Part shown: positions 1 through 64,000 of the stretch, piece by piece
Numbering within the stretch: the stretch's first letter is position 1
Layout of the letters: each line of letters starts with the position of its first letter
Source of the DNA: Eledone cirrhosa
Taxonomy: Eukaryota
NCBI GenBank assembly: GCA_964016885.1
Contig: OZ024745.1
Span: forward strand, 107,942,001 to 108,006,000
Length of the DNA stretch: 64,000 nucleotides
Direction: 5' to 3'
Notes under the pieces: model-generated
What the model saw: the letters and a program-made list of their open reading frames with translations, nothing else
Database searches by the model: none
What the model was told of the DNA's origin: nothing
Position numbers and translations under genes: made by a program

Positions 1-2365
1 TTTCTCATATATATATATACACATACATACATTATATACATGCATATATGATTTCCTTCGAATGAAACAATTCTAATCTTGCAATTTCTATATTAAATAT
101 TATACATATATATATATATATATATATGCATATACATACATTAGACATATCCATCCATTCATACATATAGTATATTCACACATCCATCTATACACACGCA
201 CATTAGTTAGATGCATGGAAACCTACTCACACGCATACATATATACATACTTACATACATATATACATATATCCATACACACATACATGCATACTCTCAC
301 ACATACATACATACATATTACATACATACGTATATACATACGTACATACATACTATATACATACATACTACACACATGCTATATAATGCTTCACACAACT
401 ACTTCAACTATCAAGTTAATTTACACCTCAACAATATATCTAGTTAAATACGCTAAGCAATTCTTTTATATAATTAACTGAAGCTCCGTAAAGATAGTGG
501 AATTAGAATGCATGTCACTATGGCACGTCAAATCTTTTTTGTTTTCTCTATGAGCAAGTATGCAATGAGCGTAATATAAAACCGTTAATACTAACAAGGT
601 TTTCTCCCACACACACCTTAATCAACTGAAGCAGAAAGCGAAATGATAAGGCAACAATAATCTTGCAGCTTTACCTTGATTTGTTTCGATTGTGTTGACA
701 GCAAGTTAGTTATTCTGTTGGAGTTAGCTTCATTAAATCGGGTTTGTTTTCTTTCGTGAAATGTGATAAGCTGAATCTGCCAAATTCATCAACTATTTTA
801 CATTAAAAACACATGAATTGAAAATAGATAGATACGACCTCAAAGAGGTCGTTTATCCTGATAGAAATTATAACTAAATCTACTTCAAAACCACACTATT
901 CCGTCTAAAAAGAAGGGTACATTGTATAATGTAAATCTTGCATGTGCAATGCTGTGGGTGAGGCTGGAGATGTGAGAGTTATGGCTAGAATGTTCTTTGG
1001 TCAATAGAGCTGTGTTTAGCAGATTGAGCGACCAGATAAAGGTTTTCTCGTTGTTAAGGTAGTGGTTGAGGTTTAGCAGCATTTCAGCCTTAATTGAGCT
1101 GACCTATGATTAAATAATCTTTAGCCCTGACAATACCGAATATTGAGATAAGGTTTATCTCAAATTATATTATATAAAATATACTTCTTGTCTTTAAAGA
1201 AGTTTAGCTCCTATTTTTAGCAGGCCAATCGACTGCTTTGATGGCTCCTTCGTTGACTCGTATTAATCGGCGGTGAAAGTTAACTGGGTTAAATGTCACG
1301 ACATGACAAGGTCAGAGTTAATTACTCTTACTCCAAACACTATGTATCTCAGGATTTAATTCAATAGGTGGGGAGCAATTATTATTATTTTCCGTGTATT
1401 TTGGGTGGAATGCTATCATCTTTCATCCAACTCGCCAGTTAAAATGTCAACAAATTCTTGCTGTTCATATCATGATAATGATTATAAAAACACCGACAAT
1501 AACAATAATTATTATTTATAGTGGATTGGCAGTATCGGTAGAGGGTCGGACGCCATGCTTTCCAGCATAGTTACGTCCCTTTATGATCTGAGTTCAAATC
1601 CCGCCGAGGTTGACTTTACCTTTCATCCTTACGGGGTCGATAAAATAAAGTACCAGTAATGCACTGGGTAATTGCTGGCCTTGTGCCTAAAGTAGAAACA
1701 ATTATTTATACTATAGACACAAGGCCAACAATTTTGGGGAGGTGATAGTTGATTAAATCGACCTCAGTGTATTACTGGTACTTTATTTTATCGACTCCAT
1801 AAGGATGAAAGGAAAAGTTAATCTCGGCGGGATTTGAAATCAGAACGCAAAGAGCCGTAACTCTATGCCGCAGTAAGAGGGCACCAAAACTATCTCTTCA
1901 CTCTTTAGGGTCACCAAAGAATGAGACTTCGCCTCTTGGGGGGTGGCAAAAAGTACATCCACGGTGGCATATGTTTTGCCTCGGTTGATGTGGGTTTTTC
2001 GTGCCCAGACGCACCCCAAGGCCTTTTGAATTTGACCTCCATGGCTCTCTCCACCCGATGTGATCTTTTGCTTACAGTGCGGTAAGTCACCGTCTGCAGT
2101 TGTTGGTCATTGAAATAATCGGGTGGAGGTTTCAGGGAGACTTGATTGGCTTTTCTCGTCACCATGGCCCTTGCGATTACCATCTCCTCCTCCGTGAATA
2201 TTACTCTCTAAATTTCTGGCCACCCCCCGCAAAAGAAATTATCCTTTTTTTCAGAGGCACCATTGTTGCTGCTACTGGTTTTGTTGGTGGTGCTGTTGCT
2301 ACTGAGAAAACTATATATTCTCGCCTGTTTTCAAGTCCAACAGTCGCAGTCGCAAGAGTGGGAGG

Positions 2366-2411
2366 GATCGTCCTGATGATAACCAGTTAAATTCGAAATG
2401 CATTGATGATT
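2366..2411 (+). ncRNA. Possible minimal type I hammerhead
   Basis: GATCGTC-CTGATGA-taaccagttaaattc-GAAA-TGCA-TT-GATGATT; palindromic stem III loop; stem II poorly closed. Confidence 0.4.
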
Positions 2412-2629
2412 GTCCCCCTTGCTTCTGCTGGACACCACCAGAGGGCGATTGCCCCGGTGTTTTGCATAGCTATGGCTTTCTAGATGTTTATCCATAAACG
2501 AAATTTCAATAAGTATCTGTATACAACTATGCATGAAGCTAATTCCTAATTCTATTTTATAACAATATCTGTTTCAACACACGATTTCATATAAAAAACT
2601 TGCAATATATATATATATATATATATATA

Positions 2630-3122
2630 AGTTAATAAAAACAATGAATAAAAACAAAGAAACAGTTCCTTATATTAAAAAATTCATCATTTTGCGATCG
2701 TTTCTAGGATATATATGTGTGTGTTGGTATGTATATCATATAAATCTATATAAAATTTTACAAACTATCAGAGGGAATATACATACCTACACATATATAT
2801 TATTATTTCTGAAGACAGCATATATATGTGTAGGTATGTATATTTCCTCTGATAGTTTGTAAAATTTTACATAGTTCTATATGATATACATACCAACACA
2901 CACATATATATCCTAGAAACGATCGTAAAATGATGAATTTTTTAATATAAGGAACTGTTTCTTTGTTTTTATTCATTATTTTTATTAATTTATCTTGACT
3001 CTGTTTTCCCGTGATTTTCATAGAAAAAATTTTTGAATATATCTTCTCTTTTCATGATATTTGGATTACATTGAGTTCTTCATATGTTTTGGACACTACC
3101 GTATAATTTGGTAGATTTATAC
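2630..3122 (+). mobile_element. Second, diverged copy of the foldback hammerhead element in (TA)n
   Basis: Inverted arms 2630-2800 and ~2820-2990; tail 2990-3122 is homologous to the reverse complement of 53486-53617. Confidence 0.8.
2803..2933 (+). ncRNA. Type I hammerhead with long stem II
   Basis: TTATTT-CTGAAGA-[~100-nt hairpin]-GAAA-CGATCG-TA-AAATGA; GUA site. Confidence 0.7.
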
Positions 3123-3657
3123 ATATATATATATATATCGATTGTCTGTTTCTCTCTTTCTGCTCCCCCGTTCTCTCTGTTTCTCTCACCTTCTTTCGCC
3201 CCCTCTGTCAGTTACACTTTCTCTCGACTGACCTCTTCCTCGCACTTCCACTCACTCACTCTCTGTTTTTCCCCTTCTCACTTCCTCCCGTTCGTTAGTA
3301 GTGGGATTCTTTCTTTCTCACATCTCATTCACGTCGGACGGTCTGTTTTCTGACCGCTCATGAAATTCACCCAGCTTATGCTGACCGGATAACAATCATG
3401 TTGCTTGCTTTTTTCCTACCTTCGGTTTGCTTTTCCTTCTGTTGTTTACTTGTCTCACTCGCTTTACGCGATTCACTTGTCCCAATAGCTTATTTTAGTT
3501 ATTGCTCGCACCAACCTGAGGTATATGATTTTTAATGCGATGAAATATCAATGATGATTGGCAAATCACTGATGAGGGACTAATTTCATAATATGTAACC
3601 CATGTGCAACCACGCAGTTTTCCTCTTTCTTCCCATGTTTTTAATACATATATATAT

Positions 3658-3711
<54 letters not shown>

Positions 3712-3873
3712 GTTATTATTTCTGTTTAGTGAGAAAGAGGTGAGTAGTGCCCATTACTATTATTTATTCGAGGTCTCAAAGACCGTTGGTCTTGGAACAG
3801 AATATATGCAGGGGTGTTCAATTGGATGCCGGATTAAGTTTGTCACTCAGTAGCTTAGAAATTGTGTGTGTGT

Positions 3874-3929
<56 letters not shown>

Positions 3930-3995
3930 ACGCGTAAGCATGCATATATTCGGCTAGAGTTACGAAGCCCCACTACTATTTGCAAACACATACAC

Positions 3996-4043
<48 letters not shown>

Positions 4044-4984
4044 GCACAAGAACACATACATACATGCATTAGAGAAAAAAAATCAGACAAAATAAATAAA
4101 CCCAGTCTCAAGTCTACTGAAACTGCATCCGGTCTGTCAAACATTTACCTCTCCTGACTTCCGGTCTAATTACGTATCATCATCAACACAGTCTGACCCA
4201 CTACCACCCTTACAAACTCTGAACTATTCACGTTGCTGTAGCCAAACTCGCCACATCCGCATTATTTGATGAAATAGTTAAGCTGATCTTAAATGATCTT
4301 TAGCTGTCAATCTGTTATAAAAACAAAACAACAAAATGGTTTCCTACTGCCTCCTTGGACCCACACCTCATACCCTCCATCTAACCTACGTCTTTTCTCA
4401 CTCCTCACTCCCGTCGCTACCATATGAAGGCTAAATGTCAATCCGCCATTCCACCACCTCACCCTACTATAACAGCAACGTATTTTACGTGACCTTACAC
4501 TGTAAAATATGTTGTCCATCAACACCACCACCAGCATGACGTGCTGACGGGAAAATTCTACACTGTGGCTCGACCTTCTAGAAATATCAGAGAAATTTCC
4601 TTCAAACAGTCGCTACTGTTTTAAATAGTATAGTTTGAGATACACTACTTGTAATTATCATGGAAAATAAAATGAGATATGATCGGATGATCATGGCTTT
4701 AATGCTTTTGATTACAGGCCTTCCCAATTAAAATTAACTCAGGTGTTAAACAACAACAACAGCAACAGCAACAATAACAACAACAACTACTGCCATTATA
4801 AAAAAAACTATCTCAATCAGCCATCTCAATCAATATTCACACCCCCATTAATAAATAGATTCATTCACATTTTTAGAATATGGCAACGGTGTTTCAGCAA
4901 AGCGCATATTCGATAAGAATATTGACCTCCTCTACTCTAGGGGTTTATCAGACGCATATTTTTTTCAAACAAATATTCCAGAAA

Positions 4985-5215
4985 ATAAACTTGATGTCGT
5001 GCCCTTAGCAGTGGAGACTTCTGGTGTCCTTGGCCCTAGGGCTACCTCTCTACTTACCACCATAGGCATTGAGCTGGCCAGCCGCAGGTGTAAGCCTCGC
5101 GAGATGGAATGGCTCTTCCAGCGCACCTCCCTTACCATCCTCCAGGGAAACACCTTCTCTATTCTGTCCGCCGGGGCTGTGGGGCGGCCACCACGTGGGA
5201 CCCCACTTGCACATA
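4985..5215 (+). mobile_element. CRE-like non-LTR retrotransposon 3' fragment; related piece at 15783-15850 (-)
   Basis: VPLAVETSGVLGP....WLFQRTSLTILQGN matches the C-terminal RLE pattern of CRE-clade elements. Confidence 0.65.
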
Positions 5216-6097
5216 ATACAGAGAGATGGGGAGGGCGAAAGGGATGGAAGCAATGACAGTGGGGGGGTTCGGCTCTTCCGTGTTCGGACACATTTGTTTG
5301 GAGGTTTCTTGGGGGTTTTAATTGTTATTAATTGTGACATACTAGGGCGGTGAATTGGCAGTATCGGTAGAGGATCGGACGCCATGCTTTGCAGCATAGA
5401 GTTACGGCTCTTTACGATCTGAGTTCAAATTTCGCCGAGGTTAACTTTGCCTTTCATCCTTACGGGGTCGATAAAATAAAGTACTAGTCACATACTGGGG
5501 TCGATTTAATCGACTTTCTCCTCTCTCAAAATTGCTGGCCTTGTGCCTATTTAAGAAACCATTAATTGTGACATACTTGTTTCTACTTTTGGCACAAGGC
5601 CAGCAATTACCCAGTACATTACTGGTACTTTATTTTATCGACCCCGTAAGGATGAAAGGCACAGTTAACCTCGGCGCGATTTGAACTCAGACCATAAAGG
5701 GACGTAACTCTTTGGACGTTTATAATGACTCCAAGGCCAAGGGTCAGTTTGTGTTATTGGTTAGTAGAGTTCTAGTAATGCAGTAGCCCCTAAATTAAAC
5801 TGCAAACATCTCCGCAAATGTAATCAACAAATGTAATCAACAATAGCTGCAATTTTAATAAATTTTATGATGAATAAAATAAATCTATTTTCACTTTCTT
5901 TTGTTTTAAAAATGTACAAAAATATTGCAACTAGAATTACGATGCACAAACTTTGTACCCTTCACCTGATATTCGTAGTTTAAACCTATTTATTTTAAGA
6001 TACCTGCCCAAATTGAGGTGCAACTTATAAACCGTCAAATGCATATATCACTCCTACGGCATTTAACTATGTGACATACAGCATGTCTTGAAGAAGA

Positions 6098-6151
<54 letters not shown>

Positions 6152-7094
6152 CAATCTTCTCTGTACGGAGTGGTTAGTAGTTTAGTAGTTAATAGCTATT
6201 TATAAACTAGAACTATTTACAAACTAGAACTCAGTTAAACTTGCCAATCTCATTTACATAACAGTGCATACGCTAACAGTGTGGCTTAATTAATTAATTC
6301 TTGCATAACGCACTACACGGTGGGGTTCTTTCTTTCTTTCTTTCTTTCTTTTTTTTTTGATAATTAGAAATGAGAAATTGTAAAGTATATATATTTTTTT
6401 AATAAACATGCAATTTTATCCTCACTGTGGAAAGTCAACAACTCCATAGACAGAGGGCGAATATTCTTGTTCTGTTGAAAATCTACCAAGCAGTTGGAGA
6501 TAAAAAAAATTGTGGTGTAATCAAACAATTCGTTTATTTTTTCACAGCGAGACTAAAATTAATTGTTTATTAAAGAAGGTATACTTTACATTTCAAATTA
6601 TCCACTAAACATTGTATAGTGACAGATCCTCACTCCCTAACTTCAGTTCTGTCGAAAGAAAAATATAATAGTCACGAAATAAATTACCTCCAATGAAAGA
6701 TTGTTTCCCTTCATTTCGGTTTGCATGTCTTCAAATTTCTGAGCTACTATGAAAGGACGGAGATATATATTGTTGTTCTCGTAGCTGTTGTTGTTTCTGT
6801 TGATGTAGTTATTGTTGTTGTCGTTGTTGTTGATTATTATTATTGTTGTTGTTTGATATTTTTGTTTCCTCTCTCATTATTCCATTATATTCTCATTTGC
6901 CATAATTCTCGTTCTTTGTTTCTTATTTTCTGTCAGTGTTTCCTTTGTTTCCAATTGATATATTGTTCATCTTTATCTCTATTACACAGACACGCACACA
7001 AACATACATACATACGTACACACAAACATACATACATACACACAAACATATATATGTGTGTGTGTGTGTATGCATATACATACAAATACATACA

Positions 7095-7600
7095 CAGACC
7101 AGATATTATGATATGGGACAGGGAGAAGAAAGCATGCACAGTAGTGGAAGTTAGCTGCCCAGCAGATGCCAATATAATATTAAAGATTAGCGAAAAGGAG
7201 AATATTTATGCAGAACTGATGAGAAATCTGCAGATACTCCACCCTGATTACACCTTCAGATGTATGCCTGTGATTATTGGGGCACTGGGGTATGTTAGTA
7301 ACTGTCTCAATACAAATCTTGAGAAGCTAGGCTTCACAGGAACAGAAAGGACACAACTAGTTAGGAAATTACAAGTACAATCCATTAATGGAACAGTAAA
7401 AATATGTAAGACATTCCAAAAATTTCTGCATCTAATAACTGCATGTGCACATGCACAGATGCAAAGCATATGCATATGTAAACATACAACTCAAAACATC
7501 CACATCCACACATACAATAACATCCATATCTACACAGTTGATGTTGTATAAATTCCAATGAGAGAGTCTTGTGTCTAAGTTAGAAACCGACTCTCTCTCT
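7095..7600 (+). mobile_element. 3' fragment of the same RLE LINE
   Basis: RPDIMIWDREKKACTVVEVSCP...KICKTFQKF, nearly identical to the 37083-37400 ORF segment. Confidence 0.85.
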
Positions 7601-7705
7601 CTCTCTCTCTCTCTATTGATATATACATATATATATATGTGTGTGTGTATATATAATATGAAGCACATAAATTAAAGGAACTAACGCGAGTTTATGACTC
7701 CGTTA

Positions 7706-7742
<37 letters not shown>

Positions 7743-7754
7743 CAAACATACTTG

Positions 7755-7786
<32 letters not shown>

Positions 7787-8401
7787 CTCTCTCACACACA
7801 CACACACACATGCATACAAAGAGACTACAAAGATGAAAGAAATCAATATCCTTGAACCAATCTAACCACCGGTTCTTTTCATTTGCCTACATAGTCTTGA
7901 AACCTTTAAACAAACTGGAATTGATTTATCTAATCTATGAAGACGGACAGTCTTATGACGTAAGTCCAAAAGGCTTCAACCAAACATGAATACTTATTAC
8001 ATGACCCACATTACATTCTATGCACACACACAGCCGTAATTTTGTAGGTGTATTACGCTGTGGAAATCAACATAGGCAAAGTTGCATTCTTTGATCTCAT
8101 ACAAAATCTTTACAATTTCTTTTCTGGTTGAACTAAACGTTGGCTAGTCGTACTTCAGAACTTTATAGCTGGAAATGAAAGTGTGTCTACATAGGTAGCT
8201 AAAAGAGTATGGGTGAATGGTACCGTAACTCCTGACAGAGTCGTAGGGGCGCCGTATTAACAGACATACGGCGTTAATATATTTTAACCACTCTATAAGG
8301 ACGAAAGGAAACATTTACCTCAGTCAGATTAGAAACCAGAATGGAGACAGCCGTAACGAATAACTGCAATGCATTTCAACCGTCAAACTAACAATTCTGC
8401 T

Positions 8402-8655
8402 AATCCACCGCGCTTCCTGATTTACATACAATCCACCGCGGTTCCTGATTTGGATACAATCCACCGCGGTTCCTGATTTACATACAATCCACCGCGATTC
8501 CTGATTTACATACAATCCACCGCGGTTCCTGATTTACATACAATCCACCGCGGTTCCTGATTTACATACAATCCACCGCGGTTCCTGATTTACATACAAT
8601 CCACCGCGGTTCCTGATTTGGATACAATCCACCGCGGTTCCTGATTTGGATACAA
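8402..8655. repeat. 28-bp minisatellite, 9 copies
   Basis: Unit aatccaccgcggttcctgattt(aca/gga)tac. Confidence 0.95.
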
Positions 8656-11445
8656 GGCCAACAATTCTGAGGGAGGGAAAAGTCGATTAAATCTACCCCA
8701 GTGCGTTACTGGTAATTTATTTTATCGATCTCATAAGGATGAAAAACAAAGCTAATCTCGGTGGGATTTGAAATCAGAACATAAAGAGCCATAACTCTAT
8801 GCCACCAAGTATGTTGTCTAACCCTCTATCGATACTGCCAAACAACTGTCTATACAATAATTGTTTCTACTTTAGGCACAAGGCCAGCAATTAACCAGTG
8901 CATTACTGGTACTTTATTTTATCGACTCCCGTAAGGATGAAAGGCAAAGTCAACCTCGGCGGGATTTGAACTCAGACCGTAAAGGGACGTAACTATGCTG
9001 GAAAGCATGGCGTCCGACCCTCTACCGATACTGCCAATCCACCGCCCACTGTCTATACAATAATGATTTCTGATATAAGCACAAGGCCAGCAATTTCGGG
9101 GGAGGGGAAAGTCGATTAAATCGAACCCAGCTCAATAATAGTGCTCCCTTTCTCCCAAAAATTGGAAAAGGGTTGAGCTAGGACCTAGCAACCTCTTCTC
9201 ATCCAGCCTTCTACAAAAACCCGCTCAAATAAATCAAAGACTATGGTAGACGTAGACAAACGAAACAGTTAAAAAAAAAAAAAAAAAAATTATAGGTCAC
9301 TCTAGCAGTTCGTAAATATAACATTTGCATATAATCACAATAAGCCAATAGGGAGTTAAATGTCATAGCCTCTAACACAACGCAATGATGCGAATAAAGT
9401 ATGAACGAACGACCTTTCGACTGGGTGTGCGTTATCTCATCCATTAGGCTATGCACGCTAATTACTCCATTTTTATCGACCCGAAGGGCTGAAAGACAAA
9501 GTTGATCTTATTCGGATTTGAAATCAGAATATATAGAGTCGAAGAAAATACTGCTAAACATTTGTTTAAAGTTCTGATGAGTCTGCCAATCCGCGCTTCT
9601 CATTCCATCTCCGACAAAGGTCCCTAAGTGGACTGTTAAGTAAACATGCTTTGACGTATAGAGTTACGGCCCTTGCCATTCTGAGTTCAAATCCCGCCGA
9701 GATTAACTTTGCCTTTCATCCTTACGGGGTCGATAAAATAAAGTACCAGTAATGTACTGGGTATTGCTGGCCTTGTGCCAAACTGTAGAAACATTTATTT
9801 ACAATCAATAGGGGCGGTGGATTGGCAGTATCGGTAGAGGGTCGGACGCCATGCTTTGATTGACACAGAGTTACGGCTCTTGCCATTCTGAGTTCAAATC
9901 CTGCCGAGGTTAACTTTGCCTTTCATCCTTACGGGGTCGATAAAATAAAGTACCAGTAATACACTGAATGATTTGCTGGCCTTGTGCCAAAAGTAGAAAC
10001 AATTTTTTACAATCTACACCTCATTTCATTTCTCTTCTTGCAGCACTCAGATCTATTCTAAAATGTGTCCTTCCTTTAAATATACTTTGTTAGAGCTAAA
10101 GCTAATCAACAAGAGAAGTGATACGACAAGTATAATCTTGTTACAGTACTTGTAAGAAATAAATACATTTTCATTTATAAGAAAAAAATATTAGCACACA
10201 ACTAACAAGGGAAATAACTATTATAAATATTTGGAGAATTATTTCCCTTTGTTTTGGTCCTCAATATTTCTTGATATATAATAAATGTAAAATTTAAAAA
10301 ATTCACCATCCTAAGTGCTTTTTGTTGTGGCAACAGCATTAATATATTTATATAAAAAAACCTTATTGTTATAATTAGCTAAATACATAAGCTGTAAAGT
10401 GGACGTGTAGGCGCCACGAAAAAGCACCCAGCACTCACTGTAAATGAGGTTGGTGTTAGGAAGGGCATCCAGCTGTAGAAATCAAGCCAAATCAGTTCCT
10501 GTATGAGCAAGGCATGGTCAGCCGACCAGACACTGCCCACAACAGGACAACCCGTCTAACCCATGCTAGCGTGGAAGAACGGACGTAAAACGGTGATGAT
10601 GAACAATGAGAATGTTAGTTGTGTTAGTAAAATCCCTCCAAATTCTTGATTATTTTCAAAATTATTTGAAAATCATGACAATGAAAGGATTAAAAATAGT
10701 TATGGCTCAAATGTCTTTGACCATAGATATGCTTAATTAAATTTGACTTGAGGCTAAACAACAATAACAATTCTAGGTCTTAACAGACTTCCTCATTAGC
10801 TAGAACAAGGTAGTGAAAACCAAAGATGTGAGTGGTAGAAAGTAACATGTTGGCACCAGTTGATATGACAAAAGTCAAGTATCCAAACAAGAATATCATT
10901 GAACTTATTTATATCACAGGACTCAAGAAGCTTTGGAAATTTCTTCCTTTCTTGTATCATGGGCTTAACCTCATGTACACTTGTTCATTATTTCAGCACG
11001 ACCATCATCATCATCATCACTGTAACCACCACTTCCATCATCATCCCCACCATAACTACAACCACATCACCCTTCCCATCATCACCATAATCATCACCAC
11101 TACCATCAGAAGTCTGCAACAGAATGTTTGTCTAATAGAGATGGAAAAACTGTGGTCCTCATGTCATGTGGCCCATTTGGTTTTCTGAATGGTGTGCCTA
11201 ATTTCAAAATTGCTTTGATTAATACAAGCCCATGAGACAGCTACTATATTGTTGCATCACCTGCTAGAAATAGCTGCTAAATAACTGTCTCATCTCATCA
11301 TTCTCAATTCTGACCTAACCTTTTCCTACCTAACCACTTCCCTGATATTTGTATATTATTCTATGTACTATACAGGCACCTTTGATGAGTTGTAGTGCAC
11401 CTGAGCACTGTACACAATAATTTCATTATTATTATTTTATTATAA

Positions 11446-11635
11446 GGGCAGTGGATTGGCAGTATCGGTAGAGGGTTGGACGCCATGCTTTCCAGCATAG
11501 TTACGTCCCTTTACGATCTAAGTTCAAATCCCGCCGAGGTTGACTTTGCCTTTCATCCTTACGGGGTCGATAAAATAAAGTACCAGTAATGCACTGGGTA
11601 ATTGCTGGCCTTGTGCCTAAAGTAGAAACAATTAT
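11446..11635 (+). mobile_element. tRNA-derived SINE (~190 bp), representative of ~25 copies. Approximate others: 1521+, 1712-, 5345+, 5577-, 8650-, 8860-, 9650+, 9811+, 12137-, 15247-, 15483+, 17175-, 18854+, 19803-, 20203-, 24233-, 24808-, 29658-, 29816+, 32788-, 38994-
   Basis: Pol III A box TGGCAGTATCGG and B box GTTCAAATCC; central GCCTTTCATCCTTACGGGGTCGATAAAAT (Meta-domain-like, recalled rather than aligned); AT-rich tail. Confidence 0.9.
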
Positions 11636-11959
11636 TTTATTATAACTGTTACAGCTTTCGTTGCTACATGCCACATTATATTTCTGTAAATTAGTCAGTG
11701 AGGAGAGTATACTGTGTTCAGACTGCCCTGTTGCATGCCATAGATTAACCATTGCATGCTGAAGTATAATCATGCAACAACAAAGTCCACACAATTAACC
11801 CTTTCATTACTAATCCACCTGAAACTGCCCTGGTTCTATGATACCAAGCTGTTTGTTTTTAATTGTTATGTTTATCTAAAAAATCTTCCATCATAATTTT
11901 ATGTAAGAACCTTTGTTAAGTTATGTTTGAAACATCACCTTAATAATGAGAAAGTTATA

Positions 11960-12453
11960 TAGTTTTTCCCCGGTATTCGCGGGGGGTTACCTTCCTAGAG
12001 TACTCGTGAAGGGTGAAAAACCGCGAATATTGGTCCATAAAAATGCCTAAAAACGTCAAAATATAATGTAAAATATGATTTTAAAAAAGGGTCAAATAGA
12101 CCATCAAATACGGTATATTTTTATATGTTAATAATATTGTTTCTACTTTTGGCACAAGGCCAGCAATTACCCAGTGCATTACTGGTATTTTATTTCATCG
12201 ACCCCATGAGGATGAAAGGCAAAGTTAACCTTGGCAGGATTTGAACTCAGAATGGCAAAGGACGTAACTCTATGCGTCAAAGCATGGCGTCCGACCCTCT
12301 ACCGATACTGCCATGCCTTGAAAAAAGCCATAAAAAAAGTGCGAAAGATATTTATGATTCTGCGAATATAAGGTGATTTCCAGGAACAATTATTAGTTAG
12401 GTTCTAAAGAAAATTCCGCAAATAACCGGGAGCGCAAATTTCAGGGTACACTG
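11960..12453. mobile_element. Tigger/pogo-like MITE interrupted by a SINE
   Basis: Degenerate ends tagtttttccccggtattcgcgggggttac ... cagggtacactgt. Confidence 0.45.
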
Positions 12454-13387
12454 TCATCATCGTTTAACGTCTATCTTCAACGCTAACATGATTACTAAAT
12501 ACTTCAAAATTCTTGATTATTTGAAAATAATAGGGAATGTATTTTATTAGAAATATGGTAACAAAAGTTTGAAGTATGGTAACTAGTTAAACATAAGTAT
12601 ACTATACACAGAACCAGAGTTCTGTGGAATCCCATTTAGCCTCCTACCCACAGCTTGATCACAGATGACCTGGGGCCACACAACAACAGAAATAAAGTAC
12701 ACAAGATGATTATGAAAGTGAAATTCTTTAAGTTTATTGGTTATTCTTGGGTCTTGAATAATCGTTCCCCCCACCCCACCCACTTATTAATTTCCAATCC
12801 CCTCCCCTCTGCTTTTATCCCCCTCTCCCACTGATTAGAATAGATATGTAATTAAAACAAATGCTTGAAAGTGATTCATACTGATTACAGCAACTGGTGA
12901 ATCTAATAACTATTTTATTCTACATTAAAAAACATTATATAACAAAAGAAGAACATTACTAGAAATCCCATACTTACGAATGTACACTATACAATTACCC
13001 CCCCCCCCCCCCCCGTTTCTAATAATTTAAGCAGATGTCCACAACCACCAGCCCCTGCTTATTCTACTCCACCCCCTATTATTTCGGACCCAAGAGCAAT
13101 TAATAATTAGTTATATAAATGTTGATATCAGATTAATTAGATTTATTTTAATTCATTAGAAACATGATCCCAATAACTAATAATATTTCATTGTTAGAAA
13201 TATTCAAAATAAAAATATATTCCTTATATACATAAGTTTGTTTTGTTTTCTGTTCTGTTTGTTTTTCATTCCCCCACAGTGTTTATATATTTTACCTGTT
13301 ATTTTAGTGAAATATTTTCTTTTTCTTATGGAAGTGATCCAACAACATATAGATCCTGTAGGTTTTAATATTTAAAGAAAATATACA

Positions 13388-36526
<23,139 letters not shown>

Positions 36527-36849
36527 TGTTTTTGTTCACAGAATAATGACCAAGACGTTATCTGTACAAAAAAATAAGAAAAAAGGTAGAATGATAGAAT
36601 TTTTTAGAGGTTAAAAAAATTAGTTTAAGTTGTTTAAAAACATTCCTGTCATAACTATCTTGTCTTTTTGTATTAAGGCAAAGAATATCTAGGGACTACG
36701 TTATCCAAGGTGTATTTTGAATGTATTTTGAAAAGAATTTGTTTGTTTATTAAAACAGATCTAGAACTACACAGACTCCCTTATTAGCTCAATGTATGTA
36801 TGTATGTATGTATGTATGTATGTATGTATGTATGTATGTATCTATGTAT

Positions 36850-38135
36850 GTATGTTCTTCTGGTTTTATAATTTCACAAAGTTTTACCAATAGAGAGAGA
36901 GTCGGTTTCTAACATAGACACAAGACACTCTCATTGGAATTTACACAACATCAACTAGGTAGATATGTATGTATGCATGCATGTGTAGATATGGATGTTA
37001 TTGTATGTGTGGATGTGTATGTTTTGAGTTGTATGTGTGCATGTGTATATGCTTTGTATCTGTACATGTGTATATGCAGTTATTAGATGCAACATTTTTG
37101 GAATGTTTTACATATTTTTACTTTTAATTTCCTAACTAGTTGTGTTCTTTCTGTTCCTGTGAAGCCTAGCTTCTCAAGATTTGTATTGAGGCAGTTACTA
37201 ACATACCCCAGTGCCCCAATAATCACAGGCATACATCTGAAGGTGTAATCAGGGTGGAGTATCTGCAGATTTCTCATCAGTTCTGCATAAATATTCTCCT
37301 TTTCACTAATCTTTGATATTATATTGGCATCTGCTGGGCAGCTAATTTCCACTACTGTGCATGTTTTCTTCTCCCTGTCCCATATCATATCTGGTCTGTT
37401 ATGCCTACATTTTATTGGGGTTTTTACTGGAACATTCCACCAGTACTCTTTCATATTATGTACATGGAGGTCTTCCACATTGTTGTAGCTTTTAATGTGT
37501 CATCAGCAGCTGTCCAAAGATGTCATCGCGGTACTATCTACCTATGAGGCATGATGTAGTGGCCAAAACACTGTACAATGCAGTTCGTAAAAAAGTTAGC
37601 CGCGATGACATCTTTGGACAGCTGCTGATGACATGGGTGATATCCTCGCTGTTAGTTCTGCAGAGTCTACACTTGTTATCACATCTAGGTGTTTTGCCTG
37701 CATCCCTATCTCTTTTGTGAATCAGGTATTTTGTGCTAATCTCCTGTTCTTGGATTGCAAAAGCGTATCCTTCAAAGTGGGAGCCAATATAGTGGTTGTT
37801 GGTCCAAGCTAGACTACTTTCCTTATCTATATTACTCTCACTCTGGAGCTTCCTGGCAACATATCCATGCATTATTTTTTGCTGATAGGCATGCAGTTTT
37901 TCATCCATGGATTCACTGTGATACTGCTGAGCGACATCCCTGGGTGTGAGTTTCTGATTATCACACAGGGAATATCTCTCAAGGAGTTCCTTCCCAACTC
38001 TCATGATCTTATCTGTTTCATGCAGATAGACTTGCTCGAGAAACGGGCTCCTACACTTCGAGGTTCGTAGATGTTGTCGGAGAGATATGATGCGACATTC
38101 AAATGTTGTCTGGACTGATGTTAGGCCTCTGCCTA
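36850..38135 (-). mobile_element. RLE-type (R4/NeSL-like) non-LTR retrotransposon, 5'-truncated, ending in (CATA)n
   Basis: Zinc knuckle CRLC..H...SC, RHD, RPD.IWD and VVEISCP..K restriction-like endonuclease motifs. Confidence 0.85.
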
Positions 38136-38139
38136 ATAT

Positions 38140-38462
38140 GTATGTATCTATGTATGTATGTTCTTCTGGTTTTATAATTTCACAAATTTTTTCCCAAGAG
38201 AGAGAGAGTCGATTTCTAACATAGCCACAAGACTCTCTCATTGGAATTTACACAACTAGGTAGATTATGTATGCATGCATGCATGTGTAGATATGGATGT
38301 TATTGTATGTGTGGATGTGTATGTTTTGAGTTGTATGTGTGCATGTGTATATGCTTTGTATCTGTACATGTGTACAGTTATTGATGCAAAATTTTTGGAA
38401 TGTTTTACATATTTTTACTTTTCCATTAATGGGTTGTACTTGTAATTTCCTAACTAGTTGTG
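38140..38462 (-). mobile_element. Second short 3' end of the same RLE LINE, in tandem
   Basis: Repeats ~36850-37145 and is flanked by (TATG)n. Confidence 0.8.
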
Positions 38463-40804
38463 TATGTGTGTATGCATGTGTGTTTGTATGTTAAAGAGGA
38501 CATGCATAATTTGAATTTAATTTATGAAATGAAACTGGAACTTAGAAAATATTAGACTACAAGAAACATTAACTGGTACATGGTAAAAATTACGACTTTA
38601 AGCTTCAAGACCAGCAAATCACAAATGGAGTTCTACATGTCCAATCAACATGCTGAAAATAGCAACCAAAAATCTCCCTCAACTCACATACTTTCATCTT
38701 TAAAAAGGTAGGACATATTGGATAATTTAGTCATATGCCTTATTAAAAAAATGGATGCCATGGCTGGAAAGGCTTTTGGGCCATAGGTCTGCTCAGTCAT
38801 GGCTAAACAACAACAGCAAAGGTATACTTTTGTATACTACAAGATATTTTAGGACCTCACTAAACCCTTAAAATGCAACTATCACAATATGCATGTATAA
38901 GGGAGCTGTTATGTGGTGACTCCCCCAGCTAGGAATATCAGTTAAATCTGCTTCAAATCACACCCTAGCAGTCAAAAGAATTAAACAATTAGATAATTGT
39001 TTCTACTTTAGGCACAAGGCCAGCAATTACCAGTGCATTACTAGTACTTTATTTTATCGACCCCGTAAGGATGAAAGGCAAAGTCAACCTCGGCGGGATT
39101 TGAACTCATAATGTGCTCTGATAATTTCATTTATAGAATATATCATGTAAATACAGTTTAATAGAAAAAGAAAAATAGAAAATTTAGATTGAGAAGAATG
39201 GAATGTAAAATAGAAAAATTTAGAGAAAAAAGAGAAAAGAAAAAATAGAACGGGGAGGGAATGGAAAGGACTCTAATGTCACAGAAGAATAGGGATGGGG
39301 GAGGATGGTTGGGCTCTGGGCCTAGGGCATGGCAGTAAAGTGGCTGTGCCCCACGAACAAGACCGCAAAAGCATTTCCGCGGACAATGGCCAGCGACACC
39401 CACTGCAACAGCCACCCGACCTGGTGGGCTCCTTCCTTAGACAGACCACCAACGTTCCCATATACACTGTGGCTAAAAATACAATGACTGTTTGGACATG
39501 CTTAAATGATTTTGATCATAGGTCTGTTCAGTCAGAGCTGATTTTGAATTAAACAACATATCGAGAGAGAAAATTTATCTGATCTAGAAGTAATTGTATA
39601 ACCCAACAGACAAGTTATTCTAAGTGTATGAATACTTAAAACTAAAAAGTTGTAAGTCATAGAAAAAAAAGTTTAAAGAAATAATATATAATAAAGATTA
39701 AAAAAAACCCCCAGAAAATTCAAATGAAGACAATAACCATTCAAACTATAAATATTTGAAACACAAATAAGAAGGTGGGGGGATAAAATAACTAAACAAA
39801 ATCCCCAAACAAGATCAGCATATCCTGTTGTTAATTGTATTGTCAGGACCTCTGAGATTAGACAATGGAATAGAGTGGAAGATTTCAAAATTGCCTTAAA
39901 TTTTTTAGTAATGTGGCCCACCTTATAATGAGTCACATCCTATGCAGCCCACTGCTTGAAAAAGATTGTCCATGCCTGCCTCGGACCAAGGTTGAGGAAA
40001 AAATAATATTGGTCAACAACTAATGTTAATTTTAATTTGTCAGTAAATAAGAGAGACTATTTCAAATATGTTTTAGTCTTATCTGATCAGCAAAGCCTAG
40101 CTTTCACTGTACTTGCAGAAGTAGTGATTAATGAATCACTGTGAAATATTTCCATGCTTGGAAGGGTTAGTGTAGATTTTTTTAAAGCTGGTTGCCTTTC
40201 ATACAACATTTTAATAGATTATTCATAGGAAGAAAGCAGTACCCATAACTCCTTTTATAGCCTCCATGATTGGTGACAGGAAGATAGGAAGTTATACTTA
40301 GATCAGAGACATGGCCTGAATACTTGCATCAGAATGTGTCAGGTGAATGACAAAAATCTGAGACCAACTCATACACAAGAAGATGCTACAAAATATAAAC
40401 TGGAAAACACCCATAAATTTCAAAGTGCCTCAGGTTAAAATATAAAATTCTTGCAGCCAAAACCAACACTGATACTGCAAATCTACTGACAGTATTTAAA
40501 GTGTTGCATAGCAAAAAGTGGAATAGAAAGATACATTTACAATGAACTCAAAGTCTGCAGTGAGAAAATTATTATAAAATATTTTATAGTAGAACTACAA
40601 AACTGTCTAGAGAGACACAAGTGTGTGGATAAGGAGTTTGATTCACAGTTACATGGTTTGAGGTTCTCTCACACTGTGTGACATATTAGGCAAGTGTTCT
40701 GGCTGAAAGTGATATTTCTGGTTTATCAGAAACAGTGTGAGGAGGTCAAGGTACTGTGAGCAGAATTTGGCTGATGGAAACTATATAAGCATGTTGTTTG
40801 TATG

Positions 40805-42962
40805 TCATCATCATCATCATCATCACCGTTTTACGTCCGTTCTTCCACGCTAGCATGGGTTAGACGGGTTGTCCTGTTGTGGGCAGTGTCTGGTCGGCTG
40901 ACCATGCCTTGCTCATACAGGAACTGATCTGGCTTGATTTCTACAGCTGGATGCCCTTCCTAACATCAACCTCATTTACAGTGAGTGCTGGGTGCTTTTT
41001 CGTGGCGCCTACACGTCCACTTTACAGTGTGGGCTGGGTGCTTTTTTGCCGTGGCACCTCCACGACCACCTTGCGGTGGGGGGGGGGGGGCATATTGATT
41101 ATATGCTTCAGCATGTACCCATGGGAGGTCGGGTACCCTGTATTACTGCGTGACGCCAGAGGTCACGGTCGTGTGTCATTGACTTTGAGAGGTGTAGTTG
41201 GGTTAGGTCGGCTTTTATCACCTCATCCCAAGTCATCTTGGGTCTCCCCACTCCGCGGTTTCCATCAACTTCTAGTGCTCTGCACCTTTTTATGCAGCTG
41301 TCATCCTTCATACGCATCACATGTCCATACCAGCGTAACCGCCTCTCCTGCACGCAGCATTTGATTCCTCTTATGCTCAGTCTCTCTCTCAATTCCTTTA
41401 TGCTTTGTCGTTCACGTATATTACTGTTACACATCCATCGGAGCATGCAGGCTTCGTTTCTCTCTAATCTACGTAAGTCTTCCACCTTCAGCGCCCAGGT
41501 CTCACTACCATGCAACATCGCTGTTCGGATACACGCATCATACAGTCTGCCTTTCATTCTGAGGGAGAAGCCTTTTGCAGCTAGCAGTGGTAGTAGTTCC
41601 CTAAACTTCTTCCATCCCGTTCTTACCCTAGTTATTGTACTTTCTGAGCACCCACCTCCGTTGCTAATTCGGTCACCTAGGTAGCAGAAGCTGTCTACTG
41701 TTTCTACAGGGCCCTCCCAGAGATTGGTGGTACTTGTTTCCTGTGGCTGTTTGCTTGCTGTTTCAGCACAGCTGCTGCATGTGAATCCTACATTCTTAAT
41801 TAAGCTTCCTGAGATCCCGCTACATCTCTTGTGTACCCATTGTTTGCATTTGGGGCAAAGAATGGAGTTCCTACCTACACCTTTCCTACATACTGAGCAA
41901 GGCCATTTCCCTGAGGGGATCTGGGTTCTGTTTTCTCGTCTACTTATAAGGACCTTAGTCTTTGTCATGTTGACTTTGAGGCCCTTTCTCTCTAGTCCCT
42001 GCTTCCAGGTTTGGAATTTATTCTCTAGTTCTACCATAGATTCAGCTATGAGTGCGAGGTCATCAGCATACAGGAGTTCCCATGGGCATCCGGTCTTAAA
42101 CTCCTCCGTTATTGCCTGCAGGACTATGATGAACAGGAGAGGGCTAAGAACAGAGCCCTGGTGGACCCCAACCTGTACGCTAAATTCCTCGCTATACTCA
42201 TTGCCAATCCTAACTTTGCTGACTGCTCCCCTATACATGGCTTGTACCGCTTTCACAAGCCATTCATCTACTCCTAGTTTTCTAAGAGCCCACCAGATTA
42301 CTGCACGTGGAACTCTGTCAAAGGCTTTCTCAAGGTCGACAAATGCCAAGTAGAGTGGCTTACTTTTAGCTAGGTACTTTTCCTGTAATTGCCTCACAAG
42401 GAAGAGGGCATCAGTGGTGCCTTTCCCTGGTACAAACCCAAATTGCATCTCGTCTATATTCACCCAGTCCCTAATCAGCTGTGCTATAACTCTTTCTGTT
42501 ACTTTCATGACCTGGTCCATCAACTTTATACCTCTATAGTTTCCTCTATCTAGTGCATCGCCTTTACCTTTGTAGCAGTTGACAATGATGCTACTGCACC
42601 AATCTTTTGGTATGGCCCCCTCTAGTATTACCTGGTTAACGATACGTGTGGTTATAGTGTGACCTACAGACCCAGATGCCTTCAGCATCTCGGCAGCTAT
42701 ACCCGATGGACCGGTTGCCTTCCCTATCTTCATATCTCTGATTGCCTTACTTACTACGCTGCCGCTGACTTGTACTGCTGGTCCCTCTATAGGGTCTACG
42801 TGGGGTAGGGTCTCTTCTTCCCATGCATTCTCCTCATTTAGTAATCTATCATAATGACTCTTCCATGCATCTTTCTTCTCAGCACTTGTGAGGGCAAGCT
42901 CACCTTTATCATTCCGGATACACTTCTCTCCAATGACATCACAACTATCTCTGACACACTGC
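40805..42962 (-). mobile_element. RTE/BovB-clade LINE, 5'-truncated; RT ORF 41108-42733
   Basis: Same RT motifs (YADD); 3' UTR and (GAT)n tail at ~40805-40826. Confidence 0.95.
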
Positions 42963-44419
42963 GATGTGTATGTCGATATCTGTGTCTATGTCTAAGGTTA
43001 TGTCCAGTAGTGAAGGTGCGTGGCTTTGTGGTTAGGATATTCAGCTTACAATCATAAGGTTGTGAGTTCGATTCCTGGAAGCGCATTGTGTCCTTGAGCA
43101 AGACACTTAATTTCACATTGCTCCAGTCTACTCAGCTGGCAAAAATGAGTTGTGCCTATAGTTCAAATGGCCAGCTTTGTCACATTTTGTGTCACACTGT
43201 GTCTCCCTGAGAACTACATTAATTGTATGCATGTCTGTGGAATGCACAGCATGTTAATTTCATGAGCAGGCTGTTCCATTGATCGGATCAACTGGAACAC
43301 TCGTCGTCGTAACCGACAGAGTGCCTCATGATGTTCTGTAACTTAGTAGTTCAACAAAAAGAGATTGATAAAATAAGTACCAGACTTAGAAAAATAAATA
43401 TTGAGGTTGATATAATTGACTAAATGCCCCAGCATGACTGCAGTTTAATGACTGAAACAAGTAGAAGAATAATACTATTAAAGAAAAGTAGTAAAACAAC
43501 AAGACACAGCTGAAACTAATTAGAGTTGCAGGGTAAAGAAGTTTGTTTCCCTGGTGGTTCCTGTTTCAATTACACTGTATAGTACCTATCAAAGTCTCAG
43601 GTTGACCAATGCATTTTGAGTGAAATTCAGTATATGGAATTTTCAGAAGCCTTTTATATGTTTGAATGTATGTGTGTGTATGTAATTCTGTATATCTATT
43701 GCCAATGAATACTGGGGAATGATGCATAAGTGAGAAAACTGAAAACCCAGTACTTTTGGAATAAAGTCCTTTATGCCATTTGTTCTACAGAATCACACAG
43801 AACTCCCTTTTCACTTACAGCATTGAAAATGCAATGAACCAGTGATTGGTATTTGCAATGGATTATGTCAGCGACCAGGATGCAAAGATGCACCAAAATA
43901 TTTCACATCTCATAAAATAAATAAAAAGTAAATATAAAATATTTTGTCCAGAATTATATTCCATACTGAAATGATCATTTTTTTCCCATATCATCGTCAT
44001 CATCATCATCAGTTAACATCCACTTTCACTGCTAGTAAGGGTTGGACAAGTCTTCATAGACCAAGTCAGTACTGAAAAGGGGCTACTGACATCCAAGACA
44101 GGCAAAGGGGTCTGCATACTGCTTACATATGGTCATGTTGAGTGCAGAAGAGTTGTTGTGCCTTTTGACACAAACTGAAGGATCTTCTCCCTTGTTTGAC
44201 AAGCTTTCTACAGCTGGATGCCCTTCCTAACACCAACCCCTTTACAGTGTGAACTGGGTAATTTTATTGTGTAGGTCACCAGTACTAGTCAGATTGTCAT
44301 GTTTTTTACACAACTAAAAGATCCTCCCAGCCCTTTGCTTGGCAAGCTTTGTATGACTTGATGCCTTTCCTATCACCAACCACATTACAGCATGTACAGT
44401 GTGTTTTACCATGTGGATC

Positions 44420-44915
44420 TTTGATCTCCAAGCCACACACTATCAAGTAATGTTACTCCAAAGACCCTTCAGAGGAACCTCATTTTTGCCACTTGATTTC
44501 ACAATCATATTCTTTCAGTCATTACCCAAGATTCATGACCATAGGTAAAGATTGGCACGAATACTGATTTGAAGATAGCGAGATTGGCTTTTACATCTAC
44601 CTCCCTTCTTCTAATTACTGAACGCTAAAGCTGGCACATTACTTCAGCAGCTCCTGCAATTCTTCCACTTAATTCTGCCTCCTGCCTTCCATCATTTGTG
44701 AACAGGGCCCAGTGATACTTGAACTACTCCACCTGCTTTAGTGGCCCAGTGATACTTGAACTACTCCACCTGCTTTAGTGTACACTGCGCAAGCTTTCTT
44801 GGGAAGACGAGTGTCTCAGTTTTTGCAGCACCGATTTTCATTCCAGCCATGCAGCACTCATCAGCATCAAACCTATCAAGTGCATATCAGAGATCACCAT
44901 CTGTCGAGTTAAGTA
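44420..44915 (-). mobile_element. Old RTE (Rex3/Expander-like) RT fragment; related pieces near 30050-30350 and 16190-16330
   Basis: Minus frame reads AIFKSVFVPIFTYGHESWVMTERI. Confidence 0.6.
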
Positions 44916-45074
44916 ACATTCTGGAATTTTAATTTAAATAGGAACCCTTTAAAATGGGTGGTTCTGTGTCATAGAACCAGGGCCTTTTTGGGGTAGGTTG
45001 GTATGGAAAGTGTTAATCTATATACATTGGTATGGAAAGTGTTAATCTATATACATTGGTATGGAAAGTGTTAA

Positions 45075-45860
45075 TCTATATACATAAATGGCAATTTCTG
45101 TCTGTGTGTGTGTGTTTGTTTCTGGATTTGTTTGTGAACCTAAAACTCAAAAACTACCAAACCGATCTTGATGAAACTTGACACGTGTGTGGGGCTGATG
45201 CCCATTTGATTTCTTACATATATTTCATTTTAATCAAAGGGTTCCCCGGGGGCTCAAACCCTCGCTGAAAACCCCTGCTGAAAGTTTTTTCCCTTCGATT
45301 TATATGAATTTTAAACCATAGGTAAATGACAAGATATGATGCTTATTCTCAAAATTTCAGCAAATTTCAATAATATTAAGACACCCTGTAGTGAAAATTT
45401 TGGCCAATAAATGGAACAAGATTTCACAAACTCCTCCAATGGTTTTGGAGATAGAACCCCATAACCATATATATTCTGAAACTACATTGTCCAGGGTACT
45501 TGGATAAGTATATTTCATTTTAATGTGCCCCTTGGGGGCACAAAACCCCCGCTGAAAATGTTTTCCCTTCGATTTATATGAAATTTAAACCATAGGTAAA
45601 TGACAAGATATGATGCCTATTTGCAAAACTTTTCAATTGATATTTTGAAAAAAATGATTTACAAGAAACAAAATAAGAATAAGATTTAATAATGTAATTT
45701 TGATTTGATATATTACAAAAAATAATGTTTTCCAATTTTTCATACATTATATTTTAGATTGAGTAATATTGAAATGCAGAGTTTTTCTCCATAAATTATA
45801 TCACTGATTTAAAACAATCATCATTTTCTTACAAAAAAAACGCACAGGTAATTTGGCTAG
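45075..45860 (+). mobile_element. Non-autonomous Helitron related to 59268-60072
   Basis: A|TCTATATA start, shared cctaaaactc..acc..aaactt segment, CTAG|T end; 3' hairpin degraded. Confidence 0.7.
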
Positions 45861-48251
45861 TGGTATATAAATGCCAGATAAAACAAGTATACACATACTA
45901 CTTAGATACATATTTGGGTCAGATTAGGTAAGATAGATAAGATAACGGAAACTAGTGTGCAAAAACTATTTAGAAAATGAATGTTTAGAGAGATTGTGAT
46001 TAAATAATAGTGTTAAATAATAGAAATAGGACTTTGAACAAAAAGGCTCCTGTGCCTTATCACTTCAAAGTGAAATTAAATAAACAAGTAAGTTTAAAGC
46101 CAGCATTCGTCTCCTTGAAATCGCATGATTATATCTAAATTCAGGAAAATCTGAAAAGTAATAACATTCTGTCTCTAATTGTGTACAAACATGACTGTGA
46201 AAGAAGTTTACTTTATGACCTTGTAGTTCCAGATTCAATCCTATTACACAACAGCTTTGACAAGTGTTTTTTACCATAGACTCAAATTGACCAACACATT
46301 ATGAGTAAAATTTGGGACATAGAAACTGAATGGAAGTGTGTTATACATGCATGTGTGGATATGTGTGTACATATGTGTGTTTCAGTGTGTATTTGTGTTT
46401 GTATTGTATGGTCCTGTAACTCCTGTTAGAGTCGTAGAGGCACCGAGTTGACATATGGAGTTTCTTGGACATTTTAAACCTGAGTACAGAAGATTTCTTC
46501 CAGAGAGAGGAAGAATCGATCCCAGTATTAGACTGGTACTTTTTTTTTATCCACCTCAAAAGGATGAAAGGCAAAGTTGACCTCAGCAGGATTTGAACTC
46601 AGAGAGCCGGAACGAATACCATAAAGCATTCTATCAGACATTCTAACGACTCAGCCAATCCACCGCCTATAAGTGTATATATGTTTTGCCAATGTATATT
46701 GGTGAAGAATATAAATATTTGCAAGAATACCATGAAAATAAATATATTTTTTTTAATAAGATAAAAAAAAAATTGGTGTATTACAAATGAAGCCCCTTAA
46801 AATTTTGTTCCACATTGAGTTAGACACTTCCTTGCCCCTTTCACCATCAGAAATGCAGTCAACCAATGATTGACTTATTACAGATCTGTCACCAATTGCA
46901 ATATAAAATAAAATAAATATGGTACAGACAACAAAGTGTATATGGTGAAATTAGTCCAGTAACTGGTTTAAGATCATTGGACCACACCATTGGAGAGACA
47001 CTGTGATGAGCATAAATATTTAAGTTAAGAGAGTGTTCAGGTTTGCTTGAAGCATTGTGGAATATGATAAATAGTCAGTTTGGAAGCCTCTACAATGCAG
47101 AGGAGTAAATCTTCTGGCAATGAAATCCAGTGGCATAGGAGAAGAAAAAGGAAAACAAACGTAAATTAATGCAAAAAGGAGGAAAGAGGAAAAAGAAGAA
47201 AAAGAATGCCAGAGTGTGTACCTTAAAAATATTAATAAATCTTTTAAGGTACACAGATTCGGGCATTCTTCTTCTTCCAAACTGACTATTTTTCATTTTA
47301 AGTTAATTACATTTTCATTTTAAGTTAATTACATTTTCATTTTAAGTTAATTACATTGCAAAAGTATGTACATGATGCAAATTAAACTGGCTATTTTAGT
47401 TAAGCTCTGGTTTGTGTTTGGTATAAATAGTGATTTTCTATGAGTTCTATTTGTAGGTAAATTCTTTTTTTCTATTAATTCCAATTAATAAAACGTAACT
47501 CCTGATAGAGTCATAGGGGGACTGTAGTGGCATACAACGTTTCTTGGGCATTGTTAAACCTGGCTGAACCTATCCCTATCCATGTCTGAACACAGCAGAT
47601 CTCTTCCAGAGAAAGATAGAGAGTGAGAGAATGGAAGTGAGAAAGAGAGATAGAGGAAGAATCAAACTCAGTGTTAAACTGGTACTTTTTTTTTTATCAA
47701 CCTCGAATGGATAAAAGGCAAAGTTTACCTCAGCAAGATTTGAACTCAGAAATGAAGCCAGAATGAATACTGTAAAGCTTTCTATCTGACGAATCTGACA
47801 GTTCACCACCTGTAGGTGAATTTAAATATAGGTAATTCTCTTCTGGTGAAAAGCAAATTAGCTGTGAAACATGTAAAGAAATAGGAAATGCATTATTTGT
47901 GTGGGAAAGTTTTAAAGGGTTACATACATATATATATAAATGGGTATGAATCGAAGTTGAAGCCACAATATAGCAGGTACTAATCAAATTGTTTGAGGCA
48001 ATCACAAAGCACTCAATGGAGCGAGAAGTTAATACATTATCGTCCAGTGTGTATATATATATATATATATATGAAATACGTCCCGTCACGCACAAGGCGC
48101 CAAGGTACGCATGTATTGTCCAACCAAGTGCCAGTGTGGTTCAATGGCGGGTTAATAAATTAACGAGCCAGAACAAATATAAACAAGGTTTAGTAAATAA
48201 TGAAAAAGTTTCAAAATAAATTTTAAAAAATTGACTTTACCTACTATAGTT

Positions 48252-48335
48252 ACCTTTACCGATCGGTTTCGAATCCCAAAAATAAAACGGAGGCCATACG
48301 GCCTTCGTTGCAAAGAGAGATTCTCGTCAGAAGGT
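48252..48335 (-). ncRNA. Type I hammerhead ribozyme (array copy 1)
   Basis: Minus strand: ACCTT-CTGACGA-GAATCTC...GGGATTC-GAAA-CCGATCGG-TA-AAGGT; canonical core, G-C closing stem II, palindromic stem III, GUA site. Confidence 0.9.
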
Positions 48336-48734
48336 TCTTTTCATTCAAAGAATATAAAATTCCTGAATTTAAATCACAAACTAGCGCTATCAAAGACTGT
48401 TCCTGGGATGAGAGTGGATGATGTAGAACAGGTTTATCAAGGGCCGTAGTAAAGATAGAGGCAAAAGGAGGTAGGTCAAACTAGCCACCGCTGTTGTCAG
48501 CAGCAGTCGGAATGACCCGGTTTATTCTCAACGTTTGTGGAGGTAGTAGTAATATGAAATATGTCCCGTCACGCACAAGGCGCCAAGGTACGCATGTATT
48601 GTCCAACCAAGTGTCAGTGTGGTTCAATGGCGGGTTAATAAATTAACGAGCCAGAACAAATATAAACAAGGTTTAGTAAATAATGAAAAAGTTTCAAAAT
48701 AAATTTTAAAAAATTGACTTTACCTACTATAGTT

Positions 48735-48818
48735 ACCTTTACCGATCGGTTTCGAATCCCAAAAATAAAACGGAGGCCATACGGCCTTCGTTGCAAAGAG
48801 AGATTCTCGTCAGAAGGT
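48735..48818 (-). ncRNA. Type I hammerhead ribozyme (array copy 2)
   Basis: Same sequence as copy 1. Confidence 0.9.
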
Positions 48819-49217
48819 TCTTTTCATTCAAAGAATATAAAATTCCTGAATTTAAATCACAAACTAGCGCTATCAAAGACTGTTCCTGGGATGAGAGTGG
48901 ATGATGTAGAACAGGTTTATCAAGGGCCGTAGTAAAGATAGAGGCAAAAGGAGGTAGGTCAAACTAGCCACCGCTGTTGTCAGCAGCAGTCGGAATGACC
49001 CGGTTTATTCTCAACGTTTGTGGAGGTAGTAGTAATATGAAATACGTCCCGTCACGCACAAGGCGCCAAGGTACGCATGTATTGTCCAACCAAGTGCCAG
49101 TGTGGTTCAATGGCGGGTGAATAAATTAACGAGCCAGAACAAATATAAACAAGGTTTAGTAAATAATGAAAAAGTTTCAAAATAAATTTTAAAAAATTGA
49201 CTTGACCTACTATAGTT

Positions 49218-49301
49218 ACCTTTACCGATCGGTTTCGAATCCCTAAAATAAAACGGAGACCATACGGCCTTCGTTGCAAAGAGAGATTCTCGTCAGAAGG
49301 T
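49218..49301 (-). ncRNA. Type I hammerhead ribozyme (array copy 3)
   Basis: Core intact; substitutions only in the distal part of stem II. Confidence 0.88.
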
Positions 49302-49404
49302 TCTTTTCATTCAAAGAATATAAAATTCCTGAATTTAAATCACAAACTAGCGCTATCAAAGACTGTTCCTGGGATGAGATATATATATAGTTTTAATATA
49401 GATG

Positions 49405-49455
49405 AGATTCTACAGGACTAGAACTGTTTCATTCTTTAGAAATCATCAGGAATCT
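49405..49455 (-). ncRNA. Type I hammerhead ribozyme, copy in the inverted pLTR
   Basis: Exact reverse complement of 55337-55387. Confidence 0.75.
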
Positions 49456-50051
49456 GGGTATCAAAAAATAAATATGGTATTTATAGGTCTCAACAAGTGG
49501 TAGGAGAGGGTGGGGAGTGGGATGGGTGTAGGTCATTGGTTGATAGAAAAGGGAATTCATTAAAAGCTAATTCTACAAAGCTATAGTTTATTTTTAATTT
49601 TTGTTTTTAGAGTAACAAAGGCAGACAGAATTCTATAAACAGGTTCCGGATGGCATACCATTCCTTGTCATTAAGTTTCTCTTAAGCTAACAGATGTTTA
49701 TAAGATCAGTGGGGGGGGGGGGGGGTCAGTCATGGTAGATAGAATTAAAAGAAAGGGAGATTCTTTAAAAGCTAAATTCATTAAGGTTCTACTAAGTGAC
49801 AAAGGTTTAGAGAATTCTGTAGACAGATTCAAAATACTGAGTGCATATCTTACAATTATCTTCAAACTTCTCTTAAACTAATCAACTATATGCCAAAAAT
49901 CAACAGACACATTCACAAAAAAACACACTCACTCACACACTCGCGCGCAACCATAAACACACATACACATATACACACATACACATATACACACATAAAA
50001 AAAACCCACACACATATATAAATATATTTATATACACATATATATACACAC

Positions 50052-50083
<32 letters not shown>

Positions 50084-50221
50084 ATATATATATACACACA
50101 CACACACACATATATATACACTCACACACATACATACATACAGATATACATGTGTATACATATACATATATATACACATACATATACATATATACACATA
50201 TATATATACATATATATACAC

Positions 50222-50252
<31 letters not shown>

Positions 50253-50331
50253 ATATATATATATATCCATATACACACATATATATATATATATATATAT
50301 ATTTTATATACACACCTGCACACACTTCAAG

Positions 50332-52236
50332 ATGATCAAGGATATTAAATTCCGTAGAGCCACCACACCATTCCAGGCCTACTTAAATGCCGAATTACGG
50401 AATATAAAAAAATCCCCAAATCTTTCTGTCTCCTCCGATAAAACCAAAAACGTTTATGAGGTAGACCCACAGACCTACAATAAGCTGGCAAAAAATACCA
50501 TCACGACCACCTACAAAAAGGTAATAGAAAGGGCACTGACTGAGACAAACGCGGCCGGAAAAGAAATCGCCAAGTCCCTTAAATTACACGACCGAACCGA
50601 ACCTTTAAGGGTAAAGACCCCGCACTTTACCCTGAAGGACCATAAGGGAAACTTCCTCAACAAACCATCAGTCAGACTTATCAACCCCACTCGTTCTGAC
50701 ATCGGCTCTATCAGTAAGAAGATCCTGGATAGAGTTCTACCATCATTGCGGGCAGCCTCACCACTTCCACTCTGGAGCAGAACATCTGAGGCAATATCAT
50801 GGTTCCAAAAATTACCCGACAAACACCACACTCGCTTCCTGCAACTCGACATAGAAAACTACTATGCCTCTATCTCGGAGCCCCTCCTGAAGGACGCAAT
50901 TAACTTTGCCAGGAATTTTACCACTATTACCGATGCTGAGCAAGTTGTTATCCTCCACGCTCGTAAGACCTTTCTATACCACGATGGATCTTACTGGATC
51001 AATAAGAAATCTCAGACCCCATTTGACGTTAGCATGGGGGCGAGTGACTCGGCTGAAATTAGCGACCTTGTGAGCCTGTACATCCTACATCACCTGAAGA
51101 ACCTCTTTACCGGCCTAACGGGAGGTTTATACCGAGACGACGGCCTCTTCGCCCTGCATAAGGTTAACCCCAGAACCACCGATGGGTTTCGGAAAAACTT
51201 TAGCTCTTTCTTCTCTAATCTAGGATTTAGTATAACTATAGAATCTAATTTGACTAGGGCCAACTTCTTAGATGTCACTCTCGACCTAGATACTTCCCTC
51301 TATTACCCGTACCACAAACCTAACGAGTCCCTTAAATATATTAATGTTAATTCAAACCACCCCCAAAACATCACTGATAACCTAGTAAAAAGCGTCTCTA
51401 TTAGAATATCTGGCCTCTCCGCCAACATAGATATTTTTAATGCATCTGCCTCCTACTACAATGACGCCCTCGCCCGTAGCGGATTTAAAGATAAGATAAC
51501 TTACCTAGAAACCACCGCAAGATTGCAGAGGAGGAATAGACATAGGCAGATTAGCTGGTACAACCCTCCCTTCAATAGAGAGGTATCTACTCCGATAGCT
51601 AGGATTTTCTTCACTTTGCTGAAATTACACTTCCCCATACAACATAGGTACCACACCATCTTTAATAAGAACACAATAAGACTGTCTTACTCCACCACAC
51701 CTAACCTAGCTAGGAATATAGCCAACCACAATTCTAAAAAATTAAATAAGCCAACCACCTCCGAACCCAATCCCCGGACTGGGGCTCTATGTAATTGCCT
51801 AAATAAGGAAGCATGCCCACTTGAAAACAAATGCCTCACAAATGATATCGTATACAAATGCGATGTCATCTCAGGCACCGAGGATTGCAAAAAAACTTAC
51901 ATCGGCATGATCTCCAACAACTTTAAGACCCGTTGGTATGCCCATACCCACTCCTTCAGAAGACCGGACAAATCAAATCAGACAACACTCGCCTCCTACG
52001 TTTGGGACCTCAAAAGGAACTCCACCCCCTTCACGCTTAAATGGAAAATACTCCAGAAAGCGCGCTCTTACAACGGAGGACACAAGGGCTGCGACCTTTG
52101 TATTTCAGAGAGCTACGAAATTTTATTCGCCAAGGGCCCGCTACTGAACAAACTCTCTGAACACTGCCCGAACTGCATTCACAAGAACTTTGCAACTTTC
52201 AAACACTTTAAGCCAGTGTTAAAGCCCGATGGCTAA
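50332..52236 (+). CDS. Penelope-like retroelement (Naiad-type) RT plus C-terminal GIY-YIG endonuclease, 5'-truncated but otherwise uninterrupted
   Basis: RT motifs [38 protein letters not shown] and NFLDVTLDL; linker WYNPPF; Cys cluster CNC..CP...C; GIY-YIG IVY..TYIG..FKTRW..H..E..LLNK. No in-frame stop in 634 aa. Confidence 0.9.
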
Positions 52237-52523
52237 AAACGACCTCCCCCTATTGGCCCCTATACCTCCATCCCACCCTACCCCCACCCCTCCTCAACCT
52301 GTAATACGGCCACTATGGTTATGTGAGTACCTCTTTCCTATCTACATTTTCTGCCTGTAGAGGTGTTTTTATGTGCCTGCGTATATGCGTATATTTATTG
52401 AGTACTTATTTATTTGTATGTGTATATATTTGTGTGTATGTGTGTATATGTATGTGTATGTATATGTATATATGTATGTGTGTATTTGTGTTTTATGTAT
52501 GTATGTGTATGTATATATGTATA

Positions 52524-52558
<35 letters not shown>

Positions 52559-52711
52559 GTGTATGTATGTGTATGTGTATGTTTGTATATATGTATATGT
52601 ATGTATATATATACATATATATATATATGTATATATTTGTATGTGTGTATGTGTGTGTGTGTGTGTATATATATATGTGTGTGTGTGCAGGTGTGTATAT
52701 ATATATGTATA

Positions 52712-52787
<76 letters not shown>

Positions 52788-53085
52788 GATATATATGTGC
52801 GTGAGAGAGAGTGTGTGTATATATATGTGTGTGTGTGTGTGTGTGTATGTGTGTATGCGTGTATTTATATGTATATATATGTGTGTATATATGCGTATAT
52901 ATGTTGGTATATATGTGTATATTTATGTATATGTCTGTGTATGTATGTGTATGTATGTATATATATGGAGAGATATGTATATATATATTTATATATATGC
53001 ATGTGTATGTGTGTGTGTGTGTGTATATATATGTGTATATGTGTGTGTGTGTATATATGTGTGTGTATATGTATGTATGTGTATG

Positions 53086-53136
<51 letters not shown>

Positions 53137-53268
53137 ATATGTATGTATGAATATATATTTGTATATGTATGTATGTGTGTATGTATGTGTGTGTGTGTGT
53201 GTATATGTATATATGCGTATATATATTGTGTGTGTGTGTATGTGTATATATATGTGTATATGTATATT

Positions 53269-53313
<45 letters not shown>

Positions 53314-53316
53314 GTG

Positions 53317-53349
<33 letters not shown>

Positions 53350-53430
53350 GTGTGTGTATATATGTGCATGTATTTGTGTATATGTATGTATGTGTGTGTG
53401 TGTGTATGTATATATATATATATATATGTA

Positions 53431-53486
<56 letters not shown>

Positions 53487-53684
53487 GATAAATCTACCAA
53501 GAGTTTACGGTAGTGTCCAATCCGTATGAAGAACTCAATGTATTCCGAATATCATGGAAAGAAGAGATGTAATGAAAAATCACTTTCGGTGAAAGATAAA
53601 CGGTATACAGAGTCAAGATAAAATATTAAACAAATAATGAATAAAACAATGAAACAGTTCCTTATATTAAACAAAAAAAGTTCA

Positions 53685-53831
53685 TTATTTAACGATCGTT
53701 TCTAGGATATATATGTGTTAGAATTGGCATGCATATTCAACAGATCTATGTACAAAATTATACAAAATTATACAAACTATCAAGATTAAATATACATACC
53801 AAACACACATATACGCCGTCTTCAGAAATAA
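53685..53831 (-). ncRNA. Mirror-image type I hammerhead with long stem II
   Basis: Reverse complement of 53833-53979. Confidence 0.7.
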
Positions 53832-53832
53832 A

Positions 53833-53979
53833 TTATTTCTGAAGACGGCGTATATGTGTGTTTGGTATGTATATTTAATCTTGATAGTTTGTATAATTTT
53901 GTATAATTTTGTACATAGATCTGTTGAATATGCATGCCAATTCTAACACATATATATCCTAGAAACGATCGTTAAATAA
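53833..53979 (+). ncRNA. Type I hammerhead with very long stem II
   Basis: TTATTT-CTGAAGA-[~116-nt hairpin]-GAAA-CGATCG-TT-AAATAA; GUU site. Confidence 0.7.
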
Positions 53980-54098
53980 TGAACTTTTTTTGTTTAATAT
54001 AAGGAACTGTTTCATTGTTTTATTCATTATTTGTTTAATATTTTATATATATATATATATATATATGAATATATGTATGAATGGTGTATCTCTCTCTC

Positions 54099-54151
<53 letters not shown>

Positions 54152-54178
54152 CGTGCTTTTTCCTTATATATGTGTATA

Positions 54179-54211
<33 letters not shown>

Positions 54212-54266
54212 GTATGTATATGTGTATGTGTGTGTATGTATATGTATATATTTGTTTATGTATATA

Positions 54267-54313
<47 letters not shown>

Positions 54314-54438
54314 TTGTGTGTATGTGTGTGTATATGTATATATATATATATGTGTGTATATATATGTGTGTATTTTATATATATATATGTATATATATAT
54401 AAAAATATATATATATATATATATATATGTGTGTATAT

Positions 54439-54488
<50 letters not shown>

Positions 54489-54494
54489 ATATGG

Positions 54495-54551
<57 letters not shown>

Positions 54552-54674
54552 GTGTATATATATATGTATATATATATGTGTATATATGTATATGTATGTG
54601 TATATATATATGTATATGTATACACATGTATATCTGTGTGTATGTATGTATGTGTGTGAGTGTATATATATGTG

Positions 54675-54719
<45 letters not shown>

Positions 54720-54728
54720 GGGTGTGTG

Positions 54729-54763
<35 letters not shown>

Positions 54764-55336
54764 GTGTGTGTATATATATGTGTATATAAATATATTTATA
54801 TATGTGTGTGGGTTTTTTTTATGTGTGTATATGTGTATGTGTGTTTATGGTTGCGCGCGAGTGTGTGAGTGAGTGTGTTTTTTTGTGAATGTGTCTGTTG
54901 ATTTTTGGCATATAGTTGATTAGTTTAAGAGAAGTTTGAAGATAATTGTAAGATATGCACTCAGTATTTTGAATCTGTCTACAGAATTCTCTAAACCTTT
55001 GTCACTTAGTAGAACCTTAATGAATTTAGCTTTTAAAGAATCTCCCTTTCCTTTAATTCTATCTACCATGACTGACCCCCCACTGATCTTATAGACATCT
55101 GTTAGCTTAAGAGAAACTTAATGACAAGGAATGGTATGCCATCCGGAACCTGTTTATAGAATTCTGTCTGCCTTTGTTACTCTAAAAACAAAAATTAAAA
55201 ATAAACTATAGCTTTGTAGAATTAGCTTTTAATGAATTCCCTTTTCTATCAACCAATGACCTACACCCATCTCACTCCCCACCCTCTCCTACCACTTGTA
55301 GAGACCTATAAATACCATATTTATTTTTTGATACCC

Positions 55337-55387
55337 AGATTCCTGATGATTTCTAAAGAATGAAACAGTTCTAGTCCTGTAGAATCT
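55337..55387 (+). ncRNA. Type I hammerhead ribozyme in the PLE pLTR
   Basis: AGATTC-CTGATGA-tTTCTaaAGAAt-GAAA-CAGttctagtcCTG-TA-GAATCT; stems I, II and III pair; GUA cleavage triplet; stem II closing pair is a U-U mismatch. Confidence 0.75.
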
Positions 55388-55639
55388 CATCTATATTAAA
55401 ACTTTTATACTCTGCAATGTATTGAGTACCTTACTTACTGTGGTTACCTCCGATTCAACCCGGAATAACGTATATATATATATATATATATATATACCAG
55501 TGGCGAAGGGTAACCTGGAAAGCAGGGCATGCAGTCCAATCACTATGGCGGAAAGTGGGGCTGGACAGCCTTACCTCCCCCCCCCCCCTCACAATTCCCT
55601 CTAAATGACCCTCCCGGTCAAAGCCGCATGTAGTGTTAT

Positions 55640-55755
<116 letters not shown>

Positions 55756-56072
55756 CTTTTTATGTGTCTACGATTTAGCAAGCAGCCAAAATTCTGCTTG
55801 CTTTAACCGACGCTGTCGTGTGTGTGTGTGTGTGTGTGTCTGTGTGTCTGTGTGTCTGTGTGTGTGTGTGTGTTATCTTTTTATGTGTCTACGATTTAGT
55901 AAGCAGCCAAAATTCTGCTTGCTTCAACCGACGCAATTGATCAACTCAAGATTCTATAACGCATGCACTGCATGCGTTGCATGCACGCACCCATCGCCCC
56001 TGATATATACATATATATATGCACACACACATACACATGTGGCATATTATTATGGATGATCAATGTACTTAC

Positions 56073-56137
56073 CTAAATTTTAAATCTTATCACATGACTT
56101 TCAAGAGTAAAACCAAGATAACTCCACAGACATGGAT
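56073..56137 (-). other. Candidate non-coding (5' UTR) exon, possibly of the FATP gene
   Basis: Minus strand reads branch-like actaat, then tttctcattag|ATCC...TTTAG|gtaagt; unique sequence; stop codons in all three frames. Confidence 0.35.
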
Positions 56138-57799
56138 CTAATGAGAAATTAAAATTAGTAATAAATAAATAATTAATAACAAATTAGTTAAATACTTCCT
56201 GCTAATCCTTTAAGTACCATATTTCTAATAAAAGACATTGCTGATGATTTTCAAATCCTTTTGAAAATAGAAAGGATTTAGCAATATAATAAATTTTCTC
56301 ATTAGTAAGCTAGTATTTGGAATATATCTTAAAGGTTCTCTCAATGAATAATGATGGAAGATATTTAGCTAAATATAAACACTTCAAAATAAACAGCTTT
56401 CAATGATAGAACAAAGAGTGATTTCAGGCAGATTAATAGCAAAAGGATTAAGCTAACATGGCATCTTTTACACATTCACTCAACCTGCTAGAAATAATAA
56501 CCAAATCTACCACTAATCACATTTAACCATTTTGAAAACCCGAAGGACACAATGGATATATAATTACTGAAATATAAAGACATGATGGTCGAAGCTAGAA
56601 TGCTATTCTGTTTGATCACATTTCACCTGGGAAATAAACAACAACAACAAGAACTGCTTTCTTGTGAGAAATACTCCTTAGCCTGTGTCCTCAATGTCAC
56701 TCCTTCTCCAAGAAGGTGATTCGAGAGGGTTTAATATTTGGTTATTTTTCTATCAAGTTGAGAAATGATGTAGTGATAGCCTTATTAACTTATATACAAT
56801 GTAAAGCAGTATTGTTATTATTTAGCACCAGATGAGCCTTCACTGAACAGACCTATGATCAAAGGCATTTCACTCTCAACCATTTCACCTTTCTGAATAT
56901 TTAGGAATACAATTTTCAATGTATCTTACTCCTTTTAAAACAGCAGGATGTGAATTGAGGGTTTTTCATTTATTTCTAACAAATCTAACAACTACAGAGG
57001 AGTTCCTTTCTTCATAAATATGCAGCAAATGGCTTTTCTCACTCTCATGGTGATCACATATATATCATATAGCCACAGTTGCAATACAAACATTAAATTT
57101 CCTTCTAAGGATAGAAAGTACATTACACTCGAACAATTGTTTCTAAACATTTATTTCAATACACAGCAATACTGTTTCACATACATGCACACACATAATT
57201 TGTCTGTATTGTGTCCTGTCCTGTTTCCAGTCATAGTAACACTTTTTATTATTTGTTTGCATACTTGATTTGCTGCCCTCATTAAAAGACATTCACTTGT
57301 TGTCAGGCTTTATGATGTTGTATTGGTTCAGATGTATCTTTTCGGCAGCTTGTTCTAAGCCATTGTGCAATCTGGACTCAATATTATGCAATACCACTCT
57401 TATGTACAACATTGCATTGTGTAGAGGATAGTTGGTGAGGAAATTATTAGATGTATTTGTTCATTTGTGTTTAACGTTGCTGTGTATGTTTATATATGCA
57501 GGCTTTTTTTTAAACTCATAACGGCCATTATACACCCCACCCCCCGTCTGTCTTGCTCTATTCTCCCTCCTCACGTTTTCCACACCTTAGTGTCTTATAA
57601 AACCTATATCCTTTGCTAGCCTGTTTTCCTATCTTTATACTAGTAAGTAGAAAGGAAAACATGGCCCAGATCCCTTCAGGAAAATAGCCTTGCTCACAAT
57701 ACAGAAAACCAGTATGTAGGAATTCCATTCTATGTTCCAAATGCAAACTATGAGTACACAAGAGTTGTAGAGATCTCATTTGGTTTCCCTTTCCAGAAG

Positions 57800-58870
57800 A
57801 ATGTATAGTATGCACTCCTCTTTGATAGATGACCTTCACTCCTAAGACAGGTTTCAGAGAGTGCAACTTATATCAATATTATACCTGCTCAATTCTCTGC
57901 CAACAATAACAGTTCTATGTTCTGGATGATTCCCTGTCAAGAAGTGTTCTAATAATTGATGTAGCAACATTAAATGCAATTCTATTCTTTTGGAGATTCT
58001 TCTAAAAACTTCTATTCTTCTTGTTTTTTCCTGCCGGAGGTAGTTGACTAGCTTGATAGTGGAAAAGAATGTTTGGGTCACCTTTTCTAGACCCCTTCCA
58101 AGATTTGGGTGAGCAGTGTTCTCCTTTGAAAGGGCTCCACACAAGCCAGTTCCTTTTCCGAAATCTGGCAACGACATTAGATAAACCTTAAGCCACCTGT
58201 GTGTAGATTAGCAACTACAAACCTCCAACTCGTTATGTCTGTATACGTCGCTACTTCCACCTCACCACAGGACTTTGAAGCAATATCCTCACAAGGTGAA
58301 CAAAGAAGCATGTGTTTGTGTAACGTACATGCTGCTCTCTAAGTATCAACAGCCAGAATCCAATGACAAACAGATGAAAGATGATTGATAGCTTCATCAA
58401 CTGCAAGTTTTTCAGTGTCCTTCTTGCAGATAAAAAATAAGATTATTGATAGCTCTATCAAGATGCAGGGTTTTTTCAGGTAAATAAATAAACAGGATAA
58501 ATAGAGAAATAAATAAATAAATAAATAAATAAGATGAAATAAATAAATAAAAAAAGATAAAATAAATAAAGAAGATAAAATAAATAAAAAAGGTTTAAAC
58601 GTTTAAAAGTTTTTTTCAAAAATGCACCCACACACACATATATTTACCAGCCTACACAATATATATATATATGTACACACTATTGGATGGCTGTTGATTC
58701 TCACAAGTTCCTCTGCCCTTTGTCAGGTTTTGTTTTTCATCCTGCAGGGTGTCCAAAATCACCTTCCTCACCAAGCAAACTTGGTAGGGTTGTCAGTTTA
58801 GTCACAGACGACCCGACCATGCGATAGGTTGTACTGGGTGACATGTTACCAGTAACATTCAGAAGTGACC
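57800..58870 (-). mobile_element. Old RTE 5' region (start of APE domain and probable UTR)
   Basis: HPEHRTVIVGRELSRYNIDI resembles the RTE endonuclease N-terminus (RPERRTALV.REL.RYNIDIAALSET); boundaries approximate. Confidence 0.55.
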
Positions 58871-59267
58871 TGGCAGAAACATATAAACATACATACATGC
58901 ATGCTTAGTCAAAAGTGGAAGGGCAGCTCCTATGATGCTTTTCGAGGCCGCCTGTTCTGATAGGATTGAGTACTATATCCTTAGATCAGAGATCTAAGCT
59001 TGAATGGACTCCGATCGAAGAATACCATATGTAAATCAGAAACTACATCTTTTAATGTACTCTTCTTTTCTTCAAATAGTGGGATGTGATTAGAGGAAGG
59101 GGGATTCTAGCAAATCGAGCGAACGCATGGAAAGACCAATTATCCTAAATTAAATGTTGTTTACTAGGTTAGAGCGGAAAAAACCATGTACACACCCACA
59201 CATTTACACTAAACCGTCTTGAACTAGTTTTTTTAAATAATACACAAAATAGTTTCACGAAAGGTTA

Positions 59268-59745
59268 TCTATATATCTAAAACAGATAATGTCTGTCTGT
59301 CTGACTCCCTAAAACTCGAGAACCACCCAACCAATTGTTTTCAAACTTTACACATGTAATACTTATGGTTCTGTGAGCGTTTTGAAGAAAAAATATTTCA
59401 AATTTTCAATGCCCTAGGGACCGCATTAGGCGATTTAGCGATCTCCCTATCATTTTTAGTCTTTCTTTTTAGATAGTTACATAGATATAACGTTGCACCC
59501 TTATAATATCTGTCTGTATGTCTGGCTGTCTGCATTACGACATTATTACAGTATATGTGTGTGTATGTATATATGTATATATATTGTGTGTGTGTATAAA
59601 AATATAGTGTGTAATGTTTTTCGAAATATTTACTTCTGCGTTCACAGATTGATTTTTTTTAGTTTCAGAAGATCCCATTAAGGGTGAAAGCAGCGATTCT
59701 TCGCTTAAACTTTAATCAGTTACTTTAATCAGTTATTTTAATATG

Positions 59746-59781
<36 letters not shown>

Positions 59782-60072
59782 TATATTCGTGTACAGATAT
59801 TTTTGCATACACAATAACAAAATATAAACAGGCGTATTTATTTCACGAGGCTCGACAGCAACAAAAACAACAACAAAAAAGAGAGGGAACGCAATTATAT
59901 GTGTTGAAAAATCTTAATGGAAAATTATTTGCCTATTCACCCAAGGCGACTTCACTTTTTACTAGGACTTCTGCATCAATTGGTGAACATATAACGAAAC
60001 TGTTTCAGAAAGGAGGGATAAACATGCCAATTTATGTTTAGAATCCCGAGCAATGCCGGGCCATTCTGCTAG
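59268..60072 (+). mobile_element. Non-autonomous Helitron
   Basis: A|TCTATATA 5' end, (GTCT)n, 3' hairpin CCCGagcaatgcCGGG then CTAG|T. Confidence 0.8.
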
Positions 60073-60120
60073 TGGACAATAAAATAATTGTATAAAGAGA
60101 AGTACATATATATATATATA

Positions 60121-62568
60121 TGTGGAACAGTAAGGTGGAGGGGTCAATTAAGGCCAAAAAGCAGGCTTGGAAAGTATGGCGGGATGGGGGAAGTAGAGAG
60201 GACTATCAAGTGGCCAGGAGGGAAGCTAGGAGACAAGTGTACTTAGCAAGAAGGGAAGCTGAGGAAAGAAAGTTCAAGCATGTTCTACAACGCGATGACC
60301 AAAAACGTGAGGTGTTCAGGATTGCTAGGCAATGCGTCAAGGAAAACCGTGATATTGTCGGGGAGAAGTGTGTACTAAACGACGATGGCACACTTGCCAT
60401 CACCGACGCTGATAAGAAGGTAGCTTGGAAGTGTCACTATGAAAGGCTTCTAAATGAGGAGAATAATTGGGAGAAAGGCAGTCTCCCCCATATCGACCCA
60501 ATAGAGGGACCAGCAGTGTTAGTCGAGGGGAGTATAATAAGTAAGGCAATCAAGGATATGAAGACTGGTAAGGCGGCTGGGCCTTCGGAAATAGTTGCTG
60601 AGATGCTGAAGGCATCTGGCACGGTGGGACACACCATGGTCACCCGCATAGTTAACCAAGTCGTACAAAACGGGGTTGTTCCGAAGGACTGGCATAGCAG
60701 CATCATCGTTAACTGTTATAAGGGTAAAGGAGACGCCCTAGATAGGAGTAACTATAGAGGCATTAAATTAATCGACCAGGTCATGAAGGTCACGGAAAGA
60801 GTAATAGCGCAACTAATCAGAGAGAGAATTGACCTAGATGAAATGCAGTTCGGGTTTGTGTCAGGCAAAAGTACCACAGACGCTCTTTTCATAGTACGAC
60901 AACTACAAGAGAAGTACCTAGCTAAAGGTAAACCCCTCTACTTAGCTTTTGTCGACTTGGAGAAAGCCTTCGACAGAGTCCCCCGCTCCATTATCTGGTG
61001 GGCTCTTAGAAAACTAGGCGTTGACGAATGGCTTGTGAGGGCTATACAAGCCATGTATAAAGAAACAGTCAGCAAGGTTAGAATTAACAACGAATATAGT
61101 GAAGAGTTTAGCGTAAAAGTCGGCGTCCATCAGGGCTCTGTTCTCAGTCCACTACTATTTATTATTGCCCTTCAGGCCATAACAGAGGAGTTCAAGACAG
61201 GCTGCCCATGGGAACTCCTATACGCAGACGACCTGACACTCATAGCGGAATCAATGGCCGAGCTAGAGAAGAAATTCCAAACATGGAAGCACGGCCTAGA
61301 GTCAAAAGGACTTAAAATTAACCTGGCTAAGACCAAAGTACTAGTTTGTAGGAAAGAAAACAAGGCGGCGGTCCCTTCTGGGAAATGGTCGTGCTCGGTG
61401 TGTAGGAAAGGCGTAGGTAGAAACTCCATTTTATGTCCTAAATGCAAAGTATGGGTGCATAAAAGATGTAGTGGGATCACAGGTAGGCTAACTAAGAACA
61501 TAGATTTTACATGTGGCCGGTGCTCTGGTGCAATAAGTAGCAGCAAGTGCCCACAAACTACTAGCTCTTTCAATTGCGCAGAGGGTTCTATAGAAATAGT
61601 GGACAGCTTCCGTTACCTGGGCGATAAAATCAGCAGTGGGGGAGGGTGCTCTGAAAGTACTGTAGCTAGAGTCAGAACTGGTTGGAAAAAGTTCAGAGAG
61701 CTTATACCACTATTAGCTGCTAAAGGGTTCTCACTAAAAATGAAAGGCAGGTTGTACGATGCCTGCATACGAACAGCAATGCTGCATGGCAGTGAGACCT
61801 GGGCATTGTGTGCAGAGGATATACGCAGACTAGAGAGGAACGAAGCTTGCATGCTCCGCTGGATGTGTAACAGTAATATACGTGAACGGCAAAGCATAAA
61901 CGAACTAAGGAATAAATTAGAGATAAGAGGGATCAGATGTTGTTTACTCGAGAGAAGGCTACGTTGGTATGGACACGTGATGCGCATGAAAGTCGATAGC
62001 TGTATAACAAAGTGCAGGGCAATAAAGATAGACGGTAGTCACGGAATAGGCAGACCTAGAAAAACCTGGGACGAGCTGATAAACTCCGACATCACACACT
62101 TACACCTCTCCAAGACAATGTCACTGGACCGAGACCTTTGGCGGTACTCAGTAACAGAGAAGACCCGCCTTACCTAAATATATAGTAAAACCTACTCCAG
62201 CCAGTAGGCATCTCTAACAAATACACCCCGTCCCACCACCCCCACCCGATCCACACCACCCCGTTCTATGTAAAGTTATGTTGGTGCCGCGCCATCGAGG
62301 CCGAAACAAATGAGATCGTGTAGGTGTCACGACAAAAAAACACACAGTCCACGCTGTAATGTGGCCGTGTAGGCAACACGGTAAAAACCTCCCAGACCCA
62401 CACTGTAAATGTGGTTGGTGTTAGGAAGGGCATCCAACTGTAGAAAACCTGCCAGACAGTCCTATGCGAGCAAGACAATCACTCTTGCCTCAAGTGGGAC
62501 TACCCCCGTCCAAACCCATGCAAGCGTGGAACACGGACGTTAAACGTTGATGATGATGATGATGATGA
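60121..62568 (+). mobile_element. RTE/BovB-clade LINE, 5'-truncated; RT ORF 60120-62177 open, 3' UTR ending in (GAT)n, inserted in (TA)n
   Basis: NYRGIKL, QFGF, FVDLEKAFD, GVHQGSVLSP, LLYADD, a Cys-rich PHD-like insert (CSVC..CPKC..HKRC..CGRC) and RLRWYGHV. Confidence 0.95.
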
Positions 62569-62588
62569 TATATATATATATATATATA

Positions 62589-63420
62589 CAGGGTGTGGAC
62601 AATATTTGTTCGCAATTTTCAACTGCTAATTTTATGCAAATTTTTTTTTACTTCCGTTGTCACTCTTGTCTTCATAAAAACAGTGACTATATTTCCATCA
62701 TTTATTTTCAGAATAATTGATTATGAATAATTTTGAACCTCCAAATTTGTGGAAGAGACACGGAGTTCTTCTTGGAATCCGCGCCGGGAGGACAAATAAG
62801 GAAATTTCAGACTTTCTCAGCATCAGCAGGAGAATGGTGGAAAAGGTCAGAAAGGAATTGGAAGATTTAGGATTCGACTACGAAGCAACATCAGCGATGA
62901 AAACACATGATCGATGATCTGACGCCTTCAGAACGCCTGAGTTTGTCGCTGAAGTTCAGGATATCATCAACAATGAACCTAGCAAGTCAATGCGTTCCAT
63001 TGCAAGGGAGAAAGGCGTGGATGAAAAGCTCATTAGGCTGGTGGTACATGAAGACATTCGCTAAGTTTCATACAAGATGAGGAAAGGACAATTTCTGTCA
63101 AAGGCAATGCAAGAAAAGCGACTGAAGCACGCAAAGAAGCTGATCAACAAGTTGAAACACCCACTGGAGCCAGACATGCTGTGGTTTTTCTCTGACGAGA
63201 AAAACTTCTGTCAAGACCAGAAGGTCAACTCCCAGAACAACAAGTGGCTTGCTGTCTCATCCAAAGACATGCCCAGAGTCATGCAAACAAAGTTTCCAGT
63301 GACAACATTGGTCTTAGGTGTCGTCAGCAGTCACAGTGACGTCATGCCACCACACTTCTTCCCTGAGGGCGTCAAGCTAAACACCGATGGTTACATCCAC
63401 GTTCTGAGCGAGGTAGCTGT
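62589..63420 (+). mobile_element. Tc1/mariner (maT/DD37D-like) transposon relic, left end
   Basis: TA|CAGGGTG terminus; HTH region, KSMRSIARE and WFFSDEKNF (first catalytic D); two in-frame stops; interrupted by an RTE fragment. Confidence 0.85.
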
Positions 63421-63422
63421 CC

Positions 63423-64000
63423 TACCTTTGTAGCAGTTGACAATGATGCTACTGCACCAATCTTTTGGTATGACACCTTCTAGTATTACCTGGTTAACAA
63501 TACGTGTGGTTATATGCCTTCAGCTTCTCGGCAGCTATACCCGATGGACCGGTTGCCTTCCCCATCTTCATATCTTTGATTGCCTTACTTACTACATTGC
63601 TGCTGACTTGTACTGCTGGCCCCTCTATAGGGTCTACTTGGGGTAGGGTCTCTTCTTCCCATGCATTCTCCTCATTTAGTAATCTATCATAATGACTCTT
63701 CCATGCATCTTTCTTCTCAGCACTTGTGAGGGCAAGCTCACCTTTATCATTCCGGATACACTTCTCTCCAATGACATCGCAACTCTCTCTGACACACTGC
63801 CTCGCAATCTTGAACACCTCCTGTTTCTGGTCCTCACATTGCAAAACATGCTTGAATTTTCTATCCTCTGCTTCCCTCCTAGCTAAGTATACTTGTCGCC
63901 TAGCTTCCCTCTTGGTCTCTATGTAATGTACCCTGCTCCCCCCATTCTTCCATTCTTTCCATGCCTGTCTCTTGGCCTTAACTGCCTCATCTACCTTATT
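63423..64000 (-). mobile_element. RTE LINE fragment interrupting the mariner element; runs off the window
   Basis: Near-identical to ~42565-42962, with a small internal deletion. Confidence 0.9.

What the first reader, a model, noticed from the sequence alone, without database searches (positions are those of the whole stretch)
48071..49379. 483-bp tandem array with three canonical hammerhead ribozymes: candidate retrozyme / circular-RNA-producing element
Seen: each unit carries on the minus strand ACCTT-CTGACGA-stem II (GAATCTC/GGGATTC, capped by a further AAGGCC-gtat-GGCCT hairpin)-GAAA-CCGATCGG-TA-AAGGT. Units are nearly identical, have no credible ORF and sit between (TA)n tracts. Known: non-LTR retrozymes are tandem non-coding repeats with type I hammerheads that are processed into monomeric circular RNAs and are thought to be mobilised by PLE enzymes; palindromic stem III permits dimeric cleavage. 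Inferred: a transcript would be cut between 49223/49222, 48740/48739 and 48257/48256, releasing two 483-nt monomers. A 2.7-mer with arbitrary ends fits reverse transcription around a circular template. It directly abuts a Naiad PLE, a plausible mobiliser, but shows no visible similarity to that element's pLTR.
Basis: partly seen in the sequence, partly recalled or inferred. Interest (0 to 1): 0.9.

Follow-up and report, generated by a model that had tools for sequence, protein, structure and literature searches.

The report
Hammerhead retrozyme with Penelope copying signal
A 483-base non-coding repeat with a hammerhead self-cutting RNA motif sits at hundreds of places in this animal genome, and its two fixed ends and a small hairpin shared with Penelope-type jumping genes suggest that their enzyme pastes it in, probably by copying round an RNA circle; the kind of element is known, the likely enzyme signal is a useful new lead.

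Summary
The array is real: 2.7 units of 483 bp, three type I hammerheads on the minus strand, cut sites as stated. It is one copy of a dispersed non-coding family (1,252 exact hammerhead 18-mers genome-wide), a new member of the animal non-LTR retrozymes. Two first-reader points fail. The ends are not arbitrary: 168 of 175 arm 3' ends running into (TA)n lie about 80 or about 188 nt after the cut, and 25 of 26 young two-armed copies use one site per arm, the footprint of Penelope-like elements (PLEs). The neighbour fits the Hydra clade, not Naiad, and most likely inserted separately. A bulged hairpin just after the first site is shared by this family, sister retrozymes and the neighbour's Hydra family; two hybrid retrozyme-Hydra copies exist. 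Arrays are internally near-identical with scar-free unit junctions, which favours a circular template but does not prove it; some copies are mosaic. Cleavage, transcripts and circles are untested. This scan reported this family and anatomy before on other DNA of this genome.

The parts
48069..49379 (-). One-armed retrozyme insertion, 1,311 bp: 5'-truncated at unit position q327, two full 483-nt units, 3' end at q188 (q = nt after the hammerhead cut)
49218..49301 (-). Type I hammerhead 1, predicted cut 49223/49222
48735..48818 (-). Type I hammerhead 2, predicted cut 48740/48739
   Evidence: covariation in relatives
48252..48335 (-). Type I hammerhead 3, predicted cut 48257/48256
48257..48739 (-). 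Predicted 483-nt monomer (second one 48740-49222)
   Evidence: release is inferred
48668..48739 (-). Conserved AU-rich hairpin after the cut (q1-72), ahead of the short start site q~80 (48660; also 49143, 48177)
   Evidence: fold (z -2.9 for q1-125); conservation; ends
48622..48657 (-). Bulged tail hairpin GTTC-TGG-loop-CCA-TT-GAAC (q83-118); further copies 49105-49140 and 48139-48174
   Evidence: (z -3.8)
48053..48072 (.). (TA)n target at the long start site (q188), with ATAT overlap between element end and target
49380..49389 (.). (TA)5 spacer between the retrozyme's 5' end and the neighbouring PLE
49389..50310 (-). Neighbour PLE: inverted arm ending at its short site, with its own hammerhead (core at 49449, cut after 49411)
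50332..52236 (+). Neighbour PLE ORF, 5'-truncated: DKT (50437), YRDD (51130), CxCx5C (51790), YIG (51898); Hydra-type
55343..55471 (+). Neighbour PLE 3' end: hammerhead (cut after 55381), short site about 55403, tail hairpin ACTC-TGC-aat-GTA-TT-GAGT at 55409-55427, long end into (TA)n

Best explanation
This is one insertion of a dispersed, protein-free hammerhead repeat family (a non-LTR retrozyme) that is likely written into (TA)n tracts by the reverse transcriptase/endonuclease of Hydra-clade Penelope-like elements, probably from a unit-length RNA circle. Steps: (1) an array is transcribed, promoter unknown (inferred); (2) successive hammerheads cut out 483-nt monomers (predicted from fold and covariation); (3) a host ligase closes them (inferred from coral, mussel and axolotl retrozymes); (4) a Hydra-type enzyme binds the bulged hairpin at q83-118 (motif sharing shown, binding inferred); (5) it nicks both strands of (TA)n and starts cDNA inside the RNA at q~80 on one DNA end and q~188 on the other (fixed ends shown; priming inferred from the anole PLE assay), so no free RNA 3' end is needed; (6) it runs through the unit junction until it drops off, giving arms of about 50 to over 4,000 nt (lengths shown); both arms are joined head to head, or one is kept, as here. 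My odds by step: standalone retrozyme 0.93, PLE-type insertion 0.9, Hydra-clade enzyme 0.7, circle as main template 0.55.
For: Dispersed, many chromosomes, 95-100% identity among the best 40 of 1,456 candidates, older lineages down to about 70%. 168 of 175 3' ends into TA at q71-84 or q181-196 over 120 loci; 25 of 26 two-armed copies among 39 young loci have one end of each kind; 5' ends fall in 20 of 21 bins of the unit. PMC11167929 shows this pattern arises from two internal RT start sites and priming on both strands. The neighbour's Hydra family has the same short/long ends. Hairpin shared with compensatory letters by retrozyme families A-D and Hydra-A, 108-109 nt before the start codon in 20 of the 29 other Hydra-A loci; outer pairs complementary in 46 of 126 contexts upstream of TA against 9 for a decoy rule. 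Two hybrids join an older subfamily to Hydra-type ORF sequence without TA (L168, L176). Units differ by 0.70 sites within arrays against 22.6 between loci; young set 0.84 against 4.43, 0 of 2,000 permutations as low. 13 locus-private alleles are fixed in all copies of 11 loci, 10 in both arms; L138 has two in 12-13 copies. 235 of 235 junctions matched by the pattern have no indel at the cut. q1-120 and q381-483 are the most conserved parts.
Against: No RNA evidence of any kind. The anole PLE uses uncleaved RNA in vitro, so an uncut multimer can be a template. 25 of 81 multi-copy loci carry sites where both alleles are common elsewhere; L045 (14 sites) and L141 (9) clearly mix two templates, and in this window two hammerheads share a base the third lacks. 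11 arms stop within q476-q8 against 4.4 expected (P 0.0055; 188 passes), which hints at cut linear templates or at palindrome-guided joins. Private alleles are private only within 120 sampled loci. The hairpin is found in dozens of families, so it names no single partner; Hydra-B has it with one mismatch and a third Hydra family lacks the strict form. Naiad and Neptune PLE ends were not examined, so Hydra specificity is untested. The active hammerhead fold lies 2.1 kcal/mol above the lowest fold of the 90-nt piece, and 8 of 9 Xenopus retrozyme dimers did not cleave in vitro.
Confidence: 0.6

Rival explanations
1. Same element and same PLE machinery, but the template is linear: an uncut multimeric read-through transcript, or cut monomers joined by template jumps. 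Circles, if any, are by-products.
For: Uncleaved RNA is the main substrate of the anole PLE. Mosaic arrays L045, L141 and this window. Excess of arm stops near the cut. Hybrids show that template switching happens.
Against: Pure copying of multimers can only shorten arrays and should pass on unit-to-unit differences, yet lineages 12% apart each have long uniform arrays (L138: 0 of 483 differences between arms). Jumps between monomers should leave scars; none in 235 matched junctions.
Confidence: 0.3
2. Short PLE-type insertions were expanded afterwards at the DNA level (unequal crossing-over, slippage, conversion), so the arrays are minisatellites and their uniformity says nothing about the RNA template.
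For: Proposed in discussion by Li et al. 2026. Adjacent units sometimes share a variant the others lack (L050 units 3-4; this window).
Against: Both inverted arms share haplotypes and private alleles; arm lengths form a smooth tail from 51 to 4,270 nt with 5' ends all round the unit; very young copies are already long.
Confidence: 0.07
3. The unit is the end repeat (pLTR) of an autonomous PLE that I did not sample, and the arrays are its 5'-truncated remnants.
For: Anatomy equals a pLTR with tail; Xenopus retrozymes are homologous to pLTRs; only 120 of several hundred loci were seen; two copies touch Hydra ORF sequence.
Against: Units repeat directly head to tail up to about 10 times per arm with no ORF between. 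The two hybrids involve two different Hydra families and join mid-ORF or inside the 3' UTR. No alignment to 20 Hydra-type 3' flanks rose clearly above shuffles and none to 29 plus 39 Hydra loci except one chosen from a retrozyme locus.
Confidence: 0.03

Closest known systems
Metazoan non-LTR retrozymes (coral, mussel, axolotl; Cervera and de la Pena 2020, PMC7229834, parts 2-4 of 6 read; review PMC7761336, passages; Li et al. 2026, 10.64898/2026.07.22.740005, parts 1-3 of 5 read)
   Same: Non-coding tandem units, one type I hammerhead per unit, GC under 50%, dispersed monomers to multimers, PLEs in the same genome.
   Different: Unit 483 nt, above the 150-450 bp of the 2020 paper but inside the 51-972 bp of the 2026 preprint. 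Long branched stem II missed by Rfam. The parts I read describe no fixed start sites, two-armed insertions or shared partner motif; the review says the repeats show no conserved motif pointing to the partner. Cleavage and circles are shown there, not here.
EN+ Penelope-like elements: Poseidon of Anolis (Frangieh et al. 2024, PMC11167929, parts 1-3 of 4 read) and the pLTR/tail anatomy (Craig et al. 2021, 10.1101/2021.04.23.441226, passages and section 11 read)
   Same: Two start sites downstream of a hammerhead, tail on one end only, inverted 5'-truncated arm, AT-rich target, a stem-loop at the start region.
   Different: No ORF; tail about 108 nt, not 30-40; arms are multimers of one non-coding unit; ends show ATAT overlap with the target, whereas the anole enzyme starts at a site not homologous to the cut DNA.
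Hydra clade of PLEs (Craig et al. 2021, section 11)
   Same: (TA)n target, hammerhead present; the local Hydra-A family shares the tail hairpin and the short/long end pattern.
   Different: No primary-sequence homology to Hydra-A ends beyond the hairpin; cut-to-short-site distance 80 nt against about 22; Hydra encodes its own enzyme.

Membership tests
Non-LTR retrozyme | Tandem units of a few hundred bp with a type I hammerhead in at least two consecutive units | tested here: met
Non-LTR retrozyme | Non-coding, GC below 50% | tested here: met
   longest stop-free frame 81 aa, GC 40%
Non-LTR retrozyme | Dispersed multicopy and independent of an ORF-bearing element | tested here: met
   117 of 120 loci free of a joined Hydra-type ORF, 2 hybrids, 1 abutting; only a Hydra protein was used as probe
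Non-LTR retrozyme | No LTR, primer-binding site or polypurine tract | tested here: inconclusive
   no LTR-type layout in 120 loci; PBS and PPT not searched
Non-LTR retrozyme | Self-cleavage of the RNA | not testable with these tools
   fold and covariation only
Non-LTR retrozyme | Monomeric linear and circular RNA in tissues | not testable with these tools
   no RNA holder listed
Non-LTR retrozyme | Target-site duplication longer than 4 bp when present | tested here: inconclusive
   cannot be read inside (TA)n
PLE-type insertion | Two fixed 3' ends downstream of a hammerhead, tail on one end | tested here: met
   168 of 175 ends; 25 of 26 two-armed copies
PLE-type insertion | Inverted 5'-truncated arm | tested here: met
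   26 of 39 young loci; this window's copy is one-armed
PLE-type insertion | Sequence homology to the pLTR of an autonomous family | tested here: not met
   only the tail hairpin is shared
Naiad (neighbour) | N-terminal endonuclease, DKA motif, no hammerhead | tested here: not met
   YRDD precedes YIG, DKT, hammerhead present
Hydra clade (neighbour) | C-terminal GIY-YIG, DKT, CxCx5C linker, hammerhead, (TA)n target | tested here: met
   Pfam GIY-YIG only weak (E 0.11); Atlas neighbours are HTH_animal/GIY-YIG/RVT proteins
Hydra clade (neighbour) | Lack of CCHH motif; placement in the RT tree | not tested
   no reference PLE set or tree used

The most novel reading that the evidence does not exclude
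A bulged hairpin (NNTC-TRN-loop-NYA-TH-GANN) just after the first start site is the general RNA signal by which Hydra-clade Penelope enzymes pick their template. Retrozymes in this genome keep that signal plus a hammerhead and nothing else, and because Penelope enzymes start inside the RNA and prime from both DNA strands, one RNA circle can be copied round and round in both directions. That would name the missing partner signal of animal retrozymes and explain how an RNA without a 3' end undergoes target-primed reverse transcription.
Probability: 0.4. Interest if true: 0.8.

Novelty: new member of a known kind. Interest (0 to 1): 0.55.

Why it matters
Which enzyme moves animal retrozymes, and whether the circle is the template, are open; the 2020 review states that no conserved motif points to the partner. 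This family gives a defined RNA, two mapped start sites, a candidate recognition hairpin with natural compensatory variants, and young intact Hydra ORFs in the same genome, so both questions can be tested in the published in vitro PLE assay. As an element it is an ordinary member of a known class.

Tried and rejected
Rfam found nothing at gathering or E 10: the long stem II probably defeats the models. No RNA holder listed; four contig runs of unrecorded kind from one study cover the unit but show no ends or circles. PDB sequence search with the neighbour ORF gave nothing; Pfam gave nothing at E 0.001. A sequence-level partner was sought in the neighbour element, in 20 Hydra-type 3' flanks and in two more Hydra families: none found. 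Rejected: neighbour as Naiad; neighbour copy as the enzyme source (it lacks about 120 N-terminal residues); array as part of the neighbour (no unit in 29 other Hydra-A loci with 1.5 kb flanks); obligatory dimer cleavage (palindromes CCGATCGG, CCGCGCGG, CCGTACGG and, in sister families, CTGATCAG, CTAATTAG favour it, but CCGATTCGG occurs 18 times); hidden ORF in a circular reading (stops in all six frames). The hairpin shuffle count (227 against 0-3) is inflated by repeat copies, so I rely on the decoy test. A promoter was not looked for.

Full report
Observation. The array lies at 48069-49379, period 483, 2.7 copies. Each unit carries on the minus strand a type I hammerhead with canonical core and GUA triplet; cuts are predicted at 49223/2, 48740/39 and 48257/6. 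There is no ORF over 81 aa and GC is 40%. Rfam misses it. Among 72 distinct hammerhead sequences from fetched loci I aligned 26, chosen for divergence; on a structure I drew, 91.6% of cells pair and 7 of 24 pairs change on both sides, mainly in stem II (relatedness inflates the shuffle control). Positions below are q, counted from the cut.

Family. The unit has 1,456 first-look candidates, of which the best 40 were scored; exact 18-mer and 25-mer patterns occur 1,252 and 1,739 times, controls 0. I studied 120 loci: 39 best-scoring plus the window, 40 chosen from the first hammerhead-pattern hits on C1 and 40 tail-pattern hits lacking that 18-mer. They range from 100% to about 70% identity. In 17 divergent loci q1-120 and q381-483 differ from the window unit by 0.6-8% per 20-nt bin, q161-260 by 14-37%. 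With a Hydra protein as probe, 37 loci hold ORF fragments nearby, but only 3 without a TA spacer. So it is a standalone non-coding family.

Ends. Of 175 arm 3' ends that run into TA, 100 lie at q71-84, 68 at q181-196 and 7 elsewhere. 26 of the 39 young loci have two head-to-head arms, and 25 of these have one end of each kind. 5' ends are spread round the unit. The window copy is one-armed with the long end. Craig et al. describe the inverted arm and one-sided tail of PLEs; Frangieh et al. show that the anole PLE nicks and extends both strands and starts inside the RNA at two sites after the hammerhead, the tail lying between them.

Neighbour. The ORF at 50332-52236 has RT (YRDD) before YIG, DKT and CxCx5C, and a hammerhead in both end copies. 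These are the Hydra features; Naiads have an N-terminal endonuclease and no hammerhead. No tree was built. This copy is 5'-truncated; many near-identical copies elsewhere have open frames of about 758 codons. None of 29 other such loci has the unit within the fetched flanks, so the adjacency most likely reflects a shared (TA)n target.

Partner signal. Three other tandem hammerhead families turned up in the flanks. All keep GTTC-TGS-loop-SCA-TW-GAAC just after the short site. An earlier scan note (e1-8664520) led me to look for it in coding families. Hydra-A has ACTC-TGC-loop-GTA-TT-GAGT at the same place, 108-109 nt before its start codon in 20 of 29 other loci. Dozens of other families have variants 37-105 nt before a terminal TA run. 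With inner pairs and fixed letters required, the outer two pairs are complementary in 46 of 126 distinct contexts upstream of TA, against 9 under a decoy rule; far from TA 35 of 325 against 14. Hydra-B has it with one mismatch; a third family lacks the strict form. L168 and L176 join an older subfamily to ORF or 3' UTR sequence of two different Hydra families, each with a retrozyme long end on one side; template switching is my reading, deletion between neighbours is the alternative. The signal points to the clade, not to one family; Naiad and Neptune ends were not checked.

Template. 115 full units differ by 0.70 sites within loci and 22.6 between; among young loci 0.84 and 4.43. 13 alleles private to a locus are fixed in all its copies, 10 across both arms (four complex loci and homopolymer columns left out). 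No indel sits at the cut in 235 junctions that the pattern matched (badly scarred junctions would escape it). RT passed the cut 188 times among 106 arms with a canonical end and at least 90% identity. This needs re-multimerisation from one unit, which a circle gives simply, and internal starting removes the need for a 3' end. Against: 25 of 81 multi-copy loci have mosaic sites, two are clear two-template copies, and the window's own units share one discordant base; 11 stops near the cut against 4.4 expected.

Literature. The class is known (PMC7229834; preprint 10.64898/2026.07.22.740005, whose supplements I did not see and which may list similar elements). Five full-text searches returned no paper describing fixed start sites, two-armed copies or this hairpin in retrozymes; the library lacks most subscription papers and Repbase was not available. 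The RtcB-type ligation step rests.

Verdict. Real; a new member of the non-LTR retrozymes, with a clear PLE footprint and a candidate enzyme signal that make an open question testable. Interest 0.55. The scan has noted this anatomy in many windows of this genome; those notes are not independent support.

Noticed in passing
window 53486-54046: A small fold-back insertion nested in the Hydra element's 3' microsatellite: near-perfect 429-bp palindrome (53618-54046) with one longer arm that carries the same tail hairpin with a 65-nt loop (minus strand 53613-53533); no hammerhead core seen in that arm.
   Followed up: partly
L044:5750-6530, L060:5950-7480, L132:4850-5900, L062, L100, L139: Sister retrozyme family of about 477-485 bp with stem III CCGATCGG or CTGATCAG and the same tail hairpin.
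   Followed up: partly
L051:6000-9900, L057, L048, L130, L101, L133: Sister retrozyme families of about 540-560 bp with stem III CTAATTAG and a UU cut triplet; L051 is a long two-armed array.
   Followed up: partly
L136:3070-3180, L211: Hydra-B ends carry a hammerhead-like fold with core CAGAAGA in place of CUGANGA.
   Followed up: no
L168:2900-5100, L176:2250-4530: Hybrid insertions joining an older retrozyme subfamily to two different Hydra-type ORFs without a TA spacer.
   Followed up: partly
L031:6462-6485 and about 20 other loci: Very common family with tail hairpin ACTC-TAC-loop-GTA-TT-GAGT; whether it is autonomous was not determined.
   Followed up: no
window 41108-42985 (-) and 60096-62177 (+): Two long ORFs with RVT_1 followed by a PHD finger, non-LTR retroelements unrelated to this finding.
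   Followed up: no
window 48-105: Diverged short end of a Hydra-A-like element (74%) running into TA.
   Followed up: no
L045:4365-5593: Two-armed copy mixing two subfamilies, with both arms ending at or near the hammerhead cut (q1, q7): possible jump between cut monomers.
   Followed up: partly

What the first reader, a model, noticed from the sequence alone, without database searches (positions are those of the whole stretch)
53486..54046. Perfect palindromic element with back-to-back hammerheads and a ~116-nt stem II
Seen: a 429-bp perfect palindrome whose axis (53832) lies right at the 5' strand of stem I, so each strand encodes TTATTT-CTGAAGA-long hairpin-GAAA-CGATCG-TT-AAATAA reading outward. 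The stem II arms ttggtatgtatatttaa / ttgaatatgcatgccaa pair through several G-U wobbles, which points to RNA-level structure in the ribozyme orientation. The diverged copy at 2630-3122 keeps the core, the CGATCG stem III, a C-A stem II closure and the foldback layout. Inferred: a non-autonomous, (TA)n-targeting PLE-derived family whose hammerhead could be missed by searches that limit stem II length.
Basis: partly seen in the sequence, partly recalled or inferred. Interest (0 to 1): 0.8.

Follow-up and report, generated by a model that had tools for sequence, protein, structure and literature searches.

The report
Mirrored stub of a Hydra-type retroelement
This palindrome is a short two-armed insertion of a young, protein-coding jumping gene with thousands of copies in this animal genome; its hammerhead-type RNA motif has one arm over four times longer than in published relatives (cutting untested), and the copies suggest that the enzyme likely copies one RNA twice, once onto each target DNA strand.

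Summary
The 429-bp palindrome and the hammerhead with a 116-nt stem II are real. It is not a separate non-autonomous family. The unit is the end repeat (pLTR) of an autonomous Hydra-clade Penelope-like element, with over 100 intact 830-residue frames among 150 scored and 6,834 exact hits for one 33-mer. Insertions are two-armed: one arm ends at unit nt 215, the other at nt 349 (33 of 36 short, 20 of 21 long). Junctions vary (24 kinds in 36), but short arms stop at one base, +1, just above the ribozyme core, while ORF-linked repeats do not (0 of 30). Best model: one RNA is copied twice from two internal start sites, once onto each target strand; the axis likely marks the RNA's 5' end. Mirrored copies and one-sided tails are already described for these elements. 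The long stem II, the 134-bp tail and the short-versus-long split are the new parts. Stem II shows one-sided G-U changes but no significant covariation; cleavage and RNA are untested. The scan noted similar long-armed and mirrored elements before, on other DNA.

The parts
53484..54046 (.). Whole insertion: two pLTR arms joined 5' to 5' (unit nt 2-349 on the minus strand, nt 1-215 on the plus strand), between (TA)n tracts
53618..54046 (.). Perfect 429-bp palindrome, centre base A at 53832 (= unit nt +1)
53484..53617 (-). One-sided 'tail', unit nt 216-349 (134 bp): the stretch between the two fixed outer ends
53832..53980 (+). Type I hammerhead, plus arm: stem I 53832-53838 with 53974-53980, CUGAAGA 53839-53845, stem II region 53846-53961 (116 nt), GAAA 53962-53965, palindromic stem III 53966-53971, predicted cut after 53973 (GUU)
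   Evidence: cleavage untested
53684..53831 (-). Mirror hammerhead, minus arm: CUGAAGA 53825-53819, stem II region 53818-53703, GAAA 53702-53699, predicted cut between 53691 and 53690; lacks the first base of stem I
53440..53483 (.). (TA)n target tract, left flank
54047..54066 (.). (TA)n target tract, right flank
2630..3122 (+). Older subfamily copy (79% identical): forward arm from 2802 with one hammerhead (stem II region 100 nt, triplet GUA) and tail; inverted arm about 2630-2799 lacks the CUGAAGA core
49389..55470 (+). Host element in whose microsatellite-rich 3' UTR the finding is nested: a second Hydra-type PLE family, also two-armed (short end 49389, long end about 55470, tail about 67 bp)
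50254..52236 (+). 5'-truncated RT-endonuclease frame of the host element (DKT, YRDD, CxCx5C); 45% and 41% identical to the finding's family in two blocks
55337..55387 (+). Hammerhead of the host element with an ordinary 12-nt stem II region; serves as a control

Best explanation
The palindrome is a short two-armed insertion of a young, autonomous Hydra-clade Penelope-like retroelement, likely made when the element's enzyme nicked a (TA)n tract on both strands and copied one RNA twice from two internal start sites (unit nt 349 and 215), both copies likely running to the RNA's 5' end and being joined there. Shown: the family has an intact RT-endonuclease frame; the two outer ends are fixed; junctions are re-made at +1; each arm can hold sequence that the other lacks; the two arms of one insertion are more alike than arms of different insertions. 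Inferred: two priming events on one RNA (about 85%); +1 is the capped transcription start (about 65%); long ORF-bearing copies come from a template without that end, either a hammerhead-made circle or a read-through of tandem copies (circle about 40%); the long-armed hammerhead still cuts, as a dimer through its CGAUCG palindrome or with protein help (about 60%).
For: Autonomy: 830-residue frame about 500 nt behind +1; about 108 of 150 scored places have the full 830-residue frame (my count); model pLDDT 85.8 with telomerase RT chains in the top 7 fold matches; Hydra motifs RWR, DKT, CxCx5C, CxxC, CxH (against PMC8557442 section 11). Two ends: 33 of 36 short palindromes (the other 3 have the 349 end and an unresolved second end); 20 of 21 long insertions with both ends seen among 40 stretches, three of them predicted in the notebook before fetching. 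Two templating events: L040, L137, L173, L176 each have sequence in one arm that the other lacks. One RNA: arms within an insertion differ by median 0 against 5 between insertions (25 young-subfamily cases); private variants shared by both arms, for example L063, L177, L149; of 28 distinct loci picked for a +1 start, 23 have a partner arm and none of these runs into the upstream UTR, while in the 21 long insertions both outer repeats carry upstream UTR. Hot spot: 677 genome hits for a junction at +1 against 19, 51 and 45 for the same pattern design at nt 140, 143 and 151; 17 of 29 terminal arms taken in chromosome order start at +1 to +3, against 0 of 30 ORF-linked repeats from 22 places. An extra G at -1 in 16 of 71 arms against 8% G at -2 to -6; such a G is linked to cap copying for L1 (PMC9341517, passages). 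In vitro, a Poseidon PLE protein cuts and extends both strands and starts at two internal RNA sites that define the tail (PMC11167929, parts 1-2 of 4).
Against: No RNA data: no RNA 5' end, circle or cleavage product was seen. The G at -1 is not significant against genome-wide G (about 18%, p=0.20), and some of these G can come from the partner arm. No excess of junctions at the predicted cut site (51 vs 45 at a control position). One of 21 long insertions ends near nt 146 instead of 215 (L045). Two haplotype groups are almost only short copies (7 of 8 and 4 of 4), in a sample biased towards short copies, so copying of short transcripts in trans is not excluded. The monomer's best fold pairs core bases and lies 4.5 kcal/mol (young) and 3.1 (old) below the hammerhead fold. 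A C3G core mutant is in both arms of L063, so short insertions do not seem to need cleavage. Stem II has only 1 of 50 pairs with a change on both sides and a covariation score no better than shuffles (123 of 500).
Confidence: 0.8

Rival explanations
1. A non-autonomous family: the short palindrome, or transcripts from short copies, is itself the amplifying unit and borrows the enzyme in trans.
For: Short forms are very common (17 of 29 terminal arms). Two haplotype groups are nearly all short copies. Animal retrozymes are reported as non-autonomous pLTR derivatives (10.64898/2026.07.22.740005, part 1 of 5).
Against: 24 different junctions in 36 copies; the window's own haplotype group holds 32 UTR- or ORF-linked arms beside 8 short ones; no short tandem units of the retrozyme type were seen in the loci; a transcript through the palindrome is predicted to be one long hairpin; terminal copies lack nt 350 onward, which completes a predicted small hairpin around the 349 site (weak fold).
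Confidence: 0.12
2. The architecture is as described, but +1 is not a transcription start: it is a strong stop for the RT or the end left by RNA trimming at stem I.
For: +1 lies in the 5' strand of stem I in both families; the G excess at -1 depends on the background chosen.
Against: cDNAs that have crossed the ORF pass the same sequence without stopping (0 of 30), which a fixed structural stop would not allow; genomic stem I pairing continues 2-3 bp above +1 (read), so +1 is not a helix end; +1 is the A of a CA dinucleotide in both families.
Confidence: 0.2
3. The hammerhead no longer cuts; the long AU-rich hairpin is kept for another reason (protein binding, or it is simply tolerated), and its G-U pairs may come from A-to-I editing of the RNA.
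For: Off-state fold is predicted as more stable; no cut-site footprint; core plus stem III unchanged at 0 of 18 sites against 41 of 303 in the other stems, loops and tail is only suggestive (one exemplar per subfamily); most lineage changes in paired stem II positions are A to G (6 of 19 events, the largest class).
Against: All core bases, an allowed cut triplet (GUU or GUA) and stem I are kept across subfamilies about 80% alike; C-A or U-U type closure and U at the cut site are usual in Hydra hammerheads (U-U and U seen in File S2); a rough estimate puts the double hammerhead level with the off state (-89.4 vs -88.8); PLE hammerheads are known to need dimers or protein (PMC4209133, PMC11167929).
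Confidence: 0.3
4. DNA-level fold-back of one cDNA, or an assembly artefact.
For: The window copy has perfectly identical arms.
Against: Arms often hold sequence that the partner lacks; older copies have diverged arms (median 4 differences); junctions carry unique inserts; the end rule holds in two subfamilies and on many chromosomes. Long reads were not checked.
Confidence: 0.03

Closest known systems
Hydra clade of C-terminal EN+ Penelope-like elements (Craig et al. 2021, PMC8557442), e.g. Hydra-1_Obim
   Same: Single RT-endonuclease frame with RW(K/R), DKT and CxCx5C motifs; (TA)n targets; type I hammerhead in the pLTR; partial tandems with an inverted 5'-truncated copy
   Different: Stem II region 116 nt against about 12-26 nt in the 26 Hydra rows of File S2 (my count); tail 134 bp against the 30-40 bp stated; unit about 6.4 kb with a 3.5-kb microsatellite-rich 3' UTR against under 3 kb; RWR instead of RWK; a different family from Hydra-1_Obim (compared by eye only)
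PAc, Poseidon element of Anolis (Frangieh et al. 2024, PMC11167929)
   Same: Two internal RT start sites that define the tail; both target strands cut and extended; AT-rich target; hammerhead upstream of the start sites
   Different: Shown in vitro there, inferred from copies here; start sites here lie before the ORF and 134 nt apart; in the parts read that paper does not describe a fixed 5' stop or the short-versus-long split
Minimal and palindromic-stem-III type I hammerheads of animal PLEs (Cervera and De la Pena 2014, PMC4209133)
   Same: Short palindromic stem III suited to dimer cleavage; extra base at the foot of stem II; longer-than-usual stem II
   Different: Stem II of 7-8 bp there, about 40 predicted pairs here; the conserved G10.1-C11.1 pair is replaced by C-A followed by G-U or A-U
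Animal non-LTR retrozymes (PMC7229834; 10.64898/2026.07.22.740005)
   Same: Type I hammerhead, PLE origin
   Different: Retrozymes are short head-to-tail tandem units without protein; here copies are head-to-head stubs of a coding element

Membership tests
Penelope-like element, EN+ | Telomerase-like RT | tested here: met
   YRDD motif; top 7 fold matches are telomerase chains, best E 1.6e-9, low TM-scores about 0.3 for the whole chain; no Pfam match at cut-off
Penelope-like element, EN+ | C-terminal GIY-YIG endonuclease | tested here: met
   VY...YIG on two strands, then R, E, N residues; a 39% identical homologue has a weak GIY-YIG match, E 0.012, below cut-off; met by motif, not by a curated profile
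Penelope-like element, EN+ | pLTR formed by partial tandems, with inverted 5'-truncated copies and a one-sided tail | tested here: met
Hydra clade | RWK motif, DKT instead of DKG | tested here: met
   RWR (conservative variant) and DKT
Hydra clade | CxCx5C linker; CxxC and CxH around the conserved E and N; no CCHH motif | tested here: met
   CNCRNKANC, CRLC and CNH; absence of CCHH judged by eye
Hydra clade | Insertion into (TA)n | tested here: met
Hydra clade | Grouping with published Hydra proteins in a tree | not testable with these tools
   Published proteins were seen only as supplement text and compared by eye; no tree was built
Hydra clade | Short unit (generally under 3 kb) | tested here: not met
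   About 6.4 kb between repeats; a general description in the paper, not a diagnostic
Type I hammerhead ribozyme | CUGANGA and GAAA core, A15.1-U16.1 pair, NUH cut site, stem I | tested here: met
Type I hammerhead ribozyme | Stem II supported by covariation | tested here: inconclusive
   95% of cells paired, 1 of 50 pairs changed on both sides, score not above shuffles; G-U alleles at 10 pairs against A-C at 1 (alleles in 2 or more of 29 rows, p=0.006, rows related)
Type I hammerhead ribozyme | Self-cleavage | not testable with these tools
   No assay; no genomic footprint at the cut site
Non-LTR retrozyme / non-autonomous family | Short tandem units without a coding master; inherited structure | tested here: not met
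   Coding masters present; junctions vary

The most novel reading that the evidence does not exclude
The copies record two RNA templates and so give the PLE hammerhead a job. The enzyme can start only at two sites just in front of the ORF. On the capped linear transcript it soon reaches the 5' end and leaves a mirrored stub; only after the hammerheads have cut and the unit has been closed into a circle can it run through the 3' UTR and ORF and around again, giving full-length and tandem copies. A ribozyme with a 116-nt stem II that folds 'off' as a monomer would gate this switch.
Probability: 0.35. Interest if true: 0.8.

Novelty: new variant of a known kind. Interest (0 to 1): 0.5.

Why it matters
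How PLEs make their tandem and inverted insertions, and what their hammerheads do, are named as open questions in PMC8557442 (passages). This family is young and abundant, and its copies give sharp predictions: RT starts at nt 215 and 349, a capped RNA end at +1, and a template without that end for long copies. It also shows that Rfam's hammerhead models miss a motif with thousands of copies, so ribozyme counts from short-stem descriptors are probably too low. The palindrome itself is an ordinary product of such elements.

Tried and rejected
Cut-site footprint: 51 hits for junctions at nt 143 looked promising (L118 has both arms starting there), but a control at nt 151 gave 45; 12 of the 51 are explained by stem I microhomology and about 11 look like point variants; rejected as evidence of cleavage. 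Covariation: not significant. Rfam: only microRNA-like chance matches below cut-off over the hairpin. Pfam and PDB sequence searches: nothing at cut-off. Sequencing runs: no RNA holder listed among 6 runs, which says nothing about expression; no reads were laid, so neither expression nor long-read support was examined. Sequence look-up in earlier scan findings gave nothing. Literature: the phrase 'long stem II' with hammerhead gave 0 papers; searches listed no paper title or abstract start on such a long-armed PLE hammerhead or on a fixed 5' stop; subscription papers and Repbase entries are not covered. Naiad clade rejected (endonuclease is C-terminal here). In one search five rows are insertions of another short repeat at +1 (L052, L068, L074 twice, L076) and were left in the count; without them G is 16 of 66. 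Rows for the 29-sequence alignment were hand-picked from 93 distinct arms.

Full report
Numbering: unit nt +1 is the A at the start of stem I (window 53832 on the plus arm). 'Young subfamily' is the window copy's type, 'old subfamily' the type at 2630-3122.

Observation. The palindrome is exact: 214-bp arms around one A, 53618-54046. The minus arm goes on for 134 bp to 53484, and (TA)n lies on both sides. Each arm reads outward as a type I hammerhead with 116 nt between CUGAAGA and GAAA. The sense arm folds far better than shuffles (z -6.1) and than its antisense. Rfam finds no hammerhead in the window. The copy at 2630-3122 is 79% identical and has a complete hammerhead in its forward arm only.

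What it belongs to. The genome is 3.0 Gb; its organism was not determined. A search with the 347-bp arm scored 40 of 977 candidates, all near-identical, and only a minority had the mirror arm. Most of the 30 fetched loci share upstream sequence, and in three the unit runs on into a reading frame. Longer stretches show pLTR, an 830-residue stop-to-stop frame, about 3.5 kb of microsatellite-rich 3' UTR and the next pLTR, often in tandem arrays. About 108 of 150 scored places keep the full frame (my count). The protein has YRDD, RWR, DKT, CxCx5C, a VY-YIG endonuclease, CxxC and CxH, the features listed for the Hydra clade (PMC8557442 section 11), and it matches the published Hydra-1_Obim motif by motif when read by eye (supplement passages). 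Its model is confident (mean pLDDT 85.8) and the best fold matches are telomerase RTs. One exact 33-mer occurs 6,834 times. So the finding is a stub of a young, autonomous element.

Two fixed outer ends. Among 36 distinct short palindromes in the fetched loci, 33 have one arm ending at nt 215 and the other at nt 349; 3 have the 349 end and an unresolved partner. Among 40 long stretches, 21 insertions had both ends in view: 20 follow the rule and L045 ends near nt 146. Three of these ends were written down as tests before the fetch and came out at 215. An inverted 5'-truncated copy and a 30-40 bp one-sided tail are described for PLEs (PMC8557442, passages). In vitro, a Poseidon protein cuts and extends both target strands and starts at two internal RNA sites whose spacing is the tail (PMC11167929, parts 1-2 of 4). 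Here the tail is 134 bp.

Two copying events on one RNA (inferred). Fold-back on DNA fails where each arm holds sequence that the other lacks (L040; L137, L173, L176). Arms of one insertion differ by a median of 0 against 5 between insertions in 25 young cases, and 4 against 9 in 11 old ones. Private variants are shared by both arms. Short and long arms did not mix in my samples: 0 of 23 partners of +1-starting arms enter the upstream UTR (28 distinct loci, 5 without a partner), and both outer repeats carry upstream UTR in all 21 long insertions. The long set was chosen from top hits, so it is not a random sample.

The axis. The junction is not inherited: 24 spacers in 36 copies, some with re-copied bits of nt +1 to +13. 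But 5' ends pile up at +1: 677 hits against 19, 51 and 45 for the same pattern design at other positions (the patterns are not identical in degeneracy). In a chromosome-order sample of 30 arms, 17 of the 29 terminal ones start at +1 to +3, 8 run into the UTR and 4 are shorter. Genome-wide 2,557 of 8,285 arms that reach +1 lack the genomic C at -1, an overcount because part of the old subfamily has another base there. In contrast, 0 of 30 ORF-linked repeats (22 independent places) start at +1 (also 0 of 10 resolved ends). G stands at -1 in 16 of 71 arms: high against neighbouring junction bases (8%, p=2e-4), not against genome-wide G (p=0.20). An untemplated G is linked to cap copying for L1 (PMC9341517, passages). 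I read +1 as the capped start of the RNA; short copies would come from its 5' part and long copies from a template without this end. A circle made by the hammerheads was proposed for PLE tandems (PMC4209133, parts 1-2 of 4); read-through of tandem arrays fits equally.

Built-in control. The finding is nested in the 3' UTR of a second Hydra-type element (49389 to about 55470). Its hammerhead has a 12-nt stem II region and 9,206 exact hits. It also forms back-to-back pairs, and 15 of 30 sampled arms match the reference for only 4-6 nt above the core (a few of these are upstream variants rather than truncations). The layout therefore does not depend on the long stem.

The ribozyme. In File S2 of PMC8557442 the 26 Hydra rows have about 12-26 nt in stem II plus loop, often a U-U closure and often U at the cut site, so only the length is unusual here. 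Across 29 hand-picked arms 95% of cells pair, but only 1 of 50 pairs changes on both sides and the covariation score is not above shuffles. G-U alleles occur at 10 pairs and A-C at 1, which favours folding of the sense RNA; selection and A-to-I editing (recalled as common in some invertebrates, not checked) both fit. Against this, the old subfamily's antisense folds better than its sense. The monomer is predicted to prefer a fold that pairs core bases, by 3-4.5 kcal/mol; a rough dimer estimate removes the gap. No footprint of cleavage was found in the copies. Animal PLE hammerheads are reported to need dimers or protein (PMC4209133; PMC11167929; PMC7229834, passages).

Verdict. A new family of a known clade, showing a known layout, with an unusually long stem II and tail: new variant of a known kind. 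Its value lies in how cleanly the copies constrain the copying mechanism. Earlier scan notes describe similar long-armed Hydra hammerheads in this genome and mirrored two-armed insertions in other genomes; I formed my reading before seeing them, and they are not independent support. Also read: 10.64898/2026.07.22.740005 part 1 of 5 (its supplements are closed) and PMC10085705 passages (no bearing). Only parts 1-2 of 59 and search hits of the PMC8557442 supplement were seen.

Noticed in passing
window 26498-26620 (+): A further type I hammerhead candidate unrelated in sequence, with an 85-nt stem II region, CUGAAGA core and GUU triplet; other families in the loci have 12-36 nt, so stem II length forms a series in this genome.
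   Followed up: partly
window 49389-55470: Second Hydra-type PLE with short-stem hammerhead that hosts the finding; two-armed, tail about 67 bp, 9,206 exact hits of a 32-mer.
   Followed up: yes
window about 19305-19590: Another imperfect palindrome; it resembles the part downstream of the core of a short-stem hammerhead family seen in L071, L145 and L095 and seems to begin near that family's cut site.
   Followed up: no
L146:1673-1700; L132; L062; L025: Junction inserts that repeat the first 11-13 nt of the unit two or three times, as if the RT re-primed at the RNA's 5' end.
   Followed up: partly
L052, L068, L074, L076: A short SINE-like repeat has inserted at +1 of old-subfamily repeats several times, with duplications of different length in L074 and L076.
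   Followed up: no
L063:1361-1638: Both arms carry a C-to-G change at core position C3, so a probably dead ribozyme was copied into a short insertion.
   Followed up: partly
L033:2809-2874 (unit nt 300-365): The 349 end falls in the loop of a weak predicted hairpin whose 3' arm exists only in ORF-linked repeats.
   Followed up: partly
window 41108-42985 (-), 60096-62177 (+), 34749-35228 (-): Long frames of a LINE-type reverse transcriptase (YADD), three related copies.
   Followed up: no
window 36074-36535 (-): Exon-like frame resembling the start of a very-long-chain acyl-CoA synthetase or fatty acid transport protein (resemblance recalled, not searched).
   Followed up: no
G000:C4:191710706-191733780 (L031-L033): Two identical 12-kb neighbours with the same junction, either a recent duplication or an assembly repeat.
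   Followed up: no
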